A stretch of 64,000 nt of DNA from Octopus vulgaris (taxonomy: Eukaryota): positions 37,200,001 to 37,264,000 of the forward strand of contig OX597818.1 of NCBI GenBank assembly GCA_951406725.2, given 5' to 3'. The notes beneath the pieces were generated by a model. That model was not told the DNA's origin. It did not search any database and was given only the letters and a program-made list of their open reading frames with translations. Below, one piece after another: positions 1 to 64,000 of the stretch; positions within the stretch are counted from its first letter, which is position 1; each line of letters begins with the position of its first letter. Both the position numbers and the translations under genes were made by a program.

Positions 1-1472
1 TCTCTCTCTCTCTCCAACTCTTCCAGAGATCCAAGGTGTATGCAAATGTATGCTAATGTAGGATATGCTATATTTCAGCAGCATATTTGATTCAATATTA
101 GATCTTAACAGTCGACTCAATAAAACCATATATTTTTTTTTAATTTTCTTCTTTTTTTTTTCTACGAATATTTGGCAACATTTCGTTCGTGCTTTTTCAG
201 CATTTGTCCTTGCTTTATCTCTCGCTGAATGTATTACTTACTAATCAAAGTTCTTCAGTATTCTTCAAATTTTCCAGCAGATCCGATATAACATATATAT
301 ATATATATATATATATTCCTCATTAAGTTTCCACAACCCAGAATTTCAGTAGTATCAAAATTTCTAATTTATTTTCTGCCCCCCACCTTTTTTTTTATTA
401 TATATATCAAGAAATGAGTAAGCTCTTGTACAAGTTTCTCTGTTCGCCTCCTGCCTTCATTTGCTGTGTTATTATACTCATACCATTTCTACCAAAATAC
501 TTTCAATTCAAAATTTTAATTGGACCAGATTTTAGAATACTTTGTAAATTATATCTTACCATTTTTTTTTCATTAATTTTATTTATTTTTACATTTGATA
601 TGTTAACATATCCAGAGTAAAAATTTATTGATAAATTCTAATCTGCTTAACATAAAAAGTTCGTTAATAACTGCATTTGATTGGGAGTTTTCCTTCCTTT
701 AATTTTGACTTGAAAACTGATAGATTTAGGAAATTTTCAATCAACTAAGAATTTTCTGCATATGCTTCTCTGCACATCACCCCTTAACTTCTATCTGTTG
801 CCCTAACTCATTTATTTTCCTTACCTCATTTCATTTATTTACCTTATTTTTATAAGGTAAAATTAGTGCTTTAACCTTTTTCTAAGTAACTGACTTTAGA
901 ATTCACCCCATTTTACATCTACTGATGCGTATTTGTTGATTGTACAAATACTAATTTCAGCTTGGCTACTTAAAACTACTCCAAGTAATATACCAGACGT
1001 TGGGATGCATGTAGAGACGGGTTTCAAAAACAAAATTAACTTCTTTAACAGATGTTCAAAAATCCATACACCATATATATACACTGTGTGTATTTTTTAA
1101 TATTAAGTTCATTTTAAATTAAGTTTCTCGTTAGAGTGAGTCATTTAGGAATCGAGTAAAAATGTGTGTACATTATCATCACCATCATAGTCGTTTTAGT
1201 GTTCACTTGATATTATGATCATAATTGTTTCAATGTTAATTTGACCTCATTTACCAGAGTACCTAAGCATGTTACCTTTTTGGTAATTGCAGATGCTAAC
1301 AGGACTCAGGGAACTTTACTTACAATAAATCTGCAAAACGTTAAACATTATTTTTTCTTATCATATATCTCTATCAATAGTGCATTTTAAAATACTTATT
1401 GTAAATAATTGTTAATGTCAGGATTATAAATCTGGCAGGAATTTATCTGACCAGTGATATTTTATATATATC

Positions 1473-1616
1473 TTGGCGTTAGGAAGGGCATCCAGCCGTA
1501 GAAACACTGCCAGATCTGACTGGGCCTGACGAAGCCTTCCAGCTTCACAGACCCCAGTTGACCCGTCCAACCCATGCTAGCATGGAAAGCGGACGCTAAA
1601 TGATGATGATGATGAT
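1473..1616 (+). mobile_element. Family C SINE-like repeat, 3' part with (GAT)n tail
   Basis: ttggcgttaggaagggcatccagccgtagaaac...ccaacccatgctagcatggaaagcggacg followed by (gat)n; the same block recurs more than 10 times in the window. Confidence 0.85.
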
Positions 1617-1723
1617 TACATACAGGATGACAAAAATTAAGTAAATTGATCTTCAGGAGCAGAGTAGTTAGGAAATTAACAAATCCAATTAGAAGTCGTG
1701 TTTCTTAAACCTGTTACATTATA

Positions 1724-1877
1724 GGCACAGGCGTGGCTGTGTGGTAAGAAGCTTGCTTCGCAACCACAAGGTTCCAGGTTCATTACCACTGTGTGGTACC
1801 TTGGGCAAATGTCTTCTACTATAGCCTCGGATTTGGTAGACAGAAACTGAAAGAAACCTGTTGTGTGTGTGTATGTG

Positions 1878-1910
<33 letters not shown>

Positions 1911-2104
1911 CTGTGTTTACCCACCATCGCTTGACAACCAATGTGGTGTGTTTGTGTCCCTGTAACTTAGCAGTTTGGTAAAAGAGACCAATAGAATAAG
2001 TGCTTAGCTTACAAAGAAGTCTTGGGGTCGATTTGTGCAACTAAAAATGTGGTGATCCAGCATGGCCACCGTCAAATGACTGAAACAAGTAAAAGAGTAA
2101 AGAA
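1724..2104 (+). mobile_element. Family A tRNA-headed CORE-type SINE, near full length
   Basis: A-box-like tggctgtgtggtaag, B-box-like ggttcatt, CORE-like accttgggcaaatgt, internal (TG/TA)n, tail gactgaaacaagtaaaagag. Confidence 0.85.
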
Positions 2105-2133
2105 TATATATAAAAGAGTAAAGAATATATATA

Positions 2134-2493
2134 GGTGCAGTGTGGCTGTGTGGTTAAAAAGCTTTCTTCCCAACCATGTGGTCATGGATTCAGTTCCATT
2201 GTGCAGCACTTTGAGCTTGTATCTACCCCAGACCAATCAAAGCCTTTTCAGTAGATTTGGTAGAGAGAAACTGAAAAAAACCCATTGTATACCTAAACAT
2301 GTGTTTTTAAATGAGCATCATCATCATACAAGTGAGGTTGTTTGTTTCCAATCCTGTGTTTGAAAAATATTTCTGGACATGGGGAAATATTAAGGTTGGC
2401 AACAGGAAAGGTGTCTGGCTGTAGGAAACCTACCTTAACAAATTCTGTCTGGCCCATGCAAGCATTGGAAGAGTGGATGTTAAAGGATGATGA
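2134..2493 (+). mobile_element. Family A head joined to a family-C-type tail, decayed
   Basis: tggctgtgtggttaaaaagc head, then ggttggcaacaggaaaggtgtctggctgtaggaaac...ggatgatga; 21-bp tandem duplication at 2090-2131 at the junction with the previous SINE. Confidence 0.7.
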
Positions 2494-2602
2494 GGTTGTT
2501 GAGTAAAATTAGTGCAAGATACTACAGTCCACACAATAATCCTAAGCAGAAAATGTTATATACAGGATAGCATTTTCCTATTTCAGTTAGCACACCAAAA
2601 GA

Positions 2603-3018
2603 AAGGCTGCAAGCTTGCAGAAATGTTAGCACGCCGGGCGAAATGCTTAGCGGTATTTCGTCTGCCACTACGTTCTGAGTTCAAATTCCGCCGAGGTCGA
2701 CTTTGTTTTTCCTCCTTTCGGGGTCGATAAATTAAGTACCAGTTTCGCACTGGGGTCGATATAATTGACTTAATACCTATGTCTGTCCTTGTTTGTCCCC
2801 TCTGTGTTTAGCCCCTTGTGGGTAATAAAGAAATAGGTATTTCGTCTGCCGCTACATTCTGAGTTCAAATTCTGCCGAGGTCAACTTTGTTTTTCATCCT
2901 TTCGGGGTCGATAAATTAAGTACCAGTTTCGCACTGGGGTCGATATAATCGACTTAATCCCTTTGTCTGTCCTTGTTTGTCCTCTCTGTGTGTAGCTTCT
3001 TGTGGGCAGTAAATAAGA
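2603..3018 (+). mobile_element. Family B tRNA-headed SINE, tandem dimer (full copy plus 5'-truncated copy from 2836)
   Basis: B-box gagttcaaattcc and core tttcatcctttcggggtcgataaattaagtaccag each present twice; the core resembles the Meta-SINE domain as recalled. Confidence 0.9.
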
Positions 3019-3490
3019 AAAATGTTATCTGCAGGATGCCATAACAAAAATTTCAGAGTAATTACCCGTGCTAGTCAATCATTGTGATAGGTTGAAATTT
3101 GATAATTCATTTAGCCAAACTCAAGGTTCCACAATGTTTAAAAACCCTTAATGGTCACTTCTCCTAAAATTAGCAGCCAGATCTCCCTAGTATTACATCT
3201 AAGGAAGGGTATGTTAGAAAAAATAAAAAGATTGGATGACCATTACAGGAATTTTGATGACAGGCTTGATAAAGGCTGACCTTGGAATAAAGACCAACAA
3301 TGAGCCTTACCAGACCTGGTCTGTTGAATCTACTAACACCTCTCCATGCACACACACACTTCGTTATCCTTGGTTTAAGTAAATAAGTTATAATTGTTTG
3401 AAATGAAGCTCACTTAAATTCATTTCTTGCCTTACATGTATATTGCAGAAACAGAAGTCAGTATAAATCTACAAGGTATATGTATGCACT

Positions 3491-3723
3491 AAGGTGGCGA
3501 GCTGGCAGAAACGTTAGCACGCCAGGCGAAATGCGTACCCGTATTTCGTCTGCCGCTACGTTCTGAGTTCAAATTCCGCCGAGGTCGACTTTGCCTTTCA
3601 TCCTTTCGGGGTCGATAAATTAAGTACCAGTTGCGCACTGGGGTCGATGTAATCGACTTAATCCGTTTGTCTGTCCTTGTTTATCCCCTCTGTGTTTAGC
3701 CCCTTGTGGGTAGTAAAGAAATA
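3491..3723 (+). mobile_element. Family B SINE, full length, young-looking
   Basis: aaggtggcgagctggcagaaacgttagcac...gagttcaaattccgccgaggtcgactttgcctttcatcctttcggggtcgataaattaagtacc...taaagaaata; CpGs retained. Confidence 0.9.
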
Positions 3724-3831
3724 TATGTTGTAGTAATTAAGCTATTGAAATTACCATCTAAATTTTGAGAACTTTTCAATATTTTTTTTAATTCTTCCCA
3801 TATTTTCTATTTTTAAAATTTCTTCTACTAG

Positions 3832-4041
3832 TTGCTGTCATAAACAAGTCAACTCTGCTCAAGCAGACCCACGATCAAAGGCAATTCTAACCATGACCAT
3901 CTCACCTTTCTTGGAAGTGTGTAAGGCTACAATATTCAATATGTCCTTTACTTATTTAAAATGGTAGAATATGATCTGAGGAAGATTTGACTCTTATTTC
4001 TAGCAGGTTGTGCTTTAAGGTAGAGAATCCCTCATTGACTT
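3832..4041 (-). mobile_element. Family E short element (HDV-like head), decayed
   Basis: Reverse strand reads aagtcaatgagggattctctacc...aacctgctagaaataagagtcaaatcttcctc, homologous to copies at 13219, 31638 and 38042. Confidence 0.7.
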
Positions 4042-4102
4042 GTTTCTTCTGTTTGTGATTTCTAGATATTGATTATATATTGAACGCACTAAAATATATG
4101 TA

Positions 4103-4607
4103 CAGTAATACCTCACTTTACAAGCACCCACTTTACAAGACCCCAGGTTTACAAGTTTTATTTTTCAAGCACAAGATCCAAATCTTGAATGAAGTTCAAA
4201 TATTTCTACTACCATAACAAATGCTTCTGTGTGTTACTAAGAAATTTATAGAGAGCAAAAAAAAAAATGCTTCTTCTAAGCAAACAACTCTAGACTTATT
4301 TTTTAAAAAGGAAATCTACAAGTCCATCTATGAGTGCTTGTGAATCAGTGATCACATCTACAAGTGATGTTGTGCACGAGTCTAGTGCGAGAGAAAGTGA
4401 TTCAGAAAACGATTATAATAATATTCTTTACATTCTACTGTTGATTATTGCCATTTATTTACGAGTATTATAAATTTTATAGGTAAAGTATTTTTCTGGG
4501 AACAAACTATGATTTATAACATTGCTACTATGGGAAATTATTGCTCTGCTTTACGAGTTTTCAGCGATCCCTAGGAACAAATTAACTCGTATATCAAGGC
4601 ATCTCCA
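4103..4607 (+). mobile_element. Tigger/pogo-like DNA transposon deletion derivative
   Basis: TA|cagtaatacctc left end, degenerate right TIR ctcgtatatcaaggcat; internal translation DPNLE*SSNISTTITNASVCY*EIYREQKK then frameshift KQTTLDLFFKK resembles the Tigger transposase C-terminus. Confidence 0.75.
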
Positions 4608-4705
4608 TATCTCCGTTAATGCCAACTTACATAACTTTCGCAATTTAACTTTTACTTTTGAGTGGTTGAATTTCATTCAAAATTTAGATATCTGTTACAT
4701 TTTGC

Positions 4706-4964
4706 GTTTCAGTCATTGGACTGTGACCATGCCAGGATACCACCATGACGGGTTTTGGTCAAAAAAATCGACCCCAGTACCTATTTTTTCTTAAACCTGG
4801 TACTTATTCTATTGGTCTCTTTTCCCAAATTGCTACATATAGAGGATGTAAATAAACCAACACCAGTTGTCAAGCAGTAGTAGGGAACAAACACCAAAAG
4901 CACACACACATGCTCAACAGGCTTCTTTCGGTTTCCATCTACCAAATCACTTCACAAGGCTTTG
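4706..4964 (-). mobile_element. Family A SINE, headless part
   Basis: gtttcagtcattggactgtgaccatg...tttccatctaccaaatc...cacaaggctttg. Confidence 0.8.
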
Positions 4965-5290
4965 CTTTGTGTTAACTAATTTATTGTTGTTAAAATGCTG
5001 GGTAAAACAATTAAGAACAAAGGAAATGAACAGTTTGTTATCTTCGTTCAACTTCCACTGTTCAAAAATAGTTTCTTATTTTTCATATAACATCACTACC
5101 TTTACTTGATGTATTGTTATGTAACATCTAAATTATTAAGCTTTACTTCATTACACTCAGGCAATGATGTTATTTGGTTCATCTACGTAGACATTTTCCA
5201 ATGTTAGCTATTTTGACATAATGAAGGTTTTAGTAGTCTCTTAAAAGTATTATCTGGAATTATATATCTTGTGAAAAACATTAAGGTTCT

Positions 5291-5775
5291 TCATCATCAT
5301 CATCATCATCGTTTAACGTCCGCTTTCCATGCTAGCATGGGTTGGACGATTTTGACTGAGGGCTTGCGAACCAGATGGCTGCACCAGGCTCCAATCTTGA
5401 TTTGGCAGAGTTTCTACAGCTGGATGCCCTTCCTAATGCCAACCACTCCAAGAGTGTGGTGGGTGCTTTTTACATGCCACCAGCATGGGGGCCAGTCAGG
5501 CGGTACTGGCAACGACCTCGCTCAAATCCTTTTACACATGCCCCCAGCACAGATGCCAGTAAGGTGACTTTGGTAACGATCACGCTCGAATGGTGACCTT
5601 TTACGTGCCACTGGCACAGAAGCCAGTTGGCTGCTCTGGCAACGATCACACTCAGATGGTGCTCTTGGCACCCTACTAGCACGGGCACAAGTGCCAGTAA
5701 AGCGACGCTGGTAACGATCACGCTTGAATGGTGCCCTTTAAGTGCCACTGGCATAGGAGCCGGTTAGCCACTCTA
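5291..5775 (-). mobile_element. Family C element with internal tandem array of about 60-65 bp units
   Basis: (cat)n tail, ggatgcccttcctaatgccaacc, and 4-5 units containing gtgccactggcac and gcaacgatcacgctcgaatggtg. Confidence 0.9.
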
Positions 5776-6110
5776 ACTGCCATCCCTACACATACACACA
5801 TACTTACGAACCCTTGTTCTTTTTGGTGACCTGTACATACTGGGCAATGTACATAATTAAATAGGTCTCAGTAAAGTCAAAACAAACTTTGAAAGGGTTG
5901 ATCCTTCTATGTTATTTTCCTAGTGGAAGTTTGTAGTTATAAAACCTTTGTAAGAATTTGTTTTATTGTATAGTTGTATAATTATAATTTGTTGATGTTG
6001 GGTAAAAGTAATCAACATGTTAGGTTGAAGGATAAAGAGTTGAAGAGAAGGATAAACAGTCGCTGTCATAAAGAAGATGCTGCGGAAGCAAAACTATTTG
6101 TGATCTTTTA

Positions 6111-6308
6111 TACTGGTTTCAAATTTTGGCCCAAAGCCAGCAAGTTTGGGAGAGGGTGTTAGTTACATCGGCCCCAGTATTCAAAGGTACTTTTGACCCT
6201 GAAAAGATGAAAGACAAAGTTGACTTGAGTGGGACTTGAACTTGGAACATGAAGATGAACAAAATGCATTTTGCCCGGTGTGCTAACAATTATGCCAGCT
6301 TGCCGCCA
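6111..6308 (-). mobile_element. Family B SINE, decayed
   Basis: gaccctgaaaagatgaaagacaaagttgac...cttgaact...tgccagcttgccgcc. Confidence 0.75.
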
Positions 6309-6996
6309 TTTTTGCAGTCTTTTATTATTACCTGGTTAGTTTTACCCACCCCTATATTTATTAAAGATGGACCTATGATTTCTATTTTCAAAAATATTAA
6401 AGTCTTAAGTTTCATATCCTGGATCAAATGTATTAGAAATCCCAAAAGGCTTAAACATTTATTACCAAGTTGTTTTACTTACCTGAATAAATTTGGAAGA
6501 ATTTTACCCAAGTGTTGTGACATATTAAAAGAAGAGATTAAGCATCAATTGATGTCATAACTGCCTTTCAGCTAATGCTTTAGGATTAAATTATCCAGTT
6601 AATCCAATTACCTCTTTATTATGTTAACCTTTGCTTTGTATTTTAAGAACTATGAATATCTCTACATTACATTCTGAATTTATTGGTAATTTATTTTCTA
6701 ATTAATGTTGCTGTTTAGTTATCATATATTAAATTTCCTGTTTAGGGTTGTGTTCCAAGCATCATCTATTCACTCTAAGCATCTGTGTTTCAATTTAGTC
6801 CTCCACACATTGTCAGAACTTAATGTCTGATTTATTGCTTTCAGAATTATACGAAACAAACCATCTGTCGAATTGTTATTAACGAATGTACATATTTTGT
6901 ATGTATTTTCATTCAAAATGTTGTAAATTAAGTCATTTACAACATTTAAATAACATGCCTCATAGCCTTTTTTTTTAATAACTTTATATATTTATT

Positions 6997-7278
6997 GCTG
7001 TGATACCAGTGCCGGTGGCACGTAAGAGAACCATCCGAATGTGGCCGTTGCCAGCGCCGCATTGACTGGCCTCCGTGCCGGTGGCCGTTTGCCAGCCTCG
7101 TCTGGCACCTGTGCAGGTGGCATGTAAAAAGCACCCACTATACTCACGGAGTGGTTGGCGTTAGGAAGGGCATCCAGCTGTAGAAACACTGCTAGATCAG
7201 ACTGGGCCTGACGCAGCCTTCTGGCTTCCCAGACCCCAGTTGAACTGTCCAACCCATGATGATGATGATGATGATGAT
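6997..7278 (+). mobile_element. Family C element
   Basis: gtgccggtggcacgtaa units, aggaagggcatccagctgtagaaac, (gat)n tail. Confidence 0.9.
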
Positions 7279-7344
7279 TGCCATATATGATAAATTCTCT
7301 CATTGTGAACGACAAATGAAGGTTCAGTAAAATAAAGCAGTAAT

Positions 7345-8170
7345 CATGTTCTATGGACACAAATGTCTCTTGAGGCCTGTTGGTGCCTTGCAAACCTTTT
7401 GGTAAATGGAACAAGGGCTCAGTTTGCTTGAGTGCTTGTGGATCATTTACTATGTTTTCTTGAGTGAGCAGCAAGACATGCTTTGTTTCATGCCACAAAA
7501 CCACAATGACAGGTAAAGCTGCCATTTAGAGGAGCAGCATTTTGCCAGTATACTCTTTTGCTTGTTTCAGTCATTTGACTGTGGCCATGCTGGAGCACCA
7601 CCTTTAGTCGAGCTAATCGACCCCAGGACTTATTCTTTGTAAGCCCAGTACTTATTCTATCGGTCTCTTTTGTCAAACTGCGAGGTGGCAGGGACATAAA
7701 CACACCAGCATCAGTTGTCAAGCAATGCTAGGGAGACAAACACATAGACACACACACATATATATACTTATGTACAACAGGCTTCTTTGAGCTTCCATCT
7801 ACCAAATCCACAAGGCTTTGGTTGGCCCGAGATATAGTAGAAGACACTTGCCCAAGATGCCACGCAGTGGGACTGAACCTGGAACCATGTGGTTGGTAAG
7901 CAAGCTACTTACCACACAGCCACTCCTGTGCCATCATGCTTGCACAAAGTTGGTCCCAATGCTGGAGTTAACTATGCTCAAATCTTTGATCTGAAGAGTA
8001 GCAGAACTGGTGCCAGGTCTTGTGTCCTGATGCTTTGTCTTTGAAGCACAAGAGTGGCCTTCAAATTGACCTTCCTATTGGGTATTGGCCAAAGAGAAGT
8101 TGCTTCAGAATTCTGATATCACTCGTACATGAGATATGATATGACCATCTAAGCTGTATTTTCATGATGA
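7345..8170 (-). mobile_element. RTE-clade LINE 3' fragment, decayed, interrupted by a family A SINE
   Basis: Minus-strand translation QLRWSYHISCTSDIRILKQLLFGQ...RPLLCFKD (cf. RTE QLRWAGHV..M...RIPKQLLFGEL...RP..RFKD) and KVCKAPTGLKRHL zinc-finger-like end. Confidence 0.7.
7551..7932 (-). mobile_element. Family A SINE, full length
   Basis: cttgtttcagtcatttgactg...agacacttgcccaag...gggactgaacc...ttaccacacagccactcctgtgcc. Confidence 0.9.
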
Positions 8171-8559
8171 TGACTTCAATACCGGATATGCCATATATAT
8201 ATAAAGTTAAAAATCTAATAATTGCTTTAAAAGCAAGTTACATTGATGACAAACACATATCTGTTGATCTTGTCTTTTAGTTGATTCACCAGCTCAACTA
8301 GCAGAAAAAAAAACAAAATTCTATAAATGTAGATTAAGTACATGAACGACTAATATTCTTCATAAGACTTTTATTATTGAGGTCTTGCTCTATAAAGAGT
8401 TCCAAAAATTGATTTTACACCACAGTCAATCATTTCAGTATGCAGAATTTTGAATTTATAATCTTTGTTCATAGCTTTTTCTGTCCTTATATTGATACAG
8501 TTGCTAATACCATGAAACTTGAGATGGTTGATATTTTCTCCCAATTTTATTTTTCAATA

Positions 8560-8847
8560 TCACCAGTGCTGGTATCACATAAAAAGCATCCAGTCCACAC
8601 TGAAGTGGTTGGCATTTGGAAGGGCATCCAACTGTAAAAATCATGCCAAAACTGACCCTGCTTGTGCTGGTGCCACATAAAAAGCACTCAGGCCACTCTG
8701 CTGGGTGGTTGGTGTTAAGAAGAGCATCCAGCTGTAAAAACCATGCCAAAAGACACAGAAACCTGGAATAGTCTTCTACTTGACCGAATCCTGTCAAACC
8801 ATCCAACCCATGCCAGCACTGAAAGAGGGACGTTAAATAATGATGAT
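8560..8847 (+). mobile_element. Family C element, older variant
   Basis: Two ggttggc..ggaagggcatcca units, ccaacccatgccagca, gatgat tail. Confidence 0.75.
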
Positions 8848-9970
8848 AATCTGTACCTGTCAAGCATTCTTCACAACTTATCTTCCTAGTACCTATCCCA
8901 CCTTCTTTCACCCTTCTAACTACAATATTGTTTCCTCAGCTGCTATAATTACACACGAGCAGAACTGCACATATTTCATCCCCTACTTTTGTGCTATCAA
9001 ATTATCCTTCTCCTTGGAACCACTTCTCTTGTCACTCATCCTGCACTCTCAGCATCATCCCTTACAACTTTATTTCCATTGTGTCCCCCCACACACACAT
9101 GCCTGCACATTTTGTCTCACCTCCATACTTCACATCAGCTCCCTATTTCTCATCTATCTTGGGTTTTATTAAATTGATACTTGCCATCCCTGCCCTACTC
9201 CATCTTACATATTGTCACCTATGACCTCCTCCTCTTTGACTCTTAATTTCTTTACCTTCCTCCTCCTCACCAAATTGAGATTCTCTATTGACCACATCTC
9301 CACCCTTTTCATCATTTACTGCATTCATCTCTATTTCCATCTCTAATCATCTCTGTCATTCTCCTTCACACACTCATGAACTTACCCACCTAACAATCCT
9401 CAGTTTATTTGTCCATATTCTTTCATTATCCACCTTCTTGTATTTTGAGAGTATACCCTGAAACCTCATCTCCACCATCTCTTTCTACCTGGGATACCTA
9501 TATATCTCCTCTAAAGCAAGACTATTCTTGTCCCTCTCAGCACCTGGCACAAAGCCATTTCCTTAATACTGAGCTCCCATTCTTTTAAGAGGCCTTGTTT
9601 TGTGAATTACTTGGTAATCTCATTAGTGCCAGTACCACAAATAATCATCATCATTTATTTTTATAGTAACTATCTTAATTTTAAACAACTATCAAATACT
9701 GTTGAGAACTGATGACTAGAAGGTCTTAGTTTGTGTCTTATGGTCTTTGTCTATAATCTGTAGAAGCACATTTTCTAATTTGTGTTATATCCTGAAATAA
9801 TTGCTTTTTATCAAGTTGAACTTACTGTTGTCGCTTGATCTCACTCTATGATCAGTTTTCCTATGTGTGTGTGTGTGTGTGTGCTCTTTAGCTCATAACA
9901 AGTTAACCCCTATTTAAAACATCAGCAAAATCAATCTACTATCATTCTTAGTACCTTCCCTCCTATCTAC

Positions 9971-10192
9971 GGCAAAAACGTTAGCACGCCAGGTGAAATG
10001 CATAGCCATATTTCGTCTGCCATTATGATCTGAGTTCAAATTCCGCCGAGGTCGACTTTGCCTTTCATCCTTTCGGGGTCGATAAATTAAGTACCAGTTA
10101 CACACTGGGGTCAATGTAATCGACTTAATCCGCTTGTCTGTCCTTGTTTGTCCTCTCTGTGTTTAGCCCCTTGTGAGCAATAAAGAAATATA
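9971..10192 (+). mobile_element. Family B SINE
   Basis: Core intact; candidate 7-bp TSD tatctac at 9964-9970 and 10193-10199. Confidence 0.9.
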
Positions 10193-10932
10193 TATCTACT
10201 TCATAGATTACCTTTAATGGTCTAAATATTTAGATTCTTTACTTTAGGAAAGGGTGGTTGTTGTTATTGTTTATTGGGCAACTCAAATTTTAGTAACTTA
10301 AATAGTGCAGATGTAACCAATCAGTTGAGTGGCCTATAGACAAGCACAGCAGACAGGTCATACTTTAGTCTGATTGCATATCCTGTTGCACACTGTGGGT
10401 GGTTTGTACAGTGAAAGCTCAGCTATGTTTTCATCAGTAGACTCTTTAGATATTCAGGCTGACTGTAATGTAAGCATAATTTTTGTACTTAAAGTAATCA
10501 GAAGTTAGGAAATTCCACCAGCAGTCAGAGTTATAGATTAGTAGTTACAATATGAACGTTAGCTTAGAACCAAAACTTTTATCAGCAAATCAATTCTGAC
10601 TTGAACAGATATTAACTTACCAATGTCTTGTCTGTACAAATTTCACTGCTGCTGGTTTTTTTTTCTTTTTATCTTTTTTTTTTTTTTAAGTAATACTTCA
10701 GTGTTGCAGCAAATCCTGTAAGGATTGTCATTGCACTCAAGTAACAGGTCCGGTTGCAGCTAACCTTCTTCCTACTAAACCCACCTGAGATTGTCTCTCA
10801 ATCTTCAAATGAAAGCTACCTTTTTTAAAATGTTCATATTTGAATTAACACCTTCCATCATTTTATGCTACATCTTATTGTTCCAAACACTGATTCAGTA
10901 TTGAAATAAATCTGTTAGTTATTTTTACTAAA

Positions 10933-12001
10933 AGAAGGATCAGCTGAAAAGTTCCTAGACTGACTAAGATATCTCATAGAATGTGACCAAATAATGTTAT
11001 TTTTCAACATAGTTTCCCTTGCAGTCCACACACTTATATTGGTGAAGAAGCTTTCATCCTGTTGGAAAGTTATCAACAGCAGACAGGATGTCGTTATCAC
11101 TGTGATACTGGTTCCCAGCCAAGTGTTTGTTAAAGTTGAGATAGTCAGAGCCAAATTAAGAGAATTGGGACAATGATCAACCAGTTCAATGCCACAATCA
11201 TGCACAGCAGCCCTCGAAATGAAGGACTTGTATACTGGAGTATTATCCTGAAGAAACAAGACCCCTTTCGTCAGTTTTTCTGGGTGTTTGGTCTTGATAG
11301 CCTTTTTGTAACTGCCTCGGCAAGCTGGCATAGTATTCTCGATTGATGGTGTGGCTCTTTTGAGGATAGTCAATAAACACAATCCCAAAAAACTGAGGAT
11401 ATCACCTTCCTTGAAAATGAAACAACCTTGGCCTTCTTTAGCCTTCCTGTAATGTAATCAACCTGGTGTGGTTTTGATCAAGTGTCAGAAGATATGGCAC
11501 CCACCAAGCAGGAACCTTCATCATATCGAGTTCATTGTGGAGAACGTTCTCAGCTCTATCACAGGATATGCTCATAGCATTGGTTATTTCATTTATAGTC
11601 GGTCGCCTGTCATCCACCACCATGTAGTGAATACGATCAATGTTTTCTTCAGTGGTGGCAGTTGCAGGATATCCAACCTTGGATCATGTTGAAGACTCTC
11701 CTTTTCCCTCCTAAAATCAGCTGCCCACTAATGTAGCAACCATGTCAGCATGAATTTCCTTGGAGACTAAACTCTTTTTCTGCAGGTACTTGATAACACC
11801 ACAATTTCAAATTTTGCCCATTTTCAAGAGAAGCTGCTACTAGTTATTTTCAAAGTGTTCTTTGAACAGTTAGATGTCAGTTTGCCTGGAAAGAAACAAT
11901 GCAGTTATTAATAAGAAGAGTTGAAATTAATGCCTGCAAGATTTCACAGCTCTAACATCATTCCTTATAGTCAACCTATGAAGTTTCCAGCCCACCCTTG
12001 T
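10933..12001 (-). mobile_element. Decayed mariner (Tc1/mariner) element with transposase pseudogene
   Basis: Degenerate TIRs gctgaaaagttcctagactgac / gtcaacctatgaagtttccagc; minus-strand ORF pieces WWVPYLLT (WVPHEL motif), LQDNTPVYKS, DHCPNSLNLA (HPPYSPDLA). Confidence 0.85.
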
Positions 12002-12697
12002 GACACCTAATTCTTGATTATTTTTAAATGTAATATTAGCATATATATATTTCCAATGAAATACATTTATCCTGAACATCTCATTAAAAATATGATTATG
12101 GAAAGGTTAAATGGGTGCATTCAGATGTTATGGATTAGTGAGGTCTTCAGGTGGGGGGTTTTTCTGATTTTTTTTTTTATTTTTAACATTTGGTCTTATT
12201 TTGTCCTTCTGTCATTGCTTCTTGCCTAAGATCTTTCTTTCAAGCTCTATAATTCAATCCCTACACATAACCCTTTACTCACATAAAAACAAGTTACCTA
12301 TTGTCGGCCAAGCTGTTTCAATTATTCACTTGAATTATGCAAGGCTGTTATTACACATGGTAACATCATGTGTTACCTTCAACACATTCCCTCAGTCAAA
12401 AAACTAGAGATTGAGATTGAAGTCATTATTGCAGAGATTAATCTCCGTCACTGATGATGTACATCCCCAATATCCATTGGGCTTTTGCCATAAATATCCA
12501 CCCACATGTTCAGTCAGTATAAGTTACTAAGCGTATCATCATAATTTCTCAAAGGCTGAGAATATGTTAAGGCAAGTTACTTGAAACTGAAACATTCATT
12601 CTTGCGGGCATAAAATTACCAACATCCTTTAACAACCTACAAAAGTTGTGGATTTTAAGTACAGATGATTGCCTTCACAGTAATATACTTGTGGATT

Positions 12698-12911
12698 AAG
12701 GCGGTGATATGGCAGAAGCATTAGCACTCGGAGCAAAAATGCTTAGCAGCTTTTCATCCTTCTTTACATTCTGATTTCAAATTCTGTCACGGTTGACTTT
12801 GCCTTCCATCCTTTTGGGGTCGATATAATAAGTATCAGTTGAACGCTGGCTTCGATGTAATCAATTTACCCCTCCCCTGAAATTGCTGGCCTTGTGCCAA
12901 AATTTGAGACC
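12698..12911 (+). mobile_element. Family B SINE (alternative ggccttgtgcc tail)
   Basis: Core present; 16-bp TSD aatatacttgtggatt / agtatgcttgtggatt. Confidence 0.85.
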
Positions 12912-12989
12912 AGTATGCTTGTGGATTGAGTAGATTGATTATACAGCCCTAAGTCACCAATAAGACAAATACACAGCTTTCTTTTCTTC

Positions 12990-13170
12990 TTATTGAGTCA
13001 TTTTTAAGAACCTCCAAACAACAGAGATTATCTGCTTACAGAAACCAAATTTTGCAACCATACAGAACATCATGCATTCTGATTGTGAGGATGGAGATCT
13101 GTTTTTTTGTAAGGCCAGCAAGGCCTTCATTTTAGTTGTGTTTCCTTCCATGCCAAACAAAAAATATCCA
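12990..13170 (-). mobile_element. RTE-clade LINE internal fragment, decayed
   Basis: Minus-strand VLYGCKIWFL*ADNLCCLEV resembles RTE VLLYGCETWPL..ED.RRLEV. Confidence 0.6.
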
Positions 13171-13218
13171 TGAATTTTCGTGTACAACCTGTACTGGAAT
13201 TGTACAGTAAAAACCTGT

Positions 13219-13694
13219 GAGCCAACTAGAGAGCACCTACTTGGTCACTCATCATCATCATCGTCGTTTAACGTCCGCTTTCCATGCTAGCATGATTTGG
13301 ACAGTTTGACTGTGGGCTGGTGAACCAGATGGCTGCTTCAGGCTCCAGTCTTGATCTGGCAGTGTTTCTACAGTTGGTTGCCCTTCCTAACGCCAACCAC
13401 TCAGAGAGTGTAGTGGGTGCTTTTACATGCCACCGGCACAGGAGCCAGTCAGGCGGTACTGGCAGCGACCTCGCTCGAATTTTTTTACACATGCCAATGG
13501 CACAGGTGCCAGTAAGGTGATGCTGTGCTCAAAATAGCAACCGAATTCTCCCTCACACCGCTCCTTACCATCTTAAAATATACTTTAGACATGTAGTCCA
13601 GAGTACACTGTACATGAAAAATAACATGGCATGGCCATGCGTTGTATATTTTTGATAAGGATCTGCTTGATAAGGACATCTTGGAAGCTAAACA
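13219..13694 (+). mobile_element. Family E element split by a family C insertion
   Basis: gagccaactagagagcacctacttggtcactc [insert] tgctcaaaatagcaaccgaattctccctc...ttggaagctaaaca. Confidence 0.7.
13249..13525 (-). mobile_element. Family C element nested in family E
   Basis: (cat)n, gtttaacgtccgctttccatgctagcatg, tgccaccggcac units. Confidence 0.9.
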
Positions 13695-14482
13695 GTACCA
13701 TCAAGATCTGTAATCATCTTACTCCAACTTACAGTGATGCTGTGGCACTCAAATTAGTTAACAACAAACATTCGATCAATTACATATCTCACACAAGGAT
13801 GTTGAAAGTGTACGACACTGCTGAATGCCATTTATTTTTCAAATATATTTTACCTTAACTATTTATTGTCAGGAATAGATTTGCGTTAAATTAGTTTATT
13901 ATATGTTCTATGAATTAAATTAAGTTTATTATATGTTCTATTATTTGGTGAATGGGAGGAGGAAATGTAGCTGAATTACATTCAATGAAGTCATTTTCAC
14001 CAACTTTTTAGAAGTGAAATAAAACTTACACAATCCTTTGTGCTATCTCTGGTTTTTTTTTTTTTAGGTTTTTTTTACGCATTTTTCTTTGACCTTTACT
14101 TTTCCACAAAAGCTACAATTGTCATTCTCAATTATATTGTTGTTGGTTTCTTTTCTTTATTCCTTGCTATTATTTTTATACCTTTTGAAGAGTTGTCATT
14201 TTTAATTATGCAGTTCACATCACTCTTTTTCCCTACCTGATGTTATATCACTTTCACTTCAGCAGTAATGTTTATCATTTTCTACATCCAATGCTTGCAC
14301 TCAATGGCTTTCACTTACCTTATCATAGCATTAATTACTCTATATTTAAGGTATTATGCTGGTTACGTGTTTTACATTGGTAGACCCAGTATGTCAGACA
14401 GCTTGGACTACTAGATTTTCTCCATTCCAATAAGGGCTTGTGTACCGTGTTCATAATTTCATGATCATTCAAACTGTTTATG

Positions 14483-14771
14483 GTGGAGGCACATGGCCTA
14501 GTGGTTAGAGCAGCAGACTCACGGTCGAGGTACCGCGGGTTCGAATCTCAGACCGGGTGATGTGTGTGTTTATGAGCGAAACACCTAAGCTCCACGCAGC
14601 TCCGGCAGAAGGTAATGGCGAAACTTCTGCTGATTCTTTCGCCACAACTTTCTCTCACTCTTTCCTCCTGCATCTTGCAGCTCACCTGCGACGGACCGGC
14701 ATCCCATCCAGGTGGGGAACTGGCCCTTATGAGCCAGGCATGGCTCGAGAAAGAACAAACGAGCAAACAAA
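14483..14771 (+). mobile_element. Family D-related tRNA-headed SINE
   Basis: tggcctagtggttagagc A box, gggttcgaatc B box, (aaac)n tail, 13-bp TSD caaactgtttatg at 14470-14482 and 14772-14784. Confidence 0.9.
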
Positions 14772-14901
14772 CAAACTGTTTATGATGGTCTTTGTATAAT
14801 GCAAATTTAAATCAACCTCTGTCTGAAACCTTTAACCTTTTATTTTTGACCATCATGTTGTAGTCAATACTAAAGCAGACCATTTTCAACAAATTTTGTT
14901 A

Positions 14902-15357
14902 TGGGCAAGTATCTTCAACTGTAGCTCCAAACTGAGTTCAAATTCCACTGAGGTTGACTTTGCCTTTCATCCTTTCAGGGTTCGATAAATGAAGTACCAG
15001 TTACGCACTGAGGTTGATGTAATTGACTTAATCCCTTTGTCTGTCCTTGTTTGTCCCCTCTATGTTTAGCCCCTTGTGGGCAATAAAGAAATCAGAAACT
15101 GAAAGAAGCCCAACATGTGTGTATGTATTGTATTTGTATGTGTGTGAAAAAGATTGAGGGTTTTTTTGTTTGTCCTCCACTACTGCTTGACAACCAGAGT
15201 TGGTTTGTTTACATCCCTGTACCCTAGCTGTTCAGCAAAGTGATTGATAGAATAAGAATCAGGCTTAAAAAAAAAGTACTTGGGTCAATTCATTCAACTA
15301 AAACCCTTCAAGATGTTTCCCCAGCATAGCCACAGACCAAAGACTGAGATGAAAGAA
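14902..15357 (+). mobile_element. Family A SINE with a 5'-truncated family B copy (about 14931-15092) inside
   Basis: tgggcaagtatcttc [ctgagttcaaattcc...aataaagaaat] cagaaactgaaagaagcc... Confidence 0.75.
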
Positions 15358-15368
15358 TTTAAAAAAAA

Positions 15369-15899
15369 GGTTGTCCGGAAAGTTTGTGCCAATTTTTAAA
15401 GGAAAGAAAAAGGCCAATAATTACTTGCCATTACATTTTTAATCAACCAAATATGAACCATTTTGTTGCACACAATGCGTCTCCATCTTTCCTTTAACTT
15501 GAAAGTACCCTCTTCCCAGAATTGAGGTAGTTTCATGGCAATGAATTCATCAAGGTATCTTTTTACGTCATCCAAGGAATTGAAATTTTTACCATTTAAG
15601 ACCTGAATAAGTGGATATCTGAAGGAGCAATATCTGGTGAATATGGAGGCTGCAGCAATTTTTGTCTGGTTCCCAGAGCATCGAGTGCCGAAAATGAACT
15701 TTCTTATTTTCCATTTTAAAGTGTTACAGAATTAACACAGATTATAGGAACATAAACCTTCTTCCACCAAAAAGATAGCTTAAACTGTGCTCTAAATGGA
15801 GGTATAGTCAAATCCTATTCTGTGAACTCAACCATGTTCTAAAATAAGTCGAAAGGTAAGCTACTATAAATCGGCACGAACTTTCCAGACAACCCAATA
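15369..15899 (-). mobile_element. Internally deleted mariner element
   Basis: TIRs ggttgtccggaaagtttgtgcc / ggcacgaactttccagacaacccaa|TA; minus strand MENKKVHFRHSMLWE joined to PPYSPDIAPSDIHLFR...LKERWRRIV. Confidence 0.92.
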
Positions 15900-15919
15900 G
15901 ATGAATAGTTCTCCATCAT

Positions 15920-16235
15920 TCATTGATGAAGTTTCATTTGTCTGGTCAATGAATTACCTACTCCTGAATTGATATGTAAATGGTTGAGCATTGCCCAAAC
16001 ATGTGTACCCTTAATATAATTCGCAGGCAGAATCAGTGAGACACACTGTCTATGTGCAAGGTTGTTCCTTTGAATTATAGGTACAATCCATCTGACAGGC
16101 TTCTCTACAGTTTCCAACCTTCCAACTCAAAAAGCATGGGTTCAACGTGGAACTACAGAAAATGACAGTTGCCCAAAATTCTATGCAATGGAATCAAACG
16201 TGGTTGTAAAGCTAACTTCTCAACCATTTGACCAT
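15920..16235 (-). mobile_element. Family A head with a third tail type, decayed (homologue at about 45100-45365)
   Basis: Shared atgtgtacccttaa/ttga...cctttgaa.ta.aggtaca...acagtttcc block in both copies. Confidence 0.6.
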
Positions 16236-17190
16236 ACTATGCCACACACACACACACACACACTATGTAATGGCCTAAATTAAAAGACTAAAAGTTTCAG
16301 ATACCAGCTGATCCTTATACATTTAACTTGCCACAAGCTTACTGGAGCATAACTATGGTCATAACTTTTTCTGTCAAACAGATAAGAAAATAGCCAGCTC
16401 TGTCACCAACTGAGTCAATCAGTCTGCTGTACTTTTCTCTCTTTAACAAAAATAGGCTTCTATCTTAAAAAGAAGTTTTGATGTAGGGCTGTGTTGCAGT
16501 TAGTTTGTGGCAAATTTTACCTGTTACATGTATGTCCTTAAGAAAAATGTCACAACTTTTTATTTCCACACTGTAAATTTTAGGAGTTTTGTTTCCATAA
16601 AATTTTAGTGCAACTGAACCAGTTGTTCACCAGAGTAAAATGGCAGACTGTACTTAATTTCATCTTCCTGCATTTGTAGTTCAAATCTTGGTGGGGTCAA
16701 GTAAACCTTTAATATCCCTGTAATCTATGAATAAGTATTTCATGTTGCCTTGTGTCAAGAACATCTTATGAATGTTCTCAGTGAGTGTGTGGAGGCATGC
16801 GACCTAGTACTTAAGGGGTTCAGTTCACCATCATAAATTTATGGGTTAGATTCCTAGATCAGGAGCAAGGTATTTCATTTCACATTGCTCCAGTCTACTC
16901 AGCTGGAAATGAGTACCAGTCTGGTGCTTATACATCTATCTATTTATCAGTCTATCTCCAGCTGTGACATCCTGGATGTTCCATTGGGTCATGAGCAGGA
17001 GAGCTGAGAGGGTGCCTACTACTGCTTGTGACTATATAGGCACCTAAAACAATTAACAAAAATATGTTTATATGCTCCCAAAAAGGAGCATATAACATGG
17101 AGCATAGCCATTACTTGCTTGCAAGTAATAGTTATGGATTTTGGCCTTTTTACTTTTTCTTGGTGAGTAAAATAGAAAGCCTAGTAGTTT

Positions 17191-17517
17191 TTATTACCTC
17201 TGCCTTAGTGAAGGCTGAGGTATTGTTTTCAGTCGTGTTTGTTTGTCCATGGACAAGATATCTCAAGAACCACTGGATAGATTCGGATGAAACTCTCAGG
17301 GATGTTTGGCCTCATGAATGGCACGAACTGATAAGATTTGGGGATCAATCTAGTACCGGACAAGGATTCTGGAATATTTTTTTCCTGTTTTTTTACTTAA
17401 TTTTTGAGAGCAGTCAAGTTTATTTCAGATGTTCTCATTTTGAAAATCTCTAGCTAATCATTGAGAGGACGTTAGTGTTATCTTGGCAGAGGTTTGTGCT
17501 CTCTGAGTTCACTTGTT
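17191..17517 (+). mobile_element. Helentron-associated non-autonomous element (HINE/DINE-like)
   Basis: 5' subTIR acctctgcc forming hairpin tacctctgcctt-agtg-aaggctgaggta, short gttt repeat, 3' subTIR ggcagaggt at 17485-17493, small terminal stem-loop, T-rich ends. Confidence 0.7.
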
Positions 17518-18057
17518 CCCATTTAAAACAGTTTTAGCTTGTATATCTAAAGTCTGTGGTAAAGGTCCTAAAGACACTATTTTCTAATTCCATTCTCCTT
17601 AAAAGTTTGACATTGTATCTCTATTAGGAATTATTATTAGTAGTAAGTTTTTGGCAAATGGTAACTCTAACAAGGTTTTAATTCCCATTTGTAGAGAATT
17701 TATGACCTTAAGGTAAATATGAACCCTACAAGACCTCATTTCTCCTAACGATGTTTAGTGTTTTATTGAGAAATTATTATTTCATTTGATGATGATGTGT
17801 ATAACTGTGGTGTTTGTCAGGGTTTCTAGATCCATACATACTTTATTGTGATCAAATCTTAGCAGATATTTAAATTATATTTACATGATATCTATTTAAA
17901 CTTAATACATTAAACCTCGAGATAAAGGAATATGATCTCCCTGAGAACTGTTTTAGGCTATAGGCAAGCACTTTGTTGACTTAACTTGTATGTCACTTCC
18001 TTTTAGGTAGTAACCATTATTATTGTTATGGAGTGTTTTGTGAAAGGCTTAAAATAT

Positions 18058-18261
18058 TGGTTTCAAATTTGGGTGCAAGGCCAGCAATTTCATGGGAGGG
18101 GGTGGCCAATCAACCCCAGCATTCAACTGTGATTTATTTTATCAGCCCAAAAAGGGATGAAAAGCAAAGTCGACCTCAGCAGAACTTGAACTCAGAACAT
18201 AAAGATGGACAAAATGCCACTAAGCAGCCTGGCATACTAACAATTCTGCCAGCTCACTGCC
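18058..18261 (-). mobile_element. Family B SINE, decayed
   Basis: ggatgaaaagcaaagtcgacctcagcagaacttgaactcagaac...tctgccagctcactgcc. Confidence 0.8.
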
Positions 18262-18265
18262 CTAA

Positions 18266-18475
18266 CCCTTTAGCATTTAAATTGCCCAAATACTCTGCCT
18301 GTTTTATGCTCAAAGTGGCCAGATCTGACCTCTCACATTTACCCTGCAATGTCATTCTAAAACTATGCAATCATATCATTGAAATTTCGAAGCTCTAAGA
18401 TAAAGTATGATTAATTTCAAACAATGTGAATAAATAAGCATTATATTTGGCAGCATAATCTGAGTACTTAAAGGG
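18266..18475. mobile_element. piggyBac-type MITE
   Basis: ctaa|ccctttagca...cttaaaggg|ttaa; homologues at 25418 and 46429. Confidence 0.8.
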
Positions 18476-18887
18476 TTAAAGACTTAAAATATTGAAATCT
18501 TGTTTATGTCAGTTGGAAATCTCTAAACTATTATTGATGACCTGATAACCTTAGAGTAAGAAATTTAGCTTCGCTTCGTTTGCACCAGAGCTCTCATATT
18601 TGGTCAACAATGTGTGTCACTTTACAAGATTATTATCAATCGTTTCACTTTTGCTGGCAACCTTGTATAGTGGACATCAGCATTTGTTAAAATATGATTA
18701 AAACCAAACTGTGACTTTGACTCTGCACCCTCAAGTCAATAAAACACTTATGAACTATACAAAGCTCTTGCAGCTGACATGCATAAACTGTGCTTCCATC
18801 TACAAGGCATTTGTTTGCAGCTAGTTGAACTGGACCAGTAATAGCTAAGTGCTCTTGACCTGTCATCACAATGTGGTGCTAGTAACA

Positions 18888-19245
18888 AGCATGGCTGAGT
18901 GGTTAAGAAGTTCACTTTACGACCCCAAGGTTTTGGGTTCAGCCCCAGTGCATGAATACCTTGAATAAGTGTTTTGTACTCTATCCTCAGATTAACCAAT
19001 GCCTTGTGGATGAAATTTGTTGAACAGGAACTGTGCCGAAGCTTGTTGTATATGTGTGCATGTGACTTATGTTAAAGTTTACACTGATTAAAAACCGGTG
19101 TTTTTTATGTTCCTTAACTTAGCAATTCAACAAATTGAGATAGAAAAAAAAGAAAACAAGGTACCACACTTTCAAAGTAAGCACCAATTTCAATATAATT
19201 GACTAAACCCTTCAAACTGGTGTCTGAGCATAGCAGCTATACAAT
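18888..19245 (+). mobile_element. Family A SINE, strongly decayed
   Basis: gcatggctgagtggttaagaag...gggttcagccccagtg...gactaaacccttcaa. Confidence 0.65.
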
Positions 19246-19249
19246 AACT

Positions 19250-19410
19250 TTTGTTGTTGTTTAGCTTCCAGTCAGCCCTGGAAAGAGAGACCTATGATAG
19301 TCACGGCTGTGACTATCCCATCTAAATCTTTTCTCTTTTAAGAATGGTAAAATGCAGGTTGAGTGAATTTGGCTGCAGCCTCTGTCAGGTCAAGCAACTG
19401 CATAGAGGTA
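19250..19410 (-). mobile_element. Family E element, decayed
   Basis: (ttg)n tail, gtcagccctg...gacctatgat, atttggctgc...caggtcaagcaactgcatagagg. Confidence 0.65.
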
Positions 19411-19608
19411 CATGTGTGGGTGAGATGGCTAAATCTTAGTTGTGGTGTGAATGTTTTCATATCATGACTGACCATATTATCATAGTGTATTATTAGTGAC
19501 CTACATTGGTCAGGACAAGACTGCAAAACATTCCGTCTCTGTCACTCCTTGTCTTTTGTTTAACTTATTAGGCTGCTAATTTTAGTCGTTGATGTATTTG
19601 GATTACTT

Positions 19609-20173
19609 CTCCCCTTCAGCTACCATATATCAGCTCCTGGCACCTTTTCATCCAAAACATTTAATCCATTCTTAAATGCATGACACTGAATCAGCTTCGC
19701 TGACTGACAGGTGACGGTCATTTAGCGAATGCGTGGGCTAAAACTATGCGCCTTTACTAGTCAGTTAAGGTGAGACAGTGTCACGTGACAACTTGCTGGG
19801 GCTGTCTCCTGGAGCCTAGCGGCAGGTATTTAAAGGGAAAAATTTGAACAGTCAGTCACTGGCTGACACTCGCTGACGATACATCGAAGAGGCCAGGGAA
19901 CAGAAGAAAGAAGGAGAAAGAAGACATGCACCCAACACCAGAGCTGAAAACACCTTCGAAAGGGGGAGCCCCGTCACGTCAAAACGGTAGAGGAGTAGGG
20001 GCCGAAACCGGACGTGGTTCCTCCTGATGATGTCTTGAGCTAACTGGATCCTATAAAGGAGCTGTTGTGGTAGCAGACCACGAAACACGGTTGTAATTCC
20101 TCCCCTTCAGCTACCATATATCAGCTCCTGGCACCTTTTCATCCAAAACATTTAATCCATTCTTGAATGCATG
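19609..20173 (+). mobile_element. Penelope pseudo-LTR / retrozyme-like unit, 491-bp period with 74-bp terminal direct repeat
   Basis: 19609-19682 equals 20100-20173 with 1 mismatch; CpG-rich interior, TATA-like ggtatttaaa, hammerhead-like ctgatga...gaaac. Confidence 0.65.
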
Positions 20174-21789
20174 TCCATAGTACTAACAGAATTGTTTCTT
20201 TTACATGCCTTGGCCTATGTCACAAAAACCCATGTCTCATGTTCACGTTGTACTTTAATAATTCGCCTGCAGTTATAGGAAGATGGCCACCTTTTCTACA
20301 GGTATTTCCATCAAAGCTTCTACATGGATGCCCAGCCTGCTAGAAAAAGCAACTAGATCTCAAAGTAATAATTCACTGTTTTTAAACAAGGAAGGATAGA
20401 TATATAAAGCAATATACAGTTGTAGATATACACTGAATATTTTTGATCAGAGCTGTGATGAAATTATGAAACAGCTTATGTTTCATAACATCACATCTGC
20501 ATTATGCAAAAAGAGAATCCTTTTGCTGTTCCCTTAATTTTCCCAAAAGTTAATAATACCCTAACTGAAGTGATATGATAGCAACCACTGTTTCCAAACT
20601 ACAGTATCCAAGTTAGCAGCAATCTGTTATATAAAATACTAATTTCACGCATTTGATAGGGCAAATGAATCTCTAATGCAATTTATGTATCTATATTTAA
20701 CTCTACTTTTATATATTTTCATTTACTTTATTTCAACAAATGTATACCTGCGCTCTACTTAATTATCATGTTTCAAAAGTAGCTAAAAGAATTTTACAAT
20801 CAGCTGTTTGAAGCAAGCAGCTATCTCTGTTATTTTAAGACTGCAATTATTCTTTAGAACCCTCCATAAATAGTGTTTATTGACTGAATAGGCTGTAGTC
20901 TGTAGATATCAATTTATCTATTGGTGGTTATGACTCCCATCCCTTAAAAATACAAGTTATTCTAGCAAAGAATCTGCTTGATACTATTTCTTCTCTTAGC
21001 CCTTGACAAGTATCGGTCTGTACTGCGAAACAGCCTTTTATATTGAAAATGATCTTCTCATGTTAGTTTTGATGTCTATTTTACTATTATTTTTTCCTTT
21101 TTTATCAAGTTTATATAGTTTTCTTCACACAGTGATGTAACATAAAACATAAGAAATTCTATTTCCTTAGAAAAACCAACCAGATTTCAATTAACATTTT
21201 CCAAGTTAACATTTTTTAGATTACAGTGAGCATGTTTTGATTCTATATTCTGAATCAATACCCTGTCACTTAATTAGACTGCAAAATATTTGAAAAATAC
21301 TTTTCTGCTTAAAAGTGCTCAATATCAGTAAAAGAAGTGCTTGAGACAGTATGTATATATTCAGTTCTCTCCATTCAAAATTTTCAGATTTTCCTTAAAT
21401 ATTAATTGCATAACTGTTAATTATACCCAATTAGAATCAAAACATCCATACAGTTGAACACTGGTTCAGTATCAGCTCCCACCATGAATGCAAGATAAGA
21501 AAAATATCCTCAGTCAATTTACTGATTTGTACTTGACACTTATAGTGAAAACTAGATTTCAAATTGTTGGTATCTCATGAATATTGATGATTTGCAGTTA
21601 ATATTTTAAAATTAATTTGCAAGACTTAATATTTCTTTAATTTCTTCATCCCTGTACATTGACCCACAGGAATTTATCCTTTCATTTGCAGACTCAAAAT
21701 AGTTGCAAGAGCTTACCTTATCAGACTTTATATTATAACTTTATTTTATAAAATCTTCTCAGCTTACTAACATAATTCACTCGTCTGTT

Positions 21790-22170
21790 TTACATTCATT
21801 TGTCCATGCTAGCATAGGCTGCATGGACACTTATTGAGGCATTGTTTTACAGCCAGGTGTTCTTTCTGTCTCTAACACTGTTTCCAAGTGAGGAGATTTT
21901 GTATTCCACTTGTCTTTAAAGAATGATGTGTTGACAAGAAATGAAAGCATAGCATCACTAGCTTTTGCTCATCATTTTCATGGGAGGACACAGAATACAA
22001 ACATCCACATGTGCAAGTACACATATATGTGATGGGACTCCATACAGTTTCCATTTAACAGTTTCACCCATAAGGCATTGGTTGGCCCAAGAGAGACTTC
22101 GCCCAGGATACCAATCAGTGAGATATACCTCATGAACACGTAGTTAAGAAGCAAACTCCATATTCACACA
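21790..22170 (-). mobile_element. Family A head with C-type tail, decayed
   Basis: tccatgctagcatagg...ctgtttccaag...acagtttccat...ttggttggccc. Confidence 0.6.
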
Positions 22171-22289
22171 TGTCTGCATTTAGTCATGCCTAATTCTATT
22201 TAAATAGTCATTGCTAATTTCAAATTTGAGCCTCCATGTGATGGTTGCTACATTAAGTTTTCTGAAGGTATAATAAAGCATGATATCAT

Positions 22290-22440
22290 CAGCTGACAAA
22301 AGAGCTTATACATGATCACTCAGCCTATGAAAAATAACAGCCAAATTGCATATCACGCCCTTACATATTTAAAAAGCAAAATAAAGTAGGGGTACATGGG
22401 ACAATGTGGTCCGAGATAAATAAAATGGGACGGTCAAGGC
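22290..22440 (+). mobile_element. Family E element, decayed
   Basis: cagctgac...tacatgatcactcagccta...aataacagccaaat...atgggacggtcaaggc. Confidence 0.55.
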
Positions 22441-23334
22441 ATTTGAGAATTACCCACTGTTGCTCTCTCCATTAAGAATTGCAGAATTCGTTAGAAAGAA
22501 AGTCTTTCGAAACAAAACATGGACAGGAAAACAAATAGGACTACTGTTCTTTTGGGGGAGGGTTTAGAGATTAGGAGCAAAATCCCACATTATCAAGATA
22601 ATTTTAATTTTCTTTGATGATTGGTCTGCTTATTTGACTTGAGGCTAAACAGCATTTACTCAGATACTTGTCTTATGAAGACAATACAGGTAGAAAAAGT
22701 GTTAATATGAAATGTAATTATGTTGACTTTATGTGTGCTGATCATTTTAGATTGGTTTGCTTAATGATATTTCAAGGGACTTCATTCAGTGATTGGTATG
22801 CAGGCTACTTGGCCATTGAGCTGTCTTTAAAAAAAGGATAGGAGGGTGACAGAGCAGAAATCACTTAATTATTATCTGGCACTTTACAAGCTAGTGTATA
22901 AATAGGTATAGTAAGATTATAATACATAGGTCACTTGTAGAAATAACTACAGCGTGAGTGAGTTAGTACAGTGACCAGGTTGTTAAGGTAATATAAATAA
23001 ACGAACAAACTTAATCGCTGAAGACAGACAAGGAGTATGTATGTGTGGGTGTATGGATTAACAGTTATAGCTACTAGCTAAACAATGTTAATATTTTTAT
23101 TGATAGCTGTTGATTGGCATTGTTTTCTCTACAAATCTTTTTAGTGTTTAATTAGTTTCAAAAATTAACTTTGCCCTTTGTTAAATGTTGTTCATAAAGC
23201 TTAGAGCGAATTACTGTTAATATCTTAACAAGCCCTGTTAAGATATTTGAGTTCTTTAGTTAATTTTTTTTAACTAAAACACGGGTGTGTTAATGTGCTA
23301 GAAAAAAAAATTAACAAAACAGTATCAAGATTTG

Positions 23335-23667
23335 GGTGCTGACATGATTGAAGTTAAGAAGCTCACTTTGCTACCGCGTGGTTTCAGGTTCAGTCCCATT
23401 GTGTGGCACCTTCAGCAAGTATCTTCTACTATAGATCTTGTGAGTGAATTTGGTAGTGTGTGTGTTTGTGCTTATCCCCTACTGCCACTTGACAACTGAT
23501 GCTGCTGTGTTTACATCCTTGTAACTAAGCAATTTAGCCAAAGAAACCAATAAAATGAGTACCAGACTGAGAAGTAAGTTCTGGGGTTGATTTGTTCAGC
23601 TAACCCTTCAAGGTAGCATCCCAGCATGGCCATAAGCTAATGACTGAAACAAGTAAAAGATAAGAGA
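23335..23667 (+). mobile_element. Family A SINE
   Basis: ggttcagtcccattgtgtggcacctt...aatgactgaaacaagtaaaagataagag. Confidence 0.85.
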
Positions 23668-24618
23668 TTTTTGTACTTCATTTTGATTTATTCACAACAG
23701 ATGTTTGTCCCCCAAATTCTATATTCTCTTCACTCAATAATTTTCATGAATTATCAACTGTAAAAATCTTTTTATTCTCGTTTTATTTGTTTGGCTTTTG
23801 ATAAATTCTATGTGAAACAAAGGCATTGTGTTTGTACTTTTAATGTCAGTGAGTGACTGACTCAAAACTTGATATGATATCAATGCTTCTTCACTGTAAC
23901 CTGTTTTATACAGGAGGCAAAAACCATTAGTTGTGGATCTCTAACCATACTATTGGACATCTCTTCCCTGCAGTATACTCGCCAGTATTCTTGCCATTAT
24001 CTCACCAAGTTTTGATCTCTTCTTCAAAATAGTTTATTTCCACATTTCTTTGTCAGATCAAGATGTATTATAATGCTAATAACTTTTCCCCTACCATATT
24101 TCTCATTTGATTTTTTTTTTATATTTGTTTACATTAGTTGGCAATAGTCCTGAAGTTTGGGTTACAAAATCTAATAAGGTATAAAGTGACATTTTATGCT
24201 CCCACATGACTAAAATGCTTGAAAAATGTTTATCATAACTAAATTAACAATATATTGTAATTTTTCCATTAAAAAATAAACAGCACTACTCCAAGTATAC
24301 AATAGTAACATTTTTTTTGTTTTCAAGCCAAAATTATTATCCATTAGTTGAGTATGCACAAGCTAAGGAAGGAACTTCGAAATGGTTCCTTGTTCTAGCA
24401 AGTTTGACCCTCAGCAAACTTCCTGCTGTCTTTAAAATGAGGGAACTACATATTTTAGGTTCTAAATTTTAGCACATTAGACTCTCAACAAAATAGCTGG
24501 AATATCATATCAATCAAATGCTTTATTCAGTCAGTTACATCCATAGTAGCTATCTGTTCGAGCAAAGTGGATCTCAAGCTACACAAATATAACAGACACA
24601 TACATTTTTATACATATA

Positions 24619-24983
24619 TGGCACGTTAAGCGCACCATTCGAGCATGATCGTTATCGCCTTGCCTTCCTAGCACTTGTGCTGGTGGCACGTGAAACATTC
24701 AAGCGAGGTCGTTGCCAGTGCCACTGGACTGGCTCCTGTGCAGGTGGCATGTAAAAGGCACCATTTGGGCGTGGCCGTTGCCAGTACCACCAAACTGGCC
24801 TTCGTGCTGGTGGCACGTAAAAGCACCCACTACACTCTCGGAGTGGTTGGCATTAGGAAGGGCATCCAGCTGTAGAAACTCTGCCAGATCAGATTGGAGT
24901 CTGGTTCACCAGACCTCAGTCAAATTGTCCAACCCGTGCTAACATGGAGAGCGGACGTTAAATTATGATGATGATGGTGATGA
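24619..24983 (+). mobile_element. Family C element
   Basis: 3-4 gtgctggtggcacgt units, aggaagggcatccagctgtagaaac, gatgat tail. Confidence 0.9.
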
Positions 24984-25069
24984 TTCTCTCTGTCTCTCCC
25001 TCTTTCACACACACACACATGAATATATTAAACTGTTGTTTAATGTAATAGTTACTTGAAATTTTTAGG

Positions 25070-25256
25070 GGTACTGGATAGTTGGTTGCATTAACTTCAT
25101 TATTTATTTACTTGACTGGTGCTTTATTTTATCAACCCTGAAAGGATGAAAAGCAAAGCTGACCTTGACAGCATTTGAACTCAGCCTGCAAAGAGCCTGA
25201 AGAAATGCTGCTAAGCATTTTGTCCAATGCACTTATGTCTGCTAGCTCACTGCTTT
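25070..25256 (-). mobile_element. Family B SINE, decayed
   Basis: ttatcaaccctgaaaggatgaaaagcaaagctgacc...tttgaactcag. Confidence 0.75.
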
Positions 25257-25417
25257 AACATTTGATATAACACTCTCCAAAATACTTCATCTACTGCCTT
25301 TTCTTTCAAAGATTTCATCAAGTTTCAAAGTATGCTAACTTATCAGACATTTTTAAATATTTATTATAGTTTGTGTTCAAATGTGTTCTATGGCTGCTTG
25401 AATTATAGATTAATTTT

Positions 25418-25969
25418 ACCCTTTAGCATTTAAACCAGCTATATCTGACCAAAATATTCTAGTTATGTTCAAACTGGTCAAATACAGTCTCTCTCACCTA
25501 CCCTACAATGCCATACTAAAAGTATCATAAGTGGAAAGTGTAACCGCTCACAACATCATAAGCGGAAAGGGTAACCTCTCGAAAGAGCTGTTCTTCACTC
25601 CTGTTCCAGAGCGTGGGCTGCGGGGTCACTCCGAAAAGCTCTATCAACAACGATTTCATCTCAATCTAAGGAGAGGGGCTTTCTCCATCCGGGTTGTGGA
25701 TCTGTGGAATAAGCTGCCGGACGAGATAGTGAAGATGCCGACGACCGCTCGGTTCAAAGTCTCTCTTGACCAGAAATGGCCTGAACTCTTTGTATGACCA
25801 CCCTCCCTGTCCCCCTACATGGACTTGCTTTTGCTTTTTGAGCCAATAAAAATTGAATTGAATTAAACAATCCCATAATCGAAATTTCAAAGCTACAAGA
25901 TAATTAATTCTAAACAATCTGAATAAAAAAGCAATACATTTGACAAATTAATCTGAATGCTTAAGAGTT
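25418..25969. mobile_element. piggyBac-type MITE interrupted by a CR1 fragment
   Basis: ccctttagcatttaaacc...ctacaatgccatactaaaa [CR1] aaacaatc...ctgaatgcttaagagtta. Confidence 0.75.
25524..25865 (+). mobile_element. CR1/L2-group LINE 3' end
   Basis: ORF 25531-25797 GLRGHSEKL...RRGAFSIRVVDLWNKLPDEIV..FKVSLD is a typical CR1 ORF2 C-terminus; aataaa and (aattg)n tail. Confidence 0.9.
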
Positions 25970-26233
25970 ATGGTCAACTTTATATTCATTTCTGAGCCTT
26001 TTATTGGTTGGTCAATCATCTCTGGGACTATTAAGCTCTTTGTAAACTAGGCAATGGTAAAAAAGGGTATTTGACTTCTAAGCTAGATGTCTTGAATGTC
26101 AAAACTTTTGTCATGACAGCTTTTGCCTCAGGAGTTATAAAATTTACATTTTGTTTTCTTGTTCCAAAATTGTACTTATAACGTTTTTTATTTTAATTTT
26201 TTTTAATATTAATGCTATATAAAATTAATCTAA

Positions 26234-26449
26234 TCTCCTTTCTACTATAGGCACAAGGCCTGAAATTTGAAGGGAGGGGACTAGTTGATTACATCAACCC
26301 CAATGTTTCACTGGTACTTAATTCATCGACCCTGAAAGGATGAAAGGCAAAGTCAACCTCGGCAGAATTTGAACTCAGAATGTAGCGATGGGCAAAATAC
26401 TGCTACGCATTTAATCCGGCATGCTAATGATTCTGCCAGCTTGCCACCT
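26234..26449 (-). mobile_element. Family B SINE
   Basis: Full head and core; 14-bp TSD taaaattaatctaa at 26220-26233 and 26450-26463. Confidence 0.9.
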
Positions 26450-26542
26450 TAAAATTAATCTAACCTAACATGTTTAAAAATATGATTTTCTACAGTTTCT
26501 TTCTGGTGACCTACTTGCTAAAATCTGGTCACACTGTACATT

Positions 26543-26550
26543 AGTCAAGT

Positions 26551-26593
<43 letters not shown>

Positions 26594-26599
26594 CATACA
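26543..26599. repeat. (TA)n/(TACA)n microsatellite
   Basis: Direct reading. Confidence 0.95.
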
Positions 26600-27116
26600 G
26601 AGAAAGAGATAGATATTGGTTTTACGGTTTTATGCTCTCAACTCCTGAGGGAGTTATATGTTTACCATTGTGACATACAGCTTGTCTCAGGCATTTTTTT
26701 AGATTTAGCTGAGCCCATACCTCTCCAGGTCTGGCCTCAGCAGATTCCTTCCAGAATAGGAGAAAGAGACATGCACAGAAAGAAAAGTAAAAATCAGCCT
26801 CAGTAAAGGACTAGTACTTTATTTATTGACCCTGAAAGGATGGAGCGCAATATCCAATGCTCTAATGACTACCAAATTACCACCTTACACACACACATAC
26901 CCAGAGGAAAACAATTAATTATGCTATTCATCATTGTTCAGTTTCACACATGCACATAAGGGATATATATGTTTTCTTTCAAACAATATTGGGAGTAAAT
27001 ATAAAAGATGACAAGGGGTGATATGTCTGTAGGACACTTGTAAATTTCTCATTGGTTAAGATTGGTCACATGATAGGATTTATCACAAATTTGCAGGTTA
27101 CTAATGCTATACTACT

Positions 27117-27374
27117 GTGGAGGTGCGTGGCTTAGTGGTTAGGGTGTCAGTATCATTATCGTAAGATTGTGGTTCCGATTCCTGGACCAGGCGTCACGTT
27201 GTGTTCTTGAGCAAAACACTTCATTTCACGTTGCTCCAGTCCACTCAGCCGGCAAAAATGAGTAATGCTGTGATGGACTGGCGTCCCGTCCGGCTGGGGA
27301 ACACATATGCCATTGAAACCAGGAAACCGGGCCCATGAACCTGGCTAGGCTTTAAAAGGGCGTATTTATTTATT
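27117..27374 (+). mobile_element. Family D tRNA-headed CORE-type SINE
   Basis: tggcttagtggttaggg, gtgttcttgagcaaaacac CORE-like block, (attt)n tail, 15-bp TSD taatgctatactact at 27102-27116 and 27375-27389. Confidence 0.92.
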
Positions 27375-28297
27375 TAATGCTATACTACTACGATGTAGCA
27401 CATTCAGATCAAAGATTATCATTGTCATGAGCATTTACTCCATAGGTTTGGAACTTGCTGTAAAGCTGATTTTTTTATGAATTAGGACCTTCAAAGATCT
27501 TCCTCCAGTGGCTGCAGTTGGATAATATTTCTGAACTCCATTTAAGAGATGTTCCAGGTTGTTGAAGAATCTGAAACTTCTTGATCAGGCAATGCCTGCA
27601 ATTCCGTAATCTATTTAAGCAAGATGTAGCCTAATAGATGAGTGTGTGAGGGGGGGGTGCATGTCTGTCTTAAAATTTTTGTAGGAAATGTTGAAACACT
27701 ATATGAAGTATTTGTAAAATGACTGTTAAAACCTTATCTTGCAAATCCTTTGTGAATGATCATTCAGGCATAATAGGTAGATAACTATGAAGAGAATGTA
27801 TGTTTTGTTCTGGTGATAAGGGCTCTTTTTACTTTATGTAATCTGAACTTCATTGTTTATCCTGAATATTGACAGAAAACAAACTCTTTCTTTCTTCCTT
27901 TTTATTTATTTATTTTGTTTTTGTTTTTTGCTATTACAAGGAAAAAAATTAATATAATATAATGTTTATTAGCTTATTATAGAAGATATTTTTAACAGTG
28001 AAAATACTATTAAGCATGTGTGTACAGCAATTAAATCTTGAAGAAATTCTGGATTTTGAATTAGGAAACATTTTGATTGATTAGGTGTTTGTAAATTGAT
28101 TATTTAACCGAAAATATAGTTAAACATGGATTGAAAGTTAAGACAGCAAGATATTATTTTGTGAATATGAATTACAACAGGTTTTGTATTCTTTAACAAT
28201 GACTGCTGTGTCCATCAATCAAAATTTAAATGATGAGGAGGGTTAGTAATCTTCTGTACATTCTTATAGATATGCGATGTAGCTATCTGTTTCTCTA

Positions 28298-28535
28298 TCA
28301 TCATCATCATCATCATCATCATCATCGTTTAACGTCCGTTTTCCGCGCTAGCACGGGTTGGACGGTTTGACCGGGGTCTGGGAAGCCAGAGGCCTCTCCA
28401 GGCTCCAGTCTGATCTGGCAGAGTTTCTACGGCTGGATGCCCTTCCTAACGCCAACCACTCCGCGAGTGGATTGGGTGCTTTTTACGTGCCACCTGCACA
28501 GGGGCCGGGGGGTCCGGCATCGGTCACGGTCGGTT
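28298..28535 (-). mobile_element. Family C element, young-looking
   Basis: Long (cat)n tail, CpG-rich body, ggatgcccttcctaacgccaacc. Confidence 0.9.
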
Positions 28536-29101
28536 CGAGCTTTTTCTAGAGTTGAGTTGGGGGGGTCTAGCTGAGAAAGGTTCCACCAGTGGAAAGAGAG
28601 GGAGAGATAGTGGGGGGGTGCAGGTAAAGTAAAATGATTCGTAGTGAGACAATTATATGATTTGTTTGAAAGATTTATCTAAATTATAACTGGTGTATCA
28701 TTCTTGATAATTCTCTCAAATATTTGACACATTGTCCAAAATATTTCTTAAATAGAATTATCGGTATTTCTTAAATATAAAATAAATTCATTTATTCTAG
28801 CTATGATTTTGTTGGTATGGCTATGCTGGTAAATCATAAGGTCAACTTTGTGTGCCTGTGTCTGTATTATAGTAATATAGACACCAGAGCAAGATGGCTA
28901 GCTTGTGAAGAAAATGAAGGCAGGAGAGTAGTAACTAATAAACAAGAAAGGATGGAAACTTCTACCAAGAGAGAAGAGAATTACTATGATTTTTCTTTAA
29001 CTGAATAATGTAGCAATATGCTACATCATTCCAATCACATATTGGGGTTAAACATAAATGAAAATTCTGTTAAACCATTTTAATACGTAATAAGTTTCAT
29101 T

Positions 29102-29347
29102 CTATCTATCTGTCCGCTCAGTCGAAGTCGACTCTCGGTTACTCGTTGGATCAGTGTCCTCCAGTCAGTTCTATCCTGGGCCGCTTCTTTCAGATTGGCT
29201 ATGTCCATTCCGGTATCACTCTTGATGGTGTCAAGCCAGCGGGATTTTGGTCGGCCTCTTCCTCTCTTGCCACTGACCATTCCGAGCATGATGTCCTTCT
29301 CTAGGGATTTTCTCCACATAACATGAATAAAATATGCCAATCTATGC
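29102..29347 (-). mobile_element. RTE (BovB-like) LINE 3' end
   Basis: SLEKDIMLGMVSGKRGRGRPKSRWLDTI...AQDRTDWR; (atag)n tail; candidate TSD tttcatt. Confidence 0.9.
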
Positions 29348-29671
29348 TTTCATTAGGTACAAATAATAGTTAAGAGACAAAATCTTTGGGAACGGACATA
29401 AATATGGACTAGCCTTTGGAAATAAATTACAAACAACTTTTAACAACAAATTAGGAATCAGATCTAAGATAGTTTTATTATTCATTATTAATTTATTTAT
29501 TTAATCATATCTTAAAGTATATATTAATGAACTTGGAGAATTGTTGAGCATCAGACAACATGCCTTGTTGTATTTTGTAATGGTTTTTTTTTAAATTCTA
29601 TGTTCAAATCCTGCTACAGTCAAATTTACCTTTCATCCAAGGTTGATAAAGTACCAGTCAAATACTAGGTT

Positions 29672-30084
29672 CAGTGTGCTGGATTAAACATTAAGCAAAA
29701 TAATCATGTGCTTAGAGCATCAAGGTAAGGGAAGAACTATAGAAAATGGTAAATGGTTTATGGCACAAAAGAAATCACATTAAACTTGCTAAAATAATAT
29801 TTGGGATGCCTTATATCTACTAAGTCTAGAAGCAGATATGTTACATAAGATTAAATTTGAAGATCTGATAAAAGGCTTTGCGATTAAAAAGGGTAGAAAA
29901 CTTTTGAAAAATAAAGGGAAGTATAAAAGGTAAACATTAGCTTCCATCTTGCTGTTTTGTTTCATTTTGAAAGATAGAAATTGATTTTATGGTTTGTTAT
30001 TGTTTATATTTTGAATTACCTATATATGAGGGCATCAAAACTTTTTAAGTGTTTAAGTGCCTTGTAAATCTTAATCCGGCCCTG
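29672..30084. mobile_element. hAT-like MITE inserted in a family B SINE
   Basis: Ends cagtgtgctggattaa / ttaatccggccctg; degenerate 8-bp TSD actaggtt / actggaat; family B sequence resumes on both sides. Confidence 0.6.
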
Positions 30085-30554
30085 ACTGGAATCAATATAA
30101 CAGACTGTTTCCCTTTCCCTAAATTGTGCCGGAAATTATTACTATTATATTAATTGGTTAATTCATAGTATGGCTATAAATATGCATGTTCCCTTATTCA
30201 GGGTTGGTTGTTTTCTTTGCATCTTCAGTTAAGGAAGGATTAAATTTGGTAAAAAAAGAATTTAAAAAAACACTCAGCATAAGCAACAACTTTGAGTCTA
30301 CAATAGATTTCTTTTATACAGAATTTTGCTGTTGATTTTAACTTTTGAGAAACTTATTTTCCTTCACTGACTTATAGATACCTATATTATCTATCCTCAA
30401 TTTATATTAACAAACTTCTGTTCTATTACAAATGTTGTCCATTTCATAACACTAAATAGAATGGATTCTGCTACACCAGATCTACTAGTCTTATTTTTTT
30501 TTTTCTGAAACCTGTGTTATGGCATTTGAGATTAGCAGAGCCTTTTATTAAAGT

Positions 30555-31425
30555 AATAGCCATTGGTTCAACATTTCCTCATTGGCTGTGTCACTTCTGC
30601 CTGTATTAGTTATGACTCTTCTATTCACATTTTAATAAACTCTGCTTTCCAAAGATCCATCATTTTCCAACCTAATATTCTATGAAGAACTTCCTATCAG
30701 TCACTACTAGATCTATTGACTTCTGTGGAGATGACGCATCCATCTATCCTCCACTTCCTCCTCTTTTAACTCCTATTTCTTGTCTACTGTTAACATCAGT
30801 GATTTACAAAATACATTTCTACAATCAGTATGAGCGTTTTACTTCATTTACTTGTTTCAGTCATTGGACTGCAGCCATGCTGGGGTACTGACCTTGATGA
30901 GTTTTAGTTGATTAAATCAGCCTCAGTGTTTAGTTTTTAAGTGTGCTACTTATGCTACCAGTCTATTTTGCCAAGTTGCTAAGTTACATGGACATAAACA
31001 AACCAACACTAGTTGTCAAGCTATGGGGTCCAAGACAAGCACAACACACATACACATGTTGAGCTTCCAAGCTGTGTCCATCTACCAAATCCACTGACGA
31101 GCTATTGTCAGTCCAGGAGTATAGTAGAAGATGCTTACTCAAGGTGCCACACAGTGGGACTGAACCTAAAACCTCATGGTTGCAATGCAAACCTCTAAAC
31201 TATACAACCATGCCTGTGCCTATCTCCCCATTCTCTGAAAGTGCTGCAACACTTCTCAGACTATTATGAGCAATCTCTCACAATTCCTCTTTTAATTCAG
31301 CCTCATATTATCAATATTGTTAAAAACTACATCAAAGAGATTTGTTTCTCCATTCAGAGCCAAAAAATGTCAGCCTTTAACAATATTTAACTCTCTACAA
31401 AGCCCAAATATACCATACAATGGCT
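30555..31425 (+). mobile_element. Very decayed CR1-group RT fragment, split by a family A SINE
   Basis: NFLSVTTRSIDFCGDDAS (cf. NDLLS.T.N.IH.YADDST) and ctctacaaagcccaaata = LYKAQI. Confidence 0.45.
30840..31222 (-). mobile_element. Family A SINE
   Basis: cttgtttcagtcattggactgcagccatgctg...caaggtgccacacagtgggactgaacc. Confidence 0.85.
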
Positions 31426-31637
31426 TGCTTCTTTTTTTGTTTATATCTAGGTTGCTATACCACATTTTATCACAGGCATCATAAACTACATAAGAAAGAA
31501 AGTTTTTTTTTGCCTAATCAAGAAACTCTCTGTAACTGAAAATCAATGAACTTTGCTCTCAAAATGTCCTGCTTGCCATCCACCTACACTTAAATTGATT
31601 TATTACAGTTTCTTCTCCTGTTTATCAGCCCATACAT

Positions 31638-31840
31638 GAGCCGATGGTGAAACCTATACATGGTTGCTCAACCTGCTACTAAAGTACCCAAATCTCTCTC
31701 AATTTGAATGGTACTATCTCAGAAAGGATGCACACTTTGGATAATTTAGTCCTAGCTATCTGTAGAAAAACGAAGATAGGATGTTCATGGATGGACTGTC
31801 TTAATAAAGTTTTTCTCTATCAGATATGACTAACATTAAC
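31638..31840 (+). mobile_element. Family E element, decayed
   Basis: gagccgatggtgaaacctatacatggttgctcaacctgcta...ccaaatctctctc. Confidence 0.65.
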
Positions 31841-33494
31841 CATCACGCCATACTCTGCACCAAACATCATGTGCAATCCTTCACTTCATCTCCAGGATTA
31901 CTTACCTATGAGCCTCTACTTTCACTCTTCAATACATTTATGCATTACACTAACCACCAATATAATAAATATACAGATTAACCAAATCAATGTTCTTCAG
32001 CTTTATATCTCACTAGTCTTTAAAAGCCCTACATACAGATAAGCTTTAGACAGAAAAACATTCACGGTTTTTATGCCTCAGCACATCTTCAACTGATTAA
32101 TGTTTCGGATGTAAGGATTCTCTTTCGTGTGTATATTCAAGAATGACTTTCTGCTTTAGTTCCTACTAAAAGATAATCCTTGCATTACCTAGAAACTGGA
32201 AGATATTGAGCTACTATCAGAGGATTATTATATCTCCCTTAAGTAGTGGAAACTATTTTCCTTCACATTGTTAGTTAACTTTAGATAAAGAGATACTCAG
32301 AGAAAATTTGAATACTACAAGATTGAATATTACCACTTGGTCTAGATTAAGCATTTCATTATGTTATTTAACAAAAGTGTCTTATTGAAAGAGAAGGTAG
32401 ATATTCTAATACTTCCTTGTGTGTAAGCTGAAAAATAAGTTAAAATCTATTGTATTTGTATTTATAAAGTACGTTTAAAAAGAAGTGCAGTCGTAAAAAA
32501 AAAGAATTCGTTCCTTCACAAGCTACACATTATTCATGAAAGTATAAGTGGTATTGAATTTTTAAAAGATTTGAAAGATTACATAGTTTGTATGATTTTC
32601 ATTCTTTTTTTAACATTTTTTTTTTATCAAAATATATTACAAAAATGACAGCTTTGAGTTTCAAAATTGATTGAACTATTAAGTTAGTAGAACATGATGA
32701 TTTCAATGTAACATACTAAATGAATTTAGGAGGAGGTAAAGAATTAAAATTAACTTTTATCAAATTATTTATATCAGAGCTGTGCTTCAAGATTTCCTTA
32801 TCCTACACAATAAGCAGGAGTATTTTTAAAGATATTTAGATTTTCCTAGTAAGATAAGTCTAAACTGTGTTGGAAAACAATTCTTCAAAGAAATCTTACT
32901 GAATTAAGTTTACGTAATACCAGAACGGCCTCCGTGAGCACATGAGCTTTTCTTGTGATTGCAGATTCTCTTCTGAGACTTTACACTGAATTTGTTGCAA
33001 GAAAATTTAATTAATATAAAATAAAGAATGTATTTTGTAGATTTAGTTCAAAGACTGTGGGTTTGCAAGTTTGCTTATTGCAACATGAAAAGAAATTAAT
33101 GATGTTTGCCAAGTGATTTAATTTTACCGTTTTCTAAATAGAAATTTTTCAGGGTGTATTTCCTGAATTTTTTTTCTTTTTTCTTTAAGTTATGAACTAT
33201 TTTTATTTTATTGGCTACCTGTCAAGAATTATTTGATTTGATTTATAATATAAAAAAAAAAAGAAAATAATTAAATATATATCATTAGCTTGACACTACA
33301 CTCAAAACTGCTCTGCATTTTTTTAATGTATTTTAGTTAAGACAAGACATAGCTAGGAATTATGAGGAAGGCAAACTAAAATCTCGCTAACTAGGATTAT
33401 ATTTGCTTCTTATTACAAAGAAAAAATGAAATCAACAGTGTTATGCTAACATCCTGATAAATGCAAGCATAATTTTGTGGTTCAAAAATCACTT

Positions 33495-33745
33495 TGTAAC
33501 CGCTTGATTTTGGGTTCAGTCCCACTATATGGCACCTGGTGCAATTGTCTAAGGTTTTAGGCCAACCAATGCCTGTAAGCAGATGGAAACTGCATAGGAG
33601 CCCTTATATGTGTATGTGTGCACTCTCTTATACCCCAAATGCATGACAATCTGTATTGGTTTGTTTACATCCCCAAAACAGCTGTTCAGCACAAAATGAC
33701 CAAATAGATTTGTTTGGTTAAACCCCTTCAAGTTGGTGCTCCAGT
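33495..33745 (+). mobile_element. Family A SINE, decayed
   Basis: gggttcagtcccactatatggcacctgg...gatggaaactg...aaaccccttcaagttggtgctccag. Confidence 0.7.
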
Positions 33746-34290
33746 GAAACAAATTCATTGTATTTTATTTGACCAAAACATTTTTAGTTCCACTTTGGGT
33801 GTATTCATTATCAATGCAGACCAACTGATTCATGAAATCTTTCACTGCATTTGTCATCTGGGAGAGTGAGACAGACAGACAGACAGATTTAGTGTATATA
33901 GTTCAGTATTTTAAAAGTTGAGTGTGTGTATGTTAGCTTAAGTCAACCACTAAAACTTACATTTGATTAGTAAGTGCTTCAATGAGACATACTTGATCTC
34001 TGATGTTCCAACAGCTACATAGACACATCTTGTCAGTTGTTTTATCTGATGCTTGTTGACATCAATGAGAAATTGACTCTACAGATATGTAATATGTCAT
34101 TTACTCATATCCTCCGTAGCTATTTTTTAAACTAAAAATTAATAGGCTTCTTACAATTATCTATGTACAAGTGCATGCATGTGCCTGTGTGTGTATGTGT
34201 GTGTGTACAGCAATTATAAGCAACCCCACATTTAAGATGAGATATTTAATATCTTTCAAATAGAAGCAAACTTTTTTCTTTTTTTTTTTT

Positions 34291-34667
34291 ACTTCAGCTA
34301 CCTTTCCCTCGCTAGACTGCGGCCATGTTGGGGCACCACCTTGAAGAATTAAATTTTTTGCCAAACAAGTCGACCCTAGTACATTTTTAAGCCTGGTACT
34401 TAATTCTATCAGATTTTTTTTTTTTTTTTTGCAAATTGCTAAGTTACAGGGTACATAAGCACATCAAAACCAGTTGTCAAATGGTGTTGCAGGGGACAAG
34501 CTGAGACGCAAAGACACGCACACACACAACAGGCTCCTTTCAGTTTCCGTCTACCAAATCCACTCACCTTCAGCGAGCTGACTAGATTTGGCCTGTCGAA
34601 AGTGCCACACTGGAACTGAACCCAGAACCATGTGATTAGGAAGCAAACTTCTTATCACACAGCCACA
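34291..34667 (-). mobile_element. Family A SINE
   Basis: gactgcggccatgttggggcaccacc...tttcagtttccgtctaccaaatccactcac...cacacagcca. Confidence 0.85.
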
Positions 34668-34681
34668 TTTCAAATTTATAA

Positions 34682-34682
<1 letters not shown>

Positions 34683-34719
<37 letters not shown>
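34683..34719. repeat. (TC)n microsatellite
   Basis: Direct reading. Confidence 0.95.
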
Positions 34720-34721
<2 letters not shown>

Positions 34722-35329
34722 AACCGTTTCAGTTTAAAATGGTTCTCTCTAATTAAAGACTTAAAGGGAAATAACTCAATGTATTACCCTTAAATTAATA
34801 AGGGTCCCTCTATGTTAAAAAGGTCAATTGTAGCCAGAAGCTATGTTAAGCTATTACAGCTGATGAGAAGTATTCAGTCATTTGTTAAGAGGACAAATTA
34901 CAGCAAAGAATGATTTTAGTAAAACAAGCAAGATAAATGAATTGGAATAAGTAATGTTTAGTATGTTATTCAATGATTTATTACCCTGTTTGGTGAAAGT
35001 GAATGGACTCTGATAAACTATTCCTCGTATAAAGATTACTTGGTCATTCTCAACACTCATTTGAATCTCTAAGTTACTTCACTCACCACTCACAATTCAT
35101 TTCAGTCTCTGACACAGAATGGAAGGGCCTATACTTATAATATGTATTTTAATACATTTTAAAGCTTCTTTAAAATTACAGAAGCTTCTCTAAAATTACA
35201 GAAATTATTTCATTTCATTTTAACAAAAAGGAAAACAAATTTTAGATCTTTATTTTCATTTTCTATTGATTCTCATAATATTGTTAGTTATTTTATAGTG
35301 TCTTATGTGAATGAATATTCTTTAGTACA

Positions 35330-35597
35330 TCAACATCAAAAAAATCAATTGGAAATTGTAGTTGTGATACCTGTGCCGGTGGCACGTAAAAAGCACAAAC
35401 ATACACACACACACAAACATACACACACACACAAACGTATACATATATACGACGAGCTTCTTTCTGTTTCCGTCTACCAAATCCACTCACAAGGCTTTGG
35501 TTGGCCTGAGGCTATAGTAGAAGACACTTGTCCAAGGTGGACTGAACCCGGAACCATGTGGTTGGTAAGCAAGCTACTTACCACACAGCCACTCCTA
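35330..35597. mobile_element. Family C fragment (+) abutting a family A 5' half (-)
   Basis: gtgccggtggcacgtaaaaagcac runs directly into (ca)n...ttccgtctaccaaatcc...ccacacagccactcct. Confidence 0.75.
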
Positions 35598-35889
35598 CGT
35601 CTTGTTTGTTTTTTGTTTTTATCTTACATAAAAAGGGAATAAGTTAAATTTATTGTAAATAAGTTTCATTACATAAAGAGATCAAATGTGATAATCTTTT
35701 GTATATTCTGCTGCTGTACAACAACACCATTGTAATGTAGAATACAATTGACTTCTTCAACCATCTCTACCTGACTACTGCATCATTTATTTATCTCTTT
35801 TATTCCTATCCTATTTTGGTGTTATATACTTTGGCCAAAGTAGTTTTTCTGGGGTTTTTGCATTACCCATACAAGGCATTTTGTTTGTT

Positions 35890-36359
35890 CGTGGTCCACT
35901 TATGCACACCTTTCCTTCTTGGGACACAAAACTCTACTTGTGAAGACCTGTTGAGGCAAGTGAAAATCAAATCAAAAATCGAAATTGATCAACATCAATG
36001 CAAATTGCAGCTGTGATGTATGTAAGAGAACCATCCAAACGTGGCCGTTGCCCCGACTGGTCTCGTGCCAGTGGCACGTAAAAAGCACCATCCGATCGTG
36101 GCCGTTGTCAGCCTCGCCTGGCCCCCGTGCCAGTGGTACATAAAAAGCACCATCCAATCATGGCCATTTGCCAGCCTCGTCTGGCACGTAAAAGCACCCA
36201 CTACACTCATGGAGTGGTTGGCATTAGGAAGGGCATCCAGCCGTAGAAACATTGCCAGATCAGACTGGGCCTGGTGCAGCCTTCTGGCTTCCCAGACCCC
36301 AGTTGAACCGTCCAACCCATGCTGGCATGGAAAGCAGACGCTAAACGATGATGATGATA
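35890..36359 (+). mobile_element. Family C element with upstream head region
   Basis: cttgtgaagacctgttgaggcaagtgaaaatc head (homologous to about 58320-58355 on the minus strand), three tandem units, (gat)n tail. Confidence 0.88.
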
Positions 36360-37274
36360 TTGCAACCTCTCCACTACATTACATTTATTCTTTTTACATC
36401 AGCCGCCCTTCAAGAATGTAACAGTTGTAGTCTGAACCAAGTGGAGTAGGTGTTATTAGCAAAAACCAAACTATTTGAAATACCTAGTGAGACAGTGGAT
36501 TTTACCCTACAAGCTTTTTTTTTTTATCTTCTCCAGGATCTTTACAGCTATAGCTCTAAAGTAAACTTTCATTAAGCTTCAGTTTCCACCTAAATTTAAA
36601 GATTGAATCTCAAATAAATCAAGTTTGTAATTAATGCTTGTAGGTCATAAATTATTCTTTTTTTCTAACAAGTTGAACTTACTGAGCTAGGTTAAGATCA
36701 GAATACTATTTGCTAACACAAAACTATTTACTGAAGTCTGGCATACTTCAATTTCTTTTTTTCTCTTGGCATATTTCTAAAGTTACAATCCTAAATTAAA
36801 ATTTATTATCTAATCTAACTTCAGTTTATTATTGTCTAATCATACTGTAGACACAATGAGGATTATGTGCCAAATCCAAAGAAACTGGTGAAAATCTCTG
36901 TCAGCATCAATTTAATCCAAAGGCAACTTTAAAACATGTTGATATGTTTCATTACTATGAGGAGTAGAAAATCTGTTTTGAGTTCTTGCTATTCAATGGG
37001 GAGTAAAGCATGACAAAGGTGGTATCAGGCCTTGCTGTAGGAAGTGAATGAAAAGATAATTCCTCATCACTCACTGCCTGCAGTAAGACAAACAGCCTCA
37101 CCTCCCATTTATTTTCATGTGTGTATTTATACCCTCCATATAAAAGTAAAAGGCTGTAATGTTAGACTTTCTGCTCCTCATGGTGAACTTGACAATATTC
37201 TATGAACTATCCTTATGGATTAATTTTTCAATATAATTAGTTGATTAATCTGTATAATAATTTGCTTAGATAGT

Positions 37275-37472
37275 TAAGGCAGCAAGCTGGCAGAATCATT
37301 TATGTGCGGAGCAAAATGCTTATTGGCATGTTGTCCAGTTTCTACATTCTGAGTTCTAATTCCACTGAGGTTGACTTTTTCAGGGTCAATAAAATAAGTA
37401 GTAGTTTAGCAGCAGGGTCAATGTAATCAACTTACTCTTTCCTCAGAAACTGCTGGCCTTGTGCCAAAATTT
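37275..37472 (+). mobile_element. Family B SINE, decayed
   Basis: taaggcagcaagctggcagaatc...gagttctaattcc...tgctggccttgtgccaaaattt. Confidence 0.8.
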
Positions 37473-38041
37473 GTTCCTTCAGTTTGTGTAGATAGCTACT
37501 GTCCAATTGTTTACAAATGTTCAGTTGACTTTTGAAAATCTTTATACAGCGTTTGTGAGTATGGACTAATATAATTTTGATTAGTCACTATTAATTTGTA
37601 GTTTAAATTATTTATTTAGTGCAGGGTAATCACTAAGGTACAATGGTACAGAAATTGGTAAATGAATACAACTTCCATGTTAAAGTTGCCATCCAGAGTC
37701 CCTTGACAACCTTCATAGTGCCCTTGTAAAGTATATATGAAACACAATTTCTCATTTTATTGTTCAAATAAAATTTGGGACATTATATACATATATTAAA
37801 AAGTTTGTTCTGCTGTCTTCTTAAATAGAGAAGACAGGTAAAAAATAGGTTTCTTGTAAATTTCTTTGTGTTATCTTATACAATTATCTTTGATGATTAG
37901 ATTTTTTTATATAATAGCAATGTTTTCTCTCATAGCTTATTTTGTCAGTTATAACTAATAGGGAAAACATTAGCTATCAGATCTATCTTGAGTACATATG
38001 ATTACATCATAAGATGCACGTGTACATACTTATAGCCAAAT

Positions 38042-38148
38042 GAGTAACAAGGAAGTCTATGTGGTCATTCGACCTACTAGAAATAGAAGCCAAATCTCCC
38101 TCAAATCACTCCCTACCATCTTAGAAAAGGACACATTGGATAATGATC
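38042..38148 (+). mobile_element. Family E 5' portion (HDV-like head)
   Basis: tctatgtggtcattcgacctactagaaatagaagccaaatctccctcaaatcactccctaccatctt. Confidence 0.7.
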
Positions 38149-38399
38149 ATTAATGTAGTTTACTGCTGTCTCAAGAGGGATTAGCAGATCTTGTCCCTCG
38201 TGTAAGGAATTAACAAGTTGTGCAAGATCATCTGCAGAATCTATACTGTTTTCATGTATGGATGTGAGCTTATCTTGGAGTGACCAGAAGACATTTACAG
38301 TAAATTGTATCTGCTGATGCTTGAAGCACATAATCAAAACCACTGAACAGGGAGAACACTAAAGAATTTTTGAAATTACATCATTGGTCACTGATTCGC

Positions 38400-39470
38400 C
38401 ATTGAGGACATAAGAATAAATTTTTGTATGGAAGTAGCCAGATCCAAGAAGCAGTAGCCACAGTAGTAGCAGCAGGATAAACAGAAGGAGGAGACAGTAC
38501 ATTTATGAGCCAGAGATGAGAGTATGTTTGTAAACAACTTCATGTTGATCAATTAACTGGCCTTTCTATAAATATGGTGTAAGATATTTGTGTGTATAGA
38601 AATAAGCACATCTCAGGTGTGAGGCCAGTATTCCATTGTGGGCTTAACTGGGCTTTGTAGAGAGCAAGTAGTTGTTGCAAAGGTTGGGTTTTTTTCTGAA
38701 CCTGAAGAAGACAGACAGTCTTTGTGCAGCAGTTTTTACTGTTTTGAGGATGTGTGTTTGCTCTGAGAGATCCTTAGTCCTGGCGGAGCCTAGTATTTGA
38801 AGTAATTGTGAGGGTTCTAGTTATGTATTCTTGTTTAGCAATGGCAAGGAGTAGATGAGATAATATTATCTTGATACATACAGTGATTGTGTCTTTTTAC
38901 CTGTTCTAGAAGACAAGGTCAGTATGAGGTGTAGTTACATGCAGATGATATTTGGGTGCAAAAGGTTAAAGAAGAATGAAGGTTGATATCATCTGCAAAG
39001 TGTGGGCATTGTTGGAAGTGACAGCAAGTAAGACATTAATGTATAGTAGGAAGAATATGGGTGGCAGAACCAAACCCTAGAGTATACCAGAGTTGATAGA
39101 GCTGATCAGAGATAGTTTCAGCAACCCATGCCTTTTTGTGTGACATCTGATTCAAAAATCAAGGGCAAATGAAAATCATAGGAGGGCAATTTTGCCAGGA
39201 GGTTTACATGCCGGATGTGCTTTAAAGCTTTGCTAATGTTAAAGGGAGCCAAACTACTTTCATCTAATTTCCTGAGGATGAGAGCCCATTGGTGTGTAAA
39301 ACAAGAGAGTATGTCCTCAATAAATCTGACTTTATGTAAGATATTGGTGAAGTGATTGAAGGAACTTTCACACTTGGTATGCATATGTGCAGGTTGGCAA
39401 GCCTGCTGGAAAGGTAGTTTTTGAGATGTATCTAGTGCATGCATGCAGTATGGAATTGGATACAAAATGG
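38400..39470 (-). pseudogene. Decayed CR1/L2-group reverse transcriptase
   Basis: Minus strand, with frameshifts: NISKALKHIRHVNLLAKLPSY (DISKAFD.VWH..LLAKL), INSGIL*GLVLPPIFFLLYIN (GVPQGSVLSP.LF.LYIND), FADDI, LYKAQ..KPTMEY. Confidence 0.85.
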
Positions 39471-39600
39471 GCAGTAAATGTGAAGGCTTTCTTTGCTGAT
39501 GTACTGCTTACAAAACCATCATGGTTCAAAAGTGGAGAACAGAAAAATTCTACAAGAATGAAAACCAGCTTTACAAAAGTTTAGAGACAACTCAAATATT

Positions 39601-39814
39601 CTTTTCTATTCTGGGCACAAGGCTTGAAATTTCGGGTGAGGGGGCCAGTTGATTAGATCGACACCAGGACGCAACTGGTACTTAATTTATTGACCCCGAA
39701 AGGGTGAAAGGCAAAGTCAACCTTGGCAGAATTTAAACTCAGAATGTAAAGACAGATGAAATACTGCTAAGCATTTCACCTTGCGTGCTAACATTTCTAC
39801 CAGCTTGCTGCCTT
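39601..39814 (-). mobile_element. Family B SINE
   Basis: 16-bp TSD agacaactcaaatatt / agacagctcaaatatt at 39585-39600 and 39815-39830. Confidence 0.9.
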
Positions 39815-40339
39815 AGACAGCTCAAATATTATGTAGCTCAATACTTGCTCAAAAAAGTAAAGTAATTTAAACATTGACCGGATTTTAACTCAGAACATTA
39901 AGCTACAGAATCATTTGTTGGTTATATAGTCATATCATCAAAATAAAACTTTCACTTTACTTTTTCATTATGCAGTATCCCACAATAGTTTTCATTTTTT
40001 TTCTCACTTTTTGTGGGCTCTTGTAAGACAGTTTGGCATTAGAATAACTATGATAATTTCTTTTCTTTAAAAATTAGGTCCTTGTATAATAAAGGAGACG
40101 GCATTATTGGTATATATATAACTGTATTTCCTCCAGATCAGTAAAGGCTTTGTCTAGATAAGAACATCTAAATGCTAGTCAATCCTTCTGCCATCTGTGT
40201 CACATGTTTATAGGATTTAACATTCATTACTTCAGATTTTGAAGTCTTTTTCATTTGAACAGTTGTAGTTTAGCAGGAGTTGTGGATCACCAGACAAACA
40301 TTTTGTCCTTTATCTCTGTAGGATTATTAAAACAAGTAA

Positions 40340-40693
40340 ACGACGACGCCGTGATCTCATTCTCGCTCATAACATCATAAGCAGAAAGTGTAACCTCTCA
40401 AAAGAGCTGTTCTTCACTCCTGCTCCAGAGCATGGGCTGTAGGGTCACTCCGAAAAGCTCTATCTATGACGATTTCATTTCAATCGAAGGAGAGAGTCTT
40501 TCTCCGTCCGGGTTGCGGATCCGTGGAATAAGCTGCCGGACGAGATAGTGAAGATGCCGATGACCGCTCGGCTCAAAGTCTCTCTTGACCAGAAATGGCC
40601 TGAACTCTTTGTTTGAACACACTCCCTGTACATAACTCCATGTCCCCCTACATGACCTTGCTTTTGCTTTTTGAGCCAAAAAAATTAAATTAA
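40340..40693 (+). mobile_element. CR1/L2-group LINE 3' end (same family as 25524)
   Basis: RRRRDLILAHNIIS...VRVADPWNKLPDEIVKMP; near-identical to the 25.6-kb copy. Confidence 0.9.
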
Positions 40694-43362
40694 AGTACCT
40701 ATAATATACTGATTTGATACTGTCAACCTTCACGATTTAGTGATCATTCTTTAAAAAGAAATTAAACTTGTTCTCTATTTTCTGTTTTCATGACATCCAC
40801 TTGACTTTCTACTAGTCCTATCGCATTTTGAGTTTACTTGTCACCATTTCTTTCTGATTCTCTTGAGACCTGTTATAATTTTATTTTACTAAGAAGCTTA
40901 CAAGTGACATATAACTGCAAACTAAAATTTAAAAAAAAAAAAGCTATACAGTAAATTACAAATCTCATCTTTCCTGTATAATCATTCACAAAGTGACTGC
41001 CGCAAAGTAATATTTGTAATTCTAGGAAATTAGAGCCAGTAATGTTGCCTTATAATTATCTGTTTGCAAGAATGAGCAGTTGATTTCAACCTTAAGGGCT
41101 ATAATTTTCTGTTATATTTTATATATAATTTTGTTGCTTTTCTATATTTTTATTACTTATATAATTGTGTTACTACTGCTTTTAAAACAAGTGTTCTAAC
41201 TGCCATTTATATCATATATTCATTTAATTACTTTATGCAAAACCTCTCACTAATGCTACAAGGTTTAATACAAATCTAGTCATTGACTCAACTTAAAATT
41301 CGCTTTTGAGGTGACTGAATTTGAATTCTATCTACAAATCTACTAAATACATATTATAGTAAAAGCGGTGGTGTAAAACTATGTTACAAGGTACCAAGAC
41401 TTGATTTGACTTTCACAAATTATGTATTTGAAATTAGCAAGCTTATATTTAATACACAATATATAATTTTGTTAACAAATCTTTCAGATCTCTATTCACT
41501 TCAGTGTTTGAAATAAACCTGTTTCAAGCAAGCCTCGAGTTTCTTAATAATATGTCTAATGCAGAGAGAACATTCTTAGCTAGAAAGCAATAAGGTTCCT
41601 CTCAACCCTGTATACCATCTTCATAATACTGTGGTTTCATAGTATACAAAAATACAGTCTGATTGATAACATGCAATTCTGAGTTTTAATTACTACCAAG
41701 GTGAATTTACCTTTCCATCTCTCCGAAATCTATTAAATACTTAGTACTTGTAATTTGTTTTACCTAAAAGTCCTGAAAAACTAAGCCATTTCTTGTAGAT
41801 ATGTCTAAATATTCAATTACGTTTGCTTATACTGTATGTCTGTTATTTCATGCATGGAGCTAGCTTTATGTATATCACAAAGTATAAACATAGTAGCTGG
41901 GCCAAAATTCTTTATGGTGTTTGTTATTGCTCTTTACATTATGAGCTCAAATCTTGCTGGAGTCAGCTTTGCTTTTCATCTTTCTAGGGTTGATAAAATA
42001 AAGTACCAGTTCGTGGCAATGGGTTGACTAAATTGTAAGAGCATTGGGTACAATACCTATCAGCATTCATCCAGCCTTTTGCATTTCTAAGTTTGATTGT
42101 GACAACATGGATGTCAAACTGCTTTTCTCTTGGACAATATCAATGCATAGAGAAGGGAAACTTGCTGCATGGGTAATTGTTGGTCTTCTATGAAAAAAAA
42201 AATCCTTGCCTAAGTTTGCATTGTATTAAAGAACTTTTCAAGCATACATGCACAGTTAACCCTCACCAACAGAGGCCTAAAGATGAGAAATAAGCTCATT
42301 TAAATTATAGAATGTTTCTGGTTATTGTTGTTGCTTCTTGTTTACTTTGAGTCTGTTTTACTTAAGATGCTATTCACAGATACCTATATTTGCATACTTT
42401 GTTTGCTTTAAATTAATTATTCTGATGGCATCTGAAGGTTAGTTCTTTATTAAAATATTTCTTGATACCCACCTAAAACTTAACTTATTACTGTTACATA
42501 TTTCAGACCTTTCTTCGAGAAATTAATTATCATTTTCTAAGTTACACATGTCTTTAATGGTGCTTTTTTGATACTTCTTCGACATGGCGTTTTTTTTTTA
42601 TATTTTCTATTTACGATGCTTTGCCTCTATTCTCTATGCACATCTATACATACATGCTTGTTACCATCATTTTAGTCCACTTTTTTAGTAAGCCTTTCCT
42701 TGCCATTTACATACATCTTACTCTTGCCTCTGTATTGTATGTACATTATCACCTTTCTGAATACAATCAACTTATAACTAAATTTATCTTGAAAAGAATT
42801 GTCAGAGACTTACCATTACAACAGAGTTGTATTCTGTAAAGTCTTTTAACAAGAAAAAAAAATGTTGGTTCTGGCAAATGTACAGATACTCTCATGCTCT
42901 GCTGTAGGTCCACCGTTGATGAATGAGCTAAGTGATGTTGAATGTTACAACAACATTTTTATATTAGTTAAAAATTCAGCTAAAGTAGAATTAGTAGCCT
43001 ACCTGTGAGATGATCTGATTACTGCTCTGTCCAACTCTAGTTAATGGGAAAATAACTACAAGGTGATACCTTATTCAGCATATGACCTCAGCAGTTCCAA
43101 TTTACTTTCTATAGAAAGAAGACAAATGACTGCCATTCTGATTGGTTTGTATTTTTATATTATGTCGGAGATTCGTGTTTCCAAATGCACTTTGCCAGTT
43201 TAACTAAGCATCTATTTAGTAAAGTAATTATTCACATTGATTTGTTAAAGTGTCAAACTGATTTTGCACTTTACCAAACTGACACACACTTTAACTTGAT
43301 CATTGCTGACTCTCTAGAATGCTCAAGTATGGCCTATATGTATTATTCACAAATTTGGAACA

Positions 43363-43504
<142 letters not shown>

Positions 43505-44769
43505 CATTACACACATACACACAATTATCTCAAATGTATCTAAATGAAGTCTGTCCTTTTGGTTAACAAAGACTTCCTCATATGTGCACTATTTCTTCTT
43601 TACTCCTTTTCAATCGAGCCTACAGTAGTTTCTGCTCCTCTTAACTGACAGGCTGTGTACCAATTCTTGTCAGACACACCCAGTGTACTTACCTATTGTA
43701 TCTCCTTTTGTCATCCTTATTGTTCCACTCTTCCAAACACCATGTGGGATTCTTGGCATATCCCAATCAATCCTCCCTAGAATTACTTTCTTCCCACTTA
43801 TCCTACTTATTCTACAGATAGATGTTCAAGATTAACATCAACTGCATCATTTTCCTCAATCTATACAAAGTTCCATGGTGATTCCCTTTTTATTCAGTTA
43901 TAAATAATTATTTTGTAAAATACAATTAATTCTTGGTCTTGCTTATTTCTGTGAACACAACCTTCATTTTTTTAGTAGGTGAGTAAAATTGTCTCTAAAG
44001 AGAAAAAAACATCAACTATAGCATTTAGGAACTGTATTGGATCTAATGAATGGTAGATGATAGAAGTTGGTATAGTTAATATAAGGTTTGCCAAGCTAAA
44101 ATTACTGTATTAAAAGATAAAGGCACAAGGGTTGAAAAACCATAATGTTGAACTCCTCAGTGAAATATTCATTTCAAATCCTGCTCTAGTTGTAATGTTG
44201 TGCCAATCACAAGATATGTTAGTCTACTTATCTCATACTTGTGTAATGGAAACAGACATCACTATCACATAATGATGAATGGTTAACATCTGTCTCTGTG
44301 AAATATAAATAGCATTTTTCTCCAATACTTCATGTATAATTATCTAAACTTTCAAAACTGCTCTGCTATCTATGTTAACATTAAAATAAGGAAAAAAGAA
44401 GGTAGCACAAAAAAACGATGTTCATTTTCGAAAAATTACATCCTGTGAAAATGCTCTTCAGCTTACTATGTCATTTAATAAAATTTGATTTCAACAAAAA
44501 CAGATATAAGACTAATTTAAACTATTGTCTCTACTGAATTAGTTTTATTCTTCGTTAGTGCGTAAATTAATCAATATTTATAAATATAAAAATCAAGGTT
44601 TTTACAGTGAAGAATTGAGAGGCTGTAGTGTGAATGCATTTGCAGTAGCTTGTAAGTGAGATTATTTTAGGATGTGTATGTACTTCCAAGCATAGACACC
44701 TATACATCCCTGCCACCTTTGAATCCAGTGGAACATCCCAGGTGTGATAGTTGGAGGGAGAAAGGGCTA

Positions 44770-44915
44770 CACATGCACTGGGTTAGTACTCATTTTCAGC
44801 TGAGTTGACTGAAGCAACATGAACTGAAGAATGCAATGCATCATTCAGTCCAGGAATTGAACTTATAACCTTAATTGTGAGCTCAACATCTAAACCATGA
44901 AGACACACAGCTACA
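44770..44915 (-). mobile_element. Family D SINE, decayed
   Basis: tactcattttcagctgagttgactgaagcaac...cagtccaggaattgaac...taaaccatga. Confidence 0.65.
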
Positions 44916-45535
44916 TAAAACTTGGACAATTCATTACAGCTATAAATCAAAAGCAAGTTGTAAACTTATTTCACCAATCGTTCTGTATCAATAATAATAA
45001 TTTCAATAAACATCAGAGTGTAGAGGTAAGCTTCTGGTTAGCTTAGTTAACTACTAAGGTTGTATTTAGCCATTCCTACTTATATAATGCAGCAAGAGAG
45101 AGGAGTGGGGCCTCTATACATTAAATTAAGATGTAAACAGCTGAGTTTTCTACAGAAATGTGTACCCTTGACGTAATTCTCAGGCCAAATCATCATGACA
45201 TACATGACAAGTTTAGACCTTTGAAATACAGGTACACTCCACTCTATGGGTTTTGATACAGTTCCCATCTATTAAATTGCTCTCAAGAGACTTGAATTGA
45301 ACAAAACCTCAGTTAAAAGACAGGACCCCTTGATGGCAAAACAAACTTCTTATTCATTCTGTGCACTTCTTTCTCTCATCTCACAAATTGAAAATAATTT
45401 GAATATCTTACACTCTAGCATCCTCATCCCTTAAAAATCTCCCAGTCTTTGTCTTTTAGATTTAACTTTTTTCTAAAGAACTCACCTAGAATGATTATAT
45501 TACAATGAAGTTGCATCTCTCTACTGAGCTTGCTA

Positions 45536-45740
45536 TCATCATCATCATCCATTTTCCATGCTGGAACAGGCTGGATGGTTTGACAGGAGCTGATAAGGCC
45601 AGGGGGCCACATCAGGCTCTATTGTCTGTTCTGACTTGTTCTCTACAGCTGGATGCCCCTTTCTAATGCCAACAACTTTACAGAGTGTACTGAGTGCTTT
45701 TTACATAGCACCAACACCAGTACTCTTTACGTAGCACCAT
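45536..45740 (-). mobile_element. Family C older variant
   Basis: (cat)n, ttttccatgctgg, tacagctggatgcccctttctaatgccaac. Confidence 0.75.
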
Positions 45741-46337
45741 TCTTCATTTTTAAAGTCTCTTATATAGAATACGATTTTACAAATGGATATTTGATTGTTT
45801 TCTCTCTTTCATTAATTGAATTCAAGAGAGTTCCTAACATTGGACTTGTTTTGGCAGCTAAACTTTAACCCCTCTCTCATCACCAGGACAATGCTTCTTC
45901 ATCTCTATTCTATAAATACTTCCATAGTCATTGTTCTGACAAAATTTCTTGTACCTCCTAAGGTTACTAATCAAATGGCTTGTGTTTCTACTAATTCTCA
46001 TCCTTTCCGTGTTATTGTCGCTCCACACACACACACACACACACCTGTAAAACTTGTTTGTAATCTAGCAGCTTCTTTCCTTGACCATCTGTCTTATGGA
46101 ACTCTGTTCCATAAGACAGATATATATAAATACAATCTCAATTCTTCTTAGTTTTGCACTGATCATTTTATGATCCTTAGAGACACCTTCTCATTAAATT
46201 TCTATTTCTTTCCTTTTATAACTGCCAACTGGTTGCTTGAAGCCTGTTTTAGTGTTGGTTTCTTGCCACTCTATTCGGAGGGACTTTCAGTGAAAAAAAA
46301 ATTAAGGAAGCTTATAATTTTTCTCTTGTTCTCTCTA

Positions 46338-46747
46338 TGTATGTATGTGTATATATATGTCTTTGTAGTGAGTTGTTTACATCCCCCAGTTTGGCAAAAG
46401 AGACCAATAGAATAAGTACCAGATTTAATCCTTGAGCATTTAAACCGGCCAAATCCGGCTAAAATATATTACATGTTTTACATTCAAACTGGCCATATTT
46501 AACTTCTCACACCTAACCTACACTAACATTCTGAAAATAAACAATCACATCATTGAAACCTCAAAGCTTTAAGATAATGCATGAGTAATTCAGAACAATT
46601 TGAATAAAAAAGCATTACATTTCACAGAATAACCTGAACACTAAAGGGTTAAACAAATAATATAAGTACTGAGATTGATATATTCAACTAAAACCCTTCA
46701 AAGTGGTGCCCCAGTATGACTGCTGTTCAATGACTGAAACAAATAAG
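46338..46747 (+). mobile_element. Family A 3' half carrying a piggyBac MITE
   Basis: ggcaaaagagaccaatagaataagtacc [MITE] taagtactgag...aatgactgaaacaaataag. Confidence 0.75.
46429..46648. mobile_element. piggyBac-type MITE
   Basis: TTAA at 46425-46428 and 46649-46652 flanking tccttgagcatt...ctaaaggg. Confidence 0.85.
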
Positions 46748-46783
46748 TGCACACACATACATTCACATATAAAGCACCTAACC

Positions 46784-47084
46784 TGAAGCAATATGCTAAT
46801 GTTAGGGGTGGGCCTCCAAAAGGGTCTCAGGGAGTAGCGTCACTGCCTTCCTGGGCTAGTTTTCCACCACATTTCTTAAAAATCATAGTAAAGGCCTTGG
46901 TCTTGGGACTATTCATGTCTAGAAACTGAGGTTGGGGTAAGCAAGGGCATGCTCCCCATAGAAAACTCTGCTCCAAAAATGCCTCATGAACCAGCCAAAG
47001 GTTGCTATGGCATTGAAGTAGATCTGACTACCTCTTTTAACGAGGACAAAACCTGGATTTAAGACACTGGATGACAATGATGAT
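46784..47084 (+). mobile_element. Short non-tRNA retroelement with RTE/RTEX-like 5' region and gat tail
   Basis: ggttggggtaagcaagggcatgctccccatagaaa resembles the family C ggttggcgttaggaagggcatccagctgtagaaa block; ends ggatgacaatgatgat. Confidence 0.55.
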
Positions 47085-47259
47085 AAATGTTGTTATATTA
47101 CAGAAATAAAAGTGTAAGGAATCTATTATGAAAAGTCTTTCTGGATTAAACCTACTGACATGTTGATATCCAGGAATTGTTTACTTTTAAATGTTATAAA
47201 ATGTTTTTTGTTCTTTATTTTAAAGGGTTCCTTTTCCCTTTTCTAATTGTATTTTTCAG

Positions 47260-47316
47260 GATTTCTACGCTGTTAAAAAATGGAATATAATCCAGTGTTA
47301 CTGGAATAAAATATTA
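47260..47316 (+). other. Candidate 57-nt spliced exon of an unidentified host gene
   Basis: Branch-like ttctaat, pyrimidine tract, ttttcag acceptor, perfect gtaagt donor; one frame open (DFYAVKKWNIIQCYWNKIL); unique sequence. Confidence 0.5.
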
Positions 47317-47424
47317 GTAAGTACAAAGAATTTAAGTCCTTTATTCTCTTTGGCATACATGCAAAATTAGAAACTGAAGCATGTTTTAATTAATTTATCG
47401 TTATTATTATTATTATTATTTATT

Positions 47425-47745
47425 AAGTCTGCGAGCTGCCAGAATCGTTAGCACGCTGGATGAGGTACTTAGTGGCATTTCGTCCATCTTAATGTTCTAA
47501 TTTCAAATTCCACCAAGATCAACTTTGCCTTTCGTCCTTTTAGTGTTAATAAATTAAGTACCTCCCCCAAAATTTCAGGCCTTGTGCCTTTAGAAGTACC
47601 AGTGAATATTATTATTCCACCAAGGTCAACTTTGCCTTTCATCCTTTCAGGGTCGATAAATTAAGTACCAGTGAAACACTGGGGTCGATGTAATCGACTA
47701 GTCCCCTTCCCCTGAATTTCAGGCCTTGTGTCTTTAGTAAAATGG
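47425..47745 (+). mobile_element. Family B SINE tandem pair
   Basis: Two ccaccaag.tcaactttgcctttc cores, each ending aatttcaggccttgtg. Confidence 0.85.
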
Positions 47746-47778
47746 ACTATTATTGTTATTATTTTTATTATTATTATT

Positions 47779-48334
47779 GAGTGAGAGAGCAGTGCATGCC
47801 ATCAAAGTGACACTGGGGTAAAATATACAAAGCCCAGTATACCCATCACGACTACCCGTCTCATAAGGGTACACCAGGCACATGCATCACAACCATATGT
47901 GTGCGACATAGTGATCTCATATCAATATAAACAGCACATGACCTTGCAGGTGAGGCCCAGTTAGAATTTTCATCTGGTAGAGTAACCCATCCTGCTCAAA
48001 AGGTGCCTGAATAAAGGTTGTTTGAGGATGTTGAACGAAACACTCATGTTTCCAAAGGTGAATTATCCAAACCGCTAAGGATTCCTTTCAACACATGGCT
48101 ATGATGCTCCTCCACTACTTCTGCTCATGATCAGAGATGCACATATCGTCAGTCACTAAGGGACATGCTCAACTGGTTACGGTCAAACAACTGACAAGCA
48201 AATCTGTGGTATTGAGCAGAATATTTGCTGTAGCCCATCTTTTATACCAAGACAAAACAATGTACTTGATAACACTTCCAATCAGTTAAGATCAGAAGCC
48301 ATGAGAGCCACTGCCTGGTACTGCATCAGGGCAT
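47779..48334. mobile_element. Unclassified 556-bp element embedded in (ATT)n
   Basis: More GC-rich block sharply bounded by att repeats on both sides; no ORF or clear TIR. Confidence 0.55.
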
Positions 48335-48538
48335 TTATTATTATTATTATTATTATTACTATTATTATTATTATCATTTGGCTTGATCAACTTTAGCCAC
48401 AAGTAAAAATTATTTTTTCTGTGCTTTGATTTTTTTTTTTATTATTATTATTATTACTATTATTATTATTATTATCATTTGGCTTGATCAACTTTAGCCA
48501 CAAGTAAAAATGATATTTTCTGTGATTTTATTTTTTTG
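48335..48538. repeat. About 100-bp tandem duplication
   Basis: (att)n-act-(att)n-atcatttggcttgatcaactttagccacaagtaaaaat occurs twice. Confidence 0.92.
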
Positions 48539-49147
48539 TTTCAATTTTAAGTGATTTTACAGTGGTAAAGCCAAACTTCAGAAACTGAAATATCCTTTCA
48601 GAACTTTACTTCAACAACCGTTCTATTGGATTATGAAGTCAGAGAAACACAGTTAAAAATAATTGTACAGCATCTGTGGATTACTTGATAAATTGCAAAT
48701 CACACTCTATCCCAACAGTAGTTGCATTAGCACTGGCTCACCACCCCTACTCTTTGTTATTGCAGAAGTCAAATACACGAATATGACAACTCAGTCTCAA
48801 GAAGACTTGCTGAGGGAGAAAAAATATAATTCATCAGTGCCTTATAATTTTTCTTAGCTCAGAAAAAAAATTTTTTGGTTATCTTCTATTAGTGTTTTTT
48901 TACAGGAAAACAAAAAAATGCAAGCTTTTCTTTCTTCTCTTTTTTTTTTTTTTTTTTTGTTATATAATTTCACAATATTCTGATCAGTTAACATTAAGTT
49001 TTAATATTTCAGAAATACTTGAATAACAGAATCCTGTTTGTTGTAATAAATGTTGTTGGTTTTTAGCTTTGGATTGATCCTGAACAAAAAGACTAAAAAA
49101 CGAAGTCGTTCCAACGATGGCTGTCTCATCTAATTTTTCAAGAGTAA

Positions 49148-49511
49148 AAGGGTAAAGACCCCCTTCGGTCATGAATGACCTTGGGATTGCACCTACAAAG
49201 TTACCCTCCTAGACACAAGTCCGGGCGAGTTTGTTTATGGAAGACCAGCAGTCGCCCATGCATACCAGCCTCCCCTCTCCACGTCACCGATGTTGTCCAA
49301 GGGAAAGGCAAGGGTCGATACAGCTTGGCACCAGTGACGTCGCAACTCATTTCTACAGCTGAGTGAACTGGAGCAACGTGAAATAAAGTGCCTTGCTCAA
49401 GAACACAACACGCAGCCCGGTCCGGGATTCGAGCTCACAACCTCACGATCGTAAGCTCGACGCTCTAACCACTGAGCCATGCGCCTTCACGAGTTTTTGC
49501 GCTTCATGCGC
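49148..49511 (-). mobile_element. Family D-related tRNA/CORE SINE, young-looking
   Basis: Reverse: gtgaaggcgcatggctcagtggttagagcg...gagctcgaatccc...gtgttcttgagcaaggcac; 13-bp TSD ttttcaagagtaa at 49135-49147 and 49512-49524. Confidence 0.92.
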
Positions 49512-51828
49512 TTTTCAAGAGTAATGCATCTAGAAATACACTATCTAGTGTGTCCTTACTCTTATTAAGATTATGGTGTGTAATGTGAGGGAGATCTAGA
49601 TGTTTGTTGACCCAAATTGAACACCCGTCCAGAAGTTCCCATGATGATTTGTTGTATAAATTGAAATATTTGATGTTAGATATAGGATAGTAATCACTTT
49701 GTTTATGCCAAACCAAACATGTAGCTAACAAATAAGATATATGTTTTTTTATTGACATTATCAACCTTACCTATCTTCAGTTAATTATTTCTCAGAATTA
49801 CAATTATACCCATAAATTTTATAGATAGATAGATAGATTGACTTAAGCCATTGCAGATTCCCAGCAACTTAGTTGGCCTTGATAGCACTAGATGGTGAGA
49901 AGAAAACACGCATTTTAGATTGTTTTTCAACAGCTTTACTTAGCATTGTAACAAAAAAAAAATAATAATTTACTTGCCTGGTTACAAGAAATTCTGTTCG
50001 TTTACGTTTTTTTTCTTTCTTCTTCAAAATTTGATTGTTTTATTTTATTTTAAAAATCTCAATAAACAACAAACTTAGTGCCTTCTTATGATGGATGTCA
50101 TCTCAAAATAACTTTGTTCTATGGCTGTCAGTAATTTCAGTTTTTTAAAAGAAAAAGATGTTACTTCAGTTTATACGTTGACAGCCAACATATTAACTTA
50201 TTAACACTATGGTTGAAGGACAATACCTCAGGGGAACAGTTTGCATGCTTAGTACAAATATAATACACTCTTTCATATGTAATATAGTTGAAAAACTGCA
50301 GTCAGTTAAGCAATTAGTTGACCAAAGGTGCTTAACTCTTAACTTCCAGTAAGACACTACATTGTATGGAACTGCTTCCCTCAGTTGGTCCCGAAATGCA
50401 TAATGTCACGAGAATCATACTAACCTTATTGACATTCATTTCGAAGGAAGTAAGGAACTCTCTAATGTCTAGGAGGAAACTAATTCTATTTTCCATTTCT
50501 GTTCTATAACAAAATCATTACAAATGCAATAAAGTGGGTTGAAAATTTTAATCATTTGACTCATCTTATTACAATAATCACTCTTGTTTTTAGATTTGTA
50601 AACACCGAGGGGTTTTCTTTTCTACTAGTTCTTTGGTTAATCTCATTTGATCAAAGCTTTCTAAGTTAATGTATTACATATGTGAAATATTTTTATTAAT
50701 TTGTTGCCTCCTGAATTCATTGGAACCAGAAATTAAGACTATTAGTGAGGTTTCACATTTTGAAAGAATTTATAACAGCCTGTATAAAACAGCATGTATT
50801 TATTTCATTTTATGACTGTTAAAAGAGTGCTGAAACTAATCATAACAGTAAAGTACAAAATCATCGTCATCATCTTTGTTTAACACCTGCTTTCCATGCT
50901 AGCATGGGTAAGGATGTATTCTTTAATTCTATATAGTATTTGGTTTCATTTCTTAGGGCTCAGTGCTTGGATACTACAAAGGTTGACTTTTAATTCTTCT
51001 TTCCATAATAATACACATCGGTAATATACTAGCATTGCATTGAATCTATCACCTGTAACTCCCGCCTTTCACAATTTTGTGTTTCTTCATTTATTGCTTA
51101 AGAATGAAAGAAATCACAGTTGATTTGTTTTGACAAATTCCAAGGCAAAATATTTTGCGAGGGCGTTGATCTGAGAGTGATTTGTATTCAGAACAGAGAG
51201 GAACTTATTGGTTACAGTAGTTTGTTTATAAGGTGAACTGTACTGTTTGCTGAATCGCCACAACAAAATCCAATCTGCACAGTCACTGCTGTCAATGCTT
51301 TGGGCAATCTCTCTCAAATAAATCTTAATCATCCTAGTACACTATTACACTCATATTGTCACACTCAGTTCTTGGTGAATGAACTAAGAACATAACCTCA
51401 TTTCAACTACTCCTTGTTAATTGTTACTAATGCCTTTAAAGAAGGTATGAATATCACATCCTATTTCGTTTCCTGTAAAGATCTTAATTATTATACCTAT
51501 AAACCTATAGAAGAAACCAGTATTATATCATACAATAGAAAACGGGTCTACATGTTTTATAGTATTGATCCTCCACTGCTCTGAAGTTTCTTTTTCTTTT
51601 TAATTTCAGATAATTATCAGAAATAATTATCTGGTCTAAATCCTTCTCTCTTTAGAAAAGGGCTCTGTTCTTATTAAGCCATTCTGAATAAGAAGCACCA
51701 TTGTTAATTAGATAAGGTACAACCAGACCTGTGAGTTGTGTACTTTTCTCCAAACATTGGGTTGGGTACCTCAGGTAAAAAAGAAAAAGCATATCTACTT
51801 GCCTAAGGTTTAATGTCTACATGTATAA

Positions 51829-52084
51829 TAATAATAAATGTACCCTTTTAAAGCCTAGCCAGGCTCATAGGCCTGGTTTCCTGGTTTCTATAGCGTATGT
51901 GTTCCCCAGCTGGATGGGACGCCAGTCCATCGCAGCATTACTCATTTTTGCCAGATGAGTGAACTGGAGCAACGTGAAATGAAGAGTTTTGCTCAAGAAC
52001 ACACCACGTTGCCCAGTCCAGGAATTGAAACCACAATCTTGCGATCATAGTGCTGACACCCTAACCACTAAGCCACGCACCTCC
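51829..52084 (-). mobile_element. Family D SINE
   Basis: Reverse-complement homologue of 27117; 16-bp TSD atgtctacatgtataa at 51813-51828 and 52085-52100. Confidence 0.92.
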
Positions 52085-53181
52085 ATGTCTACATGTATAA
52101 ACTTATTATTTGTGGGCCTTAGTTGCATACAATAATATCATTCTGCAAGCCCTAACACCCATTTTCACTATATCCTGGGTACTACAGAACAACTATGTGA
52201 ATAAAACAAATATATTGATTAAGGCCATTGCCTGAATACATTAATAACAATAATAATAATGATTATAAATGAAGTGGTTTATCTTTACTTCAACTTGTTA
52301 CTATATGAAAGTAGAAATTGGCACTTTTTGTATTCTACATTTTACTGCAGTAGATGGCTGGTGCCAATTTTTGTGAAAAACTGACCTTTACTCAACACAG
52401 ACTTGGTAAAACAAAAAAAAAATACACACCAAAAAAGTATAATTTGTTCTTTTCTTCTGAAAATTGTTGTTCAAAATATTATTTTATACAAGTTATATTT
52501 TATGTAGTTATTTCATTTTAAAATACCGTTAACTATAATTCTGAATTTAATTATTTTATCGATTCAGTGTAGTAAAATGAAATTGTTTGGAAAACAGATA
52601 CTAAATGATGATGAATGATTTTTCCATAAAGCAGGAAAGGGGCCACCTTAAGGATTTAGGATTTTTTTTTTCTTAATAGCTATACTGTATGTAGTCAAAA
52701 TATAACAAGCATACAAATATTAGTATATACCATAAGGATTCTATGCTAGTCTTGTCTGAGACCCTAATTGCTTTTTATTGATTCTGAAAAAGTCTGTCAA
52801 CCAAACATGTTACTGACATGTACCTAAACCAGACACTCCTGTTGATTGCTACAGCAGTCATTATTAACCATTGAGTTTACTATGAGCAAGGCACATAACT
52901 CTGTTTATTTCAGTTGCTTGCTTGGCTGACAACAGGCTGCACTCTAAGTTTAATGTTAGGCAGGACACCTAACTTCAAAAGCAATTAATTTAAAAGAGAA
53001 AAAAAAACAAAACAGAAATATTAACTTGGAAAAGTAAATTGGTGTGAAACAACCTGCAGTTAGTTATTTTTTTCAAAACAACTATGTCAGAGAATTTACA
53101 GTTCTCTAATCATGGCATTTATTTTATTTTATGAAATTTTATTCTTGATGCTACCTTATTTTACTGTTTGCGTGGTTCATA

Positions 53182-53508
53182 TACTCTTTACTCTTTTACT
53201 TGTTTCAGTCATTTGACTGTGACCATGCTGGAGCACCGCCTTTAGTCGATCGAGCAAATCAACCCCAGGACTTATTCTTTGTAAGCCTAGTACTTATTTT
53301 ATCGGTCTCTTTTGCCGTACCGCTTAGTTACGGGGACGTAAACACACCAGCATCGGTTGTCAAGCGATGTTGGGGGGACAAACACAGACACACAAGCATA
53401 TATATATACATATATACGATGGGCTTCTTTCAGTTTCCATCTCCCAAATCCACTCACAAGGCTTTGGTTGGCCCAAGGCTATAGTAGAAGACACTTGCCC
53501 AAGGTGCC
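53182..53508 (-). mobile_element. Family A SINE lacking its tRNA head
   Basis: tactctttactcttttacttgtttcagtc...agacacttgcccaaggtgcc. Confidence 0.9.
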
Positions 53509-54102
53509 CATATGTGTATGGCATGTTTGTATTTACTACTTTAAATATATGTGTAAGCATGTTACATTAATTTTAAGCATATATGTGTGTGTGTAACTAA
53601 ACTGTTGTGCTTATTTGGTGTCCTTTATTAAGATGTACTTTGAAACAGATATGAACAAACATATATTGTTACTCATTGTTATACTTACTTCCTTGTTTAT
53701 AATGTCTCCAAATTAAATATTCACTTGTAGGAGACATTTGTTATACATTTGTTGTTGTTGTGAGTTTTTGTTTGTTTTTTTATTCATTTATTTTTTGTTT
53801 TGTTTAGCTTTGATCCAACAAGTGTAAGGTATATAATTAGCCAATCACATAACTGGATACTATCCTCAGATCCAGCACTCCAAATACCATACCTTCTTGA
53901 AGACTTCTTGTTATATGGGTACACAGGTCATTCTGAGCATGAAGTTTCTTTGGTAGTAGGTAAACAACCAGTTAAAATACAGTAATTTCTGTTTTTCTGC
54001 ATTTATCACAGCATAGCAGTGTTTGGAGCTAATGAGTTTATTGATGTTACTGCAAATTAAGCATGTGTATTATTTATGTCTTTTGGATGTAGTGAGAGGT
54101 AT

Positions 54103-54408
54103 CCCTCTAACCGCTCAGTCGAAGTCGACTCTCAGTCACTCGTTGGATCAGTGTCCTCCAGTCAGTTCTATCCTGGGCCGCTTCTTTCAGATTGGCTATG
54201 TCCATTCCGGTATCACTCTTGATGGTATCAAGCCAGCGGGTTCTTGGTTGGCCTCTTCCTCTCTTGCCACTGACCATTCCGAGCATGATGTCCTTCTCCA
54301 GGGATTTTCTCCGCATAATATGACCGAAATATGCCAATCTATGCTTGGTGATCCTAGCTTCTAGCGACATTTTCGGCCTTATCTGCTTAATATACTCTAT
54401 GGATCAAA
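54103..54408 (-). mobile_element. RTE (BovB-like) LINE 3' end
   Basis: ORF 54107-54370 SLEARITKHRLAYFGHIMRRKSLEKDIMLG...RW; 12-bp TSD agtgagaggtat at 54091-54102 and 54409-54420. Confidence 0.93.
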
Positions 54409-54829
54409 AGTGAGAGGTATAGTGATCTTAAAATGTTATAGTGGTGTTTTGGGGTCTCTGTACATGAGTCTGGAGGTTTACACAGCATATAATGGATGAT
54501 AAAAGGGACTGGATTGTTGTGGCAAGGAACTGCAACCCTCATACATCTAGGTGGTCTTTTATTTTAAGAATTTTGTGATTTCACCTTTGCATCATGCACA
54601 GCACGCTCAGACATGATGCATCGTGATTCATACCAGTTCTGGCCACCTCGGATTTCTCTGCAATATCTGCAAAGGACAAACTAGCTGACTTCACATCATC
54701 ATAAACTGCACGTGCTCCCCACTATATAATGAAGGTGTACCACTGTTCAGGCATTAGCTCTCTGGTTTCCCTTGTTTTGAATGTCCTCAAGGAATTGGCC
54801 AAATAGAATTTATACCTAAATCTTCATTT

Positions 54830-55212
54830 TATCTTTTACTCTTTACTAGTTTCAGTCATTGGACTGCAGCCATGCTGGAGCACTGCCTTAAAGCGTCTAG
54901 TCAAACAAATCAACCTCAGTACTTATTTTTTAATTCTGGTATTTATTCTGTTGGTCTGTTTTGCAGAACCACTAAGTTGTAGGGATGTAAACAAGCCAAC
55001 ACCAGCTGTCAAATACTTGGTGAAACAAACACAGACAGACATACATACACATATATATATTCAATGGACTTCCATACAGATTCTGTCTACCAAATCTACT
55101 CATAAAGTTTTGGTCGACCTGGGGCTATAGTAGAAGACATTTACCCAGGGTATCACACAGTGAGACTGAGCCTAAAACAACATGGTTGTAAAGTGAGCTT
55201 CTTAACCACTCA
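54830..55212 (-). mobile_element. Family A SINE
   Basis: gtttcagtcattggactgcagccatgctggagcac...gctatagtagaagaca...cttcttaaccac. Confidence 0.85.
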
Positions 55213-56323
55213 AAGACCTCTTTTCAATACAGTGACTATGAATTAATTATAATGAATCTCATCCCCGCCATCTAGTTCTTTTGACCTCATGAAGCTACCA
55301 GTGCACATTGTTTTGACATCAGAAGGTAAATCCACCTTTTGTAAGGTTTGAATACATACAAATCTACTGCAACGCCAATCACAACATATTCGATGTGGTG
55401 CTGATAGTATTTTGTTTGGACCCTTTATAATTGTGAGTTCAAATCCTGTCAGTTTACAATATTTGATAAGAGATAAAACACACTTTTACCTCCACCACCA
55501 AAAAAATGTTTCAAAAACATTACCCCTGGGTCCTATATGTGAAGTTGGGCCTCCCATAAGCTAATTTTGTCCATGATATTCTTAGCAATAGACTTAATTT
55601 TACTCCTAATGGTTTATTCTCCCTAGTCTGATTTACTTTTTATATAGAGTAACGTTTTCTGCTACAGCTAACATACTATGAGATTGCAGTGAGATTACTT
55701 TAAGCATTATATGCTTTAATGCACTAAAAACATTTTTCTTGTATATGGGTTGCATAAATTGGAGTGCACCTAATATGCCCAGGCATCTTTTATGCCATCA
55801 AATAGAATACTCTAATCTCTCCAAGGCTGATAAAATATGTACTGGAATATACTAGGATCAATTCAATTGACAATGCTCTTTTTCCTGCAAACATTTGACA
55901 CTGTGTTAACTTTAGAAATTATTGCCATTATCATTATTGACATTTTTTGTAATAGATACAGCTTTCTATTAATGAACAAATATGCCACCAACCACAATCA
56001 CTATGACAAATGTTCTCTCATTTTTTCCTCATCCTTTATCTCAGTATGTAACAACTGTTTAATTTATCAAGCTCTTAAAATTAAAATAGAAAAGAAAGTA
56101 AATTGACCATGTTAGAATTAAACTCAGAAATGTAGGAAAGATGCTTATTGTATAACTCTACAATATGCATATAATAGAAAGATATATAGCCATCACTTGC
56201 AAGTGAGTATGACTTGGTAGTAAGTACTATGCTTTTGCTAACCATTTTACATGCCTATGTAGTTGCAATCAAAAGTACATAGACACTTTCCCACATTTAG
56301 CCTAGCAGAACATCAAAGATGTG

Positions 56324-56628
56324 ACAACATAGCTCACATGACTTTCGGAAACATTTTTTCATGCTAAGAGTTACTGAAGCATGGAACAGACTGCCGGCAT
56401 CAGTTGTTAGTTGTCAGAGCACTGCATCCTTCAAAACTTCCATGCTTCCTGAGATTCGCCAACACTACACCTGATTTTCTCCGCTCCATACACATGCAAG
56501 CATGTATCTGATTCATACACTGTTCGCTTTCCAGACATTTGTACATTACTGCATATACTTTATATGCACTTTTCGACAAGTTGTGTTGCATCTGAGCACT
56601 GTATACAATAATTTCATTATTATTATTA
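56324..56628 (+). mobile_element. Second CR1/L2-group LINE 3' end
   Basis: HDFRKHFFMLRVTEAWNRLPASVVSCQSTASFKTSM; (tta)n tail. Confidence 0.85.
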
Positions 56629-57254
56629 GAAGATTGCACCAGTAGTTGCCTGGTATTCATTTTTAGCTGAGTAAATGAGAATAATTTGAAATGATGTACA
56701 TTCCTCAAAGACCCAATGTTCCATCTGGTCCAGAACCCAATCAGATGATGATATGAATGCAAGGTCAACACCTTAACCATTAGGTCACTTGTTAAAAAAG
56801 AAAGGTGTATATTTGTTACAGATAATATATACATTATGATCAAAACATGTAGAATTATATTGATTCTCATTCAATAAATTGGTCCCCAAATGCATTCTTT
56901 ATTTCCTGCACAATGCTTGCATTGACTAGACAGTTTGACAGGAACCAACAAGCCAGAGGACTACTGATCTTCTTTGTTTGCTTTGGAATGGTTCCTGTGG
57001 ATGGATGTCCTTCTTAATGCCAGCCACTTTACAGTGTGTATGTTTTAGCGGCACCAGCACTAGTGAAGTCACCAAGTGGCTCAGAAGACAAGACACTTCA
57101 ACTGAGTTAGTGTAATACATATACATGTTTTTTTTTAATATCTATATGTATGTATATATGATATATGTATGTATATGTATATATAAAATATATATGCATG
57201 TATATGTATATATAATATATGAATATACACATGTATGTATATATATAAGTTACG

Positions 57255-57556
57255 TTAATTTTTTGGCTCAAAAAGCAAAAAGCAAGGCCATGTAGGGGGA
57301 CATGGAGTTATGTACAGGGTGGTGTTCATGCAAAGAGTTCAGGCCATTTCCGGTCAAGGGAGACTTTGAACTGAGCGGTCGTCAGCATCTTCACTATCTC
57401 GTCCAGCAGCTTATTCCACGGATCCGCAACCCGGACGGAGAAAGCCCTTTGATTGAGATGAAATCATCGCAGATAGAGCTTTTCGGAGTGACCCTGCAGC
57501 CGACGCTCTGGAGCAGGAGTGAAGAACAGCTCTTTCGAGAGGTTACACTTTCCGCT
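57255..57556 (-). mobile_element. CR1/L2-group LINE 3' end (family of 25524), inside a TA-rich microsatellite
   Basis: Reverse-complement match to the 25.6-kb and 40.5-kb copies; TA-rich tracts at about 57140-57250 and 57557-57695. Confidence 0.9.
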
Positions 57557-57835
57557 ATATGTATGTGTATGTATTTATAATATATATATATGTATGTAGT
57601 ATGTATATATACTATATGTATATATAATATATATATATATATATATGTATGTAATAATATGTATATGTATATATAATATGTATGTATATATAATAAAAAT
57701 TTAGTTAGGTGTTAAATAACCTCCTAAGGGATATTAGATATCCAAAGAATTTACTGGTTTTATTACCTATATAAAAAACGTTATGAACTGTCACTCATAA
57801 CAAATAGGTAAATAAATAAATAAAATAAATATACA

Positions 57836-58435
57836 GTTTAATGTCTGCTTTCCATGCTGGCATGGGTTGGACGATTTGACTGAGGACTGGCATGACAGAT
57901 GGCTGCACCAGGCTCCAATCTGATCTGGCAGAGTTTCTGCAGCTGGATGCCCTTCCTAACGCCAGCCGCTCCAAGAGTCTAGTGAGTGCTTTTACATGCC
58001 ACTGGCACGAGGGCCAGTCAGGTGGTACTGGCGATGGCCAAGCTCAAATAGTGTTTTTTTATGTGCCACCTGCACAGGAGCCAGTCCAGCAGCACTGGCA
58101 ATGACCTCACTCGAATGTTGTTTTTCACGTGCCACCAGCACAAGTACAAGTAAGGCGACACGGGTTACGATCACGCTCGAATGGTGCTTTTTATGTGCCA
58201 CTGGCACGGGAGCCAGTCAGCGGCCTTGGCAACAATCATGCTCAGGTGGTACTTTTAACATTCCACTGGCACAGGTACCAGTCAGGCGGTGCTGTCATTA
58301 GCCACGTCAGTGATTTTGATTGTGATTTCACTTGCCTCAACAGCTCTTTGCAAGAAACGCATAAGTAGGTTGGTTACACCCACACATAGGCCACGGGTTA
58401 TGGTCTCACTTGGCTTGCCAGGTCTTCTCAAGCAC
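57836..58435 (-). mobile_element. Family C element, long array with head
   Basis: ctttccatgctggcatgggttggacg, about 5 tgccactggcac units, cacttgcctcaacag head. Confidence 0.9.
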
Positions 58436-58750
58436 ATATAAATATAAATTAGGAATGGAGACAAAAATAATGAATTGAACAATTAAATAATTCAATCATT
58501 AAATGATAAATTCAATTCAATTTTATTATTTTATACAAACAAATGACATATCTAGTAAATTACAACTGTTTCTACACCATTAAAAAAACAGGTTTTTCAA
58601 GAATGATAAGATACTGTTTTAAATATAAGGAAGTTTCTTCAGACGGACATATTTTCTTGAATATCTTACGAAAAATAGCAATAGAAAATTTTTATAACTG
58701 CTAATGCTTTTCATGTTATATATATATATATATATAATTCAAAATATCAT

Positions 58751-58954
58751 TCAAAATGTGACCGCGTGTGTACCGTTGGCGATTTTTTTTTTTCCTCCGT
58801 CTTCCCTTCTCTGGGTCTTTCCTTTTCCTATGTTTCTGACGAAGAGCTCCGCTCAAAACGTTAAACCCTCATTCTTCCCTTCCCTCTTGAGCGTCCAATA
58901 ATACTATATTTGTTCCACGTCCTCGCGTTGTTGTGTTTTCATGTTTGGATTAAC
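58751..58954 (+). mobile_element. Penelope-like non-autonomous repeat
   Basis: CpG-bearing pyrimidine-rich unit between TA tracts, containing a minimal hammerhead motif. Confidence 0.55.
58832..58866 (+). ncRNA. Minimal type I hammerhead ribozyme motif, probably inactivated
   Basis: gttt-CTGACGA-a-gagc(tcc)gctc-aAAA-cg-tt-aaac: stems I and II perfect, G12 position is A. Confidence 0.65.
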
Positions 58955-59013
58955 TATATATATATATATATATGTATTTATAATATATATGTGTGTGTGT
59001 ATGTATGCATGTA

Positions 59014-59065
<52 letters not shown>

Positions 59066-59068
59066 TAT

Positions 59069-59929
59069 TCTGATCAATAAGTATCCGGACTTTTGCCATA
59101 GTAATGACACTAAAGCATACTAAGTGAAGTCGTTTGGCACTGATTGACCTTGAACTCTGCTGTGCATGTGCACTGAGTTTTAACTTTCTAGCTTAATTTC
59201 GCTGTTTACAATAGTGCTTGGAAGGAAGGTGTGTAGTGTGTGATTGACCATGACAAAGAAAGTTGGGCAGAGAATCTGCATCAAATTTTGTCAAAAGCTT
59301 GGCAATACCTGCTCAGAGGCCTACTCAAAGTTTTCAATGTTCTTGACACAATTAAAGAGGTGTTGTGCAACTGAAACCCGAGTGTCATTTTGGTCAGCTG
59401 AAAGCAGTTTTGGCACAAACTTGGCAAACACACATCTCGTACCCAAATCTTCAGTGATAATGGACTGAACTGAACTGTAACTAGTCTTCACATCCTTTGG
59501 TAACTCACAGATGGGGATTCAGTGATTTCCCCTTACAGCTGCACACACATCTGCGATGTTTTTCTCAGCTCTGCTGGTTGTGGGCCTCCCAAAACGTTCG
59601 TCAATATCGACATTTTTTCAGCTATCTTGGAAACATCTAAACCACTCATACACTTGTGTGTGACTCATACACTCCTCTCCATACACTTTCTGCAACTTTG
59701 CATAGGCCTCTGAGCGGGTACTGCCATGACAACTTTCTCTGTCGTGGTCAGTGCAACAATCACATGCTACACACCTTCCTTCCAAGCACAAACAGCAGAA
59801 GTGATCTGTAATGTTAAAACTTTGTGCGCATGCACAGCCGAGTTCAATCTTTGCTAAACAGCTTTACTCTGCATGCTTTAGCTTCGTTACTATGGCAACA
59901 GTCCAGATACTTATTGATCAGACTTCATG
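59069..59929. mobile_element. Mariner derivative with two inverted 5' ends
   Basis: TIR tctgatcaataagtatccggact at both ends; plus strand MTKKVGQRICIKFCQKLG; minus strand EAYAKLQKVYGEECMSHTQVYEWF...DERFGRP...AKFVPKLL. Confidence 0.9.
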
Positions 59930-62274
59930 TTGTTTTAACATGTAGATGCATCAAAGAGTAACTTATTTGGACGTTTTTATATTTCTGTACTAACAAGCAT
60001 TTGCATGGAAATATTATACATAGTGATTCTCTCATCACTAATTTGGCTAGTAAAATCTGTGCATTGCTGAAGAGGTCCAATAAGACTGAAACATTTCCAC
60101 ATTAGCCAAATAATAATTTTTTTTTTTCTCTCCTCTCCACGAAATATTTTTTTTGTTTGATTCTTTGATGCACCTTGTATTAAATATGTTAACACTATTT
60201 CACCTATGAGAAAGTGCTTATACCTATATATATATATATATATATATATACAAGTATGCTCTTAATATATTAGCGTCTTACAAATAACTTAACATGTTCC
60301 CTAAACAGTTTTGCCTCTTCCACTAAAAATTTTCCGTTTTTCTCCTGATTCAAACATTAAACAATATTTCTAACCTTTTGTCTTCTTAACCCAACATATA
60401 TTACACACCTTCCAGATTTTATCTTTACTTGCTTTTACCACATAATTTTTTTCCCCCTTGAAAATAATTGGTCTCTTATTGTGTGTTAGAATTACAGTTT
60501 TAGACAAGTTTTGTGTTGATAGCAATTCTAATGGAAACTCTTTTGTCAGCACCCAGGCTAATAATCTTTTCTCTTCCACCTGCTTAAGCAACACTTTTGC
60601 ATTTGACTGAATTACTTTCATTCACTAAATGCTATAACTTACATATTATAGTGTAGCCTTTATGCATCTGAGAGTCATTTAAGACGCCTCATCTCTCTAA
60701 AAATTTTAGTTAAAATTTACATTTTCTTAGCACTTTCAAAAATAGATTTGTTTTCGGATGTAATTCCCTTTAATTCTTTAACACAGTGTCGCAAGAAGGA
60801 GTTGCTAGAATTGGTTTCACATTTCCTTCTCCAGGTAACCATGAAGCCTTCCTCTTTTAGGGAAGGGTGAAATGGAAACTGTGACATTCCTACCTTTCCT
60901 ACGCATATTAAGTCAAATAAAGTAGGTTACCTATAACTGGTTATCAGAACCAGTTTGTGTACTTTTACCACAGAAATCCTCAACCTTCCCTATGTAGTAG
61001 TTTTTTTTTTCTTAATAGATTTACCAATCCTATTTCATTATTCTAAAACAGATGAAATGATTATATAGAAAGCACTACCACATTATTATTACATCACCAA
61101 AGACTTTTTGCTTTGTTTGTGCTTCATTCTTAATGATAATTGTTAATTCCTTCCAGGCCTTAGTCTAATTGTAGTTGGGTCACATGAATCTAAGGCAGTT
61201 TCTTCCTTTTGTCTTTTTTTCATCTGAAGAAATCATGGAAGATGAGAAGTATTTTCCATCTCAACAACCCAGTAAATAGAAATGTTTATTATTGTAGTTA
61301 ATTATCAGGTCTTGTAGAAATATATTAGAATATGGCTTCTAATTTATACAGAGGAACACGGGCACCAGCATGGCTCCCTGGGTAAGAAGTTGGTTTCGTA
61401 ATCATGTTATTCCAAGTTTGACCACACTAGGCAGTGTGTTCATCAATTACTTCATGTCAGGCACAGTGGAATATGATAGTTGGATACTTGCAGAAGCCTG
61501 TCAAGTATATATGTATGGATATTGAAAAAAGGATGAGAGAATCAGTGTGCTAAACAAAAATACCTTGTGGTATTAAGTTCCATTACAGTTACTTCCCTTA
61601 TGAAACCAATGGAATTAGTATTGATACTAATTGATAGTTGACTAAAATCCATGAGGGTAATTCCTCAACATGGTTGCACTCTAATGTCTAAAACTCATAA
61701 AAAGGCTGAAGGAAACAAAACAACTGATGTATTTGGGTTAACTTAATGTACACCTTCTAAATAGGCTTTCCTGAAGTTCAAGTTGTGTAGTTGATGTGTA
61801 AGTAAGTTTCCCCCTAACATTGAGTATGAGATTAATTTATTTGCTCAGCACTGTATTTTGAGTTTGAATCCTGCTGAGGTCAGCTTAGCCTTCTGAGGTT
61901 ATTGAAATAAAGCACCAGTGAGGTAGTAGGGGTCAATATATGAAGGAATGTTTCCTCCTTGAAATTAGTGATTTTGTACAAAGTCACTAATACAAATGTG
62001 ACAATTCAAATTATTTACATTATTCCAGAAATAGGGAGATAAGCAATGCAAATTTAATTACTGATGATATTTAAATTAAAAAAAATATAGTAAATTCTAT
62101 ATCCCAGATTAGAGGTTCAAATAATCAGAAAATTGTATTAAAATATTACAGACCAACAAACACATATTAGTGCATGTTATGTGTATAATTGCACATAAGA
62201 TGATCTGTAATGTAGACAAGTTTTAGAAGAGATATAATACCTCCTTACATCCTCTAAAAAACAGATCAGAGGAT

Positions 62275-62380
62275 TGTTGACAGGAAGGGCATCCAGCTGT
62301 AAAACATTGTCTCATAAAATTATGTCCAATCCATGCTAGCATCGGGGGAAAAAATGTAAAATCATGATGATGACAATGAT
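62275..62380 (+). mobile_element. Family C-type tail fragment
   Basis: caggaagggcatccagctgtaaaac...ccatgctagcat...gatgatgac. Confidence 0.7.
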
Positions 62381-63134
62381 TTTGCATACAAAATGTGAAA
62401 AAGTACCCTATACATCTAGACAGAGCATAAATTTTACTTTTGCTTGGAAAAGGCTAGCGGTGATTCAGAAGTTTTCCCAGTAACCAGTCTCATCGGATTG
62501 TCTTTGTCTAACAACATCACTGAATCTTCAAAGTCCGTAAAAATTTTTCCATGCAAAAAAAAATATATATATATATAATGTGTGTGCTTAACTAAAGATA
62601 TATACATGTCTGTTGGAACCTACATATATATGTATATATAATACATTTACATGCATAATATAAATGTAGTGTATGTACTTTTCTGTATTATGTTGTACAG
62701 CTCCTGAGTTAGGACTTAGTGAATATGTTCTTAGACTACTGATTTAAAAGGTCACAATCCCAAATACTCTGACAACTACAGGATTGTATTGCTTAAACAA
62801 CCTGCAACCCTCTATTTGTTTCAGTCTGTCTCGCTTCCTTGTTTTTTGATTTGTTTGTTTTATTTTTTTTTTTCCTCTCTTTTTAAATCTAAAACTTGTA
62901 GTACCTCCACCTAGTTAAAATGTCAAACTCCATAGAATTATGTATTTTGAAAATGCTCAAATTATTTACATCACGCCTATAAAAATTTTGTTGGTGGAGG
63001 GGATGGAATTTGTGTATGGTAGTTTTCAAATCTATCTTAAATATTCAACACATTTTCATCATATTATTGTGTGCAAATGACCAGTCAGAAATGTTTTATA
63101 TAATTGGCCTTGATTCATTTCTCTACATAGAGTA

Positions 63135-63455
63135 ATGGGTAAAGAGCCCCTGTGGTTATGAATGACCATGAGATTGCACCTAGAAATTTCCCCTCCAAGA
63201 CACAAGCCTGGGCAAGGTTGTTTTTGGAAGACTGGCAATTGCCCATGCATACCAGCCTCCCCTCTCCATGCCACCAATGTTATTTAAGGGAAAGGCAAAG
63301 GCTGGTTCAGCTTGACACCAGTGACATCACAACTCAGTTCTACAGTTGAGTGACCTGGAGCAACATGAAATAGAGTGTCTTGCTCAAGAACACAACACAG
63401 AGCCTGGTCTGAGAATCAAACTCAGACACTCTAACCACTGAGCCTTGTACCTTCA
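63135..63455 (-). mobile_element. Family D-related SINE (homologue of 49148), older
   Basis: gggtaaagagcccc...gcccatgcataccagcctcccctctcca...cttgctcaagaacacaacac...ctctaaccactgagcc. Confidence 0.88.
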
Positions 63456-63474
63456 TATTTCACTAAATGATATC

Positions 63475-64000
63475 ATCATTATTTAATATCCACTTTTCCA
63501 TGAATACTGGGTCAGAAAGAATCTCTTGATGCAAATTTTCTACAGCTAGATACCCTTTCTACCACCAAATCTGGAACCCAACCTAGGCCCCCATATCTAC
63601 AGCATTCACCGCTGGAATAAGGAGTGGTTGGAGATCACGCGGTCATTAGCCTTAAATCGCCAGGCCTGGTTGGCATTTGTGAGAGATGCAGCATTGAGGA
63701 TGAATGAAGCCAGCTCAACCCACCCCGGGTGAATGCTGTAAGAAGAAGAAGAAATCTCACCTGTTTCCAGGTAAAATAATATTTCCCCTTGGCCAGATAT
63801 GTTTTACATGGAAGGCTAGAAATAAACATTGCTTATATGACAGTACTGTTTATTTACATCCATCATATTATGTAATATCAGGACAAGGGTAAACACACAC
63901 ACATATACAAAGGGCTCCTTTCAGTTTCCATCTACCAAATCCACTCACTAGGCTTTGGTCAACCTGGAGTTAGAGTAGTAGCCATTTGCCCAAGGTGCCA
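63475..64000 (-). mobile_element. Family A head with C-type tail, truncated by the window end
   Basis: cacttttccatg...tttcagtttccatctaccaaatccactcac...tgcccaaggtgcca. Confidence 0.75.
63571..63751 (+). mobile_element. RTE-clade LINE extreme 3' end (a further family) nested in a SINE
   Basis: LEPNLGPHIYSIHRWNKEWLEITRSLALNRQAWLAFVRD...STHPG*; (aag)n tail; TSD aaatct at 63567-63572 and 63752-63757. Confidence 0.8.

Follow-up and report, generated by a model that had tools for sequence, protein, structure and literature searches.

Family E, an abundant and decayed octopus repeat whose ancestral head is predicted to have been an HDV-like ribozyme of the ingi/L1Tc type

Family E copies in the window and in the genome

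The window, by which we mean the whole stretch of 64,000 nucleotides of Octopus vulgaris DNA that was analysed, contains decayed copies of a short repeat, family E, which are collected in Table 1 together with the parts of the copy at 38042. The first-pass annotation had listed seven such copies, and all of them proved to be real: six were recovered by a profile search with E-values of 5e-39 to 8e-10, and the head of the copy at 13219 was recovered separately (E 4e-4), its body being split off by another repeat. Three more fragments were found beyond the listed seven (3143+, 49647- and 49143-). The 38042 copy served as the first query, with the best 40 of 1069 candidates being scored, and the profile was built from genome copies and then refined. 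On reversed sequence, the first profile gave 0 matches.

Table 1 Family E copies in the window and parts of the 38042 copy
Feature	Positions	Strand	Basis
Near-full-length copy, best in the window	3844..4042	-	Profile, E 5e-39
Copy interrupted by another repeat, with its head at about 13218-13251 and the remainder at 13526-13698	13218..13698	+	Profile search
Decayed copy with tail	19252..19413	-	Profile search
Decayed copy	20314..20459	+	Profile search
Decayed copy	22291..22440	+	Profile search
Near-full-length copy	31637..31831	+	Profile search
Further copy, newly listed	3143..3299	+	Profile search
Head fragment 49647-49518 and tail fragment 49143-49054, probably parts of a single copy interrupted by another repeat; newly listed	49054..49647	-	
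38042 copy: head and part of the body, 3'-truncated, without tail	38041..38145	+	Profile and inspection
P1 5' strand remnant; 38041 would be the decayed first base (C to T)	38041..38045	+	Read from the consensus
L3 loop, 7 nt, one CpG change; preceding P3 5' strand hit by a short deletion	38056..38062	+	
P3 3' strand (38063-65), P1 3' strand (38067-71), P1.1 partner A (38072)	38063..38072	+	
P4 hairpin, GAAA loop, one A-A mismatch	38074..38089	+	
J4/2 (candidate catalytic C 38091, alternative 38090) and P2 3' strand	38090..38102	+	Analogy

The 38042 copy keeps 20 of the 26 features of our model of the head: L3, P4 (apart from its mismatch), J4/2 and the 3' strand of P2 are retained, while P3 is damaged, part of it being gone. 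Its 5' edge has two readings, 38041 or about 38032; it ends near 38145, and no (AAC)n tail lies within 2 kb. In the ancestor, the cut would have fallen just 5' of the base matching 38041, but the copy itself is a relic that is likely unable to cut. A contig that is possibly derived from RNA spans the copy inside a continuous piece of 1753 nt; such contigs show neither RNA ends nor strand, and this one is uninformative on cutting. In runs labelled as other organisms, contigs X5 and X6 cross the 5' side of the copy and X6 and X8 its 3' side, with few-percent differences; as these contigs span the edges of the copy, the insertion is older than the split of their sources. The family E head forms very deep pile-ups in the X5, X6 and X8 data. 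Two further very high-copy repeats with deep pile-ups flank the 38042 copy, at 37280-37480 and 39590-39820 of the window, and an AT/GT microsatellite hairpin at 58985-59070 gives spurious miRNA matches in Rfam.

Family E is an old, very abundant, non-coding retroelement. Profile searches of the source genome (2.8 Gb in 227 contigs; the window, at 37.20-37.26 Mb of contig C5, has 36% GC and a CpG o/e of 0.34) revealed many decayed copies of a repeat of about 205 nt, whose 3' end, seen in 53 full-length copies, is GCTAAAC followed by (AAC)n and whose consensus is without a long open frame. This agrees with the earlier description of a short non-coding element with an (AAC)n tail. The absence of a tRNA head was likewise borne out, as the A and B boxes that mark the tRNA-like head of tRNA-derived SINEs, searched for as short motifs, are missing from the consensus, and ARAGORN made 0 tRNA calls in the window. 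In 960 kb of unselected DNA (10-kb stretches from contigs C1-C25), the refined profile found 73 matches, 8 of which belong to a local array at a single locus. The genome total suggested by this density is roughly 2x10^5 fragments, a figure that should be read as rough, since the matches are clumped (variance 1.66, mean 0.76). The median identity of heads to the consensus is 0.69 (n=153 copies), and the mean is 0.66 in 80 unselected or incidental copies.

Several arrangements of copies were recorded along the way. One and the same foreign repeat follows the family E head or body at L076, L071, L123, L126, L152 and L176, which possibly reflects an insertion preference. Old copies also lie head to tail (L006, L011, L016, L020, L022, L024, L027, L030, L038 and others); within 150 nt, 15 neighbours are on the same strand versus 1 on the opposite strand among query-selected loci, where ascertainment likely inflates the rate, and unselected DNA contains no neighbours outside L079. 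The likeness between neighbouring copies (0.66) hardly exceeds that of random pairs (0.62), and such neighbours may represent insertion beside earlier copies or old dimers. At L079:3577-4618, six 172-nt units that are 96-98% alike derive from a decayed copy without a 5' end; we take this array for a recent DNA duplication. Near it lies a 34-nt minisatellite derived from the family E tail, and at L176:7520-8001 a minisatellite of about 30 nt derives from the part of the head that holds P4, J4/2 and the 3' strand of P2.

The consensus head and its 5' edge

We number the head from the C that precedes the G at which the annotation had started the element. In the family E consensus, P1 pairs positions 1-5 with 30-34, P2 10-15 with 60-65, P3 16-18 with 26-28 (including one G-U pair) and P4, capped by GAAA, 37-42 with 47-52. 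L3 consists of the seven nucleotides 19-25, P1.1 is the single pair U21-A35, and J4/2 reads C53, C54 and then AAA. As is expected of an HDV-like ribozyme, P3 has 3 bp, L3 has its starting U, a Y and the conserved G, and P1.1 falls within one to two pairs, with U21-A35 present in 91/153 copies and U-G in 20/153. The nested double-pseudoknot order P1, P2, P3, P1.1, P4, in keeping with the HDV-like helix order that had been proposed, is thus complete in the consensus, but in no single copy examined. Four CpG sites in the head consensus were restored by rule, and the conserved G of L3 lies in a CpG that was so restored. The string, drawn from unselected copies, is the same as that aligned by eye in the annotation, except that position 7 is A, the ambiguous R is A and one more C stands in front. 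By this extra C, P1, which had been given as GAGC/GCTC and called short, has 5 bp rather than 4; it is still below the usual 6-7 bp and has a C6-C29 mismatch above it. For P2, the register of which had been cautioned as ambiguous, the canonical spacing from J4/2 needs an A15-U58 pair together with a 2-nt bulge in P2, and J4/2 is otherwise long. When the consensus is folded by minimum free energy, P2 and P4 form as described, but the region of P3 and the P1 3' strand pairs differently.

At its first base, the consensus passes a loose HDV descriptor that was written after the consensus had been seen. None of the dinucleotide shuffles passes it (0/3000), and in unselected DNA it passes 140 times in 1.92 million strand-bases, or about 7e-5 per start. 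As both rates are low, the order of helices in family E is beyond chance. The descriptor misses the Ingi-type heads discussed below owing to a bulge in their P2, and these heads were therefore folded by eye.

RNAalifold predicted no pair on the family E alignment, 163 double changes were counted where 156.5 were expected, and the covariation score was reached by 166 of 500 shuffles. The covariation that the annotation had proposed to look for is thus not seen among family E copies; however, since neutral decay of one master predicts none, this null result neither supports nor refutes the ancestral fold. The proposed Rfam check also came back empty: when the window and four loci, all with decayed copies, were scanned, neither the HDV and CPEB3 models nor any other ribozyme family was matched. 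An intact head was found in none of 179 copies (the 153 and 26 further near-consensus matches, 5 of which are satellite units), and the best copy keeps 24 of the 26 features, both among the 153 and among the 26. The caution that no copy is intact therefore holds well beyond the window, and the suggestion that the element cuts itself out of host transcripts at present does not hold for the copies examined. We regard family E as a fossil. In the ancestor, the first 65 bases are predicted to have formed an HDV-like ribozyme of the ingi/L1Tc type that cleaved itself, and we consider the ribozyme ancestry of the head very probable.

The 5' boundary had been expected at the first G. It does lie at the foot of P1, as in HDV-like ribozymes, but one base earlier, at the C. 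This was read from DNA edges, RNA ends being unseen. The dinucleotide at the edge is CG, TG or CA in 41 of the 85 copies whose 5' end could be read, where 28.5% would be expected if the base before the G were flank (p 1e-4), and in 25/39 copies of a stricter set. In four of the best candidates for target-site duplication (L031, L028, L003 and L022), the match stops one base before the edge C. As C1 pairs with G34, the edge seen in the genome falls where the cut is predicted. The duplications themselves are weakly enriched, at 8/53 versus 4.6% in the control, with 8/53 also being reached at an unrelated offset. In the 5' flanks, the second base ahead of the first G is A more often than expected (42/85, p 0.004), a possible target preference.

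Relatives of the head and candidate partner LINEs

The closest likeness was found in trypanosomes. As described in PMC3185411, L1TcRz cuts 5' of C1, its P1 is closed with G37 and its P1.1 is a single pair, the start at C1, the closing G and the one-pair P1.1 being common to trypanosome ingi-clade ribozymes. The T. brucei SIDER2 heads given in PMC4035085 have GCC/GGC as P3, UCAACGU as L3, U after the 3' strand of P1 and GCCAAAU in J4/2, where the family E head has GCC/GGU, UCUACGU, A and GCCAAAU. By eye, L3 is identical at 6/7 bases, and the sole difference is the P1.1 base, whose partner changes too (A-U to U-A), although it should be noted that this is a comparison of short motifs across two lineages without a statistical test. 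From what these sources and PMC3383444 describe, NARTc (L1Tc), RIME (ingi) and the SIDERs, with their Pr77/L1TcRz head, resemble family E in being short and non-coding, with an HDV-order head that begins at a C1 paired to G, a 3-bp P3 of the form RCC/GGY, a single-pair P1.1 and GCCAAAU in J4/2. They differ from it in P1, which has 7 bp as read from L1Tc primers and SIDER sequences rather than 5, in P1.1 (A-U rather than U-A) and in the tail, which is poly(A) rather than (AAC)n. Family E, moreover, has an animal host and about 10^5 copies, no parent LINE was found for it, and its head is known from sequence.

Other known systems share less. The annotation had compared L3 with those of CPEB3 and HDV; the 7-nt L3 of CPEB3 indeed likewise ends in ACGU, but the ingi/L1Tc head of trypanosomes is nearer as a model. 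CPEB3 and HDV ribozymes start with G and have C-G in P1.1. They have the helix order and the single P1.1 pair in common with family E, which, unlike them, starts with C, has U-A in P1.1 and is not matched by their Rfam models. Bipartite non-autonomous LINEs (SIDEs; of RTE, Ingi, Vingi and R2) are, as family E is, without a small-RNA head and are described with a 5' ribozyme and a microsatellite tail (PMC5786205, PMC3774820), whereas the ends of family E are unmatched to any LINE sampled and its insertion, unlike that of R2, is not site-specific. In LP-SINEs of snails and bivalves, a LINE-derived head of about 70 nt takes the place of the tRNA (PMC4758252), and the head of scallop MESC SINE, the one LP-SINE head compared, is by eye a different sequence.

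In the same genome, RNase H and RT searches revealed three LINE families of Ingi type, each with an (AAC)n end. The LINE at L217 has PHD, RT and RNase H domains (Pfam) and a 2A-like motif, and we provisionally take it to be Ingi by its domain order, rather than by a tree. It has an HDV-order head of its own with C-G at P1.1 and ends in an (AAC)n tail. Mini-copies of this type, shortened by internal deletion, are found at L227-L229 and L232-L235. In Ingi, 2A is known (PMC3708506). The Ingi-type head in this genome has a P2 with a 1-nt bulge, and the first 80 nt of the L217 LINE align weakly with family E (p 0.02-0.05, five copies). A head-like stretch upstream of this LINE was rejected as its head, being a neighbouring decayed family E copy. 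The Ingi mini-elements (L217/L225-L235) are like family E in their HDV-order head starting from C, in a similar 20 nt after P2 and in their GCTAAAC(AAC)n end, and unlike it in that about a dozen copies were seen and that body and tail are unrelated. Considered on their own, L225-L235 (contig C10:about 3,419,790, and others) form a low-copy group of Ingi-type LINE and mini-elements that is much better preserved than family E, with a head having a 7-bp P1, C-G as P1.1, a short P4 and a CGAA junction, and with mini-elements ending in (AAC)n. In another Ingi-type copy (L178/L238, contig C11:30.77 Mb), the 2A-containing N-terminal piece is inverted relative to the RT part, as twin priming gives.

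The autonomous LINE with the same head and tail that had been suggested was not found among the top candidates scored. No parent sharing either the head or the tail was present among loci with PF00078 or PF00075 and the matches of two Ingi protein queries, nor was one reached through flanks of tail-only or head-only copies, a 2A pattern (3 matches) or tblastn of Ingi pieces on 1.2 Mb. The 3' end of family E was shared by none of three Ingi, three RTE-like and two CR1-like families among those candidates, and its tail does not align with the three Ingi tails (p 0.23-0.91). The PF00078 loci, which were CR1-like, RTE-like and one LTR element, were rejected as parents as they share neither end of family E, and the abundant weak matches to the Ingi query proved to be CR1-like by their C-terminus in the two loci viewed. 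An Ingi RT query returned no Vingi-like family among the best 150 of 24,435 candidates. Two young, abundant CR1-like LINE families, with open frames of 949 and about 1019 aa, were noted at L157, L158, L161 and L266-L291. A partner of the Ingi/Vingi clade appears rather likely to us.

Origin of the family and its satellite offshoot

By analogy with NARTc and RIME, we think it probable that family E is a mini-retrotransposon with an ancestral ingi-type ribozyme head, likely inherited from an Ingi-clade LINE, and that it likely worked as they do. A master copy would have been transcribed, by read-through from a host gene or from an internal promoter, and the ribozyme would then have cut just 5' of C1 and left an identical front end on every RNA. 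The reverse transcriptase of an Ingi-like LINE may have recognised the 3' end, with insertion by target-primed reverse transcription, and the inserted copies would have decayed neutrally thereafter. A like course has been proposed for NARTc and RIME (PMC3383444, PMC5786205). The helix order, the edge at the foot of P1 and the match to the trypanosome motifs count for the ribozyme ancestry of the head. Against the ribozyme reading count the 5-bp P1 with its C-C mismatch, the bulge in P2 or long J4/2, the minimum free energy fold with its different pairing around P3, and the inactive T. brucei SIDER heads, which are the nearest match in motifs and yet, including those that folded well, failed to cut in vitro (PMC4035085). 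For comparison, P1 stems of R2 are typically 6-7 bp, with one 4-nt P1 described as active, and C-C and U-U mismatches in P1 have been tied to lower activity, mismatches being present in a quarter of R2s (PMC3774820). The lack of covariation, of an Rfam match and of a parent LINE, and the weak duplications, count against the explanation as a whole.

As no Ingi parent was found and the tails do not align, family E could instead have arisen as a bipartite or chimeric element from a different clade (Vingi, RTE, LOA or R4), or carry a swapped tail, and not be an Ingi mini-element, even with a ribozyme as its head. HDV-like heads are described in RTE, R1, R2, R4 and LOA, and RTE and Vingi form bipartite elements (PMC5786205). 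However, the sampled RTE-like and CR1-like loci share neither end of family E, no Vingi-like family was among the best 150 of the 24,435 Ingi RT candidates, and the set of motifs together with the (AAC)n tail fits the local Ingi families, so that we view this origin as possible, though rather unlikely. The short P1 with its C-C mismatch and the weak U-A P1.1 might also mean that the master carried a head of ingi-type ribozyme origin that by then had little or no cutting activity, and that the family would have spread from a promoter inside the head's own 70 bases, the edge being the start of transcription. Pr77 is in fact both promoter and ribozyme (PMC3383444), and the well-folded SIDER heads that do not cut fit such a course as well. 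In the consensus, however, all helices and conserved loop bases are complete despite long amplification, and the change in P1.1 is compensated; such a course seems improbable to us. That an ordinary SINE or a MITE-like repeat of unknown origin has this fold by coincidence, for which the absent covariation and Rfam match and the choice of descriptor and CpG restoration after seeing the data could speak, is very improbable given the low shuffle and background rates, the coincidence of the edge with the foot of P1 and the L3, P3 and J4/2 motifs held in common with tested trypanosome ribozymes.

Short ribozyme-headed LINE derivatives are already known from trypanosomes and flies. Our literature search found no HDV-like ribozyme in octopus and no 16-nt P4 motif, while the family may already be named in Repbase or Dfam. 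If the ancestor of family E did cut, it would be an ingi-type ribozyme-headed mini-retrotransposon that occupies on the order of 1% of the 2.8 Gb of a mollusc genome, with an abundance far above that of the trypanosome examples, and the trypanosome Pr77 head would be tied to animals by sequence. It would also add to a natural series of P1.1 pairs (A-U, U-A and C-G), members of which would be missed by descriptors that allow C-G only, and it would mean that a ribozyme can be what heads "SINEs of unknown head".

When the best copy was used as a query, young tandem arrays came to light, the unit of which is 95-107 nt long and consists of head positions 1 to about 86 and a TATG run. The 263 units in 19 merged regions are near-identical and follow one consensus, in which one extra A lengthens P2 to 7 bp and makes P3 ACC/GGU, as in ingi. 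An extra-A subfamily among dispersed copies was considered and rejected, as 5 of 107 copies favour it, 84 go against it and 18 tie. None of the 263 units keeps all pairs together with the L3 G and the catalytic C; the fixed lesions are a G-A mismatch in P1 (244 units), A in place of the L3 G (231) and G-G in P4 (179). Both ends of the arrays vary, and at 4 of 22 loci the array continues into old family E body or tail. The plain reading is that the arrays are a satellite at the DNA level.

Animal non-LTR retrozymes, which carry hammerheads, are described as tandem arrays of a short ribozyme-bearing unit (PMC7761336), and of family E this satellite side family alone resembles them, differing in its broken HDV-type fold and in its confinement to three contigs among the matches listed. 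That the head lives on as an HDV-type retrozyme, with array RNA cut to monomers (P1 perhaps arising across the border of adjacent units) that become circular and insert again into old copies, is scarcely credible: the unit is almost the head alone, has gained the longer P2 and ingi-like P3 and is near-identical over the 19 regions, but none of the units has an intact ribozyme, array ends vary, the matches listed are confined to a few contigs, and continuation into old body or tail fits a spread at the DNA level by way of dispersed copies. Of 267 array matches, the 150 listed all lie on contigs C28-C30, three small chromosomes, and dozens of arrays are seen among the matches listed (L306, L313, L317, L319, L320 and L322-L351).
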